Assembly (NCBI GenBank): GCA_023129325.1
Contig: JAGMCI010000017.1
Span: forward strand, 13,252-77,251
From: a candidate division WOR-3 bacterium
GTDB taxonomy: Bacteria; Hydrothermota; UBA3073; JACQXS01; JAGMCI01
Direction of reading: 5' to 3'
DNA length: 64,000 nucleotides
Positions within the stretch are counted from its first letter, which is position 1. Every line of letters begins with the position of its first letter. The position numbers and the translations under genes were made by a program. Positions 1 through 64,000 of the stretch are shown here, piece by piece. The notes beneath the pieces are model-generated. The model searched no databases, was not told the DNA's origin, and saw only the letters and a program-made list of their open reading frames with translations.

Positions 1-1676
1 CCGTGCAAAATTTCGTAAGGAGTACTTAATTTTAGTTCAAGCTTGTAGGGAGGGGAATCTGAAGGTGTTGGCTCCTTGTATTCTATCCATGGAGCTTCTA
101 TTAAACTATCAATATAAAATGCTTTATAATAATCTGCTCCAGACTGTGATTCTGATATTACTTTTATGGTTCCTTGGTCAAGAGTTGATTGTGGGAATTG
201 CTTAGGATAATTTCCAATCCTGCTTATTATTCCTACATAAAAATTCCTCAGGTCTCCGAGTTCAAATCCACATCTGCCTCGAGAATCAGTAAACCTCCAG
301 GTTGTATAGTAAAGATATTCTGGCAAATAATAATATTCAGTAAATACATATACTCTTGCCCCATCCACAGGTAAACCTCGCTTATCAAGAATCTCTACAT
401 GAAGGGAGCAGGAATTAGAATACCTATGAGTAACATCAAATGAATTTCCATCTGACCTCCAATCCCAAACTGATGATATTCTTTTACTACCTCCATATTG
501 TTCGTCGTATCCACATTGAGGTGCATTTATATGTGTGGGACCAAATCCTCTATCAAGCTGGCATTCAAGCCAACCCTTATAATAAAATTCATTCCAAACA
601 TGGTCTTCACATATATCCATAGCACACACATTTGGAATTAAACATGCTCTTGATGCAGCACATGAAAGGTCTTGAAGTTCACCACAATTTCCGTTATGCT
701 CGTGAGCAATGATATTTGGCTGGATTGGGCGATTATCTGTTGCCATAACAGGAACAGTGCGAGTGCCCCAGTTTCCAATTACATCAAGTGCAGTCTGGGT
801 GGAATCAAAATCACGGTCAGCAGGAAAATATTGCGAAGTATCTGTGGCGAGCCATAATATTTTTACTCCTTTTAATTTTTCCGAAAGTAAAGGATAAGAC
901 AAATCTGCTTCATAAAATAGATATTCACGCCAGAATTTATCATAGACCTTTGAATCCATACGAGGCGATTCATCTGAAATTTGAGGATGGACTATATACC
1001 AGTAGTAATATTCTTTCGGCAGTTCATAAAGTATTGTATCCTCATTTTCAATAACTCTATATCTTGTAGTGGAATAATCAGAATAATCTATTATATCAAC
1101 ATAATCAAGTAAAGAATCGTTCTTATACAAGAATTTTACATTTTCAATAATTAAATTTGGGTCAAAAGTTGAGTCAATCAGGGTTTCTACACCAAGTCGT
1201 GCCACACAAAATGCTATTTCATCAAGATAGGGATAAAAAGAGTTCAAAATAAGTTCAGCATACACATTTTGTTTATCGCCTAATCTTATCAAGTTATCCC
1301 TTAATTCATCTTTCAGCCATTCTGGAGAATGTTCTATAGCTTGTTCAGAGAGTGAAGAAAGAAAAGTATCTGGAATAGAAATTATCTCAATTGTATCTAT
1401 GTCAGGATTAAAAGAGATTACAGCTCTTCCAGAAGATGGAATGCGGATAAAAGTAGAAAATGAATCTTTAAGAATCCAGGAAATAGTATCTGCCTGTTTC
1501 CCGATAGAATCGGGATGTGTAATTTTTGAAAACAATGGATAAACTTTCTTTTCCCAGGAAGGTCCAACAGATTCATCTCTCACGCATTTACAGGGACCAA
1601 TTTCAAAAGGAGTAGTAATTTCCCTTCCCTGCGAGCTTATAATAATACCCACAAAGATAACAAAAGCAAATACCAT
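1..1676 (-). CDS. secreted transglutaminase-like cysteine protease domain protein (3-prime end runs off the window)
   Basis: My own minus-strand translation from ATG 1676 (MVFAFVIFVGIIISSQ..., signal-like) stays open to position 1. It has no stop in the window, so it is absent from the ORF track. It contains HEHNGNCGELQDLSCAASRACLIP...EDHVWNEFY, a transglutaminase-like Cys/His core. The short + ORFs at 189..1054 are shadows of it. Confidence 0.7.
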   Translation of the reverse strand, partial: MVFAFVIFVGIIISSQGREITTPFEIGPCKCVRDESVGPSWEKKVYPLFSKITHPDSIGKQADTISWILKDSFSTFIRIPSSGRAVISFNPDIDTIEIISIPDTFLSSLSEQAIEHSPEWLKDELRDNLIRLGDKQNVYAELILNSFYPYLDEIAFCVARLGVETLIDSTFDPNLIIENVKFLYKNDSLLDYVDIIDYSDYSTTRYRVIENEDTILYELPKEYYYWYIVHPQISDESPRMDSKVYDKFWREYLFYEADLSYPLLSEKLKGVKILWLATDTSQYFPADRDFDSTQTALDVIGNWGTRTVPVMATDNRPIQPNIIAHEHNGNCGELQDLSCAASRACLIPNVCAMDICEDHVWNEFYYKGWLECQLDRGFGPTHINAPQCGYDEQYGGSKRISSVWDWRSDGNSFDVTHRYSNSCSLHVEILDKRGLPVDGARVYVFTEYYYLPEYLYYTTWRFTDSRGRCGFELGDLRNFYVGIISRIGNYPKQFPQSTLDQGTIKVISESQSGADYYKAFYIDSLIEAPWIEYKEPTPSDSPPYKLELKLSTPYEILH

Positions 1677-1693
1677 TTTTGTTTAATAGGGAG

Positions 1694-1720
1694 CCGCTGG
1701 GAGATTAAATCTCCCAGCGG
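1694..1720. other. intergenic 11-bp-stem hairpin between two minus-strand genes
   Basis: CCGCTGGGAGA-ttaaa-TCTCCCAGCGG. A T-rich tail follows only on the + strand, so terminator function for the minus-strand genes is doubtful. Confidence 0.5.
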
Positions 1721-1744
1721 TTTCTTTCAAACTTGCTTAAAGTT

Positions 1745-4700
1745 TTATTTCAGCAAGATGATTTTCCTTGTGGCAACAAAAGACCCAGCACTAAGACGAT
1801 AGAAGTAAATTCCATTAGCTACTTTTTCACCATTTGAATTCCGAGCATCCCAGGTTGCAGTATAGCTGCTTGGCTTGCGAATTCCATTGACAAGTGTAGT
1901 AACAAGTCTTCCAGTAAGGTCATAGACTTTAAGAGTAACCTTGGCAGTCTTGGGAATTGAATACTGAATAGCAATTGTCCTGTTCATAGGATTAGGATAG
2001 CCCTGGGATAAAGCAAATACATTTGGACTTGTAGATATTTCCTCAACTCCGGATGCGTTAAAGGAATAGAAATTGGAAATAGTATCTGCATTTGCTGGGT
2101 CTGTTGCTTGATTTGTAGGATTGGCACCATCAAAAGCTTCATAATAATATCTAATTACCGATGCACTGTCTATTTTGGGAATATCATTTTCATATATATC
2201 ACCATAATGTGGCATCGTTATACATATCCAACCACTATCATGAGTTACACGGAAGTAATGTAAGAAAGCTGAATCTACACCAGATGGGTCTTGAACTATG
2301 GTGGAACAGGGAAACGGCCCTTTAGAGTCTGTGTCAGTCCAAATCATGCTTTCAGAGAAAGTTGGTCCTTCGTTATCATTAGCACAAATTGTGAAAAGAC
2401 TGAAACTTTCAATTTTACCCGTTACCTTATTTTGAGCTGTGTCAACCGTGCTCTCAATCTCTTTCCATGTTGGGTCATCATATTTATATATTGAAATAGA
2501 AGATTCGTTATATCCAGCTGCATCCTGGTCTCTGTAGCAAAAAGTTAAATCTATGCTGTCTGCAAGTGCGATATCAGATGCTATATTAACTGCAAATTCA
2601 AGCCATTCCTCAGGTAAGCTATCTAACATTGAAGGTGTAGGATTTAATTCCTGGTCTATACCTATCTTTGCATTTGTTGAAAGAGCGCCGTCTGGAATTG
2701 ATAACCCTATCTTTCTTCCACCATTTTTAGTTCCTGTGGTAATTATATCAAAAGAATACTCTCCTGTATCTGCTAAAGTAACTACCCATTCTTCATCTGC
2801 AAATTCACTTTCCTGGCCCTCATCACTATAAGCAGTGCAAGTTATATATTTGTATTCTCTAAGACCAGGTGCCCCTAAAGTTTCAAGGTCATATTTAGTT
2901 ACATTTCCTACATTAACACTATCTGAATAACCTTTTCTGGTTGAGTTTCCATAGAATAATTTATAGCCCGAAATATTAGGTTCAGGATTTGGATTCCATA
3001 CAAGCTCACTATCTGATGCGAAATTCCAGGCAAGTCCAGTTGGCTTTGAAGGTGCTGCTCCAAATATGAGTGTGAGCCTTGAGTAAGTCCCATATCCAAA
3101 TGTCCCATCTCCTACTGTGTAATAGGCAGTAGGCTCATATTCCACGCCAAGACTATCCTCCCAGATTTTAAAGTGCATTGTATCTCCAACTGTATAACCA
3201 TCTTTCTCTGGTGTATTAGGGTCATCTTTCCAGACAAGGAAATCAGTAAATCCCCACCAGTAATTAGATGCTCCAACGCAAACGCCATCTGTAGTAAACA
3301 CACCTATGGCGTCGTCTATATCAAGTTCAAATGTATCAATGGAAGCAGAATCAATTACTATAGTATAAAAACTATCAGTTTGAGTAAAAGTATAATGTGG
3401 GTCAGGCTCCCAATGCCCTTCTGTATCTAAGCTATCTACTTCTACCATATAATTCCATTGCACATGGTCGCTCCACATAGAAGGGGGTGTTACGGTAATT
3501 CTTGCTGGGTCTGGCACTGTATAACCAATGTAAATTGTTCCAGGATTTCCAACTGAAGATGCCTGACGAGCCATATGGGGAGTCTGTTCAGGGATTTCTA
3601 CTGTCTTAACTATTGTTGTAGGATAACCCCAGGTACGTCCAGAATCAAGTGAAACAGAAGCATAAATATCCTGATAGTAATAAGGTTCTCCTATTGTTGC
3701 GTTATACTGACTCTCTATCAAATCGGTATGAGGTCTGTCTATCCAGGCGGCATAAAGTCTTCCATGGTCATCAAATGATATATCAACTTCATTTAAATTT
3801 TCAATCTGTCCAGCCTCATCTCCCACAAACCATCCATTATTAAAGGCTATTCTTGATGCTTTCCAGGTAGCTCCTAAGTCTATTGAGTATATACAATAAA
3901 TACCTTCATGTTGAGGTAAAGGATAATAATAACCACCACCAACATCTTCTCCATGTATAATTGTAGCTCCAAAATAAATAGCATTAGTTTCATCATTTAT
4001 GTTAGCACTTTGAGCCCAGGTAAAGCCACCAACATTTACGCCTGAAATTTCATTTGGGATACCAATGTCAGATGGCTTGATATGTTTAACCTCAGACCAG
4101 GTTTCTCCATAATCATTTGTAGTACTGTAAATAACCCAGAAGTCACTAAATTCAGGTGTATGTCCTGTGCACATCCAGATTCCAAATCCATCTTTTCCAT
4201 AAACAAATTGAGGAACATTCATTTCAGGGATATCAGATGGTGTAATGTCCAATTCAGGGACATTCCATGTCCAGTTAATACCATCAGGAGAAGTTCCATG
4301 AATAAATGTATAATATCCTTCATTTAACTCTCTTTCCCACAAACCACCAATATGCCATAAAGTATCGCCAGCCAATACCATATCCACCATCCCGAGCCAG
4401 AGGGAATGAATGACCCCCGGGTCACCGTTTTGAGCCATATCCTCAGGTATAGTCCAGAAACCCTCACACCAGCCCTCCTCGTCTAACGACATATAAGCTC
4501 CAGCTACAGTTTTTTGCTTACTAAAATATTCAGTCCAAAATGCATAGGGATAGTTTGGAGTAGCACAAGCGGCTGGATATCTACCACTTCCCACACAAGG
4601 GGTTGTATTTATATTTCCATGAACGCATCTATTATGCAGTTCCCCCATTGTTTCCCAAGCAGCAGCTCCAATTTCACCACTTGTTGATTCATTAAACTTT

Positions 4701-5032
4701 CTATAAACTGCTAAAAGCCACCCTGCTGGAGTATAAGCTACTGGGGTAGTAGCTCCTTGATACCATCCATATCCATTATTTGATGAATCAAAAAGCTCTG
4801 GTTCAAATTTAAGCTCCATTCCAAGATAAGGATGAATTCCCGGCTTACCTGTCGGGAGTCCTTCTACTTTTTCAAACAAACTCAATGGTGCTTGCTTCAG
4901 GATTCCTTCCACTTCTACCTTTGGTTGAAGCAGAGGCTTCAACCTACCCTTACCCTCTTGTTGTACGTTCTTTGCAAAAAGCACAGATACTATCACCAAG
5001 CAGAGTGATATTAAAACACTTCGTCTAAACAT
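1745..5032 (-). CDS. secreted BNR/Asp-box repeat (sialidase-like propeller) protein with FN3 and a T9SS type-A C-terminal sorting domain
   Basis: ORF track 1745..5053. I moved the start to ATG 5032 (AGGAGG 8 nt upstream; MFRRSVLISLCLVIVSVLFA signal). Asp-boxes DYGETWS, DLGATWK and SLDSGRTW are present. FN3-like PSKPTGLAWN...YKLFYG. C-terminus YPNPMN...KVYDLTGRLVTTLVNG...GIYFYRL. Confidence 0.75.
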   Translation of the reverse strand: MFRRSVLISLCLVIVSVLFAKNVQQEGKGRLKPLLQPKVEVEGILKQAPLSLFEKVEGLPTGKPGIHPYLGMELKFEPELFDSSNNGYGWYQGATTPVAYTPAGWLLAVYRKFNESTSGEIGAAAWETMGELHNRCVHGNINTTPCVGSGRYPAACATPNYPYAFWTEYFSKQKTVAGAYMSLDEEGWCEGFWTIPEDMAQNGDPGVIHSLWLGMVDMVLAGDTLWHIGGLWERELNEGYYTFIHGTSPDGINWTWNVPELDITPSDIPEMNVPQFVYGKDGFGIWMCTGHTPEFSDFWVIYSTTNDYGETWSEVKHIKPSDIGIPNEISGVNVGGFTWAQSANINDETNAIYFGATIIHGEDVGGGYYYPLPQHEGIYCIYSIDLGATWKASRIAFNNGWFVGDEAGQIENLNEVDISFDDHGRLYAAWIDRPHTDLIESQYNATIGEPYYYQDIYASVSLDSGRTWGYPTTIVKTVEIPEQTPHMARQASSVGNPGTIYIGYTVPDPARITVTPPSMWSDHVQWNYMVEVDSLDTEGHWEPDPHYTFTQTDSFYTIVIDSASIDTFELDIDDAIGVFTTDGVCVGASNYWWGFTDFLVWKDDPNTPEKDGYTVGDTMHFKIWEDSLGVEYEPTAYYTVGDGTFGYGTYSRLTLIFGAAPSKPTGLAWNFASDSELVWNPNPEPNISGYKLFYGNSTRKGYSDSVNVGNVTKYDLETLGAPGLREYKYITCTAYSDEGQESEFADEEWVVTLADTGEYSFDIITTGTKNGGRKIGLSIPDGALSTNAKIGIDQELNPTPSMLDSLPEEWLEFAVNIASDIALADSIDLTFCYRDQDAAGYNESSISIYKYDDPTWKEIESTVDTAQNKVTGKIESFSLFTICANDNEGPTFSESMIWTDTDSKGPFPCSTIVQDPSGVDSAFLHYFRVTHDSGWICITMPHYGDIYENDIPKIDSASVIRYYYEAFDGANPTNQATDPANADTISNFYSFNASGVEEISTSPNVFALSQGYPNPMNRTIAIQYSIPKTAKVTLKVYDLTGRLVTTLVNGIRKPSSYTATWDARNSNGEKVANGIYFYRLSAGSFVATRKIILLK

Positions 5033-5060
5033 TTTACACCTCCTTTCCGTCATCCGTCTC

Positions 5061-5089
5061 CGTTAGCTAACGAATAACGAATAACGAAC
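5061..5089. repeat. CGTTAGCTAACG palindrome plus (CGAATAA)~2.7
   Basis: The same 12-nt palindrome forms the loop of hairpin 1 in leader copy A (8741-8756). Confidence 0.7.
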
Positions 5090-8000
5090 TATCGAATTAA
5101 AAGCATCTTCTTTGTTTGAACAAAGCTTCCTGCTTCTAAACGATAGAAATATAAACCACAAACTACCTTTTCTCCCCTTTTGTTTTTTCCATTCCATACT
5201 ACATTATAATGTCCAGGTTGCTGTCTTTCGTTCACAAGAGTAGTAACAAGTCTTCCAGTAAGGTCATAAATCTTTAAAGAAACTTCACACGGACACGAAC
5301 ACGTATAACGAATCACGGTTCTCTGAGTAAATGGATTTGGATAGCTCTGAGATAAGGCAAAGGTCTTTGGAATATCTGTTGCTTCTTCAATCCCGACTTT
5401 CAGGTTAAAAGAATAGAAAGAGTTAGGTGCATTTTGAGGGTCAGTACTCGTATTTGGAGGGGATGCTTTATCAACTGCAGACAGATAGTAATTTATTTTT
5501 GTATCTAATGGTTGTTCTGGAATTTCTGCAGAATAACCATCGGTGCCAGCAATGGTATCCATAGGGATAGAAATCCATGGGGAATCTACATTTGTTCTAT
5601 ACCAAAGAGTAGCGGATTCAACGCCCGAGTAGTCTGTAATTGTTGAATTTATGAGAAAGGGTCCTACAAAACTTGTATCAGGCCATAGTGTGGTTTCAGA
5701 AAAACTTGGTCCTTGAGTATCTATACCTCCAGTTATAGAGACATCTTCATAATTTCCTGTCCGATACGGATTTCCGCGATACATATTCCAGTAAACACTG
5801 CTATTCCAGGGGTCTTTGTAATCAATTACTTGCATTCCATTTGAGTTACCAACTGCAATTTCAAGGTCTCCATCTCCATCTAAATCCCTGATACAGGGCG
5901 AAGATTCAATTGAACCATTAGTATTTATGGGAAACCCTGTTACGAGTGAGCCATTGGTATTAAGTGCATATAATTTCCCATCATTTGAACCAACTATAAT
6001 CTCAGGCTCCCAATCACAGTCAATATCAGCATATACTGGAGATGATTCTATACTGCCACCAGTGATATAAGGGAATCCAGAGATTAAATTGGCATTAGCA
6101 TCAATTCCATAAATATTATTATCACTGGACCCAAAGAAAATTTCTGGAATACTGTCTCCATCAATATCACAAAATGAGGGTGAACTCCTTATTTTATCAC
6201 CTGCTGTAAAAATGCCTACTGTGTCACCTTTATAATCAAAGATATAAAGTTTTCCATCATCACAACCACACACAATTTCCAATTTTCCGTCTTTGTCTAA
6301 ATCTGCTAATGCAGGAGCACTCTTGATTGTTCCTCCAATTAGTTGAGGCCAACCAGGTAGTATACTGTTATCTTTTGAAATAACATAGAGCTCTTTGTCG
6401 TATGTTCCTACTACTATATCAAGAGTTCCGTTTCCATCAACATCTCCAATTGCGGCTCCAGACCAAATTTTAGTGCCCAAATTACGAGGGAAAGTTCCAA
6501 AGTTTGTAGAGTCATAATTTATCACATAAAGGTTTCCTGAATAATCACCAAATATTATTTCTAATGTATCGTCATTATTTAAATCAGCTAATGCAGGAGT
6601 GGAAAGAATATAGCCTTGAGTTTCATATTTTAAAAGTAAAGAATCATCATTGTTTATAATATATAAGTTCTTATCTTTTGAACCAAATACAATCTCAAGG
6701 TCTCCATCTGCATTGACATCTCCAATTGCTGGGGCGCCCCAAATTTCATTTCCAACCACCATTGGGAACCCAGGTTTTGTAGTTGCTATTGGGTCCCATG
6801 CCCATAAATTATTATTAAAATCACCAGCAATAACTTCAAGTTCACTATCATTATCAATGTCAATAATAATTGGAGGCGACTTTACTTTTGCTCCTAAATT
6901 AATGGGCCAATGCTTTTGGTTAAGGGTTGACTCAATTTCAAATGCAAATGTATCTGAATATGGATGTTGACTTCCCAAGTTGGCAGAAATGACTATATTA
7001 AAATGGATTATACTTGGTGGAAAATCTAAAATCTTGACTTTAAAACCTTTAAAATTCACTGCTACAGACCCACCGTTAATTTTACCAAAAGAGGAACTTG
7101 AATTTATAATTGTGATTTGTGAATCTGGAGAAGATAAAGTACCTACTGCATCATTTGCAGTTCCCCACCCGGATTCATTTTTTATCACTACATGAATATT
7201 TATTATTTCTCCTGGATTTATAAGGGAATCACCATCTCCAATTAATTCTTGTGCGATATATGATTGATAAATTAACTCAGGGTAAAGGCGATGTATAAAT
7301 GTATTGTAAATATTTATTCTACCTGCTCCTAAGAATCCCTTGTAAAAAGGATTAATATCATCAATATTATCACATCCAGTAAGTATTTCTTGTTCAAGCC
7401 AGATATTAGACGAGTCAGGATAAACTGATTTAAGTAGTGCGAAACAACCTGATGCTATAGGAGCCGAACCAGAAGTTCCATCCCAAGAAACTTCTCCTCC
7501 AATCTCAAGATAAGCAGTGCCCCAGATTCCTGATGCAGGAGCGCAGCAATCAACCCAGGAGCCATATTGAGAGCCTCCCCATTTATAGTCCCCAGGAGAT
7601 GTCCCTGCAATTGCCATGCAATTATAATAAGCTGCTGGATAATTAGGTTCTGAAGTTCCATCATTTCCAGCTGAGGCACAAATTACAGCACCATAAACAT
7701 TATAAGCCACATTAATTACAGATTGCCCTGCTGAGCTACCATACTCACCACCCCAACTACAATTTATAATATCAGCTCCATTTTCAGCTGCATATCTAAT
7801 ACCTGAATAGCCATCCGAGACATGCTGGGGGTCATCATCTTCACAACATTTAATAGGCATTATTCTTACTTTCCAAGGAACAGATGCAATATATAAGTTA
7901 TTATTAGTTCTTGCATCTGCTATTCCAGCAGTCCAGGTCCCGTGCATACAATAATCCCAGGGGTCTGTATCTGGATTTCGGGGAGGTCCTTCAGGATTAT

Positions 8001-8679
8001 TATCACTTTCTCCAAAATCCCACCCAATGAGGTCATCTATATAACCATTATAATCATCGTCAACTCCATTTAAGTCGTCTGGGTCAAGAACCCAGCTTTC
8101 ATCAATATATTCAATTGTATGTCCATCTCCATCAGCATCTTCGCCAAGATTCTGCCATATATTATCAATTAAATCAGGATGGTCCCAATCAACACCTGAG
8201 TCAGTTATCCCAATAATTATGGTTGTATCACTGGGTGGTTCATCTGGCTCAAATAAGGTCCAGGCTTCAGGTGCATGGACTGCAAATAGATGCCATTGGT
8301 CTGGAAAACGAGGGTCATTTGGAGAGTCATTTTGAGGATTAAAAAATTCGGCCCTAGGTTCAAATTCAGCAAAGATTAAGTTCTTATCATCTGAAAATTT
8401 AGTAACAGCTTCCTCAATATTTTCTTTTAACTTTAATCTATAAATCTTTGTTAGATAGATATCGCCATCTTTATCTTTCTCTTTTGCATCAGAAAGCCAG
8501 CGTTCCATTTCATAGACCTTATGCTTTTGGGCGAGTTTGTCGAAAGAGGGAAGTTTAGTAGTTATATATTCACCCTTCTTACTAATTTCAGGTTTTATAT
8601 TAGGTTTAAAACAAACAAGCAATTTACCCGGGTAATAACCATTTCCCGCAATTATTATAAACCATAATAATACTTGCAT
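5089..8679 (-). CDS. subtilisin-like S8 serine protease fused to a 7-repeat FG-GAP/VCBS propeller and a T9SS C-terminal sorting domain
   Basis: Catalytic triad motifs GITDSGVDWDHPDL, HGTWTAGIA and GTSGSAPIASG. Repeats of type GDVNADGDLEIVFG, ADLDKDGKLEIVCG and RDLDGDGDLEIAVG. C-terminus YPNPFTQ...KIYDLTGRLVTTLVN...GLYFYRL. SD GGAGGT lies before ATG 8679. Confidence 0.85.
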   Translation of the reverse strand: MQVLLWFIIIAGNGYYPGKLLVCFKPNIKPEISKKGEYITTKLPSFDKLAQKHKVYEMERWLSDAKEKDKDGDIYLTKIYRLKLKENIEEAVTKFSDDKNLIFAEFEPRAEFFNPQNDSPNDPRFPDQWHLFAVHAPEAWTLFEPDEPPSDTTIIIGITDSGVDWDHPDLIDNIWQNLGEDADGDGHTIEYIDESWVLDPDDLNGVDDDYNGYIDDLIGWDFGESDNNPEGPPRNPDTDPWDYCMHGTWTAGIADARTNNNLYIASVPWKVRIMPIKCCEDDDPQHVSDGYSGIRYAAENGADIINCSWGGEYGSSAGQSVINVAYNVYGAVICASAGNDGTSEPNYPAAYYNCMAIAGTSPGDYKWGGSQYGSWVDCCAPASGIWGTAYLEIGGEVSWDGTSGSAPIASGCFALLKSVYPDSSNIWLEQEILTGCDNIDDINPFYKGFLGAGRINIYNTFIHRLYPELIYQSYIAQELIGDGDSLINPGEIINIHVVIKNESGWGTANDAVGTLSSPDSQITIINSSSSFGKINGGSVAVNFKGFKVKILDFPPSIIHFNIVISANLGSQHPYSDTFAFEIESTLNQKHWPINLGAKVKSPPIIIDIDNDSELEVIAGDFNNNLWAWDPIATTKPGFPMVVGNEIWGAPAIGDVNADGDLEIVFGSKDKNLYIINNDDSLLLKYETQGYILSTPALADLNNDDTLEIIFGDYSGNLYVINYDSTNFGTFPRNLGTKIWSGAAIGDVDGNGTLDIVVGTYDKELYVISKDNSILPGWPQLIGGTIKSAPALADLDKDGKLEIVCGCDDGKLYIFDYKGDTVGIFTAGDKIRSSPSFCDIDGDSIPEIFFGSSDNNIYGIDANANLISGFPYITGGSIESSPVYADIDCDWEPEIIVGSNDGKLYALNTNGSLVTGFPINTNGSIESSPCIRDLDGDGDLEIAVGNSNGMQVIDYKDPWNSSVYWNMYRGNPYRTGNYEDVSITGGIDTQGPSFSETTLWPDTSFVGPFLINSTITDYSGVESATLWYRTNVDSPWISIPMDTIAGTDGYSAEIPEQPLDTKINYYLSAVDKASPPNTSTDPQNAPNSFYSFNLKVGIEEATDIPKTFALSQSYPNPFTQRTVIRYTCSCPCEVSLKIYDLTGRLVTTLVNERQQPGHYNVVWNGKNKRGEKVVCGLYFYRLEAGSFVQTKKMLLIR

Positions 8680-8680
8680 A

Positions 8681-8761
8681 TTCTACCTCCTTTTCCACCG
8701 TTCTTATTAGTTTATTTGCCAGAACGGTGAGAATCCCGCACCCGTTAGCTAACGGGTGCGG
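8681..8761 (-). repeat. two-hairpin leader element plus SD, copy A (diverged), upstream of the S8 protease gene
   Basis: Sense: CCGCACCCGTTAGCTAACGGGTGCGG...CACCGTTCT-loop-AGAACGGTG-GAAAAGGAGGT-ATG. Confidence 0.8.
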
Positions 8762-8766
8762 AGTAA

Positions 8767-11550
8767 TTACTTTAAAATTATCAACTTTTTTGTAGCCTTA
8801 AAATTATCAGTCTCTATTTTTGCAAAATAAATTCCTGGAGCAGTTCCTGATGCATCCCAGTTTACAGTATACTGACCAGCTTCTTTTCTTGCATTAACTA
8901 ATGTTTTTACCAATCTGCCAGTCACATCGTAAATTTTTAAAGAGACCTTACTAATGGTTGGTAGTTGATACCTAATAGCTGTTGTAAAACTAAACGGATT
9001 TGGATAGTTTTGAAACAAGAAATAAGTTTCTGGAGTTTTCTGTTCTTCCCCTCCAGTTTTACCAGAAGCTGTATCAACAAAAGTTCTAATCATCAAATCA
9101 TAATTTAATCCAAGTTCTGTGAATTTACCCCATTCTCCATTTACGCAATACCAGGCTCTATCGTCAATTGGTAAGGTGGCATCTATCCCTATTGAAGGAG
9201 TTGATGGTAATTCTTGCAGTCCAACATAGAAATCTCCAGAACTAAGCACAATATTTTCAGGCTCTACCTCAAGTTCATTCCAGCCTTCTATTACAGATAC
9301 AGTGTCTGAATAAAGTTCATTCAGGGGTGCTTTCTCACTGGAATTCCAGACTTTGGCAATGAAATCGCCTTCTCCTGTATTAACATAATATTCAAGGACA
9401 ATAAGCTTTGTAGGATATTTATCAGGGGTAAATCTCGCTGCCATATAATGAGAAGTTCCAACATTATAACCAGCATAAGGATTACCGGCATCGTATTTGA
9501 TTTCATAAACTGTAGGTGGATTTGGCATAACTTCAATAGGATAACAATAGCGACTTTCGCCTTTTTGATAAACAGCACTAACCGCATAATAATAGCGTTG
9601 CCGATTTACTACATTAGTATCGAGATAAAAGGTATCGGTAAGTCCTTTTACAAAAGGAGCTCCAAATGATGTTCCCTTCTCTCGTTTGTATAAATTATAA
9701 CTTAATGGAGTAGGTATAGTTGTATCTATTTCCTCAATTTCAGCCCTAATCATCATATTCATAGTAGTAAAAATTGCCCATCCATTATCCCAGCAATAGC
9801 TCCTATACACAGCTGAGCCATCATCCAGCGCTGGACCCCATTGACCACTTCCCATATTATCTATTCCAATATAAAAGTCTCCTGAATCTATTTCAATTCC
9901 ATAAGAAGATAAATCTATTTCATCACATTCCGTATTAGAGGCACGGCTTGGCATTAATTTTTCAATAGTTAGAAGTTTATGCCAGGGAGCTCCAGCACTA
10001 TCATCCCAGATTACAAGGTCGTAAGTTTCATTAAATGTTTCACTTACAGAGATAAAATTAATTATTGCTCTTGAAAGTTTAGCTGGATGGTCTAATGTGA
10101 ACCTGACAGCATAAGGTTGAAGAGTATTATCTACATAATACAGGGTGTCGCTAGTTTTATCTTTATCATAAAAAAGAATCTTAAAAGTTGGGCTCCAGGT
10201 TAATTTAGCTTGATTATCTCCAGTTTCTGCGTGAAGGTTAGATGGAGGATGAAGTTCACGCTCAGTGAGAATTACAAAATCATCCATAAACATACCATCT
10301 CCTAATGGCTCTCCATACGATACGACGATGATTCTAAATTGGATTTTTCTCCCAGCATATTTTGTTATATCAAGTTTTATATCAGGGTACATACTAAAAG
10401 AATACCATATATCATCTTGAAGGATAAAAACATAAGGAGTCGGATTTTCCCAGGGACCTCCATCTATTGAAATTTCTGGATAAAAATAATCAGCATACTG
10501 GTCCGGGACATGGTGTAAGTGTCCTTTCATCGAGAAATCCCATGTTACTTTTGGTTCATCCGGGACTATAATTATAGGTGATATAATAGCATCTTTTAAA
10601 AATGCCTTATAAGTAGTATCAGTGATACAGCATCGTGCACAATGTGTTGGTGAAGGAGCATCTGTTGCTTCTTCCAGATGCCATATATCACTACCAGTAG
10701 CTGATATAGAGGCAGTGGTAAACTCAAGTGTATCGTCCCCTTCGGCATTGCTTGTAAATACATGAGCTACATCAATATTATCTATTTGCCAGCCAATTAA
10801 ATCAGGATTGTATCCTCCTTGTTGGTCATAAGTACAATATGCTGGGTCTGAAGCAAATGCCCACCTGATTTTTACAGTATCTCCAGCATAAGAACTTAAA
10901 TTGACAGTAACATTTTCCCATCCGTCAGAACTTCCACCCCAACCAGGTATTCCTGGTCCTTCACCATGTTCGTATCCAAAACTATAGAAACTCCTACAAT
11001 TGTAGGCGGGACTTACATATGGAGTGTCTAAAACTGTCCAGGTAGCTCCTCCATCAGTCGAGATTCTCACATTACAGCCATCCCAACTATCATAAGGAGG
11101 CTCGGCACCAGCTGGGTCTTCCATTTTCCTATTCTGAACAAATGTAAGTGTGCAAGAGGTGGAAGGTAAAACAATTTCACGGGTATCTAAAACTTGATAC
11201 CAGTGGTTTAAATAACCACGAATAGTATCACCAAGTTCTTCTATATAAATATAATCTCCCATCCACCATGATTTTCCAGTCCCTTCATAGGCTTGAAATG
11301 TATCTGGGTGCCATACAGGAGGATAAGGCACATTTAAGTCCTTATGAGCCCATCTCATTCCTGACTCAAAATTTTCAAGATAAAAAGTATCCAGTCTTGT
11401 AATGTAAAAATCTTTACTTTTAGAAACCTCGTGAATTGTTTTTTCCAGAGATTGCTGAGAGATAGTCTTTATTCCAGAGGGGGGAGGATGTTTCTTTACT
11501 TGCTTAATATTATAAGAACTCGTTGCTAAAATTATAAATAACCATAACAT
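8767..11550 (-). CDS. large secreted protein with FN3-like segment and a T9SS C-terminal sorting domain; catalytic function unknown
   Basis: 927-aa ORF with SD AAAGGAGGT before the ATG. N-terminal hydrophobic MLWLFIILATSS. Contains PPSNLHAETGDNQAKLTWSP. C-terminus FQNYPNPFSF...KIYDVTGRLVKTLVN...GIYFAKI. Confidence 0.7.
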   Translation of the reverse strand: MLWLFIILATSSYNIKQVKKHPPPSGIKTISQQSLEKTIHEVSKSKDFYITRLDTFYLENFESGMRWAHKDLNVPYPPVWHPDTFQAYEGTGKSWWMGDYIYIEELGDTIRGYLNHWYQVLDTREIVLPSTSCTLTFVQNRKMEDPAGAEPPYDSWDGCNVRISTDGGATWTVLDTPYVSPAYNCRSFYSFGYEHGEGPGIPGWGGSSDGWENVTVNLSSYAGDTVKIRWAFASDPAYCTYDQQGGYNPDLIGWQIDNIDVAHVFTSNAEGDDTLEFTTASISATGSDIWHLEEATDAPSPTHCARCCITDTTYKAFLKDAIISPIIIVPDEPKVTWDFSMKGHLHHVPDQYADYFYPEISIDGGPWENPTPYVFILQDDIWYSFSMYPDIKLDITKYAGRKIQFRIIVVSYGEPLGDGMFMDDFVILTERELHPPSNLHAETGDNQAKLTWSPTFKILFYDKDKTSDTLYYVDNTLQPYAVRFTLDHPAKLSRAIINFISVSETFNETYDLVIWDDSAGAPWHKLLTIEKLMPSRASNTECDEIDLSSYGIEIDSGDFYIGIDNMGSGQWGPALDDGSAVYRSYCWDNGWAIFTTMNMMIRAEIEEIDTTIPTPLSYNLYKREKGTSFGAPFVKGLTDTFYLDTNVVNRQRYYYAVSAVYQKGESRYCYPIEVMPNPPTVYEIKYDAGNPYAGYNVGTSHYMAARFTPDKYPTKLIVLEYYVNTGEGDFIAKVWNSSEKAPLNELYSDTVSVIEGWNELEVEPENIVLSSGDFYVGLQELPSTPSIGIDATLPIDDRAWYCVNGEWGKFTELGLNYDLMIRTFVDTASGKTGGEEQKTPETYFLFQNYPNPFSFTTAIRYQLPTISKVSLKIYDVTGRLVKTLVNARKEAGQYTVNWDASGTAPGIYFAKIETDNFKATKKLIILK

Positions 11551-11562
11551 ATTTACCTCCTT

Positions 11563-11581
11563 TACAGGCTGGAAGCCTGTA
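11563..11581. repeat. 8-bp hairpin immediately 5-prime of the SD of the 8767..11550 gene
   Basis: TACAGGCT-gga-AGCCTGTA followed (sense strand) by AAGGAGGT. Confidence 0.7.
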
Positions 11582-11595
11582 CCACCAGTAAGTTA

Positions 11596-12645
11596 TCACA
11601 TAGAAAAGCCAAGTGATATTCTATGAATTCCTGAAAGGTACTGGTGATTTTCGTAACTGTAATCTACAATAATTTGTCCGACTATTGCTACTGGAGTCAT
11701 TATTCCAAATCCAGCGCTTAAGCCACGATTATTTTTCTTTGTATATCCGAGACGGGCAAAGTATTTACTGTTCAAACAATACTCTATCCCTAAAGCATAA
11801 GTTGCTTCTTGGTCAGAAGGGTGAACTAAATCACTAATTAAAGTAAGTTTATAAAGAGAAGTAGATAATAAATCAACTGCAATTCCAAGCTGAAAATTAA
11901 GAGGTAGCGGATAGGACTCAGATTTATAAGTTGCAGTATGTCCTCCAATAATTGTATCCAGCGTCTCACCTGAATAAGCCATATCTGCTCCAAAATTTTG
12001 AATCATGAATCCAAATCTAAGATTCTTAAGTTTAGTATTATAGATTCCACCTATGTCGAATACTATTCCATTAGCCATTAATTTAGCAATATTTTGATTA
12101 ATTCCCTTCACAGTGAAGCCAGCGTTAAACTTATCTGTTAGCATCCTTGAATACGAAATCCCAACTGCAAAATCATTTGCAGAAAAATAATCTCCTGTTC
12201 CTTCCCAGTTGTCCATAGTTGTTTCTTCAATTTTTCCTGACAAAAGAGCAATAGCACTTATTCCTATAGCCCCATCCTTAATTGGAATAACGATGCCAAT
12301 ATTTTCCTCGCTCATTCCAGCAAACAAATTTACATGTGAGAAACTGGCTGATGTGCGTCTAATCTTTGCTAATCCAGCTGGGTTCCAGTAAATTGCATCT
12401 ACTCCTTCTGCAAAAGCAGAATAAGCTCCTCCCAATGATAAAGCTCTTGCTCCTCCACCAATGGACAGGAAACTTGCCCCACATCCTCCAAGTCTTGCAA
12501 AAGCTAAAGTAGGCAGAAAGAAGTAAGAAGTGAGAAGTAAGAAGTAGGAAGTGAGAAGAAAACAGTTTTTAAAAAGGGTTCGAGGGAAAACAAACCGTTG
12601 TGCTCCTAACATTTCACCTTTCACATTTAACATTTCGTCTTTCAT
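11596..12645 (-). CDS. PorV/PorQ-family outer-membrane beta-barrel protein
   Basis: GGGARALSLGGAYSAFAEGVDAIYWNPAGLA near the N-terminus and alternating beta-strand pattern to the C-terminal ...ISLGFSM, as I recall for the PorV/PorQ (UPF0164-like) family. Strong SD AGGAGG. It sits among T9SS cargo genes. Confidence 0.6.
   Translation of the reverse strand: MKDEMLNVKGEMLGAQRFVFPRTLFKNCFLLTSYFLLLTSYFFLPTLAFARLGGCGASFLSIGGGARALSLGGAYSAFAEGVDAIYWNPAGLAKIRRTSASFSHVNLFAGMSEENIGIVIPIKDGAIGISAIALLSGKIEETTMDNWEGTGDYFSANDFAVGISYSRMLTDKFNAGFTVKGINQNIAKLMANGIVFDIGGIYNTKLKNLRFGFMIQNFGADMAYSGETLDTIIGGHTATYKSESYPLPLNFQLGIAVDLLSTSLYKLTLISDLVHPSDQEATYALGIEYCLNSKYFARLGYTKKNNRGLSAGFGIMTPVAIVGQIIVDYSYENHQYLSGIHRISLGFSM
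12520..12558 (-). repeat. heptamer array (GAAGTRR)x5.5, ACTTC family, encoding the PorV-like signal-peptide core
   Basis: GAAGTAA GAAGTGA GAAGTAA GAAGTAG GAAGTGA GAAG encodes LLTSYFLLLTSYFF. Confidence 0.85.
12608..12645. repeat. AACATTT-type heptamer run over the first codons of the PorV-like gene
   Basis: AACATTTCACCTTTCACATTTAACATTTCGTCTTTCAT. Confidence 0.65.
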
Positions 12646-12653
12646 ATTGCCTC

Positions 12654-14408
12654 CTATTTAAATTTCTGAATTTTATTGTTAGCTGAATCCACTATGTAAA
12701 TAAAACCATCTTGAGAAATTCCTATACCAATAGGAGTATCAAATTGTCCCCAATCAGTGCCTAACATTCCCCACCTGTCAACAAATGTCCCATCAGTCGT
12801 AAACTTCTGGATTCTGTTATTTTCCGTATCAACAACATAAATATAATTACCTAAAATTGCTATATCGTGAGGTAAATCAAATTGTCCTTCAGTGCCTCCT
12901 TGACTTCCCCATTCACTCACATAAGTACCATCTTTAGTAAATTTTTGAATTCGTGCGTTTCTTTTATCAACAACATAAGCATAGCTTTCATCTACTGCTA
13001 TTCCACAAGGGGAATGGAACTCTCCTTGCCAGTCCCCTGTTTTCCCCCATTCTAATTCATACTTACCGTTTTTTGTCAGTTTTTGAATTCTATCTCCGCC
13101 TTCCTCTGCTATATAGACATAATCATTATCAACTGCTATTCCCCAGGGATATCTGAACTCTACCTCTCCATACCCTTCTTTGCCCCATATTGTATCCAGG
13201 TCTCCGGTTTTTGTGAATTTGAAAACTTGATGACTGTCAGGAGAGGTAACATAAACATAATCAGAGCCAACTGCTATTCCCCAAGGGTGATACAATTTGC
13301 CAGAAGCGTTAAATTGAGTCCATACTCCACTACTGTATTTTTGAATTCTGTTATTGCCATAATCAGTTACATAGATATCACCATTTGCATCTATTGCTAT
13401 ATCCTTAGAAAATTCAAAATCTCCGTCTACATAAGATATAAAATTTTTCTTTATTTTTACTTCCCAGGGTAAAGACCATTCAGTAGAATCTTCATATTGG
13501 TCTCTTGCCTTAACTCTTACTTCAAAAGTTCCTTCAGTTGAACAAGCATGAAAAGCAAAGAAAGGACCTATTCCATAATAATCCCAATCTTTAAAGGTTC
13601 CGTCACCCCAGTCAAATTTGCAATCAAATGCAGAATCACTTAAATCAGGGTCATGTACATAAGCTCCAAAAGAATATTCGGTGCGAGTGTATCCAGAGTC
13701 TGGGCGGTCATATACATCTTTAATTATACTTACTGAATCAGGAGCACGATTTATTATCCAGATTGTATCAGAACTCCACCCAGAAACACTGCCATGTATA
13801 TCACAGGCTTGTGCCTTTATTATGTAAAATGTGTCTGCTGTGACATAACTATGAGACCTTGCCTGTGGAGTTCCGCTTGGAACGAATTGAGTCCATACAA
13901 GTCCACTTGTATCTTCATCTCCCCACTCGTTTCTGTATCTAATTGAGTCTCCAGCAGTATCAATAGCTGAGAATGTAAATGAGTAATGCATTCCTGCGTA
14001 TCCAGAATCGGGTCCTATTATAGAGGGAGATTCAGGGGGAGGAGATTTAGAAGATATTATTAGAGTATGAGGACCAGACCACTCTGACTCATGATTGTGG
14101 ATATCCTTAGCTTGGGACTTTATTTTATATGTGCCAGCTGTTGTATAAACATGCTGCATAGTAACATGGGTACCTGAGGAGATAAATCCACTCCATCCAG
14201 ATATTCCATCTCCCCAATTAAATCTTATTGCTACATCCTCATCCTCAGGGTCGTAAGCTATTGAATAAAATGCATAAGTTGTGTCAGTCCAGCCTGATGA
14301 AGTTCCAAAAGGGATTTTAGGCTCTTTAGGCGAAGCATTTTTCTTGCAACCCACCCAATAACTAATACCAACCAAAATTAAAAAGATAAATAAGAACTTT
14401 TTCTTCAT
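12654..14408 (-). CDS. lipoprotein with PKD-like repeats and a C-terminal NHL-repeat beta-propeller
   Basis: Lipobox MKKKFLFIFLILVGISYWVGC. Three WGDG-type PKD motifs (RFNWGDGISGW, NEWGDEDTSG, KFDWGDGTFKDW). Six NHL-like blades ending NNRIQKY, GDRIQKL, NARIQKF, NNRIQKF and NNKIQKF. Confidence 0.75.
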   Translation of the reverse strand: MKKKFLFIFLILVGISYWVGCKKNASPKEPKIPFGTSSGWTDTTYAFYSIAYDPEDEDVAIRFNWGDGISGWSGFISSGTHVTMQHVYTTAGTYKIKSQAKDIHNHESEWSGPHTLIISSKSPPPESPSIIGPDSGYAGMHYSFTFSAIDTAGDSIRYRNEWGDEDTSGLVWTQFVPSGTPQARSHSYVTADTFYIIKAQACDIHGSVSGWSSDTIWIINRAPDSVSIIKDVYDRPDSGYTRTEYSFGAYVHDPDLSDSAFDCKFDWGDGTFKDWDYYGIGPFFAFHACSTEGTFEVRVKARDQYEDSTEWSLPWEVKIKKNFISYVDGDFEFSKDIAIDANGDIYVTDYGNNRIQKYSSGVWTQFNASGKLYHPWGIAVGSDYVYVTSPDSHQVFKFTKTGDLDTIWGKEGYGEVEFRYPWGIAVDNDYVYIAEEGGDRIQKLTKNGKYELEWGKTGDWQGEFHSPCGIAVDESYAYVVDKRNARIQKFTKDGTYVSEWGSQGGTEGQFDLPHDIAILGNYIYVVDTENNRIQKFTTDGTFVDRWGMLGTDWGQFDTPIGIGISQDGFIYIVDSANNKIQKFK

Positions 14409-14420
14409 TTTATCCTCCTA

Positions 14421-14512
14421 TTTGCATTGTTAATTGCTAATTGTTAAATGTTTTATGTTCCCACTGCTTTTTGCATTTAACATTTCACATAAAACATTCC
14501 ACATCTCACATG
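14421..14512. repeat. intergenic heptamer arrays (GTTAATT/GCTAATT, then ACATNNN) with an internal inverted repeat
   Basis: GTTAATTGCTAATTGTTAA (19 nt) is identical to 22029-22047. AATGTTTTATGT / ACATAAAACATT form an inverted pair. Confidence 0.8.
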
Positions 14513-14513
14513 C

Positions 14514-17500
14514 TTAACGGATTATAGCAAATTTTCCTACTTTATCCTTTCCATCAGATGTTACAACTTGGTAAATATATAAACCACTTACTGTTTCAAG
14601 TCCTTCTTTGGTTAATAAGTCCCAGGCATGAGTTCCGCTAAATCCTGTTTCATTTTGAGCGCTTGTTTTAAATACAGGACCTGAAGTTTCATCATGTTCA
14701 ATTGTTTTAATTAAAAGACCCGCCACATTAAATATTCTAATAGTACATTTTGAAGGGAGGTTGGCGAAATATATCTTGCGTTCCATTTCTCCTTCCCAAC
14801 CAGCTTTCACATAGTATGGATTAGGAACCACCCTTACATTGTCTAATTTATAGTCGGTCTTTTCAGTTGTTGCACTAACAGTCTCAATTTTATAAGAATC
14901 CACAACTTTACTTGGGTAAAGTAATTTGACATAATAAATATCATCTTTTTCGGGTGCTATTATATTTGCTGTATCTACCATTACTTCCAAAGCATACATA
15001 TATTTGTTCTTTACAGTATCTCCGGGAGCATAGAAGTAAATTTTATCTCCCTTGTTAAATATACTATCCGCTTTGTTTGGGTGTTCGCCTGGGTTATTAT
15101 CATCAAAGAAAAAGCGAGCAGCCCCCCATTTTTTGTTAATCACTGTAATTGGAGACATACACTCAAAGCTGTCAGGAGTCCATGTTTCAAAGCTACCCGG
15201 TATTTCTACTACTTTTACATCAAATTCATGACGTTTGATATTCGTATCTTTTTGTGTTGTAATAAAGAATTCGTAATTAGACTCTCCTTTTTCCCATTTA
15301 CTATAAGTTGCATCTATTACTTTTTCTGTGTCTAATACTGTCTCAGTATATGTATTCATTATTACAGAAAATCCGTCAGTCACAGGAATATTTTGCTCTC
15401 CATGAAAAGCAGTTACAGAATCAAGCACGATAGTATCTTTTGTCTCATCTGTTAGTCTCCAGTATCCAACTTCTTCTTTGCCCGGTGAAACAGGAAGAAA
15501 ACTTATTTTATACTCATCTCCAGTTAATGCAGATGGGTCAACAATTATAACCTCTACTTTTGAGTCTCCTTCTCCACTAATCCGTGTTACTTTACAGCTT
15601 GGCAATTCAAAATTAACAGGGTCCTTTCTTGGAATTGCCCAATATGTCTTACCAGATAGTCCACTTTCTAAACCTGTAATACCTAATAAAGGACGCTCAC
15701 AGGAATAAGAAGTCACTGAATAATAATAAGTTATCCCATTTGTTAAGCCCTCATCAATGTAATAATGCTTTATTCCTTTTTGTCCACCAATTGATTTTCC
15801 TTTAAAGTTTTGGACTGTAAATACATCGCCTGCAGTTGGAAATCGCTGAATGCCTGGGTTTTCATTATCATAAACTGCATCTGTAATAGATATAAATATT
15901 CCATCAAAATAAATTTCTCTTCCCGAAAGATACCCAGTGTTTGTTGGATAAGCAGAATCAGGATTTACCATTATACAATAACCCCCGCCATCTGCTATTG
16001 CATTTCTATTGTATTCATATATCTCTCCGTCAGCTGAATCATTTTGAAGTATAAATTCTTTTGAACTAAGGAATCGGATACTATATTTATCTTCATTTAA
16101 AACAGAGTCTTTTAAAAATCTAACAAAAGATATATTAGCCTTTGATATTCCTTTTGGATGGTCAACAAGAACAGTGTCTTTTGTAGAGTCAGACTGAATA
16201 TCATAATCAGCAAGTAAGTCCCATTTTCCCGGTAGCCCAGAACTACTTCTATATACCCGATAACCTGCAAATGTTGAACTATCATGCGTCATTTTACAAA
16301 CATACTTCTCAGGTTTGTTATCCCAGGAAAGATAGACTTTCCTATCGCTTGGAACAATAGAAAGTTGAGGAGAGGGAGGTGGAGCAAAACCAAGATAGCC
16401 TGATTTAAATTGCTCTAATGCATATCCTGCCCGAGTTTTAAGTTCAGCGAGAGTATAAGCTACTACCACAGCTATGGTAAAAGATATTTCTGAGTCTGGA
16501 AGTAAAGTAACATAAGGTCCAGAACAAGACAATTGACGCACATCATTAGGCACAGTAGTTCTCTGGAATGTATCTATATTGGCTCTTGCAGTTGATAAAG
16601 CCACATATTTTAAAGAATCTTGCCCATCATCATCTATAAGCATGCCAAATTCTCCTGTCCTTGTCCAGGTTTGGAAACCTGTCATTCCAAGATTCCCTGG
16701 AGTCTTACACATAATACACCCAATAAATCCAGCTGGAGTTTCCCAGCCAGGTTCATAACTGTCTGCATCATAAGAGTAGCCAAGATTAAGTGAGCGGTCA
16801 TAATCAATTAAATCATCTTCTGCTGCTTGCCCTTCTGCAGACACTCCAGACCCAATGTCATTATCCATAAAATAGCCTACATAAATATCTTTTAATGGGA
16901 ATGAGTTCATATTTTTTATTTTCCAATTAAAATAAATATAAGCATTATTATATTCGTAATTCCATGAATAAGTACGTTGTTCAATTCTTATGCCAAGTCC
17001 CCAGACATCGTAAGGACCTGTATCTCTTATCCATATACAGCTTGCATCGTTCTTCGGTATCCAGTCACCTGCACATGCATAACTATCTTCCATAGATATT
17101 ATATCACCATTCGTGGTGTCAACATGGGTAGTGCTATCTTCTCTTCTCACATTTATATCCATATCTGCAAATGGCCAAAGTGCTTGATAATCTTCCTGCT
17201 CTGCTCCATATTGTTTAAAAACAAACTGACCTTCATGGGAATAACCATAACCAATTGGCAGTATCTGATTGCTAAAGGATAATCCTGTTCCTGATATATC
17301 GCCTGCCTCTCCTGCACTCGTAAGTTCTGGTAAATTCATAGCCCCCAGGTCCGAATAATAAGCACCTTTTGATACCCTTGGTTGCCAGGTCGTATCTGGT
17401 CCCTCAATCTTGTCAGGATACTTTGCTCCTACCCATACTCCAGATGCCCAGTTATAAAATTGATTTGTCCCTGCTGGATATTCACCACAAAGGCCATGCA

Positions 17501-17819
17501 TATTGGCACTCAACATATCTAATGATAGCCAGACACAATTCCACGTCCCATCAAAATATCTACATCCTTGTGGGCAGGGGAAATATCCTCCTTGCAGAGT
17601 ATTACTCACAGTCCAGTCTGTTAAATTACCTATACCAGTCCAGTGAACCCACCAGAAATCAGCTGCCTTATCTTGTGGCTTAAATGGTTTTGAGATACCT
17701 CTCTGGGTCTGGACTTCAGGTGTCTGATAATAAGCAAATCCCTGCACCCCAATAAAAACTCCCATTAAAAAAATGATAATTGCTAATTGATAATTGCTAA
17801 TTGATAATTTATTCCTCAT
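14514..17819 (-). CDS. large secreted protein with C-terminal Ig-like (T9SS/FlgD-Ig-like) sorting domain, immediately downstream of the TonB-dependent receptor
   Basis: 1101-aa ORF with SD AGGAGG. Signal MRNKLSISNYQLAIIIFLMGVFIGVQGFA. C-terminus VVPNPYYV...CTIRIFNVAGLLIKTIEHD...GLYIYQVVTSDGKDKVGKFAIIR. Confidence 0.65.
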   Translation of the reverse strand: MRNKLSISNYQLAIIIFLMGVFIGVQGFAYYQTPEVQTQRGISKPFKPQDKAADFWWVHWTGIGNLTDWTVSNTLQGGYFPCPQGCRYFDGTWNCVWLSLDMLSANMHGLCGEYPAGTNQFYNWASGVWVGAKYPDKIEGPDTTWQPRVSKGAYYSDLGAMNLPELTSAGEAGDISGTGLSFSNQILPIGYGYSHEGQFVFKQYGAEQEDYQALWPFADMDINVRREDSTTHVDTTNGDIISMEDSYACAGDWIPKNDASCIWIRDTGPYDVWGLGIRIEQRTYSWNYEYNNAYIYFNWKIKNMNSFPLKDIYVGYFMDNDIGSGVSAEGQAAEDDLIDYDRSLNLGYSYDADSYEPGWETPAGFIGCIMCKTPGNLGMTGFQTWTRTGEFGMLIDDDGQDSLKYVALSTARANIDTFQRTTVPNDVRQLSCSGPYVTLLPDSEISFTIAVVVAYTLAELKTRAGYALEQFKSGYLGFAPPPSPQLSIVPSDRKVYLSWDNKPEKYVCKMTHDSSTFAGYRVYRSSSGLPGKWDLLADYDIQSDSTKDTVLVDHPKGISKANISFVRFLKDSVLNEDKYSIRFLSSKEFILQNDSADGEIYEYNRNAIADGGGYCIMVNPDSAYPTNTGYLSGREIYFDGIFISITDAVYDNENPGIQRFPTAGDVFTVQNFKGKSIGGQKGIKHYYIDEGLTNGITYYYSVTSYSCERPLLGITGLESGLSGKTYWAIPRKDPVNFELPSCKVTRISGEGDSKVEVIIVDPSALTGDEYKISFLPVSPGKEEVGYWRLTDETKDTIVLDSVTAFHGEQNIPVTDGFSVIMNTYTETVLDTEKVIDATYSKWEKGESNYEFFITTQKDTNIKRHEFDVKVVEIPGSFETWTPDSFECMSPITVINKKWGAARFFFDDNNPGEHPNKADSIFNKGDKIYFYAPGDTVKNKYMYALEVMVDTANIIAPEKDDIYYVKLLYPSKVVDSYKIETVSATTEKTDYKLDNVRVVPNPYYVKAGWEGEMERKIYFANLPSKCTIRIFNVAGLLIKTIEHDETSGPVFKTSAQNETGFSGTHAWDLLTKEGLETVSGLYIYQVVTSDGKDKVGKFAIIR
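17775..17809 (-). repeat. heptamer array (GATAATT GCTAATT)x2.5 encoding the signal-peptide start of the 1101-aa protein
   Basis: It encodes KLSISNYQLAII. Confidence 0.85.
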
Positions 17820-17831
17820 CTTTCCTCCTGT

Positions 17832-20800
17832 TTAAAATTTAATTTCTATGCCAAAACGAATTATCCTTGGATTACTGTAATTTGTTGGGTCATTATAATA
17901 TCGTTCCCAATTAGCAAGGTCATCTAAATACATATCCCAACCACTTTTATAATTCTTGCCATGCCTTGCGTTATAATCTTCATACTGACTCTCATAATTT
18001 TCTTTTATCCATTTTGGTGGGTCTCCATTATCATCTGGTTTCCCAGTTCTTGAGTATATATCTACAACATTCTTTGTGTTAAGTAAATTCCTGACATCTG
18101 CAAAAAATCCAATATCAAGACCTCTGAATTTAAATCCTTTATCAATTCTTAAGTCAATATTGCTTATGGCGGGCATTCGTTTTGAGCCAACTTCTTGGGG
18201 CCTGCCCTTTGAATCAGTTGGCGTGTAAGGAGCCCCTGACATAAATACAAATTGAAGGTTAGCATTTAAATTTGATAGAGGCTGTATCTTCAGGGCAAAT
18301 GGTCCCCATTTCTCTGGAATGTTAAAATTTAATCCAGTCTTAATCGTATGAGTTATGTCAAACTCAAGTGGGTATTCCTTTTTTGGTAGAGATATCCCTG
18401 TGTTCATATACCTGTAATAATACTCTCTTGACGAAGAGCCAGTGCCTTTTGCATCCTGGTATGAATATGATATCGTGCCTGATAAAAATCTTCTCGCCCT
18501 TTTTGTAAATATCACATCTATGCCCTTGACTGTTGCAAAATCTTGTAGCTGGTAAATTGTGTATGGAGCAAGTTTGCCCTTGAATATAGTGCGCTTCTCA
18601 CGAGTCGAAAGAAGTGTCTTGACATCTTTAAAATAAGCCGAAATCTCACCAGCCATGTCCGGAGTAAATGCATACCTGAACCCTCCCTCATACATAATCT
18701 CCTTTTGTGGGGGAAGATTCGGATTCCCGATTATCGGAAGTCCATTTGTTATATCAGCATCTAAATTTTGATAAATGTCTGCAAAATTTAATGGTTGGAA
18801 AAAATGACCATAATTTGCATACATTACAGATTTATCAGTCATCGCATAAGAAATGCCAAATCTTGGTGAAAATTGAATCTTTGCCTCTGCTTCTGCCTGA
18901 CCAGCAGATAATGAATCTAAATTAATATAAAAATCAGATTTCGGGTTAAAGTAATCATATCTTAAACCAGCCTTTAAAACCATATCTTCATATTCAATCT
19001 TGTCTGAAAGATATGCTGATGCTGTAAGTGGCTTCTTATCATAATGGTCCATATACGGATTCTTATTTACAAATTGAAGATATGTGAGGTCAAGATCATG
19101 TTTCTCAATATCAGCACCTGCCTTAATCTCATTGTATTTATTTACCTGGGAAATGAGATGAAAACTTGCAGAAAGTCGGGTCGTGTTCCTATCATGCCAC
19201 ATAGGATAGAAATAATAGCAAAATCTCCCAAATTCGTCCCTGTTATATCTTGTCATATACAACCCTCCCGATGGTTCTATTGAATCTTCTGGGAAATCCG
19301 TATTAATATACTTCCTAACATCGTTAATGTATTTGTCAAGACTAAATGTATGATAATATATATATAAAGTCTCCCCATCTTCCACTCCCGTATATACAAG
19401 TTTGTCTCCGCCAGGCACAGAACCTCCCTTTAAATAAGTCCCCGTTTGATAATATCTGTAATTCAAGGCATCAACAATTTCGTTGAAATCTGTCTCGTCT
19501 CCCCATTCCCATTCCCCTGTCGATGAGTTCCATTGTCCTAAATGTCGCACATTCTCATAATACCACATCCATGCCCTGTCTTCCGACCATCCCTCCTCCC
19601 ATGTCCCGTATTCAGGATTATACCAGCCAGAATCCCTTGCCACTGCTACCCAGGATAACCTCGTTCCAATTTCCTTGAAATCATTATAATCCTTACCATC
19701 CTGAGAGCTATACTTATGATAAGTGTTAAATCTCCCGATATTTAATGTGTAAAAAGTCTTCGATGACACAGAATGCGTTAGCTTTAAATTGATTTGTGAG
19801 TTCCCTCGCTGATACAGAGGTAATTCATCTATCCATTTTCCTCTTGAATATGAATGCCAGTACCCATGATACCTTCTATATGCATAATTACTTGATAAAG
19901 TTGCCTTAAATGCATTACTCAATCTCCACGCTAATTTCAATGTCCCTTTCCCTTCTATCCCATCGCTGTGCGGAAGATAAGAATCATACCCCCTGAGACC
20001 CCCAGAGAGGAAAAAACTACTCCTCTTAAGATAGGGAATAGGCCCACCCAGTGTAATGCTTCCATCATTAACCCCAAAATTATATCCCTGGTTAAATAAT
20101 TTACCCTGTTTATACAAATTAGAACTCTTCTTGAAAATATTATCCGTCGTGTATTTTATTCCACCACTATACTTTGTCCCCCCTTCCCTCGTCACCACAT
20201 TTACAACCCCAGACATAGCCCTCCCATACTCAGCATCAAATCCACCCGAAATTATAAGCATCTCCGAAATCGCATTGTTGTCAAGAATAGCCCCAGAAGT
20301 CCCATAAACAGGGTCAGTTGTGTTGATACCATCAACAATGTATACAACCTCATCTGACCTTCCACCTCTAATATGTAATCCACCCGAACTACCACGCCCA
20401 GTCTCAACCGAGCCCGCTTGCAAAGCAACTACATCCTCATAATTCGTTACAGGCATCTTAGATATCTCTTTCCCAGAAGTGCGCTTTGACGATGATGTTA
20501 CATCCCGCTCAATTATAGGCCTCTTGGCAGTCACTATAACCTCTTCTCCTTTTATTACAGTGGGCTCAAGTCTGAAGTTGACAGTGGTAGTCATATCAGT
20601 GGATACTTTTACATTCTTAACTTTCACAGCCTTGTAACCAATCATAGTAGCCTTTACTGTATAAATACCTACAGGAACATTAACAATAAAAAAATCTCCT
20701 AATTTATCCGTTGCTGCTCCCATAGTCGTTCCCTCAATAATGACATTAACAAAAGGAAGTGGCTCTCTTGTCCCTGTATCAATAACTTTCCCCGCAATCT

Positions 20801-20912
20801 TGCCCGTTATCCCTGCAAATAAAGCAGTAGGCAGTAGGCAGTAAGTAGTAAGTAGTAAGAAAATTGAAAATTGAAAATTGAAAATTGAAAATTTATATAA
20901 TTTATTACGCAT
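17832..20912 (-). CDS. TonB-dependent receptor with N-terminal carboxypeptidase-regulatory-like domain (SusC-like architecture)
   Basis: Start moved to ATG 20912 (AGGAGGT upstream); the 21 upstream codons of the track ORF lie in a repeat element. GKVIDTGTREPLPFVNVIIEGT...GIYTVKATMIGY (CarbopepD_reg-like). Plug GGLHIRGGRSDEVVYIVDGINTTDP. C-terminal ...RIIRFGIEIKF. Confidence 0.85.
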   Translation of the reverse strand: MRNKLYKFSIFNFQFSIFLLLTTYCLLPTALFAGITGKIAGKVIDTGTREPLPFVNVIIEGTTMGAATDKLGDFFIVNVPVGIYTVKATMIGYKAVKVKNVKVSTDMTTTVNFRLEPTVIKGEEVIVTAKRPIIERDVTSSSKRTSGKEISKMPVTNYEDVVALQAGSVETGRGSSGGLHIRGGRSDEVVYIVDGINTTDPVYGTSGAILDNNAISEMLIISGGFDAEYGRAMSGVVNVVTREGGTKYSGGIKYTTDNIFKKSSNLYKQGKLFNQGYNFGVNDGSITLGGPIPYLKRSSFFLSGGLRGYDSYLPHSDGIEGKGTLKLAWRLSNAFKATLSSNYAYRRYHGYWHSYSRGKWIDELPLYQRGNSQINLKLTHSVSSKTFYTLNIGRFNTYHKYSSQDGKDYNDFKEIGTRLSWVAVARDSGWYNPEYGTWEEGWSEDRAWMWYYENVRHLGQWNSSTGEWEWGDETDFNEIVDALNYRYYQTGTYLKGGSVPGGDKLVYTGVEDGETLYIYYHTFSLDKYINDVRKYINTDFPEDSIEPSGGLYMTRYNRDEFGRFCYYFYPMWHDRNTTRLSASFHLISQVNKYNEIKAGADIEKHDLDLTYLQFVNKNPYMDHYDKKPLTASAYLSDKIEYEDMVLKAGLRYDYFNPKSDFYINLDSLSAGQAEAEAKIQFSPRFGISYAMTDKSVMYANYGHFFQPLNFADIYQNLDADITNGLPIIGNPNLPPQKEIMYEGGFRYAFTPDMAGEISAYFKDVKTLLSTREKRTIFKGKLAPYTIYQLQDFATVKGIDVIFTKRARRFLSGTISYSYQDAKGTGSSSREYYYRYMNTGISLPKKEYPLEFDITHTIKTGLNFNIPEKWGPFALKIQPLSNLNANLQFVFMSGAPYTPTDSKGRPQEVGSKRMPAISNIDLRIDKGFKFRGLDIGFFADVRNLLNTKNVVDIYSRTGKPDDNGDPPKWIKENYESQYEDYNARHGKNYKSGWDMYLDDLANWERYYNDPTNYSNPRIIRFGIEIKF
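20824..20893 (-). repeat. ten heptamers (5x GYAGTAR, then 5x GAAAATT) encoding the TBDR signal peptide
   Basis: It encodes KFSIFNFQFSIFLLLTTYCLLPTA. Confidence 0.9.
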
Positions 20913-20990
20913 CTTTACCTCCTGCCGTCCGTTCTTGTAAACTTGTTTACTCAGAACGGCGAGCATCCCGCACATAAATTATGTGCGGGA
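20913..20990 (-). repeat. two-hairpin leader element plus SD, copy B, upstream of the TonB-dependent receptor gene
   Basis: Sense: TCCCGCACATAATTTATGTGCGGGA-TGCTCG-CCGTTCT-loop-AGAACGG-ACGGCAGGAGGT-ATG. Confidence 0.85.
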
Positions 20991-21090
20991 TAGCCCATGG
21001 TTTTTGTTTTTTGCCACAAAGGCTTTGCTGTTGACTGCAGCACCGCACATAAACTGTCATGCTGAACTTGTTTCAGCATCTCAACACACT

Positions 21091-21105
21091 CCGCCTAAGG
21101 CGGAT
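21091..21105. repeat. 15-nt perfect palindrome TCCGCCTNAGGCGGA
   Basis: TCCGCCTAAGGCGGA. Confidence 0.9.
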
Positions 21106-21116
21106 TGGTTAATATG

Positions 21117-21147
21117 TAGGGGCAGACCTTGCGTCTGCCTAAACTCC
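21117..21147. repeat. GTAGGGGC-family element (short form)
   Basis: GTAGGGGCAGACCTTGCGTCTGCCTAAACTC with hairpin GGCAGAC/GTCTGCC. Confidence 0.85.
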
Positions 21148-21168
21148 TTTAAATCATTATCCATCTTT

Positions 21169-21217
21169 TGGTTAATTGGTTAATTGGTTAATTAACCACT
21201 CACCATTTAACCAATCG
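21169..21217. repeat. (GGTTAAT)x3 plus CTCACCATTTAACCA module
   Basis: An inverted copy of this module lies at 25305..25361. Confidence 0.8.
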
Positions 21218-21270
21218 GCATTGGGTGACGAAAGCCGTAACCGAACTACGAAACGGGCTTCCTCACCTAT
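21213..21270. repeat. modular GGTGACGAAAGCCGTAACCGAACTACGAAACGGGCTTCCTCACC element
   Basis: It shares CCGTAACCGAACTACGAAACGGGCTTCCTCACCTAT with 22968..23028. Confidence 0.85.
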
Positions 21271-21283
21271 AACCTTTTAATTT

Positions 21284-21378
21284 CCCACTTCTAACTTCCC
21301 CACTTCTAACTTCCCACTTCTCCACTTCTAACTTCCCACTTCCCACTTCTCCACTTCCTACTTCTCCACTTCCCACTT
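21284..21378. repeat. ~13-unit degenerate heptamer array (CYNACTT, ACTTC family) directly after the tonB stop
   Basis: CCCACTT CTAACTT CCCCACTT CTAACTT CCCACTT CTCCACTT .... Confidence 0.9.
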
Positions 21379-21978
21379 CTATTCTTTAAGTCTAAATCTC
21401 ACTGGCTGATGAACTTTTACGCATACCGGTCTATCCCTTTGTTGGGCAGGTGAAAATTTCCATTTCCTTGCTGCCCTCATAGCCGCTTGGTCACATAATT
21501 CATTTAAAGATTGTAAAACCTTGACATTTATAACTCTTCCACTCGTGTCTATTATAAGTTCTAAGTAAACAGTGCCCTCAATCTCAGCTTTCCTCGCTAA
21601 CTCCGGATATTCTGGCTCTACATAAAGCTTAAGTTGTGGCTTGACTTCAACTGCCCAAAACTCATAAACCTCCGGAGTAGTGAGCTTTGGAGGTCGCTTC
21701 TCAAAACCAAAATCAGTCCTGTCAATAGTAGATGCTTCTATTTCTTTTTCACTCTCCGCAGCAACTGGCATCTTTGGCTTTGGAGGAGGAGGGGGTTCCT
21801 TTAATTGTTGCATCTGGGGTGGAAGTTGTATGGCTCGTACAACTGCATCAACTTTTGGCTCCCATTTCCTGGGTCTCGTTTTGGGAATAAATAAACAAGC
21901 TAAAATGCAGGCAATAATGGCTATGAGGAAAGAAAGTTTATTATGAAATGGTAACCGCTCCTTTAAATCATTATTCAT
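21379..21978 (-). CDS. tonB: energy transducer TonB
   Basis: TM anchor, Pro-rich PPQMQQLKEPPPPPKPKMP and C-terminal YPELARKAEIEGTVYLELIIDTSGRVINVKVLQS...ARKWKFSPA. Start set to ATG 21978 because the 14 upstream codons are encoded by a GTAGGGGC repeat copy. Confidence 0.75.
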   Translation of the reverse strand: MNNDLKERLPFHNKLSFLIAIIACILACLFIPKTRPRKWEPKVDAVVRAIQLPPQMQQLKEPPPPPKPKMPVAAESEKEIEASTIDRTDFGFEKRPPKLTTPEVYEFWAVEVKPQLKLYVEPEYPELARKAEIEGTVYLELIIDTSGRVINVKVLQSLNELCDQAAMRAARKWKFSPAQQRDRPVCVKVHQPVRFRLKE

Positions 21979-21987
21979 AAATATTAT

Positions 21988-22018
21988 GTAGGGGCAGACC
22001 TTGCGTCTGCCTAAACTC
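21988..22018. repeat. GTAGGGGC-family element, identical copy directly upstream of tonB
   Basis: The same 31 nt as 21117..21147. Confidence 0.85.
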
Positions 22019-22028
22019 ACTAATTTCC

Positions 22029-22063
22029 GTTAATTGCTAATTGTTAATTTTGCATTGTTTATT
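22029..22063. repeat. GNTAATT heptamer array between tonB and exbD
   Basis: GTTAATT GCTAATT GTTAATT TTGCATT GTTTATT. Confidence 0.8.
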
Positions 22064-22066
22064 TTT

Positions 22067-22477
22067 CTACCCTCCCTTTTCTTTTAAAGTTGAAAAGGAT
22101 ACTTTTAATGCCTTCGCGTCTTTAAATTGGTCAAGAATATCTGAAAGAACGCCATATTCCCCATCTTTGTCCATGACAATGGAAACAATGAGATTTGGGT
22201 TTATGCTTACCTTTCTCCCCATTATTGGGCCCACATAATCAGTGGTTACTATATTGTCATCTATTGATATTGCTCCTTCTGATGAAACCCAAATATGAGT
22301 TATGTTCTTCTTAGGTAGCTTTTTTGTCGCTTTTGCAGCAGGAATAGTTACACGAATCCCACGCTCTGCTACAAAAACCGTTGTTAACATGAAAAAAATG
22401 ATGAGTAAAAAAGCAATATCAGCCATCGAGCAAGTTGGTATCTCTGGACCCTTTTTGGGTGCTGTTTTAAGCTTCAT
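22067..22477 (-). CDS. exbD: ExbD/TolR biopolymer transport protein
   Basis: EIPTCSMADIAFLLIIFFMLTTVF single TM followed by a periplasmic domain, typical ExbD/TolR layout. Confidence 0.85.
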   Translation of the reverse strand: MKLKTAPKKGPEIPTCSMADIAFLLIIFFMLTTVFVAERGIRVTIPAAKATKKLPKKNITHIWVSSEGAISIDDNIVTTDYVGPIMGRKVSINPNLIVSIVMDKDGEYGVLSDILDQFKDAKALKVSFSTLKEKGG

Positions 22478-22486
22478 AATCCTTTT

Positions 22487-22541
22487 CCTACACCCTACAC
22501 CCTACACCCTACACCCTACACCCTATTATACCCTACACCCT
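22487..22541. repeat. (CCTACAC)x4 perfect plus degenerate units between the two exbD genes
   Basis: Four perfect units at 22487-22514. Confidence 0.9.
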
Positions 22542-22542
22542 G

Positions 22543-22941
22543 TCACTTTGGCGGTGCAAATGCTATCCGCTGGGCTTTAGCAAGCCGTAATTCGTCAAAT
22601 ACCTTTATTACTTTGTTATATTTGCATTTGCGGTCTATGGTCAAGGAAAATACAAGTGAATCATTAACCGTAAGTAACTGATGAGCTTTCTCTTTTATGT
22701 CCGGAAGTGGAATCTCTTCTTCCCCTATCTTTACCTGTCCCTTGGCATTTACAAATACATTCGCAATATTTGTCTTCTTGATTTTAACTTCTTCCCCCTT
22801 CTCTGGTAGTACTATTTGAAGTCCCTTCTCCGTCGCAAATACAGTAGTAAGCATAAAGAAAACTATTAAAAGAAATGCAATATCAGCCATCGAGGCTGTT
22901 GGAATTTCTGCTGCCCTCGTTATCCTCCTGCCTAATTTCAT
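22543..22941 (-). CDS. exbD: ExbD/TolR biopolymer transport protein (second paralog)
   Basis: EIPTASMADIAFLLIVFFMLTTVF. The track start 22947 is TTG; I used the ATG at 22941. Confidence 0.85.
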   Translation of the reverse strand: MKLGRRITRAAEIPTASMADIAFLLIVFFMLTTVFATEKGLQIVLPEKGEEVKIKKTNIANVFVNAKGQVKIGEEEIPLPDIKEKAHQLLTVNDSLVFSLTIDRKCKYNKVIKVFDELRLAKAQRIAFAPPK

Positions 22942-22967
22942 AATCAAGAAATAAATCCCAAATTAAA

Positions 22968-23028
22968 TCGTCAATCGGTTACGGTGACGAGACCCGTAAC
23001 CGAACTACGAAACGGGCTTCCTCACCTA
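22968..23028. repeat. same modular family, between exbD and exbB
   Basis: TCGTCAATCGGTTACGGTGACGAGACCCGTAACCGAACTACGAAACGGGCTTCCTCACCTA. Confidence 0.85.
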
Positions 23029-23043
23029 TCCGCCTAAGGCGGA
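23029..23043. repeat. 15-nt palindrome TCCGCCTNAGGCGGA
   Basis: TCCGCCTAAGGCGGA, 1 nt before the exbB stop. Confidence 0.9.
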
Positions 23044-23044
23044 C

Positions 23045-23665
23045 TCATGGTTTCTCTTCTACTAAAAATATAACTAACTCCGTAGCGGCTGATTCCATCA
23101 TCCTCGTATAACCGTTGCTTCTTGTCGTGAAATAAACATGAAAAGCAACAACCGGAAAAGCAATCGAAAGTCCTGTGGCTGTCGTTACCAATGCTTCTTG
23201 AATTCCTGTTGCTACAAGTGTTGGCTCTACTTCACCCGCTATCGCTATCGCCTGAAATGCATGAATCATCCCCATGACTGTGCCAAGAAAACCAATTATC
23301 GGTGCTATCGTGCTTACTGCAGCTAAAACAGGTAAACCCCTGTCAAGAAATGCTAATTCCGTAGTCCCAGCATTAGAAATTGCCTCCTCAATGGCATCCT
23401 TTTGTGGACCCACTTTCTTATAAGTGGCAAGAGCTGCCTCGGTAATCCTCGCTACAGGTGATTTGTTGGATTTGCAATACTCAATCCCCTTTTCTACTCC
23501 TCCTTCTTTTTTTAGACTTGTCTTTAAATCAGCCATAAACTTCTTAATATCAATCCTTGCTAATGCATAGGATATAAATCTCTCAATTATAAATGCCGCA
23601 CCCACTAAAATGCATCCTAAAAGTGGCCACATATAAATCCCTCCAATTTTGAAATAAGCTACCAT
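23045..23665 (-). CDS. exbB: MotA/TolQ/ExbB proton channel protein
   Basis: IAPIIGFLGTVMGMIHAFQAIA...IQEALVTTATGLSIAFPV, the conserved ExbB/TolQ C-terminal TM pair. SD GGAGGT. Confidence 0.85.
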   Translation of the reverse strand: MVAYFKIGGIYMWPLLGCILVGAAFIIERFISYALARIDIKKFMADLKTSLKKEGGVEKGIEYCKSNKSPVARITEAALATYKKVGPQKDAIEEAISNAGTTELAFLDRGLPVLAAVSTIAPIIGFLGTVMGMIHAFQAIAIAGEVEPTLVATGIQEALVTTATGLSIAFPVVAFHVYFTTRSNGYTRMMESAATELVIFLVEEKP

Positions 23666-23696
23666 TTTACCTCCTTTTTTAAAATATAATCAAGAT

Positions 23697-24530
23697 TTAA
23701 AAAATGTCAAGTCTTTTTTTAAAAAAATTCCACTCTTTTGTTGAATACTTCTTTAGTAATTTATCTGTAAGCTCTCTTTCCTCATTTGTAAAAGTTCCTT
23801 CAATAATTTTTATCCCGCTTGCTTTAATTCCTTGCTTTAAAGCTATTGTGATTTCCTTGAGCTTGAAGTCACGACCTAAAATTTCTGAAAGACAGGATGT
23901 AGAGCGTCCGTCAACTGATGGATAGGATACGAAATTTGGGGGTGAGATTGGTATAGTTCCTTGTTGAAGGATTGTTCCATTAGCTCTCCTTTGGGCACTT
24001 CCGAGTATCTTTTTTCCATTGACTTGAAGTTCATATCTCATAAAAGAGCTAAAACAAACTGGAATCCGTTCATAGTGATTGGTAGTTCTCACTATCTGTG
24101 TCTGCCTGCTCCGCTCCGACAAGCGAAGCGGGACGGAGCCGGCGAGGCAGGCATCAATATTTAGAGTCTTTAGCCCAAGGGCAAAAATAAGGCTTACCTT
24201 TTTATAACTCTCAAACACAGAGCCTCCGAAAGTTGGATTTGTTTCATTAGTTACGAGTGAGTAAGTGAGGTCGCCATTGTGTACCACTGCTCTGCCTCCA
24301 GTAATTCTGCGTATAATAGGAAACCCATACTTCTTAAGATTCTTTATGTCCCGAATAGATTGCGAGTACCCTATCGTGATAGCAGGTGGCGAAAAAGTAT
24401 AAAATCTTAAAGTAGAATCGTATCCGGCAGTACACAAATTGTTAGATTGTGCTTTCCTGAATAATGCTTCATCTAATGCCATATTATAGAATCCATCTCT
24501 TGCCCAAGTATTTATTAGTCTAAGAATCAT
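23697..24530 (-). CDS. lipoate-protein ligase / octanoyltransferase family protein (BPL/LPL catalytic domain)
   Basis: RRITGGRAVVHNGDLTYSLV and GKKILGSAQRRANGTILQQGTI match my memory of LplA/LipM-type domains. The gene carries an in-frame GC-rich repeat (LAGSVPLRLSERSRQTQ). Confidence 0.65.
   Translation of the reverse strand: MILRLINTWARDGFYNMALDEALFRKAQSNNLCTAGYDSTLRFYTFSPPAITIGYSQSIRDIKNLKKYGFPIIRRITGGRAVVHNGDLTYSLVTNETNPTFGGSVFESYKKVSLIFALGLKTLNIDACLAGSVPLRLSERSRQTQIVRTTNHYERIPVCFSSFMRYELQVNGKKILGSAQRRANGTILQQGTIPISPPNFVSYPSVDGRSTSCLSEILGRDFKLKEITIALKQGIKASGIKIIEGTFTNEERELTDKLLKKYSTKEWNFFKKRLDIF
24102..24152. repeat. CCGCTCCGACAAGCGAAGCGGGACGG-family copy, in frame in the lipoate ligase-like gene
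   Basis: Core at 24111-24138 with CTGCC/GGCAG flanks. Read antisense it gives LAGSVPLRLSERSRQ. Confidence 0.85.
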
Positions 24531-24544
24531 TCAAGACAAGCTCC

Positions 24545-24660
24545 AAATCCCAAGCATCAAATAACAAACAAATCACAAATCACAAATGATTTTGTTTGGG
24601 ATTTTGTTCATTAGGATTTGAATATTGTTTGGAATTTAGTGCTTGATATTTGAAATTTCT
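24545..24660. repeat. inverted CAAAT-rich heptamer arrays (long imperfect hairpin)
   Basis: AAATCCCAA...AAATCACAAATCACAAATG faces TTTGTTTGGGATTTTG...TTTGAAATTT. Confidence 0.7.
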
Positions 24661-24668
24661 GCATAGCT

Positions 24669-25298
24669 TTATATCAGATGCAGCCAGTTATGTAAAAGAA
24701 AATATATTCTTCCAATTAAAAGGGATAACCTTGCCATAACTGTGTATCCAAAACTTGCCCCAAATGATACCATTATGAATGCCATGCCTATTTTAACTGG
24801 AGGTTTTAATAACCCCTTGTGTTCTTTGGAAAAATAAAAAAACAGAAATGTGGTTAACACACCAACAACAAGAATGATATTATTAGCACTTTGTATTAAG
24901 TCTCCCTTAATAAAGAGTGGTAAGAAAGTAGCTTTTGTCTGTGGCAATATATATCCATGAATGCCAGCTACTATCCCTATTCCTGCTCCAATTCCCATAG
25001 TAAAAGCAATAGACCATCTTGAAATCCAGCCAATTTTTGGATGTATACGGAGAAGCATAATTACCCCTAAAAAGGTCGGTATAATTAGTATCCATCTTGC
25101 AAGCCCAGTTTCTGCAATGAATTTATCAATTAACATAGGTTTAATGTTAAAAAAGTAAAAATAAACAAGCATATAGGCCGCAGATGAACCAACATAAAGG
25201 TGTTCAGCAAATTTGTAGAGTGGATTGTCCTTGTAAAGAAATGAAAAAATACAAAGCGTCAAAAAAGCCGCAACCCAAATCCCAATAATTTCAGCCAT
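24669..25298 (-). CDS. polytopic membrane protein, uncharacterised (gene 4 of a 4-gene membrane operon)
   Basis: About six hydrophobic helices. Start set to ATG 25298 (MAEIIGIWVAAFL) because the 14 upstream codons are encoded by a TAACCAA heptamer array. Confidence 0.55.
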   Translation of the reverse strand: MAEIIGIWVAAFLTLCIFSFLYKDNPLYKFAEHLYVGSSAAYMLVYFYFFNIKPMLIDKFIAETGLARWILIIPTFLGVIMLLRIHPKIGWISRWSIAFTMGIGAGIGIVAGIHGYILPQTKATFLPLFIKGDLIQSANNIILVVGVLTTFLFFYFSKEHKGLLKPPVKIGMAFIMVSFGASFGYTVMARLSLLIGRIYFLLHNWLHLI

Positions 25299-25304
25299 AG
25301 TAAT

Positions 25305-25361
25305 GAACGGTGAGTGGTTAAATGGTGAGTAATTAACCAATTAACCAATTAACCATTTAAC
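25305..25361. repeat. (TAACCAAT) array plus GGTGAG module, inverted copy of 21169..21217
   Basis: GAACGGTGAGTGGTTAAATGGTGAGTAATTAACCAATTAACCAATTAACC. Confidence 0.8.
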
Positions 25362-26179
25362 TATTCTTTCTCCCTCTTTTTTAATATAAAGTAACTAAGA
25401 TTACCTAAAATTATGAAAATTATTATTGCTATGTGTCCCGCAGATTGTGCTGTCATCCCAATGATTCCAGCTCCCGGGCATTCAACTAATTTCTCATATT
25501 CTGCTGCCCCCTTTAATCCGCCAATAAGTCCCTCAATCTGTTTGGCTTGAAGATAAGGATAACAATCAGGAGCACAAACAGCAGTACAACCAAGAGTTAT
25601 TTTTTGTCCAAATTGTGCACCAGCAAGTCTAACCCAGTAGTCGCCAGTTGCTCCTGCTTCAAATCCAATAAGTAAAGTAATATCTCCATAATTATGAACT
25701 CCTTTCATTATATCAAGTGAATCAACAGGAGTCCCAGCATAATCAGAAGCAAAAAAATCTCTTATTTCTCTACCTATCCCAAGCATAATAGCTGACATCC
25801 CTGGGCGATAACCAAGATTGACATAATCTTGACCATATTTTTTGTCATATTCTTTAGCTGTTACCATCAGTGCATCTTGCCCTAAAGGAAAACCAAGAGG
25901 CCAATGACACATCATAATGACTTTCAAATTCTTCTTAAAAGCATGCCTCAAGACAGCAATTAACATTGGTTGCAGTTCTGGTTGAGAAGCAGGGTCATAA
26001 TCAACAGAAAAAAGAACGCAAGAACCCGACTCAAGTTTCTCCAGCGCCTTATAAGCTGATTTCACCGGGGCACTAACCCTAATTTCAAGAACTGTTTTTG
26101 TTAAAAATGGTATTATGATACAAAGAACAATAACAATAAAAATAATCCTTCTATCTATATTTGCTATTTTTTTCAACAT
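25361..26179 (-). CDS. bitopic membrane protein with a large soluble domain, uncharacterised (gene 3)
   Basis: N-terminal TM (IIFIVIVLCIIIPFL) and C-terminal TM (IAIIIFIILGNLSYFIL) flank a ~210-aa domain. By eye the domain looks distantly similar to the C-domain of the 26903..28015 product. Confidence 0.55.
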   Translation of the reverse strand: MLKKIANIDRRIIFIVIVLCIIIPFLTKTVLEIRVSAPVKSAYKALEKLESGSCVLFSVDYDPASQPELQPMLIAVLRHAFKKNLKVIMMCHWPLGFPLGQDALMVTAKEYDKKYGQDYVNLGYRPGMSAIMLGIGREIRDFFASDYAGTPVDSLDIMKGVHNYGDITLLIGFEAGATGDYWVRLAGAQFGQKITLGCTAVCAPDCYPYLQAKQIEGLIGGLKGAAEYEKLVECPGAGIIGMTAQSAGHIAIIIFIILGNLSYFILKKREKE

Positions 26180-26183
26180 CTCA

Positions 26184-26213
26184 CTTCCTACTGCTTACTG
26201 CCTACTCCCTACT
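26184..26213. repeat. heptamer array CTTCCTA CTGCTTA CTGCCTA CTCCCTA
   Basis: It is the reverse complement of the GCAGTAG family seen at 20824. Confidence 0.8.
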
Positions 26214-26846
26214 TTATTTTAAGTATGTTCTTTCAATCCCAAGTATAATTCTAAGAGAAGTAGCAATCATTCCAAGAGCAACGCCAATAAGTATTCCCCG
26301 CTTAGCCGCAAGTTGAGGTATATTCATAATCCATTCAGCAATAATAGGTAATTTGTTCCATATCAGATTACCTACTGGGACTCTTCCAATCATAACTAAT
26401 ACACCTGCAATTAGCAATAGTGTGGCTTCAATAGTTCTGGCTCTAAAAGCTCTATAAGCAGCACTTGCAATAAAGAAAGCAAGCAAAGAAAACATAGTAG
26501 CCGAAAGAGGAACAAGAATATTATTATAATACCACATAAAAGGAGTCCCGAGTTCAAACAGCCCTTTATATTTTATACCTGAATAAAAGCCAACAACCAG
26601 AGTCCCAAGCATAGCACCAATTAAAATAACTGAATACCCAAATCCTTGAGTGCGTTTAACAATTCTTCTTGTATGAATTCTGGTTAATGTCATAAGACCT
26701 AAAACCATAGTGAAACCAGCAATAATGGCATACCATTGCAAGAACATAGATTGAAGTCCACCGATTGGGTCATGAGGGATAAAGAAACCAATGATGAGGA
26801 GGAACCCTGTAATAAAGGTAATAGCTAAAGGAACTTCTCTTCTCAT
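26214..26846 (-). CDS. polytopic membrane protein, uncharacterised (gene 2)
   Basis: Five to six hydrophobic helices. Start set to ATG 26846 (MRREVPLAITF) because the upstream MRDSLRKE codons overlap the TCCCGCAC hairpin repeat. Confidence 0.55.
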   Translation of the reverse strand: MRREVPLAITFITGFLLIIGFFIPHDPIGGLQSMFLQWYAIIAGFTMVLGLMTLTRIHTRRIVKRTQGFGYSVILIGAMLGTLVVGFYSGIKYKGLFELGTPFMWYYNNILVPLSATMFSLLAFFIASAAYRAFRARTIEATLLLIAGVLVMIGRVPVGNLIWNKLPIIAEWIMNIPQLAAKRGILIGVALGMIATSLRIILGIERTYLK

Positions 26847-26862
26847 TTCTTTACGAAGGCTA

Positions 26863-26887
26863 TCCCGCACATAAATTATGTGCGGGA
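26863..26887. repeat. solitary TCCCGCAC...GTGCGGGA hairpin
   Basis: TCCCGCACATAAATTATGTGCGGGA, identical to hairpin 1 of leader copy B. It lies between two genes of the membrane operon. Confidence 0.85.
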
Positions 26888-26902
26888 CGGCTACAGACCA
26901 TA

Positions 26903-28015
26903 TTAAAAGCCACTAAACCAGTTAATAAAATTAGAAGCTGATGTTTTTAAAATTCCAAAACTACTTAAGCTTGCTAATAATATTCCGATACTTATAACTA
27001 TGATAATAATAAGTTTAACGAAATCCTCTCCTTTTATGCTTCCGAGCAAAGTTGGTTCTTTTGATAAATATGATGAAGCGGCATACATTTCTTCCCCAAT
27101 AAGAGTGTAATCACATGCGGCAACAAAGAATGGCAGTTGAGTGGTAGCTGGAGTTCCTGCAATTTGGATAGCGCCAATAGAATTTCCTGTTTCAGCTAAC
27201 AATAATGATTCAGCAAAAAAATAGCCTTGCAAGAAGACGGCGCCAGGCTTTTCTCTAAGCATAATACCATTAACTCCAGCGGCATAGCCAAATTGGTCAG
27301 CAGTGAGGTAAAATATTTTTGATTCATTATAAGTATCAGGTCTTCCGGCTTCCATATGAGCTTGTTTAACGACTTCTTGGGCTGCACTCATAACAATTGG
27401 GTCATAACAAGGGACTAACAAAGGGGTTCCATAGGTAGCTGCTCTTTTAGCCACTCTTCCAAGTATTGACAAACTTGCAATTGTGGCGACATCGCTCATA
27501 TCAGAGAGTCCTGTGAGATAAAGAATAGGTTTTCCTGATTCTGTAGCTCTTCCGACGGCATCATCAACAGCCTCAAGCCCTGAAATTTTGCGTATAAAAA
27601 GAGACCCACCGTGTTTAGCTTTCTTTATATACCAAAGCACTAAACCACAAAAAACAATCCCTAAGATTAATGCGTTCCATCTTTTATGGTGGAACCATTG
27701 AGCATAAGATATCACTGGACCAAGTGGTTCAGAATCTGCAAAGTCTGTAGGTGAGACCGCCCTAACTTTATACCAATATTTTTCCCCATCTTGTGTAGAG
27801 TCATCAAATTTATTTAACCCTCTTAAAACGATACCTCTTGAATAATATTCGTGTTTTTTATCTGTAGTTCTAAAAACTTCATAATAAGAAAGTACGGAAT
27901 CATCAGGAGAAAGCTTCCACTTTATAGAGATAGATTTTCCTTTGTCGTTAGGAGTATCAAATACTTGAACATTGAGAGGAGGGGAGAGTTGGAGTAAAAA
28001 AATCAATAAAAACAT
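26903..28015 (-). CDS. membrane protein: signal/FN3-like ectodomain, TM, ~200-aa domain, C-terminal TM; uncharacterised (gene 1)
   Basis: MFLLIFLLQL signal. FN3-like KGKSISIKWKLSPDDSVLSYYEVFRT...YWYKVRAV. TM ALILGIVFCGLVLWYI. C-terminal TM LIIIIVISIGILLASL. Confidence 0.6.
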   Translation of the reverse strand: MFLLIFLLQLSPPLNVQVFDTPNDKGKSISIKWKLSPDDSVLSYYEVFRTTDKKHEYYSRGIVLRGLNKFDDSTQDGEKYWYKVRAVSPTDFADSEPLGPVISYAQWFHHKRWNALILGIVFCGLVLWYIKKAKHGGSLFIRKISGLEAVDDAVGRATESGKPILYLTGLSDMSDVATIASLSILGRVAKRAATYGTPLLVPCYDPIVMSAAQEVVKQAHMEAGRPDTYNESKIFYLTADQFGYAAGVNGIMLREKPGAVFLQGYFFAESLLLAETGNSIGAIQIAGTPATTQLPFFVAACDYTLIGEEMYAASSYLSKEPTLLGSIKGEDFVKLIIIIVISIGILLASLSSFGILKTSASNFINWFSGF

Positions 28016-28060
28016 TACTCCAAATATACAATATTTTATTCAGGTGTCAAGATTTTTTTG

Positions 28061-28089
28061 TTGACAAATGACATTTTTAATAATATCAT
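28061..28089 (+). promoter_or_regulatory. sigma70-like promoter TTGACA-17-TATCAT; ATG 8 nt downstream of the -10 (leaderless)
   Basis: TTGACA at 28061-28066, TATCAT at 28084-28089, ATG at 28097. No SD lies in between. Confidence 0.55.
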
Positions 28090-28096
28090 TATTAAG

Positions 28097-28540
28097 ATGA
28101 TAATAATTTGTTTTTTTCTTCTATTGCAAGCACAACAGCCCGAGGGAGCTAAATATTATGTCTATTTGGGGGAGATAGGCGAGCTTCAGATAAAGGTTTC
28201 TATTTGGGGAGAGATTAAGTCTCCTGGACTTTATTCTATTCCTGAGGGGATGGATTTAGCTACATTTCTGACATTAGCTGGGGGCTTATTAAAGGGAGCA
28301 GATATGTCTGGGATTAAAGTGGTGAGGTCTTTTCCAGAAGCAAAAGTATTTAGTGTAAATCTCAGTAAATTTTTCAAGACAGGGAGGCGGGAAGACGTTC
28401 CTGTGTTGAATCCGGGAGATATGATATATATAAAAGGTAATTTTTATTCAAGGATTAAAGAATTTACTCATTTTTTAACGGAGACTACTTTTTTGATAGG
28501 GGCGTATTACGGAATATATCGGTTAATAAGAGGGGAGTGA
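28097..28540 (+). CDS. polysaccharide export protein with SLBB (Wza-like soluble ligand-binding beta-grasp) domain
   Basis: VSIWGEIKSPGLYSIPEGMDLATFLTLAGGL...LNPGDMIYI resembles SLBB domains. Start set to ATG 28097, 8 nt after a TTGACA-17-TATCAT promoter. Confidence 0.6.
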   Translation: MIIICFFLLLQAQQPEGAKYYVYLGEIGELQIKVSIWGEIKSPGLYSIPEGMDLATFLTLAGGLLKGADMSGIKVVRSFPEAKVFSVNLSKFFKTGRREDVPVLNPGDMIYIKGNFYSRIKEFTHFLTETTFLIGAYYGIYRLIRGE

Positions 28541-28556
28541 AATGTGGGAGGATATT

Positions 28557-28591
28557 AAACATAAAACATTTAACAATTAACATTTAACAAT
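28557..28591. repeat. AACATTT/TAACAAT heptamer array upstream of the Wzc-like gene
   Basis: AAACATA AAACATT TAACAAT TAACATT TAACAAT. Confidence 0.8.
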
Positions 28592-28598
28592 AAGAGAG

Positions 28599-30668
28599 AT
28601 GGAAGGTGAAATAGATATAAGAAGATATTTAAGTGTTTTTTTACGGAGGAAATGGGCATTTATGAGTGTTTTTTTAGGGGTAATTCTTATTACAGGAGTT
28701 AAAATTCGCCTAACTCCTAAAACTTATGTTACTTATTCGAGGGTGCTAATAAAAAGAGCATCTGTTTTTCTTGGCAGAGGCGAATTAGTAGAAGAAACTT
28801 TTGGCATTGAGACGAACTGCGAGATTCTGAGGTCAAAAGGTTTTATGAGAAAGGTAATTGATTATATGAAAGAGCAGGGGATGAAGATAGGATTTTTAAA
28901 CTTAGCTAACGCTCCCGACATACTTCTTGAGATAACAACAATAACTCCATTGAGGAATTCGGATATTATTCAGATTGGAGTCGTAGGCGAGAATCCTGAA
29001 GAAATTGCTACTATATGCAATAGCATAACTGAGACTTTTAAAAATTATTCTGTCAAGATTGCAAGGGCTAAGGTAACAGAGATAAAAAAGTTTATTGAGA
29101 ACCAACTTCCTGAAGCTGAAGGGATGCTACGAAATGCAGAGATGGATTTACAAGCATTTAAGGAAAGAGAGAAACTAATTTCAGTATCAGCTGGTGGAGA
29201 GATATTACAAGAGCAATTTGCGGAACTTCAAGCAGAATATAATGCACTTTTATCTGAAATTGATGTAAATGAAAAATCAACTGTATATTTAAAGGAAGAA
29301 TTAAAGAGAGAGAACGAGCGACTTGTTGAAGAAATTGTTAAGGTAGGAAATCCATCAATCTCAAATTTAAGGAACCAACTCTTGCAGCTTGAAAGGGAGC
29401 GTTCATCATATATTCTTGCTGGTATGTCCGAGGACCACGCTAAATTGGTAAGTTTAGAAGAAAAGATAAAAGTAGTTAAACAAGCGTTAACAGATGTAAT
29501 AAAGAATAGGTCAGCCGATGAAACGATTCTTATAGACCCTCTTTCTTATTCAGAGGAGTTATCAAGAAAGATATTAAATAAGCGCTCTGAACTTCTTACG
29601 CTTCAGATAAAGAAAGAAGTTTTAGGGGAAAGAATAGAGAAACAAAAAGTTCGTGTTCGTCGTTTTCCTGCCAAGGAGTATGAGCTTGCAGGGTTTCAAC
29701 GGGTTTACGAATTTAATGCTAATATTTATAAGAGATTAGTAGACCGGTATGAGGAGGCAAAGATAACTGAGATGGGAGAAATTGGGAATGTTGTTATTGT
29801 GGAACACGCCAAACCACCTAATATTCCTATTTCTCCAAAACCTAAACGTAGTATGACTCTTGCCTTAATTTTTGGTCTTGGACTTGGAATTGGAGCTGTG
29901 CTTTTTAAAGAATATTTAGATACCTCCCTTAAAGATGCAGAAGATATAAAGAGATTGGACATTCCAATAATTGGCGCTATCCCGATACATACACAGGGAA
30001 TTATTGAAGACCAGTTATCGCCAGCAGCTGAAACATATAAAAAATTACGGATAAATTTAAAATTTTCAAAATCAGGCGACACTAAGTTAAAAACTTTGCT
30101 TGTCTCAAGTTGTATAGCAAAAGAAGGAAAGTCAACCTTTGTTTGTAATCTTGCAATAACTTACGCCAAGGCAGGTGTAAAAACTATTATCTTAGGAGCT
30201 GACCTCCGTAAACCAAATATTTATAAGATTTTGAGAGTTACTTCTAAATTCGGACTCTCAAATTTGCTTATCGGGGAAGTAAAAAAAGAAGATGTAATAC
30301 TTCCTACTGAAATAAATAATTTATGGGTCATCCCAGCAGGCCATATACCGCCAAATCCAGGAGAAATTATTGATTCTCAAACAATGCAGACTCTCTTTTC
30401 TGAACTTAGGGAAAGTTTTGATATGGTAATAGTTGATTCGCCGCCTCTTATTGTCTGTGCAGATGGACTTTTGTTAGGAAATATGGTCGATGGTGTGGTA
30501 TTAGTTGTGGAATTGGGAAGAGCCCAGAAAGATGAGGTCTTGCAAACAATTTCTAATTTCAAGTCCACAGGAGCTTCCTTCTTGGGTGTAGTTATCAATA
30601 AGGTAAAAAAAGGTATATACTATAGGTATCATTATTATTATAAATATTATACCCCAAAATCCATTTAA
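28599..30668 (+). CDS. polysaccharide biosynthesis tyrosine autokinase (Wzz/GumC chain-length domain plus CpsD/CapB-type P-loop ATPase)
   Basis: N-terminal TM, long coiled-coil periplasmic region and a second TM. Walker A-like SSCIAKEGKSTFVCNLA, then VIVDSPPL. Tyr-rich tail YYRYHYYYKYY. Confidence 0.8.
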   Translation: MEGEIDIRRYLSVFLRRKWAFMSVFLGVILITGVKIRLTPKTYVTYSRVLIKRASVFLGRGELVEETFGIETNCEILRSKGFMRKVIDYMKEQGMKIGFLNLANAPDILLEITTITPLRNSDIIQIGVVGENPEEIATICNSITETFKNYSVKIARAKVTEIKKFIENQLPEAEGMLRNAEMDLQAFKEREKLISVSAGGEILQEQFAELQAEYNALLSEIDVNEKSTVYLKEELKRENERLVEEIVKVGNPSISNLRNQLLQLERERSSYILAGMSEDHAKLVSLEEKIKVVKQALTDVIKNRSADETILIDPLSYSEELSRKILNKRSELLTLQIKKEVLGERIEKQKVRVRRFPAKEYELAGFQRVYEFNANIYKRLVDRYEEAKITEMGEIGNVVIVEHAKPPNIPISPKPKRSMTLALIFGLGLGIGAVLFKEYLDTSLKDAEDIKRLDIPIIGAIPIHTQGIIEDQLSPAAETYKKLRINLKFSKSGDTKLKTLLVSSCIAKEGKSTFVCNLAITYAKAGVKTIILGADLRKPNIYKILRVTSKFGLSNLLIGEVKKEDVILPTEINNLWVIPAGHIPPNPGEIIDSQTMQTLFSELRESFDMVIVDSPPLIVCADGLLLGNMVDGVVLVVELGRAQKDEVLQTISNFKSTGASFLGVVINKVKKGIYYRYHYYYKYYTPKSI

Positions 30669-30708
30669 TGTGGACCTGAGATGCGCCAGAAGCCAGAAAG
30701 AGTAAGGG

Positions 30709-30745
30709 TCCCGCACATAATCCGCCTGAGGCGGAATGTGCGGGA
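30709..30745. repeat. TCCCGCAC hairpin with a TCCGCCTGAGGCGGA palindrome nested in its loop
   Basis: TCCCGCACATAA-TCCGCCTGAGGCGGA-ATGTGCGGGA. Confidence 0.85.
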
Positions 30746-30806
30746 TAATACGCCCCTGCAAGGGCAGAATTTGTGTTTCCTGCCTCGCCTGCGAGTCAAG
30801 GCGGGT

Positions 30807-31862
30807 GTGTTTTTTGTAATACTTAGTATTTCTACACTCCCCGTGCGAGCAAGATGTGAATTTAAGTCTCAGTCGGAGTTGATTGATAGTCCAACAGCGC
30901 ATGTTTCTGATGATTGGTTTGCTCTTGGAATGACCTTTTCTATTACAACTAAAGATGACCCTCACTGGGCTGTTGGTAATGCCTATTTGAAAGTCCAGAT
31001 TCCTGGGAAATTATTCCTTGGATTGTCAATTTTTAATCTTAGAGAAGCCTTGGTAGCATTTGATGCTGGATGGAAGGTAAATAAGGAAACTCAAAATATG
31101 CCAGCTATTATGTTGGGATGTTTATACCTTTCTCCTTATCGCTGGATTTCTCCAGTTGGTCATGATAGTACTGTCGGCTGGGCAGATGACCAAACTTATG
31201 ATACGAAAAGGAATTCAGAACAATTTTCTGCTTTTGTTGTTGCTACAAAAGATTTTGGACCTTATGGACTTTATAATGTTGGAATAGGAAGGGGTTCGCT
31301 GGTTGGCTATGGACCAAGGTCTCATCTCTTTAATACTGATATGTTTATGAGAGACCATCATAACGACGCTGTAGGAATTATTTGGGGTGGCGAGGTAAAT
31401 ATTAGAAAAAATATATTTGGAGTGCTTGACTTTGATGGAAGGGATTTTAATGTTGGAATTAAGATTAAAGGTAAATGGTATCAAATAGGAATCGCCGCAG
31501 CTAAACTTGAACACCGATTAGGAGGTTCTCCAATACTTTATCCTCGTTTTGCAGCAGGGTTTATAATAAATTCACATATATTAAAAAAATTGCCTCCCAA
31601 AATTCCAAAAATTGGAGCTGTTGCCGGAGTAGTACGGGATAAAAATACCCTGCAACCGTTAGTTGCTAAACTCGTGTTTACCGAAACTACCCTTCTTCCA
31701 GTAGCCACTGACAGTAACGGAAAATATACTGTTTCTATTATGCCTGGAACTTACAGGGTGAGGGCTGTTGTTTCAGGATATTATTGGCTTGAGAAAAAAA
31801 TTTATGTCGCTCCTCAAATGACAACAATATGTAACTTTGAATTAACGCCAAAGCCAAAATGA
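30807..31862 (+). CDS. putative outer-membrane protein with C-terminal carboxypeptidase-regulatory-like domain
   Basis: Track ORF 30681..31862. The first ~40 codons are repeat DNA, so I propose the in-frame GTG at 30807 (FFVILSISTLPVRA signal-like). C-terminus GVVRDKNTLQPLVAKLVF...GKYTVSIMPGTYRVRAVVSGY. The start is uncertain. Confidence 0.45.
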   Translation: MFFVILSISTLPVRARCEFKSQSELIDSPTAHVSDDWFALGMTFSITTKDDPHWAVGNAYLKVQIPGKLFLGLSIFNLREALVAFDAGWKVNKETQNMPAIMLGCLYLSPYRWISPVGHDSTVGWADDQTYDTKRNSEQFSAFVVATKDFGPYGLYNVGIGRGSLVGYGPRSHLFNTDMFMRDHHNDAVGIIWGGEVNIRKNIFGVLDFDGRDFNVGIKIKGKWYQIGIAAAKLEHRLGGSPILYPRFAAGFIINSHILKKLPPKIPKIGAVAGVVRDKNTLQPLVAKLVFTETTLLPVATDSNGKYTVSIMPGTYRVRAVVSGYYWLEKKIYVAPQMTTICNFELTPKPK

Positions 31863-31911
31863 AAAATCAAAAATTAAAATGTAAAAATCAAAATCACAAA
31901 TTAAAAATTGA
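31863..31911. repeat. A-rich heptamer array (AAAATCA AAAATTA AAATGTA ...)
   Basis: AAAATTAAAATG[C/T]AAAAATCAAAAT recurs at 37868-37895. A related run lies at 44064-44097. Confidence 0.8.
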
Positions 31912-31926
31912 AGTAAAAGGTTATAG

Positions 31927-31951
31927 GTAGGGGCAACCCTTGCGGTTGCCC
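31927..31951. repeat. GTAGGGGC-family element (variant)
   Basis: GTAGGGGCAACCCTTGCGGTTGCCC. Confidence 0.8.
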
Positions 31952-31957
31952 AAAATA

Positions 31958-32027
31958 AGTAGTTCGGTTACGGCTTTCGTCACCCAAAGCCGATTGACGA
32001 AACGGGTCTCGTCACCGTAACCATTTA
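31958..32027. repeat. same modular family, inverted and module-shuffled, upstream of leuS
   Basis: AGTAGTTCGGTTACGGCTTTCGTCACCC...CCGATTGACGAAACGGGTCTCGTCACCGTAACC. Confidence 0.8.
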
Positions 32028-32042
32028 TCCGCCTCAGGCGGA
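32028..32042. repeat. 15-nt palindrome TCCGCCTNAGGCGGA
   Basis: TCCGCCTCAGGCGGA, 12 nt before the leuS ATG. Confidence 0.9.
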
Positions 32043-32053
32043 TTAACCAAAAG

Positions 32054-34732
32054 ATGACTTATAATTTTAAAGATATTGAGGCAAGACAACAAAAGTATTG
32101 GGACCATATTGGGCTCCCTGCTCCTCCTAAAGTTCCACACAAAAAATATTATATCTTAGAGATGTATCCTTATCCTTCAGGTGACCTTCATATGGGGCAT
32201 CTTAAAAATTATGTGATAGGAGATACATTAACAAGATATAAACTAATGTGTGGATATGATATACTTCATCCTATAGGCTGGGATGCCTTTGGTCTACCTG
32301 CAGAAGAGTGTGCGATTGAGCAAGGCGTGGACCCGGAAAAATGGACTCTCCATAATATTCAAGTTTCTCGCTCAACATTCCGCCTTATGGGTATGTTATA
32401 TGATTGGGATAGAGAGATTACTACTTGCCTTCCAGATTATTATAAATGGACACAATGGTTATTTCTAAAATTATATGAACATGGCTTGGTATATCGTAAA
32501 AAAGCGTTCCAAAATTGGTGCCCTCACTGTCAGACAGTGCTTGCAAATGAACAAGTTGAGGCTGGAAGATGCTGGAGATGCGAAACCCCAGTGAGGAGAA
32601 AAGAACTAAAACAATGGTTCTTTAAAATTACCCAGTATGCTGAAAGATTGTTGACAGATATAAATAAACTCAACGGCTGGCCTGAACGAGTTAAGACACT
32701 GCAAAAAAATTGGATTGGTAAATCTGAAGGCTTGGAAATAGATTTCTCTTTACCTGCCCCGCTCCGACAAGCGAAGCGGGACGGAGATGGCAAGAAGATA
32801 CCAATATTTACTACAAGACCTGATACAATTTATGGAGTAACATTTATAGCAATTGCTCCAGAAAACGAACTTGCAAAGAGCCTTGGTAGAAACTCAAATT
32901 CAAAAAAAGAAGTCTTAAAATACATTGAAAATTCACTAAAACGAACAGAGATTGAAAGAACTTCATCAACCCGAGTTAAAGATGGAGTGAATACAGGCAA
33001 ATATGTGATTAATCCATTATCAGGTAAAAAAGCCGAAATATGGATTGCTGATTATGTCCTACCCTCCTATGGAACTGGCGTTGTAATGGGTGTCCCTGCT
33101 CACGACCAGAGAGATTTTGAATTTGCAAAGAAATACAAGATACCAATTGAAGTTGTTATTCAACCTAAAGGAGTAGGGGCGCATAGCGGCTCGACTGAGG
33201 CTTCCGTTGAGTCAGCCGAAACGCTCGCGACTCGACTGAGGCTTCCGTTGAGTCAGCCGAAACGCTCGTCGAAGCCCGAAGTCAATACGCCCCTACAAAA
33301 TATAAAACAGGCTTATGCCGAACCAGGAGTGATGATAAATTCGGGTCAGTTTAACGGTCTGGATTCAGTCAAAGGAGTAGAAAAAATAATTAAATTTGTG
33401 ACCCAAAACGGAATTGGAAGACGAAAAGTAAATTATAGGTTAAGAGATTGGTTAATATCACGCCAAAGATATTGGGGAGCACCTATTCCAATGATTCATT
33501 GTAAAAAGTGTGGAGTTGTTCCTGTTCCCTTTCATAACCTTCCAGTATACCTTCCAAAACAGGGAATCGATTTCACTCCAAAGGGAAAGTCTCCTCTTTC
33601 TTCAGTCCCTGATTTTATCAACACTAAGTGCCCAAAGTGCGGAAACCCTGCAACCCGAGACCCCGATACTATGGATACCTTTGTGGACTCTGCTTGGTAT
33701 GAGATTAGATACTTAGACCCCAAAAATGAACAAGCTCTTGTCTCAAAAAAGGAAGCCGAAAAATGGCTCCCAGTTGATCAATATATTGGAGGAGTGGAAT
33801 ATGCAACTACCCATCTCCTTTATTTTCGGTTTATCACAAAGTTTCTCTATGATATTGGAGTCCTCCCAGTAGATGAGCCAGTTGAAAATCTCTTTAATCA
33901 GGGGTTGATAAAAGATGAAACCGGGCAAAAGATGTCGAAATCAAAAGGCAATGCTGTCCCAGTAGGCCCATTTCTTAAAGAATGGGGGGCAGATATAGCA
34001 AGACTTACCATTTTATTCCTGGGACCTCCTTCTAAAGATGGAATATGGTCAGTAAAGGGCATACAAGGAGTAAGTAGATTTCTAAATAGAGTATATAAGC
34101 TTGTAAATGAAAATGCTTCTGTAGGGGCGTATGGCGACTCGACTGAGGCTTCCGTTGAGTCAGCCGAAACGCTCGCGACTCGACTGAGGCTTCCGTTGAG
34201 TCAGCCGAAACGCTCGTCGAAGTCCGAAGTCAATATGCCCCTACAAGAGGAGGAAAATTTTAAAAATACACCACTTTATAGGAAGCTTAATCTTACAATA
34301 TCAAAAGTGGAAGAGGACCTCAACTCTTTTGGATATAATACTGCTATAGCATCGCTTATGGAATTTACAAATGAACTTTATAAAACTCAAGAAAGAGGTT
34401 CCATTTTTGGGTACTCTTTAGGAGTGCTAATAAAACTACTCGCCCCATTTGCTCCCCATCTGTCTGAAGAGCTATGGCATGAGCTCGCCCATACGGGTTC
34501 AGTATTTAAATCCTGCTGGCCTGGTTGGAAAGAGGTAGAGGCAAAAAAAGTCACATTAGTGATTGAAATTAATGGAAAGCCAAGAGCTACAGTTGAGATT
34601 CCTTATGATTTAGGAGAGGAAGAAGTGAAAAAAGTTTGCTTGCATAATACTCGTATAGAAGGAAGAATTAAAGGAAAAAATATTAAAAAAATTATATTTG
34701 TTCAAAACAAGCTTATTAATTTTGTAATGTAA
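32054..34732 (+). CDS. leuS: leucine--tRNA ligase
   Basis: HIGH motif PYPSGDLHMGHLKNY, KMSKS motif QKMSKSKGN, and TTRPDTIYGVTF at the editing-domain entry. The ORF is intact despite three in-frame repeat insertions. Confidence 0.95.
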   Translation: MTYNFKDIEARQQKYWDHIGLPAPPKVPHKKYYILEMYPYPSGDLHMGHLKNYVIGDTLTRYKLMCGYDILHPIGWDAFGLPAEECAIEQGVDPEKWTLHNIQVSRSTFRLMGMLYDWDREITTCLPDYYKWTQWLFLKLYEHGLVYRKKAFQNWCPHCQTVLANEQVEAGRCWRCETPVRRKELKQWFFKITQYAERLLTDINKLNGWPERVKTLQKNWIGKSEGLEIDFSLPAPLRQAKRDGDGKKIPIFTTRPDTIYGVTFIAIAPENELAKSLGRNSNSKKEVLKYIENSLKRTEIERTSSTRVKDGVNTGKYVINPLSGKKAEIWIADYVLPSYGTGVVMGVPAHDQRDFEFAKKYKIPIEVVIQPKGVGAHSGSTEASVESAETLATRLRLPLSQPKRSSKPEVNTPLQNIKQAYAEPGVMINSGQFNGLDSVKGVEKIIKFVTQNGIGRRKVNYRLRDWLISRQRYWGAPIPMIHCKKCGVVPVPFHNLPVYLPKQGIDFTPKGKSPLSSVPDFINTKCPKCGNPATRDPDTMDTFVDSAWYEIRYLDPKNEQALVSKKEAEKWLPVDQYIGGVEYATTHLLYFRFITKFLYDIGVLPVDEPVENLFNQGLIKDETGQKMSKSKGNAVPVGPFLKEWGADIARLTILFLGPPSKDGIWSVKGIQGVSRFLNRVYKLVNENASVGAYGDSTEASVESAETLATRLRLPLSQPKRSSKSEVNMPLQEEENFKNTPLYRKLNLTISKVEEDLNSFGYNTAIASLMEFTNELYKTQERGSIFGYSLGVLIKLLAPFAPHLSEELWHELAHTGSVFKSCWPGWKEVEAKKVTLVIEINGKPRATVEIPYDLGEEEVKKVCLHNTRIEGRIKGKNIKKIIFVQNKLINFVM
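32751..32794. repeat. same family, in frame in leuS
   Basis: TACCTGCCCCGCTCCGACAAGCGAAGCGGGACGGAG encodes LPAPLRQAKRDGDGK. Confidence 0.85.
33173..33296 (+). repeat. 124-nt GTAGGGGCG...CGCCCCTAC element in frame in leuS (copy 1)
   Basis: Inverted termini GTAGGGGCGCAT / AATACGCCCCTAC. Internal 41-nt unit (CTCGACTGAGGCTTCCGTTGAGTCAGCCGAAACGCTCG plus 3 nt) present twice. Confidence 0.9.
34121..34244 (+). repeat. 124-nt GTAGGGGCG...GCCCCTAC element in frame in leuS (copy 2)
   Basis: By my alignment it differs from copy 1 at 5 of 124 positions. Same orientation and same reading frame. Confidence 0.9.
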
Positions 34733-34771
34733 ATAAAGGAAACGGATTGATATTTAATATTTAATTTTATT

Positions 34772-35851
34772 ATGGAGTTTGTGGTAAATAAGATTGAAGA
34801 TTTAGATAAAAATTTACCCTCCAATGTGAAAAGAGTTAGAATAAACCTTCCTAATCTTGACTCAGCTGATATTGTTAATTTTGTTTCTAAGTACTTATCT
34901 TGTCTGTCTGCCCGACGTCCTGCAGGCGGGCAGGCGGGCAGGCGGGCAGGCGGGCGAATTAAAGCAAATATATCTGAACAGTCCCGACTTCAGTCGGGAT
35001 TAAGAGAGGACAGGACAATTCAGGAAGTGTGGTTAAAAAGTGATAAGTTTCCTATACTTTTAAAAAATGGGTATTTAATATTCTTCTCCAAAGGCGGGTC
35101 CCTGTCCGACAGATGGCTCGCCTCGCTGAAGCTTTGGCGAAGCGGGCAGGCGGGCGCCTCTGGCGGAAAAAACCACTCCAATGAGGTTAAGACTGGTGGG
35201 AAAAGAGGATTAGATATTTTTATAAGTAGTTTGATGCTTGGCATTTCTTTTCCTATTTTGCTTGTGAGTTCTATTCTTATAAAACTTACTTCTAAGGGGC
35301 CAGTCTTGTTCCGTCAATCCCGGATTGGCGTTAATGGAAAGTTATTTAATTTTTATAAATTTAGGACGATGCATTGTTCTAATCCATTAACCGATAGAGA
35401 TATACATCGCAATTATATAAAAAAATCTATACTTGGTAGCAATTCAGGACAATCTGTCTCTCAAACTCTTGATAAAACCAGAGCGGCAAACAAGAGAGTT
35501 TACAAATTGACCAATGACCCCAGAATAACCCCCGTTGGGAGATGGCTGAGAAAACTATCAATAGATGAACTTCCACAATTGATAAATGTCTTAAAAGGTG
35601 ATATGAGTCTCATAGGACCTCGGCCTCCAATACCTTACGAAGTTAAATTATACAGTGATTGGCACTATGTTAGGCTAATTGCCCGTCCTGGCATAACCGG
35701 GCTCTGGCAAGTTATGGGGAGAAGTCTTATTCCCTTTAATCAGATGGTATTACTTGACTTTTACTATGCAGTAAATCAATCATTTTGGTTAGACTTGAGA
35801 ATATTTTTACGCACTATCCCAATGGTCTTGTCATTGAAAGGAGCGTATTAA
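34772..35851 (+). CDS. bacterial sugar transferase (polyprenyl-phosphate sugar-1-phosphate transferase family) with repeat-rich N-terminal extension
   Basis: KRGLDIFISSLMLGISFPILLVSSILIKLTSKGPVLFRQSRIG...FYKFRTM...DPRITPVGRWLRKLSIDELPQLINVLKGDMSLIGPRPP. Confidence 0.8.
   Translation: MEFVVNKIEDLDKNLPSNVKRVRINLPNLDSADIVNFVSKYLSCLSARRPAGGQAGRRAGGRIKANISEQSRLQSGLREDRTIQEVWLKSDKFPILLKNGYLIFFSKGGSLSDRWLASLKLWRSGQAGASGGKNHSNEVKTGGKRGLDIFISSLMLGISFPILLVSSILIKLTSKGPVLFRQSRIGVNGKLFNFYKFRTMHCSNPLTDRDIHRNYIKKSILGSNSGQSVSQTLDKTRAANKRVYKLTNDPRITPVGRWLRKLSIDELPQLINVLKGDMSLIGPRPPIPYEVKLYSDWHYVRLIARPGITGLWQVMGRSLIPFNQMVLLDFYYAVNQSFWLDLRIFLRTIPMVLSLKGAY
34908..34954. repeat. CTGCCCGACGTCCTGCAGGCGGG element followed by (CAGGCGGG)x4 perfect octamer tandem, in frame in the sugar transferase
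   Basis: Four perfect octamer units at 34923-34954. It encodes SARRPAGGQAGRRAGGR. Confidence 0.85.
34982..34999. repeat. 7-bp-stem hairpin in frame in the sugar transferase
   Basis: TCCCGAC-TTCA-GTCGGGA. Confidence 0.6.
35117..35156. repeat. GCCCGCTTCGCC / CAGCGAGGCGAG-family element in frame in the sugar transferase
   Basis: CTCGCCTCGCTGAAGCTTTGGCGAAGCGGGCAGGCGGGCG encodes ASLKLWRSGQAGA. Confidence 0.8.
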
Positions 35852-36523
35852 ATGGCAGTGAGGATTGGAAAATCAGTAAAAATATATCCGGGAGTGAAAT
35901 TAGGGAACGGTTGTGTAATTTATGATTTTGTTGTTCTTGGTTTTCCACCACGAAATAAAATGGTAGGGGCGTATAGCGATACGTCCCTACAGATTGGGGA
36001 AAATGCTATTATACGACCATTTACCACTATATATGCGGGTAACCGTATAGGTGACAACTTCCAGAGCGGACAAGGAACAAGTATTAGAGAGGATAATATA
36101 ATTGGCAATAATGTGAGCGTAGGTAGCAATACTACACTTGAATTCGGAAACCGTATTGGTTCAGGGACAAGAATTCACTCTTTGTGCTTCCTTGAGCTTG
36201 TTAATGTAGGGGAAAATGTTTTTATTGGTCCAGGTACAGTTTTTCTTGATGACCCTCATCCTATGAATTGTCCCAGATATCGTGAATGTCTGGGAGGTGC
36301 AAAAGTTAAGAAACTTGTTAAGATTGGTGGAGGATGTATTATCCTTCCAGGAATTACTATTGGAGAAGCTGCTCTTATAGGAGCTGGAACTTGTGTGACT
36401 AAAGATGTTCCAAAAGGAGTAGTTGTTGTTGGACATCCAGGCAAGTTTGTTAAGAAGATTGAAGAACTTAAGTGCTATCCAGGGTTTTTTAAACGTCCTT
36501 ACCTTTGGAAGCCATATATATAA
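35852..36523 (+). CDS. left-handed beta-helix (hexapeptide repeat) sugar N-acetyltransferase
   Basis: Imperfect hexapeptide repeats run through most of the protein (IGDNFQSGQGTSIREDNIIGNNVSVGSNTTLE...). The ATG directly follows the upstream stop. Confidence 0.75.
   Translation: MAVRIGKSVKIYPGVKLGNGCVIYDFVVLGFPPRNKMVGAYSDTSLQIGENAIIRPFTTIYAGNRIGDNFQSGQGTSIREDNIIGNNVSVGSNTTLEFGNRIGSGTRIHSLCFLELVNVGENVFIGPGTVFLDDPHPMNCPRYRECLGGAKVKKLVKIGGGCIILPGITIGEAALIGAGTCVTKDVPKGVVVVGHPGKFVKKIEELKCYPGFFKRPYLWKPYI
35963..35990. repeat. minimal GTAGGGGC element (termini only) in frame in the acetyltransferase gene
   Basis: GTAGGGGCGTAT-AGCG-ATACGTCCCTAC encodes VGAYSDTSLQ. Confidence 0.8.
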
Positions 36524-36530
36524 TTCCTCA

Positions 36531-36555
36531 AAAACACGGAAAACCACGGAAATCC
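36531..36555. repeat. 2x 10-nt AAAMCACGGA units
   Basis: AAAACACGGA AAACCACGGA AATCC, related to 55108-55140. Confidence 0.6.
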
Positions 36556-36556
36556 C

Positions 36557-36622
36557 TACCTGCCCCGCTCCGACAAGCGAAGCGGGACGGAGACGGCAGG
36601 CAGGTATTTTTTTCTTTTTTTT
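36557..36622 (+). terminator. Rho-independent terminator built from a CCGCTCCGACAAGCGAAGCGGGACGG-family repeat copy
   Basis: Outer stem TACCTGCC / GGCAGGTA encloses the repeat core and is followed by TTTTTTTCTTTTTTTT. It lies 34 nt after the acetyltransferase stop. Confidence 0.7.
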
Positions 36623-36631
36623 AAAAAAAAG

Positions 36632-36659
36632 TTGACAACAGATTTAATTATGCTATCAT
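36632..36659 (+). promoter_or_regulatory. sigma70-like promoter TTGACA-16-TATCAT; ATG 8 nt downstream (leaderless)
   Basis: TTGACA at 36632-36637, TATCAT at 36654-36659, ATG at 36667. It directly follows the terminator-like repeat. Confidence 0.55.
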
Positions 36660-36666
36660 TGATAGC

Positions 36667-37698
36667 ATGATAACAACAGCTATTATTGGATGTGGGTATT
36701 GGGGATTAAATATAGTAAGGACTTTATATGAGAACCCTAATTGCATATTGAAATATTGTTGTGATATAGATGAAAAAAAACTTGCTAATATTCTGAGTCA
36801 ATATCCAGAAGTAAGAATAACCAGATATAGCGAAGAAGTGTTTAATGATAAAGGTGTTCAAGCTGTATTTATAGCAACTCCGCTTAGCTGGCATTATCCA
36901 TTGGCGAAAGAAGGGCTACTTGCTAAAAAAGCTATCTTTGTTGAGAAACCTTTTGTTATGAATGTTGAACAAGGGAAAAAACTTGTCAAATTATCAGAGC
37001 AAAACAAAGTTCCTCTTGCAGTGGGCCACATTTTTGAATATGCTCCTCCCGTTATAAAAATTAAAGAACTCTTGGATAAAGATGAAATAGGGGATATCTA
37101 TTATATTTCTTCTACCAGAGTAAATCTTGGAATTCATCGAAAAGATGGGTCTGTTGTCTGGGACCTTGCTTCTCACGACCTCTCCATGATTTTTTATTGG
37201 CTTGAAGAAGAGCCAATATCAATTCAAGTTACAGGGAAAGAGTCCATAATAAAAGGAAAGCCAGATATAGCTTTTCTTACACTAAGATTCCCATCAGATA
37301 TACTTGTCAATATACAAGTTTCATGGCTTGCACCAAGTAAATTAAGAAATACTGTAATTGTGGGTTCAAAAAAGATGATTATCTATGATGATACAAATCA
37401 ACTTGAAAAAGTAAAAATTTTTGATAAGGGAATTTCTAAGCTTGAACATTCAAGTTTTGGAGAATTTCAGTTATCTTATCGCACAGGAGATATTACAGTT
37501 CCAGTTTTATCCAATGCAGAACCTCTTAGACAAGAAATTAATCATTTCTTGAAATGTGTTGAATTTAATCAGACTCCCAAAACTGATGGGAATTCAGGTA
37601 TAAGAGTTGTTAAATATCTTGAGCTTGCCGAACAATCTTTAAAAAGTAACGGAAAAACAATTACTGTCAACTCAAAAAACAAATGCCTACCTGCCTGA
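36667..37698 (+). CDS. Gfo/Idh/MocA family NAD(P)-dependent oxidoreductase (nucleotide-sugar dehydrogenase-like)
   Basis: N-terminal Rossmann AIIGCGYWGLNIVR and EKP motif FVEKPF. It sits in a sugar-modification context. Confidence 0.8.
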   Translation: MITTAIIGCGYWGLNIVRTLYENPNCILKYCCDIDEKKLANILSQYPEVRITRYSEEVFNDKGVQAVFIATPLSWHYPLAKEGLLAKKAIFVEKPFVMNVEQGKKLVKLSEQNKVPLAVGHIFEYAPPVIKIKELLDKDEIGDIYYISSTRVNLGIHRKDGSVVWDLASHDLSMIFYWLEEEPISIQVTGKESIIKGKPDIAFLTLRFPSDILVNIQVSWLAPSKLRNTVIVGSKKMIIYDDTNQLEKVKIFDKGISKLEHSSFGEFQLSYRTGDITVPVLSNAEPLRQEINHFLKCVEFNQTPKTDGNSGIRVVKYLELAEQSLKSNGKTITVNSKNKCLPA

Positions 37699-37722
37699 CG
37701 GTGAGTAGGAAAGTCTAAAATT

Positions 37723-37763
37723 CCTAAATGCTTAAAATTCAGGCATTTAGGTATTTTTCTTTT
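37723..37763 (+). terminator. Rho-independent terminator after the oxidoreductase gene
   Basis: Stem CCTAAATGC (37723-31) / GCATTTAGG (37743-51) followed by TATTTTTCTTTT. Confidence 0.7.
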
Positions 37764-37765
37764 AT

Positions 37766-37855
37766 GGAGAGGTGTCCGAGTTGGTTTAAGGAGCACGATT
37801 GGAAATCGTGTGGCCTCAGAAATGGGGCTCGCGGGTTCGAATCCCGCCCTCTCCG
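37766..37855 (+). tRNA. tRNA-Ser (anticodon GGA), type II with long variable arm
   Basis: Hand-folded. Acceptor GGAGAGG/CCTCTCC, D-arm TCC...GGA, anticodon stem CACGA/TCGTG with loop TTGGAAA, long variable arm TGGCCTCAGAAATGGGGCTC, T-arm GCGGG-TTCGAAT-CCCGC, discriminator G. No encoded CCA. Confidence 0.9.
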
Positions 37856-37863
37856 TTTTTAAT

Positions 37864-37996
37864 ATCAAAAATTAAAATGCAAAAATCAAAATTATTGTAG
37901 GCACGATTTCAAATCGCACAGGCAATTTATGATTAAGATTAAAAAAGTTTTGCTTTTTAATATGTGATTTTGATATTTGATTTTTGATATTTAATA
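37864..37996. repeat. inverted ATCAAAA / TTTTGAT heptamer arrays flanking the TGTAGGCAC hairpin
   Basis: Left array at 37864-37891 and right array at 37948-37996. Confidence 0.75.
37896..37924. repeat. TGTAGGCAC-family hairpin (short)
   Basis: TGTAGGCACGATTTCAAATCGCACAGGCA, flanked by inverted ATCAAAA / TTTTGAT arrays. Confidence 0.8.
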
Positions 37997-38006
37997 TTCT
38001 TTAATT

Positions 38007-39428
38007 ATGCTCTCAACTATAAAGGCTCAACTTAAGCCCTTTATGCCATTGTTACTTAAAGCAAAGGAACCATGGCTTGTTGGGGGTGCAATTAGAGATG
38101 CTATCATTACTTCCCACTTCTCACTTCCTACTTCCCACTTCAAAGATTTTGATTTTGCCATCAAAGGTTCAGGAATAGAATTTGCACGCTGGTTTGCACA
38201 TAAGATTTGTGCCGGAGACACATCCGCCTCCGGCATAAAGGGAAGCTTTGTTTTACTTGATTCTGAAAATGACGAAGCAAGAGTCGTGGTAAAAATCAGA
38301 AATCAGAAGTCAGAAGTCAGAAATCTTACTTTTGATTTTAATGGAATGAAGTCTATTGAGGAAGACCTTTCCCGGCGCGATTTTAGACTAAATGCCATGG
38401 CAGCAAAATTACCTGAATTTAAAATACTTGACCCATTTAAGGGCATAGAGGATATAAAGAAAAAGAGACTCAGAATGGTTTCTGAAAAATGCTTTAAAGA
38501 AGATGCACTGAGAATACTTAGAGGATTTAGATTAGAAGCAACACTTGGCTTTAAAATAACTCCTAAAACTCTTGAAGTCATGAGACTTCATAAAAATTTA
38601 CTCTTCAAAATTGCACCTGAAAGAATAAGAGAAGAGCTTTTCCTTCTTCTTAAAGCTAAGAATTGTTACAGAACCTTACGACATATGGCCAGACTTGAAA
38701 TACTTGATGTCATAATTCCGGAGACCACTCCTATGAGAGAGGTACCATCCCGATTTATCGGGAGTGGCAACTTGCTTGACCATTCAATGTTAACTGTTAA
38801 AAAGGTTGAGGACTTAGAAGCATCTGAGGACTTTAGCCCTTGGTTTAGTGAATATCTTAGAAAAAAATTACCTGTCCTAAAGTTAGCTGCTTTATTGCAC
38901 GATATTGGTAAACCATATTGCTATACTAAGAATGAATCAGGAAAAGTGCACTTTTATGGTCATGAAAAAAAGGGGATAGAACTTCTCGTAGGAATTCGTG
39001 ACCGTCTTAGATTGAGCCATAAGGAATTTAAGACCCTTCAGTTGCTTATTCATTATCATATGCGACCTCATCTTTTAGCCAGAGAGCGTTATCCAACTGA
39101 CAAAGCAATATGGAAATTTATAAGAGATGGCGGTGAAGAAGCGCAAGGCATTCTTTTGCTCGCTTATGCGGATGCCTTGGCATCTGGAAGAAGAGGAAGG
39201 AAAGGGCTTCTTAAATTACTTGATAGAGGGATAAAGATGCAAGCAGAATTCAATCGTCCTAAATTCAAACCTTTATTAACAGGTAATGATTTGATCTCTC
39301 TTGGACTCAAGCCAGGTCCCAAGTTTAAGGAAATTCTACAGATAGTAGGAGAGATGCAAGTGAGTGGCGAACTCCATACTACCAATCAAGCCCTACAATT
39401 TGTTAAGAAAAACTTCCTCGCCTCGTAA
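38007..39428 (+). CDS. cca: CCA-adding enzyme / poly(A) polymerase family nucleotidyltransferase with HD domain
   Basis: LVGGAIRD...DFDFAI (GGxxRD / DxD head domain), RRDFRLNAMA, and HD region LHDIGKP...YGHEKKG. Confidence 0.8.
   Translation: MLSTIKAQLKPFMPLLLKAKEPWLVGGAIRDAIITSHFSLPTSHFKDFDFAIKGSGIEFARWFAHKICAGDTSASGIKGSFVLLDSENDEARVVVKIRNQKSEVRNLTFDFNGMKSIEEDLSRRDFRLNAMAAKLPEFKILDPFKGIEDIKKKRLRMVSEKCFKEDALRILRGFRLEATLGFKITPKTLEVMRLHKNLLFKIAPERIREELFLLLKAKNCYRTLRHMARLEILDVIIPETTPMREVPSRFIGSGNLLDHSMLTVKKVEDLEASEDFSPWFSEYLRKKLPVLKLAALLHDIGKPYCYTKNESGKVHFYGHEKKGIELLVGIRDRLRLSHKEFKTLQLLIHYHMRPHLLARERYPTDKAIWKFIRDGGEEAQGILLLAYADALASGRRGRKGLLKLLDRGIKMQAEFNRPKFKPLLTGNDLISLGLKPGPKFKEILQIVGEMQVSGELHTTNQALQFVKKNFLAS
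38110..38141 (+). repeat. ACTTC-family heptamers in frame in cca between GGxxRD and DxD
   Basis: TTCCCACTTCTCACTTCCTACTTCCCACTTC encodes TSHFSLPTSHF. Confidence 0.85.
38293..38324 (+). repeat. (AATCAGA/AGTCAGA)x4 heptamers in frame in cca
   Basis: It encodes IRNQKSEVRN. Confidence 0.85.
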
Positions 39429-39437
39429 CTGAAAATC

Positions 39438-40208
39438 TTATTCGTTAGTCAATGGATGGGGTCGGTATTTTACCCCTTTAAGATATAGTCCTTGTGGGGG
39501 GGCAGAGAGCCATTTCTTCCCCTGGAGTTCAAGGGCTAATTTAACATCGTATTCCTTAATTTTGCCTCTTCCTAACTCAGTAAGGGTGCCGATAATCATG
39601 CGTACCATTCGCTGTAGGAATCTGTTAGCTTCGATTTTAAAAACAAATTCTTTCACACATTTTTTACGTTCCGATGTAATCGGGACGGCTACATTGGGGC
39701 GAACAAGTTCAAATCTTTTTATTTTACATTCTCCTGAGGCACGATAAGAAAATAAATCAAATCTGTGTATTCCCAAAAATAGGTTAAGTGCTTTCTTAAT
39801 TTTATCTATATCAATCGGCCAGGGATATTCCCATACCCTATTTCTTAATAGCGGCATTCTGCCAAGCCATAGCCGATATAAATATACTCTTGAAGTAGCA
39901 TCTTTTCTGGCGTTGAATTGTAAGTCCACAGGGGCAACATTCTTTACATAAATGTCTCTTGGCAAACCAAGTAGTGCATTCTTGATTTTAGAAGTTGCAA
40001 GGGGATTTTCGGTTTTAAAATTCGCAACCTGGCACAAGGCGTGCACTCCAGCATCGGTTCTGGATGCACTTGTTAGTTTAATTGGTTCTTGAAGTAGTCC
40101 GCCTAAGGCGGATTCAATTTCACCTCTTATAGTTCGTTTCCCTGGTTGAATTTCCCACCCGGCGAAATGAGTTCCATCATATTCAATTTCAAGTTTAATG
40201 TTTCGCAT
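39438..40208 (-). CDS. truA: tRNA pseudouridine(38-40) synthase TruA
   Basis: MRNIKLEIEYDGTHFAGWEIQ...SASRTDAGVHA (catalytic Asp motif). Confidence 0.9.
   Translation of the reverse strand: MRNIKLEIEYDGTHFAGWEIQPGKRTIRGEIESALGGLLQEPIKLTSASRTDAGVHALCQVANFKTENPLATSKIKNALLGLPRDIYVKNVAPVDLQFNARKDATSRVYLYRLWLGRMPLLRNRVWEYPWPIDIDKIKKALNLFLGIHRFDLFSYRASGECKIKRFELVRPNVAVPITSERKKCVKEFVFKIEANRFLQRMVRMIIGTLTELGRGKIKEYDVKLALELQGKKWLSAPPQGLYLKGVKYRPHPLTNE
40098..40112. repeat. 15-nt palindrome TCCGCCTNAGGCGGA inside truA
   Basis: TCCGCCTAAGGCGGA encodes SALGG. Confidence 0.85.
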
Positions 40209-40809
40209 TTCCTGCCCGACGGACGATAGGCGGGAGAGACTCAGCGAAAGCCTGGCTCCTCTTTATAGCCTGTTTTAAGATAGTAGCCGAACCCTTTAGA
40301 GTTCGTGATTTATGTCGTTTAGCCTCATCTTTAATCAGCCGTATAAAGTTTAAAGCAATAAGTGTAGTTTCGCCTAATTTAAGTTTGCGATGTGTGAGCC
40401 AATCCAGTGTATGGGCTAACTCGAGTGAGCCAGTGGATGCAATAAAGATAAGCGAAAAGGCAGTGGCTAATAAAGCTCGGGTTCCAAGAATCAGACTTTT
40501 ATATAGTCCCTCATAACTTATCCCGCCAAGCAAAGCGGGACGGATTCCCGGGACAACTATTTCCCCCTTGATAGCCCAGAGTGGAAAACCGTAAATTATC
40601 AGCAGGAATGGTAAAAACCATACAAATCGGTGTATAAAAATCTTCTTATTTTTTAGCAAAATGAATTCTGTTAAAAAGATGACAAAAAGAATAGCAAAGA
40701 CCTGCAAGTTTTTAGCAATTCCGCAGCTAACAAGGAGTAATATAGTAAGAATAAGCTTTAATTTTGCCCCGTCAGATAGTAAACATCTAACGGGGCGGGG
40801 CATAAGCAT
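40195..40809 (-). CDS. EcfT/CbiQ-like energy-coupling-factor transporter transmembrane protein (short, possibly degenerate)
   Basis: Multi-TM protein with LIALNFIRLIKDEAKRHKSR, resembling the ECF-T coupling-helix region. ecfT directly upstream of truA is a gene order I recall from Firmicutes. No ecfA is nearby. The C-terminus is encoded by a repeat. Confidence 0.4.
   Translation of the reverse strand: MLMPRPVRCLLSDGAKLKLILTILLLVSCGIAKNLQVFAILFVIFLTEFILLKNKKIFIHRFVWFLPFLLIIYGFPLWAIKGEIVVPGIRPALLGGISYEGLYKSLILGTRALLATAFSLIFIASTGSLELAHTLDWLTHRKLKLGETTLIALNFIRLIKDEAKRHKSRTLKGSATILKQAIKRSQAFAESLPPIVRRAGNAKH
40211..40235. repeat. related CCTGCCCGAC...GGCGGGA element at the ecfT-like C-terminus / truA start overlap
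   Basis: CCTGCCCGACGGACGATAGGCGGGA encodes PPIVRRAGN. Confidence 0.6.
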
Positions 40810-40851
40810 ATCAAAAATTAAATATCAAATATCAATTTGAATTTCTTCTAC

Positions 40852-42462
40852 TCATTTTTGTTTTTTCAGATATTCTTCATATTCTTTTTTTTCTGCGGCT
40901 TTATAGTAATCTTTTTCAGACAAAATGACCTTTCGTTGTTCCGCATCTATTTCAAGGAACTTAAGATTAAGTTCCTCACCAATTTTATATTTATTCTCTA
41001 TTTTTCGTAAATCTGGTTTGGCAAGATGAGAGACAGGGATGAAGCCTTCTACCTTGTGCTTATTTACTTTGAGTTTTACTACTACACCTTTATCTACGAT
41101 TTCCTTAATTATTCCTTTTACGGGCTTATCGATTAATTTTTCAAGTGTAAGGAGAGGATTTTGTTCGAGCTGTTTTAATCCGAAAGTGATACGCTGATGT
41201 TCGGCGTCAAGGGATAGGACTGAGCATTTGATTCGTTTTCCTTTTTTCAAGATATCACTTGGATGTTCGATGTGTTCGGTCCAAGATAAATCCCGAATAT
41301 GAAGCAAGCCTTCAATTCCGTCCTTAAGTTCGACAAAGGCACCAAAAGGAGAGAATGCCTTTACGGTACCTGAGACTATTGAGCCTTCGGGATAATTTTT
41401 TGTTGCGTTTTTCCAGGGATTTGCTTGAATCTGTCTAATGCCAAGTGAGATTTTGTTTTCGTCTTTATTGATATTTAAGATTACTGCTTGGACTGTTTCT
41501 CCCACAGCCAAGATTTGAGATGGGTGTCGGATTCGTTGGGTCCAGGACATTTCTGAGATATGGATAAGTCCTTCGACTCCTGGTTCAAGTTCAACGAAAG
41601 CACCAAAATCAGCGAGTGAAGTAACCTTAACTTTAACTTTAGAAGCTACTGGATAGCGCTCTTCGATTCCATCCCAGGGACATTGGGTGAGTTGTTTTAT
41701 TCCGAGAGCTACATGATGAGTTTCTCTATCGATACTAAGGATTTTTACTTTAACTTTATCTCCTTGCTGGAGGACTTCAGAGGGGTGGTTTATGCGACTC
41801 CAGGATAAATCTGTTATATGCACCAATCCATCGACACCACCGATATCCACAAAGGCACCAAAATCTGCTATATTTTTTACTACACCGTCTAATATTAGTT
41901 CCTCTTTTGCGGTTTCCCAGAATTTTTCACGTTTTGCCTTAAGCTCTTTTTCTATAAAAGCTCTTCTTGACAAGACTATACTTTCTCTTAATTTATCGAA
42001 CTTTGTTACCTTGAAGTTAAAGGTTTCGCCGACCAACTTACTTGTATCTTTAATTTCTACCACATCGAATTGTGAATTTGGGAGGAAGCATTCTATTCCT
42101 TTAGCATTCACGACGAAGCCACCTTTCACTGTCATACTTATTTTTCCCTCGATTGGCGTTCCATTTTTATAACTATCTTCTATGCTTTCCCAGACTCTCA
42201 TAGAGTCAGCTTTGCTTTTTGAGAGGACAACAGAGCCCTTTTCTCCCTCAATATTTTCAATAAAGACTTCAAATTTATCCCCGAGCTTGAGTTTAGAAGG
42301 GTCGTCAAATTCTGATAATGGAATTACGCCTTCTGATTTAAGTCCTACATCGACGATTACTTCTTTAGGAGACAAATTTACAATTTTACCTTCTACTATT
42401 TCACCTTCCTTTATTTTAGAAAGGGACTCATCAATTAACTTGAGCATTTCTTCTTTTTTCAT
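40852..42462 (-). CDS. rpsA: 30S ribosomal protein S1
   Basis: Six S1 OB-fold repeats (G.V....FGAFV.L..G.EGL.HIS..SW). SD GGGAGGT. Confidence 0.9.
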   Translation of the reverse strand: MKKEEMLKLIDESLSKIKEGEIVEGKIVNLSPKEVIVDVGLKSEGVIPLSEFDDPSKLKLGDKFEVFIENIEGEKGSVVLSKSKADSMRVWESIEDSYKNGTPIEGKISMTVKGGFVVNAKGIECFLPNSQFDVVEIKDTSKLVGETFNFKVTKFDKLRESIVLSRRAFIEKELKAKREKFWETAKEELILDGVVKNIADFGAFVDIGGVDGLVHITDLSWSRINHPSEVLQQGDKVKVKILSIDRETHHVALGIKQLTQCPWDGIEERYPVASKVKVKVTSLADFGAFVELEPGVEGLIHISEMSWTQRIRHPSQILAVGETVQAVILNINKDENKISLGIRQIQANPWKNATKNYPEGSIVSGTVKAFSPFGAFVELKDGIEGLLHIRDLSWTEHIEHPSDILKKGKRIKCSVLSLDAEHQRITFGLKQLEQNPLLTLEKLIDKPVKGIIKEIVDKGVVVKLKVNKHKVEGFIPVSHLAKPDLRKIENKYKIGEELNLKFLEIDAEQRKVILSEKDYYKAAEKKEYEEYLKKQK

Positions 42463-42485
42463 TTTACCTCCCTTGCATCATTGAT

Positions 42486-43343
42486 TTAAACTGAATTTTC
42501 TCTGTTTACCTCAATGAACTTTATTATTTCCTTAATTATCCAATCTGGGGTTGAAGTTCCGGCTGTTACACCGATACTTGATTTTGTTTTGAACCACTGG
42601 GGTTTAAGTTCAGCCTTTGTTTCTATATGATAAGTTTCACAACCTTGGTCTCGACTTAGTTCAGCGAGTCGCGTTGTATTGGCTGAATTATGACCTCCAA
42701 CGACAATCATTAAATCTACCTTTTTAGCAAGTTCAATTGTATGTTGTTGTCGTAAACTTACGACCTCACAAATTGTATTATAGATATGTAATTCTTTAGT
42801 GGTTTGTAGGAGATGAGATACCACTTCTGCGAATGTAGATGAGGCTAAAGTTGTTTGTGCGATAACGCCTATTTTATCAAACTTTCCACTTTCCACTTTC
42901 CACTTCCCACTTCCTGTTGGGTCTATGACTTGAGCCCGATTCTGAGTATGTCCGACTATGCTTTGAACTTCAGGGTGGTCAGGCTTACCGACCACAAAAG
43001 CTTGGTATTCGGCATCACAGAGAGCCTTAGCATAATTTTGTGCCTTTTTTACAAATGGACAGGTTGCGTCTATTATTTTAAACCCGAGTTTCAGGGCTTC
43101 ATCAATTACTGAATCTGGTGCACCATGGGACCTTATAATTAGTTTACCTATTTTAACCTTAGATAGTGATTTAATAGGACATAGTCCTAAAGTCTCAAGT
43201 TGCTTAACTACTTGTGGGTTGTGGATTACAGGGCCGTAAGAATAGACAGGCAATTTAGATTCTGTAAGAGTTTTATTGGCTATATCTATTGACCTCTTTA
43301 CTCCGAAACAAAAACCAGAATTTGGTATCTCAAATACTTTCAT
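42486..43343 (-). CDS. ispH: 4-hydroxy-3-methylbut-2-enyl diphosphate reductase
   Basis: GFCFGVKRSI, ATCPFVKK, AQTT and GGHNSANTTRLAE are IspH/LytB hallmarks including the Fe-S cysteines. Confidence 0.9.
   Translation of the reverse strand: MKVFEIPNSGFCFGVKRSIDIANKTLTESKLPVYSYGPVIHNPQVVKQLETLGLCPIKSLSKVKIGKLIIRSHGAPDSVIDEALKLGFKIIDATCPFVKKAQNYAKALCDAEYQAFVVGKPDHPEVQSIVGHTQNRAQVIDPTGSGKWKVESGKFDKIGVIAQTTLASSTFAEVVSHLLQTTKELHIYNTICEVVSLRQQHTIELAKKVDLMIVVGGHNSANTTRLAELSRDQGCETYHIETKAELKPQWFKTKSSIGVTAGTSTPDWIIKEIIKFIEVNRENSV
42882..42914. repeat. ACTTC-family heptamers in frame in ispH
   Basis: CCACTTT CCACTTT CCACTTC CCACTTC encodes GSGKWKVESGK. Confidence 0.85.
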
Positions 43344-44068
43344 TAGTTACCCACCTTCCTGCTGTCTCCGTCCCGCTTCGCTTGTCGGAGCAGGGGGCAA
43401 GGCAGGTTTGTTACTGACAGGTTTTTGATTCTACGCTCTACTTCTTTAGAAATTATGGCACGAGCTTCTCTGGGTAACTTCGCTTGCCTGCCTGCAGACA
43501 GGTCTCTGAGAAGAGAGTCATAAATAACAGGTTTCCCGAATCGAACACATACTTTTTCTTTCCGAATAAATTGTTTAATGAGTGGAGTATTAGTCCCTTT
43601 TACAAGAGTTGGTACCACAGGCACCTCGCATCTTAAAGCCAACCAGGCTACACCGGGATGAAATTCTAAAAAATGTCCTGATAGACTGCGTGTGCCCTCA
43701 GGGAAAAACATAATAGCTAAACCATTTTTTAATAATTTCTCTGTGTGCTTGAGCGCCGTTTTGTTCAGTCCTTTTGTGTTAACTTCATAAGCATTAAAAG
43801 CCTTGATTAACCAAGTATAAAATTTATTGATCACAAATAGTTCTTGTTTAGTAAAAAGATAACACTCCCTGAACCACACAGCTGCCCCAACCAATGGGGG
43901 GTCAAAGTTTGATAAATGGTTAGGTGCGATAATGACACCTCCTTTTTTAGGAATGTTTTCCCATCCCTCAATTTTAAAGCCAAATAATAATTTCCAGGTC
44001 CAATAAATTATCCTTATTGCTATCCTGTATCTTAACTTCATCACACCAAATTTAGAATTAAATATCAA
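43343..44068 (-). CDS. plsC: 1-acyl-sn-glycerol-3-phosphate acyltransferase
   Basis: HX4D motif APNHLSNFDPP and FPEGTRS. The start could instead be the internal MKLRYRI. The C-terminal ~25 aa are repeat-encoded. Confidence 0.8.
   Translation of the reverse strand: MIFNSKFGVMKLRYRIAIRIIYWTWKLLFGFKIEGWENIPKKGGVIIAPNHLSNFDPPLVGAAVWFRECYLFTKQELFVINKFYTWLIKAFNAYEVNTKGLNKTALKHTEKLLKNGLAIMFFPEGTRSLSGHFLEFHPGVAWLALRCEVPVVPTLVKGTNTPLIKQFIRKEKVCVRFGKPVIYDSLLRDLSAGRQAKLPREARAIISKEVERRIKNLSVTNLPCPLLRQAKRDGDSRKVGN
43358..43406. repeat. same family, forming the C-terminus of plsC
   Basis: The reverse complement of the core lies at 43366-43391. It encodes PCPLLRQAKRDGDSRKVGN*. Confidence 0.85.
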
Positions 44069-44224
44069 AAATCAAAATTACATATTAAAATGCAAAAATT
44101 ACAACAACAGACTGAAGACCGAAGACATAAGACTGACGACAAAAAAGTCTACGGTCTCTGGTCTTAAGTCTATAGCCTTTCTTTTTAATTTTTGATTTGT
44201 CATTTTGATATTTGATTTTTAATG
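44064..44224. repeat. nested inverted heptamer arrays between cmk and plsC
   Basis: The outer pair is ATCAAAA (44064-97) / TTTTGAT (44183-224; it encodes the cmk C-terminus). The inner pair is AGACNNA x4 (44109-40) / NNNGTCT (44147-71), separated by AAAAAA. Confidence 0.8.
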
Positions 44225-44880
44225 GTTGATATTTTTTTTATCACTTTTTCCACTTGTTCTTCAATTGATAAGTTTGTTGTATTAATAATTACTGCTCCCA
44301 AAGGAACCTTTAAAGGTGAGAGTTGTCTTAATTTGTCTTGAATATCTCTTGATTTTAAATCACGAGATATTTCTTCAAACTTTGCAGAGACTCTTTTTTC
44401 CCTTAATTCTTTTAACCTTCTTGCTGTTCTTATGTGATGGTCAGCATCCATATAAATTTTAACTTCAGCTTCTGGGAAAACCACTGTTCCAATATCCCTA
44501 CCTTCACAGACAATCCCGCACTTATGCATAAGTGCGGGACCAGATGCCATACGTCTCTGTAACTTAACCATATTTTCGCGTACTCCTTTATATTTGGAAC
44601 AAAGAGAAGCCAATTTACCTATCTCCTCTGTTCTAATGGCTTGGGTCACATCTTCATCATTTAAGAATATTTTTTCATCCCTAAAACTAATATCCAGTTC
44701 AGAAGAAAGGGCTGTAACTTTTTTCCTATTAGTTGGCTCTATTTTATTTTGTTTAACTGAAAGAGCAACGGCCCGATAAGTTGCGCCAGTATCAATATAT
44801 TTATAGCCTAATCTTTTAGCTACTAATTTAGCAGTAGTTGACTTTCCTGAGCCAGCTGTTCCATCAATTGTAACAATCAT
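44200..44880 (-). CDS. cmk: cytidylate kinase
   Basis: IVTIDGTAGSGKSTTAK P-loop and GRDIGTVVFPEA. ATGA overlap with the thiL stop. Confidence 0.9.
   Translation of the reverse strand: MIVTIDGTAGSGKSTTAKLVAKRLGYKYIDTGATYRAVALSVKQNKIEPTNRKKVTALSSELDISFRDEKIFLNDEDVTQAIRTEEIGKLASLCSKYKGVRENMVKLQRRMASGPALMHKCGIVCEGRDIGTVVFPEAEVKIYMDADHHIRTARRLKELREKRVSAKFEEISRDLKSRDIQDKLRQLSPLKVPLGAVIINTTNLSIEEQVEKVIKKISTIKNQISK
44524..44549. repeat. TCCCGCAC hairpin inside cmk, in frame
   Basis: TCCCGCACTTATGCATAAGTGCGGGA encodes GPALMHKCGI just before the GRDIGT motif. Confidence 0.8.
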
Positions 44881-45836
44881 ATTTTAAAATGGTCAAATCC
44901 CTTCACAGGAATCTCGTTTCCCTCCTCATCTATAATTTTTACTTCCCACTTCCCACTTCCCACTCCGTGGTGAAGGTCGTGGCGAACCACTTCCCACTTT
45001 TCTATTATCTCTCCTACTTCTGTAAATTCAACCCTTTTTTTAGCCTGCGTAGTATAAATTTTGGGAATTGTAAAAAGTAATTCAAATTCCTCACCTCCAT
45101 TTAAGGCACAAGAGATTGGCGAAAGAGAAAATTTACTTGTTATCTTTCTTGTTTCATTATTTATAGGGAGATTATTTCTCCATATTTTTGCCCCTACTTT
45201 TGATTCATCAAGAATATGAGAAAGGTCAATTGTGAAGCCGTCGGAAATATCTATCATTGATGTAACATAATTACTGAGCTCTTTTCCTTCCTTAATCCTG
45301 GGTAATGGATTAAGATGCTGTCTTATCAAAGGACTTTTAATTCCATTTTGAAGTGCTAAAAGTCCAGCAAAAGAGTTTCCAAGCTTGCCTGTAACACAAA
45401 TTAAATCCCCAATTTTAGCACCCGACCTTTTTATTATTTTCTTTACTTCACCAATAACACAGATAGTTATTGAAATAATTTTTGATTTTGTAAGTTCGCC
45501 ACCAATTATTTCCATATTAAACAATTTTGCTATTTCTCTTACACCACGATAAAAATCTTTTATAAACTTAAGGTCGCCAGTTGGGAGGCCAACTGAAATA
45601 AGAGCATATCTTGGTATCCCACCGCAAGCAGCAATGTCAGACATTGAAGCCGAAAGGCTCTTGTAGCCAACATCATAAGGTGTGAAATAAGCAGTATCAA
45701 AATGAACTTTCTCTATAAAAGAATCAATTGTCACAAGTGGTATAAGTCCTGGAGAAATATTAAAAGCTTCAGCATCGTCACCAATTCTTGGGAATACTTT
45801 TCTTATTTCTTTTATGAGTTCAAATTCACTTGTCAT
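44877..45836 (-). CDS. thiL: thiamine-monophosphate kinase
   Basis: AIR-synthase-related fold motifs: GDDAEAF..., DSFIEKVHF, MSDIAACGG and DISDGF. Confidence 0.8.
   Translation of the reverse strand: MTSEFELIKEIRKVFPRIGDDAEAFNISPGLIPLVTIDSFIEKVHFDTAYFTPYDVGYKSLSASMSDIAACGGIPRYALISVGLPTGDLKFIKDFYRGVREIAKLFNMEIIGGELTKSKIISITICVIGEVKKIIKRSGAKIGDLICVTGKLGNSFAGLLALQNGIKSPLIRQHLNPLPRIKEGKELSNYVTSMIDISDGFTIDLSHILDESKVGAKIWRNNLPINNETRKITSKFSLSPISCALNGGEEFELLFTIPKIYTTQAKKRVEFTEVGEIIEKWEVVRHDLHHGVGSGKWEVKIIDEEGNEIPVKGFDHFKI
44941..44959. repeat. (ACTTCCC)x2.7 in frame in thiL
   Basis: It encodes SGKWEVK. It abuts the 31-nt CCACTCCGTGG element. Confidence 0.8.
44960..44990. repeat. CCACTCCGTGGTGAAGGTCGTGGYGAACCAC element in frame in thiL
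   Basis: Read antisense it gives VVRHDLHHGVG. It is adjacent to an ACTTCCC heptamer run. Confidence 0.85.
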
Positions 45837-45870
45837 TCTACCCCACTTTAGTGGAGGGTTAATTTATATT

Positions 45871-46722
45871 TCAGATATAGTCTCTTTTCTTTCTCCCAAA
45901 ATACTCTATCCAAATATTTATCTTTTCAAGCTCTTCTCTGACCATATGTATTACATTTTCTTCGGCGGGAAACAGTCTTTTTTCAACTTCTTCTTTATAT
46001 TTAGTAATCGCCTGATAGGTCATATCTTGGTAATTGTGATACCATTTTGCATGCTTAAGCTTACGAGGCGTTATTCCCAACATATCATTAACTACTAAAA
46101 CTTGTCCATCACAGAATCTACCTGCGGCAATGCCAATTGTGGGAATACTTATTTTTTCTGTTATTATCTTTGCTATCTCTTCAGGAACTAATTCAATAAA
46201 AATAATTATTATACCGGCTTTTTCTAAGATTAATGCGTCTTCAATCAACTCTTTTGCACTTTCAAAAGTTTTGCCTTGAATTGACTTTATTACATGAGTT
46301 TGAGGATTTAAGCCTATGTGGCCGGCAACTTCAATGCCATGCTTTACTAAATATTTTATAACTTTTTCTTTTGCCCCTTCTAATTTGATTCCATCAGCAC
46401 CATTTGATATAAATATATTTGTGTTTTTTAGTGCTTGTTCAGGAGTTTCATAGGATTTATATGGCATATCAACAAGCAGATATGCATCAGTTACTCCCCG
46501 ACGGACAGCTTTCAGATGGTGAATCATATCATCCATTGTTACCTCAATTTCACTTTTATAACCTAAAACATTTGGACCAACACTATCACCAACAAAAATT
46601 ATATCAATTCCAGCTTTATCTTCTAAAACAGCAGTAGGATAGTCATAACAGGTCAATACAGTAACCTTCTGTTGATTATGCTTTTTTGAAATTAAAAACT
46701 TACTATCTTTTTTCATATTCAC
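45871..46722 (-). CDS. panB: 3-methyl-2-oxobutanoate hydroxymethyltransferase
   Basis: VLTCYDYPTA, VGDSVG, VDMPY and DGIKLEGA. Confidence 0.85.
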   Translation of the reverse strand: MNMKKDSKFLISKKHNQQKVTVLTCYDYPTAVLEDKAGIDIIFVGDSVGPNVLGYKSEIEVTMDDMIHHLKAVRRGVTDAYLLVDMPYKSYETPEQALKNTNIFISNGADGIKLEGAKEKVIKYLVKHGIEVAGHIGLNPQTHVIKSIQGKTFESAKELIEDALILEKAGIIIIFIELVPEEIAKIITEKISIPTIGIAAGRFCDGQVLVVNDMLGITPRKLKHAKWYHNYQDMTYQAITKYKEEVEKRLFPAEENVIHMVREELEKINIWIEYFGRKKRDYI

Positions 46723-46779
46723 CTTTTACCTTTAAACTCTTTTAGAAATTTTAAAGTTATCTTTTCTGTTTTTTGCATC

Positions 46780-47079
46780 TTATTTTGTCTTAGGCGGATT
46801 ACTTTTTAATTTAACATAAGTTAATTTAAGATTGCTAATCATACCTTCAAGTAATTCTTGTTCTTCTTTATTCAGGTTGCCTTTTGTCTTTTTCTTTAAC
46901 ATATCAAGAGTATCAATGCTATACTTAGCTAACTCAAGATTAGGCTCTACTTTGTCAGTGAGTGGATTTTTGACAAGCCCAAGATGTTGCGATGCTATGG
47001 TTGTGAGAAAAAGAATAAGTGATAAAAAAGATGCTTCTGGTGGTTCACCACGACCTTCACCACGGAGTGGTTTTTCCAT
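46780..47079 (-). CDS. DUF1844-like small protein
   Basis: FLSLILFLTTIASQHLGLVKNP...NLELAKYSIDTLDMLKKKTKGNLNKEEQELLE matches my memory of DUF1844. The N-terminal EKPLRGEGRGEPP is repeat-encoded. Confidence 0.55.
   Translation of the reverse strand: MEKPLRGEGRGEPPEASFLSLILFLTTIASQHLGLVKNPLTDKVEPNLELAKYSIDTLDMLKKKTKGNLNKEEQELLEGMISNLKLTYVKLKSNPPKTK
47040..47072. repeat. same 31-33-nt element, opposite orientation, in frame at the DUF1844 N-terminus
   Basis: It encodes KPLRGEGRGEP. Confidence 0.85.
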
Positions 47080-48416
47080 TATACCTCCTGCCGTCCGTTC
47101 TTATCAACTCGACTTGTTGATTTAGAACAGCGAGCATCCCGCACCGTATGGTGCGGGAATTCATTCTTAGTTGTATCTATTAGTAAAGATTTTACTCCAC
47201 AAGGTTTGCCATTATTGATGTAAATACGCGGGACCCTTGGACATATATTGGTAAGTATTTCATAACTAATAGTTCCTGCAAGTTTAGCAACTTCATCGCA
47301 ACTTATACCATTGCCAATAAGAGTAACTTTGTCACCTATTTTTACATCAGGAATATGAGTTACATCAACCATAGTAAGGTCCATACACACAGCCCCAACA
47401 ACTTTAGCCCGTTTACTCTTTATAACAACAATTCCCTTATTTGAAAGGCTCCGTGGATAGCCATCTCCATAACCAACAGATAAGGTGGCAATTTTGCTTG
47501 ATTCATTAGTAATGTAGGTTCTGCCATAAGAAATTGGAGTCCCCGGAGGAACTAACTTTAACTGGCAAACCCGGGTATAAAGATTTAAAATTGGTTTTAC
47601 CTCAATTGAGCTTGTGTGCACTGATGGATATAAGCCATAGAGCAAAAGTCCTGGTCTTATCATATTAAAATAAGAATCGGGAAATCCAAGTATAGCCGCA
47701 GAGTTCGCAGTATGAACCAAAGGCACTTGAATTCCCTTATTTTGTAATTCCTGAATTAAAGCATTAAATTTTTCAAGTTGATTAAGTGTAAAATTTTTAT
47801 CTCCCCCGCCTGCAGGATGTCGGGCAGGTCTTTCTGTTTCAGCAAAATGAGTAAACAGACCGTCTAACTTAAGATTCTTTAATTCAAGCACCTTAAGGAT
47901 AAAATCTATGGCTTCAGTGTAAGGGGTCCCAGTCCTGCCCATTCCAGTATCAACCTCAATATTGATTTTGATAATTTTACCCGCTTCTTTGGCACGCTTA
48001 TTAAGTTCAATAGCAAAAGGATAATATGTAACTGTTGGTATAAAGTCATTAGATACCTGCCCGCTCGCCTCGCTCTCGCTCCGGCGAAGCGGGCTGCTCT
48101 GCTTTGGCAGGCGGGTAAGTTTTGGCACATCGCTTACTAAAATGGGTGAAAGAATTACTATTGGTAAACCTATTTCGGCTAACTCACAAGCCTCATCAAT
48201 TGAGGCTACTCCCAACATATCAATTCCTTCCTCTTTTAATGTTTTTGATATTTCTCGTGCCCCATGTCCATAAGCGGCAGCTTTAACAGCTGCTAAAATC
48301 CTCACCTTACTATTTGATTTGTTAATAGTTTGATAGCTTGAAAGCCTTTCTTTTAGAGCTTTTACATTAGACTTTAACTTATCTAAGTCCACTACTGCCC
48401 AAGTTCTGCCATCCAT
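47079..48416 (-). CDS. alr: alanine racemase
   Basis: PLP-lysine motif AAVKAAAYGHG, HFA and YGDGYPR. Two in-frame repeat insertions, plus a C-terminal extension read through the downstream leader element. Confidence 0.85.
   Translation of the reverse strand: MDGRTWAVVDLDKLKSNVKALKERLSSYQTINKSNSKVRILAAVKAAAYGHGAREISKTLKEEGIDMLGVASIDEACELAEIGLPIVILSPILVSDVPKLTRLPKQSSPLRRSESEASGQVSNDFIPTVTYYPFAIELNKRAKEAGKIIKINIEVDTGMGRTGTPYTEAIDFILKVLELKNLKLDGLFTHFAETERPARHPAGGGDKNFTLNQLEKFNALIQELQNKGIQVPLVHTANSAAILGFPDSYFNMIRPGLLLYGLYPSVHTSSIEVKPILNLYTRVCQLKLVPPGTPISYGRTYITNESSKIATLSVGYGDGYPRSLSNKGIVVIKSKRAKVVGAVCMDLTMVDVTHIPDVKIGDKVTLIGNGISCDEVAKLAGTISYEILTNICPRVPRIYINNGKPCGVKSLLIDTTKNEFPHHTVRDARCSKSTSRVDKNGRQEV
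47080..47158 (-). repeat. two-hairpin leader element plus SD, copy C, upstream of the DUF1844 gene (also read as the alr C-terminus)
   Basis: It shares ACCTCCTGCCGTCCGTTCTT and GCGAGCATCCCGCAC with copy B. The loops differ. Confidence 0.85.
47805..47827. repeat. reverse-complement copy of CTGCCCGACRTCCTGCAGGCGGG in frame in alr
   Basis: One mismatch to 34908-34930. It encodes RPARHPAGGG. Confidence 0.8.
48056..48115. repeat. same family, in frame in alr
   Basis: CCTGCCCGCTCGCCTCGCTCTCGCTCCGGCGAAGCGGGCTG...GGCAGGCGGG encodes LPKQSSPLRRSESEASGQV. Confidence 0.8.
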
Positions 48417-48464
48417 TTAAATTAATTATATTATATTTTTTAAAAATTGCAAGTTTTTTTCTTC

Positions 48465-48492
48465 TTGACTTTTTACCTTTTGAATTTATGAT
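48465..48492 (+). promoter_or_regulatory. possible promoter TTGACT-16-TATGAT overlapping the first ATGs
   Basis: TTGACT at 48465-48470 and TATGAT at 48487-48492. In-frame ATGs at 48497 and 48500 would then be leaderless starts. Confidence 0.35.
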
Positions 48493-49333
48493 GAAAATGA
48501 TGAAGTTATTATTTGGCACTGCTGGTGTTCCTTTATCAGCTACTTCAAGGACCACGGAGAGCGGTATCCAAAAAATAAATGAATTAGGACTCGATTGCAT
48601 GGAACTTGAATTTGTAAGGGGTGTGAAGATGGGGTCCGAAAAGGCGCAAGTTGTGAGGAAAATAGCTGATAATCTTGGAGTCCAGCTTACAGTCCATAGT
48701 CCTTATTATATAAATCTGAATTCAAAAGAACCTGATAAAGTTAAAGCTTCTAAACAACGAATCCTTGATTCAGCTAAAATAGGTGCACTTGCTGGGGCAC
48801 ACTCAGTTACTTTCCATGCCGCTTATTATATGGGAATGAATCCTAAAGAAGTGTATCAAATAGTGAAAGATGCTCTTCTTGAGATTATGGAAAACTTAAA
48901 TCAAACTAACATACGCATTGATATAAGTCCTGAGACTACAGGCAAGCTTTCACAATTTGGGACTCTTGAGGAAATTATTAGTTTAGCTAAAGAGATTCCA
49001 GGAGTCAAGCCATGTATTGATTTTGCCCATCTCCATGCGAGAGGAGGCGGAAAGCCAAATTCGTATAACGAATTTATGAAAATTATTGAATTAGTGAAGG
49101 AAGAACTTGGCTCATTTGCCCTAAAAGATATGCATCTCCATATATCTGGGATACATTATGGACCAAAAGGTGAACTTAATCACCTTACATTTGAGGACCC
49201 AGAGTCCAAATTCAGATACAAGGAACTGTTACAGGTTTTAAAGGATGAAAATGTAAGTGGATTTTTAATTTGCGAGTCTCCAACACTTGAAATCGATGCC
49301 CTCCTTATCAAAAATATTTACCGAAACCTTTAA
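48488..49333 (+). CDS. endonuclease IV-like (AP endonuclease family 2, xylose-isomerase-like TIM barrel) protein
   Basis: HSPYYINLNS, SPETTG and IDFAHLHARGG resemble Nfo motifs HAPYLINL / E..AG / DTCH. The real start may be ATG 48500 (leaderless). Confidence 0.6.
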   Translation: MMKMMKLLFGTAGVPLSATSRTTESGIQKINELGLDCMELEFVRGVKMGSEKAQVVRKIADNLGVQLTVHSPYYINLNSKEPDKVKASKQRILDSAKIGALAGAHSVTFHAAYYMGMNPKEVYQIVKDALLEIMENLNQTNIRIDISPETTGKLSQFGTLEEIISLAKEIPGVKPCIDFAHLHARGGGKPNSYNEFMKIIELVKEELGSFALKDMHLHISGIHYGPKGELNHLTFEDPESKFRYKELLQVLKDENVSGFLICESPTLEIDALLIKNIYRNL

Positions 49334-49367
49334 AATTTTTCAGGTAGTTATAATTCCAAATAGTTAT

Positions 49368-49420
49368 TGTAGGCACGATTTCCTTCGGGCCGAGTCTCAG
49401 GACGAGGTCAAATCGTGCAG
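49368..49420. repeat. TGTAGGCAC-family hairpin with 28-nt cargo
   Basis: TGTAG-GCACGATTT-(28 nt)-AAATCGTGC, with perfect 9-bp arms. Confidence 0.85.
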
Positions 49421-49481
49421 ATAGTCTAAAGCTTGTGGATAGACTCTTTCGCAGTATATCTGCAGTTTTGCACATAATTAG

Positions 49482-49510
49482 TTGACAGCTTAACTTTTTT
49501 AAGATATAAT
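49482..49510 (+). promoter_or_regulatory. consensus sigma70 promoter TTGACA-17-TATAAT; nfi ATG 7 nt downstream (leaderless)
   Basis: TTGACA at 49482-49487, TATAAT at 49505-49510, ATG at 49517. Confidence 0.65.
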
Positions 49511-49516
49511 TAAACT

Positions 49517-50209
49517 ATGGATTGGAGTCTTTCATCCGTTAGCCCGCTTCGCCGAAGCTTCAGCGAGGCGAGCCGGCGGAAAGCATTTAAAATGCAGGAA
49601 GAACTTAGTCAGAAATTAATTTTGGAACCTGTAACCTACAATTTTAAATCTATTTGTGGAACAGATGTTGCTTTCACTACCAATAATAGTGGGATAGCTT
49701 ATGCTGTTTGTTGTTTATTTTCATTTCCTGAGTTAAAGTTAATTGAAGAGTCAAGGGCAACTATGCCTATAAATTATCCTTATATACCAGGGCTTTTTGC
49801 CTTTAGAGAGGGTCCTATTTTACTTAAAGTAATTAAGAAGCTCCACGTTGAACCTGATATTATTTTGTTTGATGGGCACGGTATTGCTCATCCAAGGGGA
49901 TTTGGGTTAGCATCACATCTTGGTTATTTACTCAGTAAACCAACAATTGGCTGTGCTAAGACAAGATTGGTTGGAGAATATAAAGAGCCTGGAGCGAAAC
50001 AAGGTTCCTCGTCACTGCTTACTTTAAACAAAAAAATTATTGGAGCGGCGGTAAGGACAAAAGATGGGATAAAACCTGTCTTTATCTCGCCTGGTAATTT
50101 AATCGACCTTGAAACATCTATAAAAATAATTCTCTCTGTTTCTCAAGGTTATAGGATTCCTGAGCCCTTAAGACTTGCACATATAAAAAGTCGTAAAATT
50201 GCTTTGTAA
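49517..50209 (+). CDS. nfi: endonuclease V (deoxyinosine 3-prime endonuclease)
   Basis: GTDVAF, YIPGLFAFREGP and DGHGIAHPRGFGLASHLG. The N-terminal SPLRRSFSEASRRK is repeat-encoded. Confidence 0.85.
   Translation: MDWSLSSVSPLRRSFSEASRRKAFKMQEELSQKLILEPVTYNFKSICGTDVAFTTNNSGIAYAVCCLFSFPELKLIEESRATMPINYPYIPGLFAFREGPILLKVIKKLHVEPDIILFDGHGIAHPRGFGLASHLGYLLSKPTIGCAKTRLVGEYKEPGAKQGSSSLLTLNKKIIGAAVRTKDGIKPVFISPGNLIDLETSIKIILSVSQGYRIPEPLRLAHIKSRKIAL
49542..49579. repeat. same family, in the nfi N-terminus
   Basis: GCCCGCTTCGCCGAAGCTTCAGCGAGGCGAGCCGGCGG encodes SPLRRSFSEASRR. Confidence 0.8.
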
Positions 50210-50223
50210 GTGAAGGAGGTAAA

Positions 50224-51525
50224 ATGATATATGCACTTTTGTTTCTTATTGGCTGGTCAAACTGGCTTGGAATATATCTTAAAGGTGAGAAGGTCGGATA
50301 TACGCAGGTATTAACCGAGAAGATAGCCGATGGCTATAAAATATCCGAACTAACTCATATGAAGCTCTCAATGATGGGTATGGAAAGAGAATTGAAATCC
50401 ATTTCCCAGTATGAGGTAGCACCTGATTTTAGCCTTAAATCCTTTACTTTTGAGCTTGAAACCGAAGCCCAAAAGATTTTAACAAGGGGAGAGATAAAAG
50501 ATAGTGAACTTAAAATACTTATAAAAACTGGTGGCACGACTCAAACTAAGTCTATCTCTTTTAAAAAAAAGGTTTTTCCTGTTACTGCCCTGCCTATGTT
50601 AGCTCCTAAATTTACAAAATCCTCTAAAAAAATAGAAGTCTTTGACCCATCAATTCAAGCTATAAATCCAGCAACCTGTAAATTACTTGAAACTCGACGT
50701 GATTCAATTAAAGTTAAGATTACTATACTTGGAGCTTCATCAATAGCCTGGGTTAGACACAATGGTATCCTTTTATCTGAAAGTCAGCCGATGGGAATTT
50801 TTACTAAAAAAGAATCCAAAGAAGAGGCAATAAAAATTGGTGAAATATCACCTGAAGTGCTTACCCTTTTTGGCATTCCATCAAATGTTGAAATTAAAAA
50901 TCCAAGACAGGTAAAAAATTTAAAACTCATTGTTAAGGGTAAATTTCTTGAAAATGAGAGACAAAAAAGATTTGGTGACACCCTTATAATTCAAGTTCTA
51001 GGACCAAAGCCCAAAGCTGGTGGTTGTTGGGCACGAATAAGCACAGGACCAAAAGAATATTTAAAACCAACGCCATTTATTCAATGCAAAGATAAAAGAA
51101 TTGTGGATTTGGCTCATCGCATTATTGGCAAAACTCGCAATCCATGGGACAAAGTCAAAAAACTTATAAATTGGGTCTCAGACAATATCCGGGATATGCC
51201 AACTGTCACTATTCCGTCAGCATTAGATGTTCTCGAAACTATGGAAGGCGACTGTGGTGAACACTCTATACTCTTTGTGGCTCTTGTAAGGGCTTGTAAA
51301 ATACCGGCTCGTGTAGTTGTGGGGCTTGTTTACACAGGAGACGGTTTTTATTATCATGCTTGGGCAAAAGTATGGGTTGGGAGATGGGTTGAAGTTGACC
51401 CTACATTCAGGGAGTCGATTGCTGACGCAACCCATATTGCGCTTGCTGAAGGCGGACTTGAGGAACAAGCAAAAATTATGGACCTTGTTGACAAAATTAA
51501 AATCAAAGTTATTGAATATAATTAA
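50224..51525 (+). CDS. transglutaminase-like domain protein
   Basis: C-terminal GDCGEHSILFVALVRACKIPARVVVGLVY...YHAWAKVWVGRWVEVDPT (Cys-His-Asp core). SD GGAGGT. Confidence 0.7.
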   Translation: MIYALLFLIGWSNWLGIYLKGEKVGYTQVLTEKIADGYKISELTHMKLSMMGMERELKSISQYEVAPDFSLKSFTFELETEAQKILTRGEIKDSELKILIKTGGTTQTKSISFKKKVFPVTALPMLAPKFTKSSKKIEVFDPSIQAINPATCKLLETRRDSIKVKITILGASSIAWVRHNGILLSESQPMGIFTKKESKEEAIKIGEISPEVLTLFGIPSNVEIKNPRQVKNLKLIVKGKFLENERQKRFGDTLIIQVLGPKPKAGGCWARISTGPKEYLKPTPFIQCKDKRIVDLAHRIIGKTRNPWDKVKKLINWVSDNIRDMPTVTIPSALDVLETMEGDCGEHSILFVALVRACKIPARVVVGLVYTGDGFYYHAWAKVWVGRWVEVDPTFRESIADATHIALAEGGLEEQAKIMDLVDKIKIKVIEYN

Positions 51526-51635
51526 TAAGACTTTTCTGCTCTCTTTGACCTTTTCTCTTTTCTCTTTTCTTTAATTGATTTTTTAGGGCTCTTTTTAACC
51601 TTTTTATCTTTAGCACCCTTATCTTTTCTACCCAT
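51522..51635 (-). CDS. 37-aa lysine/arginine-rich small protein (not in the ORF track)
   Basis: My own translation gives MGRKDKGAKDKKVKKSPKKSIKEKRKEKRSKRAEKSY*. GGAGGA lies 7 nt upstream of the ATG, preceded by TTGACT-16-TATATA. Confidence 0.4.
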   Translation of the reverse strand: MGRKDKGAKDKKVKKSPKKSIKEKRKEKRSKRAEKSY

Positions 51636-51658
51636 AATTTGTCCTCCTTTTTATAATT

Positions 51659-51686
51659 TATATATCACAAGACCAACAGAAGTCAA
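51659..51686 (-). promoter_or_regulatory. divergent promoter TTGACT-16-TATATA for the 37-aa basic ORF
   Basis: Minus-strand read: TTGACT (51686-51681), TATATA (51664-51659), then GGAGGA and ATG 51635. Confidence 0.45.
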
Positions 51687-51694
51687 TAAAAAAC

Positions 51695-51722
51695 TTGACA
51701 AGTAAAAGAAAAAAGATATAAT
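51695..51722 (+). promoter_or_regulatory. promoter TTGACA-16-TATAAT; TTG/ATG start 8-11 nt downstream (leaderless)
   Basis: TTGACA at 51695-51700, TATAAT at 51717-51722, TTG at 51730 and ATG at 51733. Confidence 0.55.
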
Positions 51723-51729
51723 CTTAAAA

Positions 51730-53010
51730 TTGATGAGTATTTTTTTGTTCATTTTCCTTCAAGTTAAGCCTCCTGCACTTGAACTGCCAAAAGTAGTTAT
51801 ATACGGACAAAGAGAGGTAAGGTTAAAAATTATAAAAGGCGAACTTATCCCGGATACTATACCAAGCTATGAACTTCCCGTCCTTAGTCAAGCAAAATTA
51901 GAATCTAAAAAATCTCATTGTCCTGTAAGTTATAAAGGACTTAGTTCTATAATCAGATTTAAAGGCTGTCTGGGAAGAGAAGGAAGCTCAGGAGAAATTG
52001 AGGGATTTTACGGAAAGGAAAATTACTCATTAACTCTTTCATATCTTAAAGATATAGAGAGGCTAAAAGGCGGTCTGCACTTAAAATTAGGAGGAGGTTT
52101 TAAGAATACTTCATTCGGTGCTTGTTATGAGATTAAGGATTATATAGAAAGAGGAAAATATAGTGTATTTAAGATGAACTTAAGCTACACTTTGCCTACT
52201 TTTTTTATAAAAACTGACGCTTTTTGGGGAGAGCTAGAGAAAGAAAAAAAAGAGCTCTTTTTTACCACTTATGGTAATTTTTCTATACCCTTGAAAGCTT
52301 CGGATTTATCAATTATTTTTTGTGCAATGTGGGATAGTCTACCACTCTTTAGCTTGGGTGGGAAAGTTAGGTACAATCTTGAAACCTGGGGCATTGAACC
52401 TGGGGTTAAGATTCTTTCAGAAAAACCATATCTATTACCTCATTTAAAGTTAGGAAACAATAAAATATGGCTTGAATATTTACCGTTTTTTAAACTTAGA
52501 ACAAGAGATGAAGCCTTAAGATATAATAGATTTGTAAACTCTAAAATACACATAGATAAAAGAAAGATACTCAGAGCAGGAGGACAATTTTTAGATTACA
52601 AATTAAATTTTGAATGGATAGAAGATTATCCGTATTTTTTTAAATCCGATTCTTCATATTTACAGGGAGATACCACAATTCTGGCAATTGAAGCTTTGAT
52701 GTGCCAAAAATTAGGAACTAATGAGTCGCCGAAGGCAACTATAAAATTAAGATATAATCTAACCGGGACTCCAGAATATATTCCAAGGTTCATTGGCAGT
52801 TTAAATGTAAACTGGATCCCTCTTACTTTTAATCTTGATTATGGGTGCAGGGATTATAATTACCTGGATTTTAAAATTACTTGGGCTATTCTCAATAATC
52901 TTTCTTTGTTTTTAGATGTTAGGAATCTATTTAATGAAGGAGAAGAAATATTTAAGGTATATTACGAACCAGAGCAAAAGATTTTATTTGGCTTAAATTT
53001 AAAGCTCTAA
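51730..53010 (+). CDS. putative outer-membrane beta-barrel protein
   Basis: Alternating-strand pattern. C-terminus ...LSLFLDVRNLFNEGEEIFKVYYEPEQKILFGLNLKL resembles the TBDR terminal strands (compare DVRNLLNT in the 17832 gene). No plug motif seen. Confidence 0.4.
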   Translation: MMSIFLFIFLQVKPPALELPKVVIYGQREVRLKIIKGELIPDTIPSYELPVLSQAKLESKKSHCPVSYKGLSSIIRFKGCLGREGSSGEIEGFYGKENYSLTLSYLKDIERLKGGLHLKLGGGFKNTSFGACYEIKDYIERGKYSVFKMNLSYTLPTFFIKTDAFWGELEKEKKELFFTTYGNFSIPLKASDLSIIFCAMWDSLPLFSLGGKVRYNLETWGIEPGVKILSEKPYLLPHLKLGNNKIWLEYLPFFKLRTRDEALRYNRFVNSKIHIDKRKILRAGGQFLDYKLNFEWIEDYPYFFKSDSSYLQGDTTILAIEALMCQKLGTNESPKATIKLRYNLTGTPEYIPRFIGSLNVNWIPLTFNLDYGCRDYNYLDFKITWAILNNLSLFLDVRNLFNEGEEIFKVYYEPEQKILFGLNLKL

Positions 53011-53020
53011 GTTAGTTTAC

Positions 53021-53101
53021 CCAGCACATAACTTATGTGCTGGATGCTCGCCGTTCTGAGTCCGTCAGCTGACGGATAAGAACGGACGGCAGGAGGGAGA
53101 A
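53021..53101 (+). repeat. two-hairpin leader element plus SD, copy D, upstream of the second exbB
   Basis: CCAGCACATAACTTATGTGCTGG-ATGCTCG-CCGTTCT-loop(TCCGTCAGCTGACGGA)-AGAACGG-ACGGCAGGAGGG-ATG. Hairpin 1 carries a compensatory C:G to A:T change. Confidence 0.85.
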
Positions 53102-53680
53102 ATGACTTTTTTAAACATTTTAGTCAAAGGCAGTTGGTTAATGATTCCTATTGCCATTTGTTCAGTTATTGCTATTATCATTATTATTGAGCGTTTTTTA
53201 GTTTTATCTCATACAAATTTGCCTTCTGATTTTATTGAACGCTGCAAAGCTATGTTGCAAAAGGGAGACAAGGAAGGGGTCATTAAACTATGTGAAGCTT
53301 ACGACTCACCTATTGCCAGAGTTATAAAGGAAGGCATTGTCAATGGGGAGGAAGCTTTATCTATTAAGGCAAATGAGGAGATTGCAAGTCTTGAGCGTTA
53401 TTTTACTGGTTTAGCCACAATAGTTGGTATTGCCCCTTTACTTGGTTTTCTCGGCACAGTGACAGGAATGATAAGTGCTTTTATGCGAGTTCAGCAACTT
53501 GGCGGAAATGTAAATGCGAGTGTGTTGGCAGGTGGTATTTGGGAAGCATTAGTCACAACAGCAGCTGGACTCGGAGTTGGGATAATCAGTTATATATTTT
53601 ATAATTATTTAGTGGGCAGAGTAAAAAAGATTGCTCAAGTTATGCAAAGTCAAGGATATGAGGTCCTAAAATGCAGATAA
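53102..53680 (+). CDS. exbB: MotA/TolQ/ExbB proton channel protein (second copy)
   Basis: IAPLLGFLGTVTGMISAF...IWEALVTTAAGLGVGI. Confidence 0.85.
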   Translation: MTFLNILVKGSWLMIPIAICSVIAIIIIIERFLVLSHTNLPSDFIERCKAMLQKGDKEGVIKLCEAYDSPIARVIKEGIVNGEEALSIKANEEIASLERYFTGLATIVGIAPLLGFLGTVTGMISAFMRVQQLGGNVNASVLAGGIWEALVTTAAGLGVGIISYIFYNYLVGRVKKIAQVMQSQGYEVLKCR

Positions 53681-54072
53681 AAGCTCGTCACGAACTACTT
53701 TCAAGTTTAAATCCTATATCAATAGCAGATATAGTTCTATTACTACTAATCTTCTTTCTCCTCACTTCAACCTATGTTCTTGAACCCGGCATCAGAGTTA
53801 AGCTTCCAGCATCAACATCAGCTGAGGTCGTATCCAAAAAGGAAATTGTGGTAACAATTACTAAAGAAGGCGAACTCTTCTTGGGAGACAAAAAAGTTGG
53901 ACTGCCTGAATTTGCTACCCTATTAGAAGCAGAGCTGAAGGAATCAGAGCAAAAATTGATAATCATAAGAACAGATAAAGAAGTAGAAGTTGATAGACTT
54001 GTAAGGATAATGGACCTCTCAAGGAGTGCTGGGGGAGAGAAATTCTTCATCGCCACCCGAAGAGCAGAATAA
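53671..54072 (+). CDS. exbD: ExbD/TolR protein (third copy)
   Basis: LNPISIADIVLLLLIFFLLTSTYV TM plus a periplasmic domain. Overlaps the exbB stop. Confidence 0.85.
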   Translation: MQIKARHELLSSLNPISIADIVLLLLIFFLLTSTYVLEPGIRVKLPASTSAEVVSKKEIVVTITKEGELFLGDKKVGLPEFATLLEAELKESEQKLIIIRTDKEVEVDRLVRIMDLSRSAGGEKFFIATRRAE

Positions 54073-54119
54073 TCAACCACACCTGCCCCGATACATCCGG
54101 GGAAGACACAGAGAAAACG

Positions 54120-54152
54120 AACCACTCCGTGGTGAAGGTCGTGGTGAACCAC
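54120..54152. repeat. same element, intergenic (exbD to deacetylase)
   Basis: AACCACTCCGTGGTGAAGGTCGTGGTGAACCAC. Confidence 0.85.
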
Positions 54153-54170
54153 GAAGTGCACGAATAAAAA

Positions 54171-55103
54171 ATGATTAAAATTATTTTTTCTAAAAGATGT
54201 CTTGAATATGAATCTCCGGGACATCCTGAATCACCAAAGAGGGTTAAGATAATATATGACTTCTTGAAATCAAAAAGATATAAATTTATTGAGCCTGAAG
54301 AGTGTAATGAGAAAGACATTTTATTCGTTCATAGTCAGGAGTTATTAAATAAAGTAAAGCAAGGTAATTTCTTTGACCCTGATACCCCATCACTTCCTAA
54401 AATTTATGAATATGCAAAGCTTTCAGTTGAGGATGCAATAAAAGCAATGCAAGTCTCCCTTGAGGGAGACATAGGCTTTTCTATTATGAGGCCACCTGGA
54501 CATCATGCAAATCGGGATTCGCTTGGCGGGTTTTGTTACTTTAATAATATTGCAATTGCAATTGAGCACTTTGTAGGCACAAATTCAATTTGTGCTAAGT
54601 TTGTAGGCGAACCCTTTTCCGCAAAAGGCGGATGTGCCTCTGGCACAAGGGTTCGGAGGGCTGCAATTCTTGATATAGATTGCCATCACGGGAATGGGAC
54701 ACAGGATATATTTTTAGGAAGAAAGGATGTTTTATATGTCTCACTTCACAGGTTTGCTGCCTTTTATCCAGGGACAGGTGGAAAGTCTATTAAAAATGCA
54801 ATAAATTATCCTCTTAAATTTGGGATAGGTGAAAGTGAATATCTTGCAACTCTTGAAAATGCACTTAAAGGAATCAAGAAATTCAATCCCTCAATAATTG
54901 GAGTATCAGTCGGTTTTGATACTTACAAGTTTGACCCTATTGGGGGACTCGGACTTGAAATAAGTTCTTATAGGAAGATTGGGACACTTATCTCAGAACT
55001 AAATATCCCAACTTTTTATGTCCTTGAAGGCGGCTACAGTGACGACCTTCCCAAATGCGTTCTTGAATTTTTGCTTGGAATAAATAAACACAAAATCCTA
55101 TGA
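54171..55103 (+). CDS. histone deacetylase / acetoin-utilisation (arginase-deacetylase fold) family deacetylase
   Basis: RPPGHHA, GFCYFNNIAIA, DIDCHHGNGTQDIF and LEGGY. Confidence 0.8.
   Translation: MIKIIFSKRCLEYESPGHPESPKRVKIIYDFLKSKRYKFIEPEECNEKDILFVHSQELLNKVKQGNFFDPDTPSLPKIYEYAKLSVEDAIKAMQVSLEGDIGFSIMRPPGHHANRDSLGGFCYFNNIAIAIEHFVGTNSICAKFVGEPFSAKGGCASGTRVRRAAILDIDCHHGNGTQDIFLGRKDVLYVSLHRFAAFYPGTGGKSIKNAINYPLKFGIGESEYLATLENALKGIKKFNPSIIGVSVGFDTYKFDPIGGLGLEISSYRKIGTLISELNIPTFYVLEGGYSDDLPKCVLEFLLGINKHKIL
54572..54658. repeat. two tandem TGTAGGC-family hairpins in frame in the deacetylase gene
   Basis: TGTAG-GCACAAATT-c-AATTTGTGC, then TTTGTAGGC-GAACCCTT-(nested hairpins)-AAGGGTTC. It encodes VGTNSICAKFVGEPFSAKGGCASGTRVR. 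Confidence 0.8.
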
Positions 55104-55107
55104 AACC

Positions 55108-55140
55108 ACGGATTTCACGGATTATACTGATTTCACTGAT
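55108..55140. repeat. 9-nt-period CACGGAT/CACTGAT units after the deacetylase stop
   Basis: CACGGAT TTCACGGAT TATACTGAT TTCACTGAT. Confidence 0.7.
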
Positions 55141-55156
55141 TAAAAATCTGTGTAAT

Positions 55157-55196
55157 CCGTCTCCGCCTGAGGCGGATGACGGAGTGGCTATTTTTT
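55157..55196 (+). terminator. possible terminator after the deacetylase gene: nested hairpin plus T-run
   Basis: CCGTC-TCCGCCTGAGGCGGA-TGACGG, then 8 nt, then TTTTTT (55191-96). Confidence 0.35.
55162..55176. repeat. 15-nt palindrome TCCGCCTNAGGCGGA nested in a CCGTC/GACGG stem
   Basis: TCCGCCTGAGGCGGA. Confidence 0.9.
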
Positions 55197-55199
55197 GTC

Positions 55200-55227
55200 T
55201 TGACAAAGTGAATTTTGGGGTTATATT
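55200..55227 (+). promoter_or_regulatory. promoter TTGACA-16-TATATT ahead of the 17-aa ORF and the hypothetical block
   Basis: TTGACA at 55200-55205 and TATATT at 55222-55227. Confidence 0.5.
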
Positions 55228-55249
55228 ACTAACAAATCAAAGGAGAAAA

Positions 55250-55303
55250 GTGAGTTATTTCATAACATATCCCAGTTGGATGGAGGTATGTTATAAAACC
55301 TAA
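55250..55303 (+). CDS. possible 17-aa aromatic-rich peptide (GTG start)
   Basis: AGGAG lies 4 nt upstream of GTG. Sequence (M)SYFITYPSWMEVCYKT*. It is downstream of a TTGACA-16-TATATT promoter and is followed by hairpin AAGCCAgaatTGGCTT and the next gene. This call is speculative. Confidence 0.25.
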   Translation: MSYFITYPSWMEVCYKT

Positions 55304-55330
55304 GCCAGAATTGGCTTGAAAGAAGGAAAA

Positions 55331-56065
55331 ATGAAAAAGGAGAAAATTAACGAGATTTTGCAAGATATAAGGGATCCTGATAGACTATTAGAAGCATGCA
55401 AAAGGTACCATAATGAAGTAGAAAAAAGAGGTATTGCATACGCTGTTTCTAAATATATAATATCCAAGGAACCGAGTAATTATAATTATATTTTGGCTAG
55501 TATAAAATTGATTCTTATAACATGGAATGCCGTGCGATTCCAAAGATTAAAAAAGAGGGTGCAAATAAAAATAGACGATAACATTTTAGGAGCTTATAAA
55601 TATTGTGAAAAAGACTTAAATAAACTAAAAGAGGAAAAATTGGAAAGTATAGACTTGAATGTTTACGGAGAAAAAATTAAGAAAGTATTTAAGAGTTTCT
55701 CTGAGAAAAAGTCTATAGGCTACACTGGGGCATCTAAAGCGTTACACCTCATTAATCCCGAGTTGTTTATGATGCGAGATGATTCCATTACAAAAGCCTA
55801 TCACATTCTTTCTCCCAATTATAGAAAGAGGAAAATAAAACATGAGGAATCTTATTTAGAATTTATGGAAGTTTCTCAAAGAATTGCTAAAGAGCTTTTG
55901 AAAAAAACAAGCAAAGAAGAAATTTGGAAGAAACATTGGGATTCTATGGACAAAGAGTTCATGAGAGCATTTTATTATAAAGAGACTCTTCCAAAAATGA
56001 TGGATGAGTATAACTATGTTAAAATTACAAAAGCCGATATTAAAAAAACAAGAAAGAAAAAGTAA
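55331..56065 (+). CDS. hypothetical cytoplasmic protein
   Basis: ATG 55331 with GAAGGA SD (the track start 55316 is TTG). IGYTGASKALHLINPELFMMRDDSI faintly recalls the S-K-x-L-H...P..F motif of OGG-fold-like proteins, which is weak evidence. Confidence 0.5.
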   Translation: MKKEKINEILQDIRDPDRLLEACKRYHNEVEKRGIAYAVSKYIISKEPSNYNYILASIKLILITWNAVRFQRLKKRVQIKIDDNILGAYKYCEKDLNKLKEEKLESIDLNVYGEKIKKVFKSFSEKKSIGYTGASKALHLINPELFMMRDDSITKAYHILSPNYRKRKIKHEESYLEFMEVSQRIAKELLKKTSKEEIWKKHWDSMDKEFMRAFYYKETLPKMMDEYNYVKITKADIKKTRKKK

Positions 56066-56078
56066 AGAAGGGAAAAGG

Positions 56079-57461
56079 ATGTATAGAATATCTGTTTTGT
56101 GGGTTATGGCCACATTTATATTCACAGGGTGTGCCACACGACAAATTGGGACACAAAAGAGAATAAACCTTTCTACTAAAATCATAAAACGAGAATCGCT
56201 CATCCTAGAGAAGGAAACTCCCACACCTATTAACCCATATTTTATACTACAGGGAGTAGAAAAATGGCATGAAAAAGAAAAGGGAGCGATTGAAACTACT
56301 TATAAAACAGGTTTCACAAAGAAAACTAAAAATTACATCGAGAATAATCCATCTAGTGTAGGATTAGGTTGCTTAGGGAGCCTATTTATAGTCGGTGGCT
56401 TGCTTTCAGTAATTGATACAAGCTTGGTTAAATGGGGTATATTGGGTGTAGGGATAAGTGGATTAGCTGTTTATCTTATTCCATCTGTACCCGACTATAC
56501 ATACACAAAAAAAGTAGGATATGTAGATACATTGATTGATTATGTTCCTCTTCCTAATGAAGCTATTGAGATAAAAGCTTTAGATATTGGATATTGTGAT
56601 ACCCTTGAAACTGATGAATGGGGGTTTTTAAAAATAGACACGCGAGAATTTTTAAAGCGTGTTCCTAAGGGTGAAGATTTAGCACTTACAGGAAAATTAT
56701 TTGAAAGAGTTCATGTCCCTCAAACATTTACTATCTCCTCAACCTTCTTTACAGCCTTGCAGGAACATTTGCTTGTCGAGGAGAAGGCTAATAAGATATT
56801 AAAGAAAGCGAACAGATATTACGAACACGGCAATTATTCCCAAGCAAAGAAACTATATTCTGCCATAATTGAAAAATATCATGGCACTCTTGCCTATCAG
56901 CAAGCAAAGAAGGGAATAGAGGATATAAAAGAGAGAAGGGCTGAGAGACTTTTTGAAAAGGCGGAACAATTATTTACTACAGGAAACTATTCAGATGCTT
57001 TCAGCCTTTATTCTAAACTGCAAAAAGAATATAAAGATACTCAAATATATGAAAAGTGGAAAAAAGAAATTAGAAGAGCTAAAATCAAAGCATCCTTAGA
57101 ATCGAGACGAGGATATAATTTATCAAATTTCCTATCTCGGAAAGGATTTGAACAATGGGAGATATCCTATATTCGATATGCATTAGAAAATATAAACATA
57201 GAAAGCGCTTTTCTCATAATGGTGGAAGGACTTGGAATGAGCATCGACGTCTTTGATGCAGCCGCCGAATTTCGCAGGCTTGATGATTATCAGAAATTAT
57301 ATGCTGTAATTTTTGCTTCTAAGAAGCTCGCTTATTTAATAAGTGGACGAGAGAGTGGCTCAGAATTTGAATATATGAAAATAACGCTATTAAAACAATG
57401 GCTTTTTCTGTCTCAATCTGTTCTTTACAAGCTTTCTTCAATTTCACCAAGTACTATGTGA
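56079..57461 (+). CDS. hypothetical lipoprotein/membrane protein with TPR-like repeats
   Basis: Start set to ATG 56079 (MYRISVLWVMATFIFTGC lipobox). Two central TM helices. ANRYYEHGNYSQAKKLYSAIIEKY and AEQLFTTGNYSDAFSLYSKLQKEY resemble YbgF/BamD-type TPRs. Confidence 0.5.
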   Translation: MYRISVLWVMATFIFTGCATRQIGTQKRINLSTKIIKRESLILEKETPTPINPYFILQGVEKWHEKEKGAIETTYKTGFTKKTKNYIENNPSSVGLGCLGSLFIVGGLLSVIDTSLVKWGILGVGISGLAVYLIPSVPDYTYTKKVGYVDTLIDYVPLPNEAIEIKALDIGYCDTLETDEWGFLKIDTREFLKRVPKGEDLALTGKLFERVHVPQTFTISSTFFTALQEHLLVEEKANKILKKANRYYEHGNYSQAKKLYSAIIEKYHGTLAYQQAKKGIEDIKERRAERLFEKAEQLFTTGNYSDAFSLYSKLQKEYKDTQIYEKWKKEIRRAKIKASLESRRGYNLSNFLSRKGFEQWEISYIRYALENINIESAFLIMVEGLGMSIDVFDAAAEFRRLDDYQKLYAVIFASKKLAYLISGRESGSEFEYMKITLLKQWLFLSQSVLYKLSSISPSTM

Positions 57462-57489
57462 AAAAATAATAGAAAAATGGGAGGTAAAA

Positions 57490-58101
57490 ATGCAATATAA
57501 CCGAAAGAGTTACCTGATTATTTTTGTTTTAATCACTGGAATCTTGGGATGTGGGAAATTTGCAGAAGAGAAGTATTTTAAGGAGGCATCAGCACTTTTC
57601 ATTCAATTTAGTAATATAGAAGAAAGATGGAACTCCCATTCAGAGAAGATGAACTCTGAATTACAGGAATGTTTTCGTCATGACCGCTTTACATATCGTA
57701 GAGAAGACTACAAAAAGGCTATGGATCTAATAGGTATGGACAAACAACGATGGGAAGAGGTATACTCAGAGCTTGTACGAGTTTACAATAAATGGGGACA
57801 ACTATCGGTTCCTAAAAAATGGCAACCGTGCCATAAAGCCACAGGTGAAAATATGTTTCGTCGTTTACAAGTATTTCGTAAGTATAAAGAAAAACTATTA
57901 GCCGATGAAGAGATAGTAAAATGCTATCTAAATAGAACTATCCGTTCGTGGGAAGGGATACAAGACCTTACAGAAAAGATTAGCAAAGCAAAGAAAATTC
58001 AACAGGAGATAAACGAAATTCAAGTGGGATGGGAATCTCTTCCTTTGACAAGTGACTGGCAAGAGTATAGAGATAAACTTTTATCAAAAGCAAAAGAATG
58101 A
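57490..58101 (+). CDS. hypothetical lipoprotein
   Basis: MQYNRKSYLIIFVLITGILGC lipobox. SD GGGAGGT. No recognised domain. Confidence 0.5.
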   Translation: MQYNRKSYLIIFVLITGILGCGKFAEEKYFKEASALFIQFSNIEERWNSHSEKMNSELQECFRHDRFTYRREDYKKAMDLIGMDKQRWEEVYSELVRVYNKWGQLSVPKKWQPCHKATGENMFRRLQVFRKYKEKLLADEEIVKCYLNRTIRSWEGIQDLTEKISKAKKIQQEINEIQVGWESLPLTSDWQEYRDKLLSKAKE

Positions 58102-58329
58102 AAGCACCGTGTTTTTGTATTTATAACCTTTAAGACAAGGCAAATGGTTTGAAAGGGGAGGGTAAGACTTGATATCAGTTCTTCGTAAGCCCCTGAAAAT
58201 AAATAAGTTCCACCAATATTTTCCTGTTTCAATCAATAATAAATTACAGATCCGCTCCGTTTTTTTGTTAAGCTTCTTGTCCTAACGATGTGAACACAAT
58301 AAGGAAAGCTGAAAATAATTAGGAGAGAG

Positions 58330-59631
58330 TTATTTTTTACCTGCGACGCTCATATTGTTGAATAAGAGCCATGGTCTGCCATAGAAGTCTAATTCCTTGC
58401 TTATTGAGTGCAAGTTTTGAAAGTTATCATATATATTTCCTGATACCATAGCATCAATAGCACGTCCTTGAATAACTCCATCTTTTACATAATAGCCAAG
58501 CCCTACATTAACTGAAAATTGACCTGCTGGAATGTTGCCAGAATGCGCACCAATAGGAGAATTTAATATTATCCCCTCATCCATAGCTTTTATCTGGTCA
58601 GCAAGTGATAAGTCACCTGGCTTAAAGACCAAATGACAAGGATGAGGGGTAACAGGAGTTGAAATTGAGCCACCCCACATAGTTGTTTTATAGCCATTAC
58701 CTGTTGACTGAGTGCCATATTCTTGAGCAGTCCGTAAATCAAAGATAAAATTCTTGAACACACCATTTTCTATAATGGGAAGCACTTGAGTTTTGACTCC
58801 CTCATCATCAAATGGGCGAGAAGCAGGACAGTTTTTAATATGTGGGTTTTCATAAATACTTACTCGCTCATCAAATATCTTTTTACCAAGCTTGCCTTCA
58901 AGCGGTGAAATATGCTCAAGTAATGAATCTCCGGAAATAGCTTTATATAATCTCCAGTAAATAACATGCATAGCATTGGGAGTGAACATAACCTTCATTG
59001 GTCTTGTAGGAACCTTGCATTCTTTTTGTGCATTTTGGTAAATTTTTAAAAGCTGTTCTAATTTCTTTGTGTCACATTTACGATATGTATACCATTCATC
59101 CTCAATATATGGACCTGAGCCAGAACCTTTCAATATGAGTTCATGCACGCGGACTATCTCTGTCATCTTATGGCTTGCAAAGAGACCTGAAGTGTTCAAA
59201 ATATTTAATTCTTCGGATGCTGCAACCATATAAACATTTACAGGGGTCTTAACGCCTTTATTAGTATACCATTTTATTGCACTGACGCCATCTTCAGCAA
59301 GTTTTTCAATTGGGAAGTTCTCAATTTCAGGGTCATAATTATTATAGCTCTCCTCGCTACTTTCTTTGGGGAACTTGTATTCTATTTTTGGCCCATATTT
59401 AGAAGCAAAAACAGCTTGCTCTACTAATTTTTCTGGCTCTTTTAGAGAAGTGCCAAAACTTGTTCCTAATTTACTATTTCGGATAATTCGCAATCCAATT
59501 TCAATATAATGCTTTAAATTTATATTTTGTAGTTCACCATTTTCAAAAGTGAGTGGGGTAATCTTTACTTTAGAAACATAAACTTCAGACATATCAGATT
59601 GCCTTTTAGCCAATTCTAAAAGCTTTTTCAT
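58330..59631 (-). CDS. pmbA: TldD/PmbA family metallopeptidase (PmbA-like paralog)
   Basis: Paralogous in length and C-terminal pattern to the adjacent TldD. The track start 59646 is TTG; ATGs at 59634 and 59631 follow AGGAGG. Confidence 0.75.
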   Translation of the reverse strand: MKKLLELAKRQSDMSEVYVSKVKITPLTFENGELQNINLKHYIEIGLRIIRNSKLGTSFGTSLKEPEKLVEQAVFASKYGPKIEYKFPKESSEESYNNYDPEIENFPIEKLAEDGVSAIKWYTNKGVKTPVNVYMVAASEELNILNTSGLFASHKMTEIVRVHELILKGSGSGPYIEDEWYTYRKCDTKKLEQLLKIYQNAQKECKVPTRPMKVMFTPNAMHVIYWRLYKAISGDSLLEHISPLEGKLGKKIFDERVSIYENPHIKNCPASRPFDDEGVKTQVLPIIENGVFKNFIFDLRTAQEYGTQSTGNGYKTTMWGGSISTPVTPHPCHLVFKPGDLSLADQIKAMDEGIILNSPIGAHSGNIPAGQFSVNVGLGYYVKDGVIQGRAIDAMVSGNIYDNFQNLHSISKELDFYGRPWLLFNNMSVAGKK

Positions 59632-59708
59632 CATTCCTCCTAACAAATTACATGTTATGCAAAATATCTAACCGCAGAGTTAAAGAAATTCAAAAATCAA
59701 AGACATCA

Positions 59709-59809
59709 GCACGCAGATATTCACAGATAAAACAGATTTGCACAGACATAATTTATTCGCTTTATTCAAATCTGTGCCTATCCTCGCTATCTGTGTGAAT
59801 CTGTGTGCT
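59709..59809. repeat. inverted clusters of CACAGAT / ATCTGTG motifs between tldD and pmbA
   Basis: The left cluster GCACGCAGATATTCACAGATAAAACAGATTTGCACAGAC faces the right cluster AAATCTGTGCC...ATCTGTGTGAATCTGTGTGC. Confidence 0.75.
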
Positions 59810-59871
59810 ATTTTGAGTTTTTATTTATCATGACCTCTGCGTTCATCTGTGGTTTATTCATAAAATTTACA

Positions 59872-61233
59872 TCACCCGATAACAATGTCGTCAATTATAG
59901 TATGCGGACCGCCAAGTCCAGATTGCAGGTTTGTTTGTCCGCCTTTTCCACAACCACCAGATTCAGAAAATTTTAAGTCATTTCCTATGGCTATTATGTT
60001 CTTTAAGGTAGTAAAAAGATTGCCAGACATATTTATACCCCTTAATAACTTACCTAATTTTCCGTCCTTGATTTCATATCCGTATTGGGCGCCAAAAGAG
60101 AACTGGTCGCCCATAGTTTGACCACCCTTTGCATCACAAATATAAAGCCCCTTATCTATTGAGGAAAGCAATTCGTCAAAACTCTTTTCACCCGGCTTTA
60201 TATATATATTTGACATTCTCACAATTGGAGTATATTTCCAGCCAACTGCAATATTATTTCCTGTCAATTCTCCTTCCATAGCCTGAGCAGTTTCCATTGA
60301 ATGCATACGTCCTCGGAGCCAACCATCCTTAATTAAGATTGTCTCTCGTCCTTTAACTCCTTCGTCATCATAAACCCAGAACCCCGGATGTCCATATAGT
60401 GTGGCGTCATCTATTACTGTAAGAAGAGAACCCCCTATTTTAGTATCAAGCTTTAATTTTTCAAGTATTCCTGGATTATCTTTAATAATATCAGCTTCAG
60501 AAAAATGTCCAAATGCCTCATGTATAAATACACCAACCATTGATTGGTTTAAGAGGACACGATAAGTGCCAGGTGTCACCTTTGGAGCTTTTAAAAGGTC
60601 AATTGCAAGCTTGGCTTTTCTTTCAAATACATCTTCACGATTACGAATTTTAGAAAAACTATCATATCCACCTGCCTCTACACGAACATTTTCTGTATGT
60701 GTTCCATCTCCAGCAATAATTTCACCTGATATATAGCAAATGAGTTGTTCCTGGTCAAGTTCAGTGCCAAAAGAGTTTACAAAATATTTATGTTTAACCC
60801 ACTCTTTGTAATAAAGGTCAGTTGACTGTATTTTGTTATACTTTAAAATAAGGTCGTTATAATGCTTTAAAAGAGAAAGTTTTTCTTCCAGAGGAACTTT
60901 TCTTGGGTCCTCTTCTGGAGAAATTGTTACCTTATCTTTAACAGGTGGGGCTTGTTTAAAAGCTATTGGTTTGGTTGTATATTTCCCTCCAATTTTAGCA
61001 GCGGCAACACTTTCTTTAATAGCCTGAGGCATATCTTTAATATCGCTAAAACTATTACTGCCCTCGCCACCGCCTGATAGAATCCTTAAATGGAAACCAG
61101 ATGTTGTGCTATCTGAGATGGTATTAAGTTTTTTGCCTTTTAAGTTAATCAAGATAATTTCATCCGTTTCATGTCTGATATCGGCATATTCTTCCTGGCA
61201 CATAGAAAGTCCTTTTTTTAAAGTTTCAATCAT
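59872..61233 (-). CDS. tldD: TldD family metallopeptidase
   Basis: HExxxH site FIHEAFGHFSEAD and C-terminal GGCGKGGQ. SD GGAGGA. Confidence 0.85.
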   Translation of the reverse strand: MIETLKKGLSMCQEEYADIRHETDEIILINLKGKKLNTISDSTTSGFHLRILSGGGEGSNSFSDIKDMPQAIKESVAAAKIGGKYTTKPIAFKQAPPVKDKVTISPEEDPRKVPLEEKLSLLKHYNDLILKYNKIQSTDLYYKEWVKHKYFVNSFGTELDQEQLICYISGEIIAGDGTHTENVRVEAGGYDSFSKIRNREDVFERKAKLAIDLLKAPKVTPGTYRVLLNQSMVGVFIHEAFGHFSEADIIKDNPGILEKLKLDTKIGGSLLTVIDDATLYGHPGFWVYDDEGVKGRETILIKDGWLRGRMHSMETAQAMEGELTGNNIAVGWKYTPIVRMSNIYIKPGEKSFDELLSSIDKGLYICDAKGGQTMGDQFSFGAQYGYEIKDGKLGKLLRGINMSGNLFTTLKNIIAIGNDLKFSESGGCGKGGQTNLQSGLGGPHTIIDDIVIG

Positions 61234-61616
61234 AAATCCTCCTTTTAAAAATTATAATGACTCTTGCTATACATAACTACAAAATTCAGACCTCAGACGC
61301 CTGGAGCATAGATTTTAAAAACAATGGTTATTGCGACCAAGAGCGAGTCTTTTGTTTTTATCGCTCACATAAGCTATAAAATTAAGACATAGTTCTATAG
61401 ATTTTTTAAATATACCAAATATTCTCTCTTTGTCAAGAAAAAGGTTGATTTTCCCACAAAATTATGGTAAAGTATGATGGTGTTTAGGAATAGAGTCATT
61501 TCATTAGATAGGTTAAATGTGAAAATCTGTGAAATCTTTAGCTTAAGGTAAACAGGAGTGACTAAGGGGGAAATATGATTATTTTTTTACTTTTTGTTTT
61601 ATCAAAAGGAGGGATT

Positions 61617-62189
61617 ATGGAACTTCCGCAACCTGTTCAGATAGGGGAAGTCTCGGTTGAGGAGTGTATTGCAAAAAGAAGGTCAGTTAGGGCTTATTCT
61701 TCAAAACCTCTTACTCTTAAAGAGCTTTCCCAACTTTTATGGGCGGCTCAGGGCATAACTGACCCAAAGGGTTTAAGGACTGCTCCATCAGCTGGTGCCA
61801 CTTATCCTCTTGAAATAAGGGCTGTTACCCGTGAGGGTATTTTTCATTACATTCCAGAAGGGCATAAGCTAATAAAAGAGCAGTCAGGAGATTTAAGGCC
61901 AAAACTTGCTCGTGCTGCTTCAGGGCAGTCTTTTATTAAAGAGGTGCCTTGCAATTTTGTTATATCTTGTGTTTATGAACGAACTACTATGAGATACAAG
62001 GAAAGAGGAATAAGGTATGTTCATATAGAAGCGGGTCATGTGGCAGAGAATATTCATCTCCAGGCAGTAGCTCTTGGCCTTGGTTCTGTTCCTGTGGGTG
62101 CCTTTTGGGATTCTGAAGTAAAGGAACTCTTAAATTTACCCAAAAATGAGGAGCCCATTTACATAATCCCTGTTGGACATCCTAAATAG
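61617..62189 (+). CDS. SagB-type dehydrogenase / nitroreductase family protein
   Basis: RRSVRAYS, RTAPSAGATYPLEI, YKERGIRYVHIEAGHVAENIHLQAVALGLGSVPVGAF. Start at ATG 61617 after AAAGGAGGG. Confidence 0.75.
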   Translation: MELPQPVQIGEVSVEECIAKRRSVRAYSSKPLTLKELSQLLWAAQGITDPKGLRTAPSAGATYPLEIRAVTREGIFHYIPEGHKLIKEQSGDLRPKLARAASGQSFIKEVPCNFVISCVYERTTMRYKERGIRYVHIEAGHVAENIHLQAVALGLGSVPVGAFWDSEVKELLNLPKNEEPIYIIPVGHPK

Positions 62190-62336
62190 CACTATTTGGT
62201 TTTATTCAGACTCAGATTAACACTGATTATATTTGTGAATACGGCATTCATTCCATAGTTGCGCAGGGGTGAACCCTGTCCTCACATTATTGTCCTCTTA
62301 TGCATTAGCAAGTTAATAGACTTTGACAAGATTTTC

Positions 62337-62364
62337 TTGACATTTTTAAAAAGATAATTATAGT
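62337..62364 (+). promoter_or_regulatory. promoter TTGACA-16-TATAGT; ATG 8 nt downstream (leaderless)
   Basis: TTGACA at 62337-62342, TATAGT at 62359-62364, ATG at 62372. Confidence 0.5.
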
Positions 62365-62371
62365 AGTAGAA

Positions 62372-63136
62372 ATGAGTAAAAAATGGTTTTTCGTGATATT
62401 TGTGATTATGACTTTTAAAGCTAATGCATCTCCAATTGTTGGTTCCAGTGCTAACACATTGCCAGAAGGTAAATTTATGTTTGAGGCTCATATTATGTAT
62501 ATGAACTTCACCGAAAGTTATTCTAATGACTGGATTAGGTTTGCAGGAGACTCGTCTTTCAATGTTGTTTTACTGCTTCCACAGTTTTATTACGGGATAA
62601 GAGATTTCTTAACAGTCAGGCTAACTATCCCAATCACGATAAATAACCAGAATTTTGGTGTAAAGAAAAAATCTCAAGGTTTGGGAGATATTGTATTGGA
62701 TACTAAATATAATTTTTACAAAGAACCTAAAATTTCAGGTTTTTTGGGCTTGAGATTTCCTACTGGTGATAAAAATGCAGAGATTTCGCTTGGTGATGGC
62801 TCAACCGATATGGTGGGTGGTGTATTGATAACAAAAAGGGTTGCACCTATAGCCTATCATATTAAGCTTGGATACTGGTTAAATGGTAAAGGATTTGATG
62901 ATAAAATATTTTACAACCTAACTCTTGAAAAGCCTATATTTAACAAATGGGCGATAGTAGGAGAGCTTGATGGTTCCAGACAAGGCGACAAATATATTTT
63001 ACAATTTTGTCCTGGCATTCAATATAAGGGAATTACAGGGCTTACACTTGAAGCCTCATTTGAGATACCAGTTACAGCAAAAGGAGGTTTTAAATATCAA
63101 TACGCTCCCTTTATCGGTTTAATATATATATTTTGA
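62372..63136 (+). CDS. small outer-membrane beta-barrel (MetA-pathway/transporter-like family)
   Basis: Signal MSKKWFFVIFVIMTFKANA, alternating strands, GLGDIVLDTKY and C-terminal FIGLIYIF. Confidence 0.45.
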   Translation: MSKKWFFVIFVIMTFKANASPIVGSSANTLPEGKFMFEAHIMYMNFTESYSNDWIRFAGDSSFNVVLLLPQFYYGIRDFLTVRLTIPITINNQNFGVKKKSQGLGDIVLDTKYNFYKEPKISGFLGLRFPTGDKNAEISLGDGSTDMVGGVLITKRVAPIAYHIKLGYWLNGKGFDDKIFYNLTLEKPIFNKWAIVGELDGSRQGDKYILQFCPGIQYKGITGLTLEASFEIPVTAKGGFKYQYAPFIGLIYIF

Positions 63137-63230
63137 TATGACTTTATTTGGTTGTCCAATAGTTACATTTTTAGCTTATATTGTGGTTTTGTGCTCAGTT
63201 GTGGGTTCAATTATATGGGGGGTGAGAAAA

Positions 63231-63376
63231 CAGTAGATAGTAGTAAGTATTCAGTAGTCAGGGAGAAGATGGATAGGATAAAGGATTTTAGGGAGCTTGA
63301 AGTTAGGGAAAGAATGCTTGCCGGACTTATTCACTCAATTAAGACCTAACTACTTTCTACTAACTACTGGCTACTA
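63231..63376. repeat. inverted AGTAGNN / NNCTACT heptamer arrays upstream of the symporter gene
   Basis: CAGTAGA TAGTAGT AAGTATT CAGTAGT (63231-60) faces CTAACTA CTTTCTA CTAACTA CTGGCTA (63346-76). Confidence 0.75.
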
Positions 63377-63385
63377 TATTCTAAT

Positions 63386-64000
63386 ATGATTTATTGGATT
63401 GTAATCGTTGCTTATTTATTACTTCTTACCTTGATTGGTATTTATTCCAGAAGAGGACTTAAAAAAGTTGAAGATTTTCATATTGGAGGCCGAAAAATTG
63501 GTCCCTGGGTAACTGCCTTTTCATTTGTATCTGCTTATTTCTCATCAGTGGTGATAGTTGGAGGGGGAGGATTTGGTTATAAATTTGGAATGTCAGCTAT
63601 ATGGGTTGGGGCAGCAAATGTATTAGTTGGATGCACACTTTGCTGGATTGTCTTAGGGGAAAGAATAAGAAAGTTTACAGCTAAACTTGGAACTATGACA
63701 ATACCTGGTTTCTTTGGTAAAAGATTTAAATCAAAAGAAGTTAAAATATTTTCAGCAGTGGTAATTGTCATATTTATGATTGTATATAATATTAGTATCC
63801 TTAAAGGTATGGGAAATATGTTTCAAGTATTAATGGGTATGCCTTATGTTTGGGGAGCTTTAATTTCAGGTTTAATAATAATACTTTATGTTGCTATTGG
63901 AGGATATATAGCTGTAGTATGGACTGGTTTTATTCAAGCCTGGATAATGATGTTCGGATTGCTCTTACTTACTTTTGCTGCTCTTCACAAAATTGGTGGC
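63386..64000 (+). CDS. sodium:solute symporter family transporter (5-prime part; runs off the window)
   Basis: My own translation from ATG 63386 gives MIYWIVIVAYLLLLTLIGIYSRRGLKKVEDFHIGGRKIGPWVTAFSFVSAYFSSVVIVGG.... It is open to the window end, so it is absent from the ORF track. Confidence 0.75.
   Translation, partial: MIYWIVIVAYLLLLTLIGIYSRRGLKKVEDFHIGGRKIGPWVTAFSFVSAYFSSVVIVGGGGFGYKFGMSAIWVGAANVLVGCTLCWIVLGERIRKFTAKLGTMTIPGFFGKRFKSKEVKIFSAVVIVIFMIVYNISILKGMGNMFQVLMGMPYVWGALISGLIIILYVAIGGYIAVVWTGFIQAWIMMFGLLLLTFAALHKIGG

Follow-up and report, generated by a model that had tools for sequence, protein, structure and literature searches.

How does an enzyme come to carry an extra loop that is encoded by repetitive hairpin DNA, and does this loop matter to the enzyme? 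The question is raised by a gene at positions 54171..55103 (plus strand) of the window, the 64,000-nt stretch of DNA analyzed here, which is part of a metagenome-assembled genome of 2.02 Mb (57 contigs, 36% GC, 89% completeness). The gene was recognized in the list of open reading frames and by its match to Pfam PF00850 (210 bits, E = 6e-62). It is intact and encodes a class II HDAC-like deacetylase/deacylase (AcuC/APAH/HDAH family) of 310 aa, the translation of which includes ...IAIAIEHFVGTNSICAKFVGEPFSAKGGCASGTRVRRAAILDIDCHHGNG...; ExbB- and ExbD-like genes are located directly upstream. The domain match, the catalytic His pair, the Asp-His-Asp ligands, the catalytic Tyr and the arginase-like alpha/beta fold place the protein in the histone deacetylase superfamily. 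All 35 columns that are invariant among 119 homologues are retained, including the His pair H110/H111, the metal ligands D167/D169/H171, D249 and the catalytic Tyr Y288. As argued below, we consider the extra loop to be selfish DNA, a cluster of REPs (repetitive extragenic palindromes) that was inserted in frame and has survived as a neutral or nearly neutral passenger, and we assign a probability of about 0.88 to this reading.

The loop is an insertion relative to all orthologues examined

Orthologues of the deacetylase were found by six-frame search in 21 of 40 related genomes. Every good match splits at query residues ~133 and ~162, and the two pieces of the subject are only about three codons apart. 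Protein and codon alignments with the orthologues place the net inserted DNA at 54573..54650 (plus strand), 78 nt or 26 codons read as VGTNSICAKFVGEPFSAKGGCASGTR, with boundaries that are uncertain by about 5 nt and with the flanking sequences ...GAGCACTTT before and ...CGGAGGGCT after the insert. In the translated ORF, the stretch between ...FCYFNNIAIAIEHF and RRAAILDIDCHHGNG... reads VGTNSICAKFVGEPFSAKGGCASGTRV; the closest orthologue (same family, other genus, 72-77% identity) reads ...IAIAINHAGMRAAILDID... across the loop. The hairpin structures described below span 83 nt as compared to a net gain of 78 nt in the codon-level alignment. Thus, some 5 nt at one of the edges are shared with, or have taken the place of, ancestral bases, which leaves the junction approximate. 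The GC content amounts to 49% in the insert versus 36% in the rest of the gene.

The distance between the FNN and DIDCHHGNG motifs is 44 residues in the window protein and 18-22 in 15 aligned orthologues. A reading of the DNA made beforehand without database searches (the sequence-only reading) had estimated an insertion of about 29 aa and a distance of ~41 residues against ~20. The excess is real: near relatives have 18 residues where the window protein has 44, the most frequent value in the family is 21, and relative to the closest orthologues the net gain amounts to 26 aa (78 nt). In a search of 5.8 billion proteins that yielded 120 homologues, this distance was 18 in 16, 21 in 83 and 25-33 in seven of them; a distance of 44 was seen in the window's own protein alone, all others having 18-33. 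Comparable loops in unrelated taxa had been named in advance as an observation that would speak against an insertion, and a few unrelated homologues do have 25-33 residues here, which indicates that this loop tolerates changes in length. However, all of them fall short of 44, and the value in the nearest relatives is 18. Homologous genes at 80 loci from many bacterial and archaeal phyla have 274-296 codons.

The 78-nt insert is absent from every orthologue examined, including the orthologous deacetylase genes of REP-rich relatives, so that the event is specific to this lineage. An insert-free allele of the gene was not found, the next-closest protein among 15 billion being only 67% identical.

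The inserted DNA is a composite of three repeat families

Within the inserted region, TTTGTAGGC occurs twice, at 54570 and 54600, with a spacing of 30 nt. Perfect 9-bp arms GCACAAATT/AATTTGTGC are present at 54577-54585 and 54587-54595, with a single C as the loop. Further perfect 9-bp arms, CGAACCCTT/AAGGGTTCG, are found at 54608-54616 and 54647-54655 and form an outer stem that encloses two more perfect hairpins, TCCGC...GCGGA and TGTGCC...GGCACA. For the region of 101 nt, the predicted single-stranded DNA fold reaches -26.5 kcal/mol as compared to -13.1 ± 2.5 kcal/mol in shuffles (z = -5.4; 0 of 200 shuffles as stable) and comprises a simple hairpin as well as a three-way structure from which two inner hairpins branch. 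The sequence-only reading had thus described the bases at 54570-54659 correctly, two tandem hairpin elements in frame, the first with perfect arms and the second with 9-bp arms and nested hairpins, both of which appear in the predicted fold.

Based on its arms and the single-stranded DNA fold, the first element, at 54573..54595 (plus strand), is a unit of the family termed REP-A here; it consists of GTAG + GCACAAATT-C-AATTTGTGC and is read as VGTNSICA. The second element, at 54603..54655 (plus strand) according to its arms, is a unit of the REP-B family, GTAG + (G)CGAACCCTT ... AAGGGTTCG, the loop of which is expanded by a nested element. The latter is a 29-nt hairpin doublet, CCGCAAAAGGCGG-AT-GTGCCTCTGGCAC(A), located at 54619..54647 (plus strand) in the REP-B loop as judged from its family copies and the fold. 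GTAG tags are present at 54573-54576 and 54603-54606, each with the stem after it as in all family copies; the hairpin doublet has no GTAG tag. Since three dispersed families are found here, one within another, the insert is a composite of three repeat families. Both units had been assigned to one TGTAGGC family at first. This holds for the first unit, the GTAG-tagged REP-A, but not for the second, which belongs to a sister GTAG family and contains a third, nested element. The REP-B copy in the deacetylase gene has GTAGGC where its family has GTAGCC. The inverted REPIN arrangement is the presumed mobile form of such repeats; the REP-A and REP-B units of the deacetylase gene are arranged in direct tandem and lie inside a 310-codon ORF instead of being extragenic.

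The composite is free of stops in a single sense frame, frame 0, in which the gene is translated, and in a single antisense frame. In a scan of the deacetylase gene for terminators and promoters, no terminator-like site was found at the REP units, and the sole terminator-like site on the plus strand within the gene is located at 54513-54535, upstream of the insert. Neither strand of the insert region gave an Rfam match up to E = 1. An intein, a self-splicing intron and translational bypass were considered and rejected, as the segment is in frame, stop-free, too short (26 aa is far below intein size) and without a match to an RNA family. Being in frame and stop-free, the insert does not need to be removed.

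Just 3' of the deacetylase stop codon, at 55156-55183 of the window, another nested hairpin, TCCGTCTCCGCCTGAGGCGGATGACGGA, was observed. Its core is a member of the (T)CCGCCTAAGGCGG(A) family, which is very abundant (more than 45 genomic copies) and in places forms short tandem arrays (e.g. C13:38914-39424).

Copies of the repeats in this and related genomes

REP-A is a 23-nt family with the pattern GTAG+GCAC(G/A)A(T/A)TT-N-AA(T/A)T(C/T)GTGC. The genome contains 31 copies with no more than one mismatch to this degenerate pattern, and 49 fuzzy matches to the 23-nt unit were found as compared to none in a shuffled genome. Taken by itself, the 9-mer TTTGTAGGC shows no enrichment in the window; enrichment is limited to the full unit of GTAG and hairpin. 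The REP-A unit of the deacetylase gene is identical to copies elsewhere in the genome, e.g. at C3:64124, C8:32841, C37:59590, C54:53104 and at C36:23511, where it flanks a gene for a RAYT transposase. Its stem of 9 bp with a 1-nt loop, or equivalently 8 bp with a 3-nt loop, is a short stem-loop as in published REPs, for which stems of 5-13 bp and loops of 2-20 nt are listed (Table 1, PMC3733652). Some copies form inverted pairs, e.g. at C36:22936-22984 and C9:117471-117518, and in some others GC-rich hairpins are nested in the loop. The two intergenic copies that had been noted in the window are both real according to the genome matches: GTAGGCACGATTTCAAATCGCAC at 37897..37919 (plus strand), and GTAGGCACGATTTCC...GGTCAAATCGTGC at 49369..49418 (plus strand), with a GC-rich hairpin nested in its loop.

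REP-B is a GTAG family as well (GTAGCCGAACCCTTTAGGGTTCG, 17 loci in the genome). Its simple copies have an 8-bp stem and a 2-nt loop; in the deacetylase gene, the loop measures 30 nt owing to the nested element. For the hairpin doublet, 15 copies within five substitutions of the consensus CCGCCAAAGGCGGATGTGCCTCTGGCACA were detected versus none in the shuffled genome, each of them preceded by a T-run. The copy in the deacetylase gene, CCGCAAAAGGCGGATGTGCCTCTGGCACA, has one mismatch to the consensus, and at C10:1141 the loop of a REP-A unit contains a further nested copy. In non-coding DNA, direct tandems of REP-B and then REP-A are found at G000:C8:32841-32889 and G000:C50:4293-4344, the order being the reverse of that in the deacetylase gene. 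Different GTAG REP families seem to accumulate side by side.

When 41 related genomes were searched, REP-A was found with the same sequence in 16, all of the same class and with up to 109 copies per genome; it is absent from the nearest relative, G001. RAYTs are common among the related genomes that carry REP-A.

RAYT genes flanked by the repeats

Matches to Y1_Tnp were found in five regions of the genome. The best RAYT is a 166-aa ORF on C36 (L021:1444-1944) with 143.9 bits on the NCBIfam model NF047646 (REP-associated tyrosine transposase), which has a cut-off of 80 bits. This protein matches the solved E. coli TnpA-REP (PDB 4ER8) at 3e-14 and contains the motifs HFH (HUH motif) and YIHNNP. 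An inverted REP-A pair is located 5 nt upstream of its start, and two further REP-A units follow within 150 nt downstream. With REP-A units on both sides, it is the cognate RAYT of this family and shows the textbook RAYT-REP arrangement (PMC2817692, PMC3733652). A RAYT-like frame at C56:33579-33890 has a REP-B unit just downstream and a related GTAG hairpin upstream; with 76.4 bits on NF047646 it is below the cut-off of 80, and the match contains a TGA. The remaining RAYT frames are flanked by yet other palindromes.

Two more RAYT loci showed other arrangements. In a RAYT-like frame on the minus strand (L025, G000:C37:21292-21747), two matching pieces are separated by GTAG-tagged GC-rich hairpins (GTAGGGGCAACC..., ...GGGCAGGGGC...CCCTAC), which suggests that other REPs have interrupted this RAYT gene. 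A RAYT with 113.5 bits on NF047646 has an identical pair of adjacent hairpins, TGCAAAATCGGTGATTTTGCA + TGCAACAACATCGTTGTTGCA, on both sides (at G000:C22:8397-8438 and 9000-9041), tagged with GGAG/CTCC and not with GTAG. Copies of this 'GGAGTGCAAC...' element adjoin several REP-A copies (C4:6385, C10:24717 and C22:12062).

The insert is predicted to lie opposite the active site

An AlphaFold2 model of the deacetylase, built on the homologue alignment, has a mean pLDDT of 91.8 and a pTM of 0.91, with values below 50 only at residues 140-157. Its closest match among solved structures is the lysine deacylase 5ZMP (TM 0.83), and the values for HDAH and APAH are 0.82-0.85. The protein thus shares the fold (TM 0.82-0.85) as well as the catalytic and metal-binding residues with class II HDAC-like deacylases such as 5ZMP, P. 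aeruginosa HDAH (5G0X/5LI3) and APAH (3Q9B). In contrast, these solved relatives have no aligned counterpart to residues 133-161, where HMMER alignments break or gap and none aligns through. The comparison with solved HDAC-like relatives, which the sequence-only reading had proposed as a check, thus shows that these skip the insert.

In the model, a helix (125-135) is followed by the insert, by a strand (163-167) and then by D167/D169/H171. In an alpha/beta fold, the catalytic residues are located at the C-terminal strand ends and the helix-to-strand connections at the opposite edge. On the basis of this topology and the order of the secondary structure elements, the insert, which has two cysteines, is predicted to be a floppy, unstructured surface loop away from the active-site rim. 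Its position between the substrate-loop and metal-site motifs, as noted at first, applies to the linear sequence only, since in the model the insert leads into the N-terminal end of a strand, and the ligands are borne by the opposite, C-terminal end of this strand. Of the two features that had been expected from a model, a surface loop is indeed what the prediction suggests, but proximity to the active-site rim is not, as the topology would put the insert on the opposite side.

REPs in other genes and in a second deacetylase

About 11 REP-A loci of the genome lie inside long ORFs with recognizable functions, as judged by heuristic gene calls (stop-to-stop ORFs). In the gene for DNA polymerase I (C37:46650-49280, minus strand), the unit is read as VGTISNRA and is an insertion relative to the orthologues. 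It lies in the region G000:C37:48283-48440, in the linker between the 5'-nuclease and the 3'-5' exonuclease/polymerase parts. The same linker contains a second insert, a long GC-rich palindrome (TTTACCTGCCTCGCC...GGCGAGCAGGCGGGTAAA) just upstream of the REP-A unit; the two inserts jointly add ~32-44 aa and are absent from two orthologues. The REP peptides of an FtsA-like gene (VGTPETSSGPKRA) and of a DUF62-type gene (VGTISNPALIHKCGAGRA) are insertions relative to the orthologues as well. Searches with the DUF62-type gene and with a glycosyltransferase (GT4) gene gave unbroken matches, and the DUF62 insertion emerged on alignment with the orthologues. In the GT4 gene (C37:5824-7032), the REP is read as CRHEFNSC and a clean insertion was ruled out, as the alignment shows only two additional residues relative to the orthologues.

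The REP peptide VGT-I/N-S-x-x-A recurs in unrelated proteins. Four of the six frames of the unit are stop-free, and the V-G-T frame (GTA-GGC-ACN) is used by eight of the 11 intragenic loci (C6:39314, C37:48283, C36:5394, C13:47851, C49:3941, C50:1172, C14:27527 and window position 54573). This preference could reflect an orientation or target bias of insertion, or the tolerance of proteins for the peptide.

A deacetylase homologue from an unrelated metagenome (P0009; L121:130-972, Logan SRR32194795 contig), which is 58% identical, likewise contains a GTAG REP of its own in this helix-to-strand loop. This REP, GTAG-GCACGAA-GAGAG-TTCGTGC (GTAGGCACGAA-GAGAG-TTCGTGC), uses the other open frame, with the translation CRHEESSC, and lies 4 nt farther from the conserved helix than the insert of the window gene. 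As closer relatives are without any insert, it looks like an independent hit. In both genes, TTT directly precedes the REP. With REPs of the same family in two lineages, at different nucleotide positions and in different frames, the loop might be a recurrent landing site of GTAG REPs in this deacetylase family, but we regard this as a tentative and rather unlikely generalization. If the loop were targeted by choice of the RAYT (a T-run, transiently single-stranded DNA) and not only tolerated by the protein, intragenic REPs would record the integration rule of the enzyme.

Origin and fate of the insert

The extra loop had been ascribed to dispersed hairpin repeats read in frame, and this view is upheld by the family copies and by the absence of the loop from all orthologues examined. 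We propose that REP-A (GTAG+GCAC(G/A)A(T/A)TT), REP-B (GTAG+CGAACCC) and the tagless doublet in the REP-B loop were inserted into the coding sequence, the units presumably being mobilized by RAYTs as single-stranded DNA hairpins. Because one element is nested inside another, there was probably more than one insertion event. Insertions that were out of frame or contained stops would have been removed by selection, and the present allele would have survived because its insert neither breaks the frame nor disturbs the fold. As the catalytic residues and the predicted fold are kept and the insert appears to lie opposite the active site, we infer that the peptide is a neutral or nearly neutral passenger and not a functional module, an argument that relies on the predicted model and against which a possible effect of the two cysteines near a metalloenzyme core has to be weighed. 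No sign that the insert has a function was found.

Alternatively, the loop may have been co-opted, so that a flexible, Cys-containing segment of 26 residues, born from repeats, would by now be of use to the enzyme, for example in its regulation, in contacts within an oligomer or in the binding of a partner. The intact gene with its still perfect hairpin arms is compatible with such a role, as are the REP in the same loop of the homologue from another metagenome and the variation in loop length across the family (18 to 33 residues). However, the segment is limited to one lineage and predicted to be disordered, and its DNA is identical to non-coding copies elsewhere, which indicates that the repeat, rather than any role in the protein, dictates its sequence. 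The same REP peptide is also found in unrelated proteins, and published intragenic REPs show no functional pattern (PMC3733652). Overall, co-option appears improbable.

The enzyme could also be damaged, the gene being a young pseudogene or a crippled allele in which stops have not yet accumulated. Perfect arms and identity to the master copies do suggest a recent event with little time for decay, and at 26 residues the loop is the longest seen at this position. Yet all 310 codons are open, every invariant catalytic residue is present, and the insert is located in a helix-to-strand connection of variable length in a model that retains the fold at high confidence. Furthermore, the composite is translated in its sole open sense frame, which would be expected after the purging of disruptive insertions. 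We thus consider a damaged enzyme very improbable. We give practically no weight to an assembly or binning artefact in which 78 nt were stitched in at short repeats without being present in the organism: the genome is a 57-contig MAG and the insert is made of repeats, but these are only 23-53 nt long, the insert length is a multiple of three, both flanks are collinear with the orthologous gene, and gene and flanks recur without any difference in another NCBI assembly, GCA_030643605.1, as well as in a contig that a different assembler produced (Logan, run SRR13892596).

Relation to known palindromic elements

The preferred reading, an in-frame cluster of REP palindromes carried as a passenger, has precedents. 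GTAG- and CGTC-tagged REP superfamilies were described by Di Nocera, De Gregorio and Rocco in 2013 (PMC3733652). Units contained entirely within ORFs, of which more than half occur in groups and encode 20-30 aa, were accepted there as members of the REP families and argued to be probably neutral (PMC3733652). GTAG-tagged REPs and REPINs are mobilized by RAYTs (Nunvar et al. 2010, PMC2817692; Bertels & Rainey 2011, PMC3116915). As in these systems, the palindromes of the GTAG repeats described here are tagged on one side, their copies are dispersed in tens over the genome and form inverted pairs at other loci, and a RAYT gene is flanked by the same REPs. They differ from published GTAG REPs in their host, an uncultured low-GC bacterium that is probably WOR-3-like as judged by the name of one homologue, in the direct tandem of two GTAG families with a third, tagless doublet nested in a REP loop, and in the location of the insert within a catalytic domain and not in a linker or at a terminus.

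By description, the deacetylase insert is also similar to the palindromic elements of Rickettsia (RPEs), the classical parallel, being an in-frame insertion in a protein gene with intact catalytic residues and predicted fold. RPEs are palindromic repeats that occur in frame in many ordinary genes and add surface peptides without inactivation. RPE-1 has a length of ~100-150 nt and is not known to have a transposase. The elements RPE-1 to RPE-10 are attributed to Ogata et al. (2000 and 2002); RPEs are also mentioned in PMC3733652. Unlike RPEs, the units described here are 23-53 nt long, GTAG-tagged and paired with RAYT genes, and the host is not Rickettsia.

With intragenic REPs and RPEs published, this type of event is already known and no new mechanism is opened by our analysis. 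Particular to the deacetylase gene are the nested composite of three families, its position in a catalytic domain and the second, independent REP hit in the same loop elsewhere. It thus provides a well-anatomized case of REPs that entered a catalytic domain without destroying it, in a lineage whose REP-RAYT systems are barely described, with three repeat families nesting into one another within one gene. For the HDAC fold, the insert serves as a natural map of insertion tolerance. For the annotation of metagenome-assembled genomes, it is a caution that lineage-specific loops in their proteins can be repeat DNA and not adaptations.
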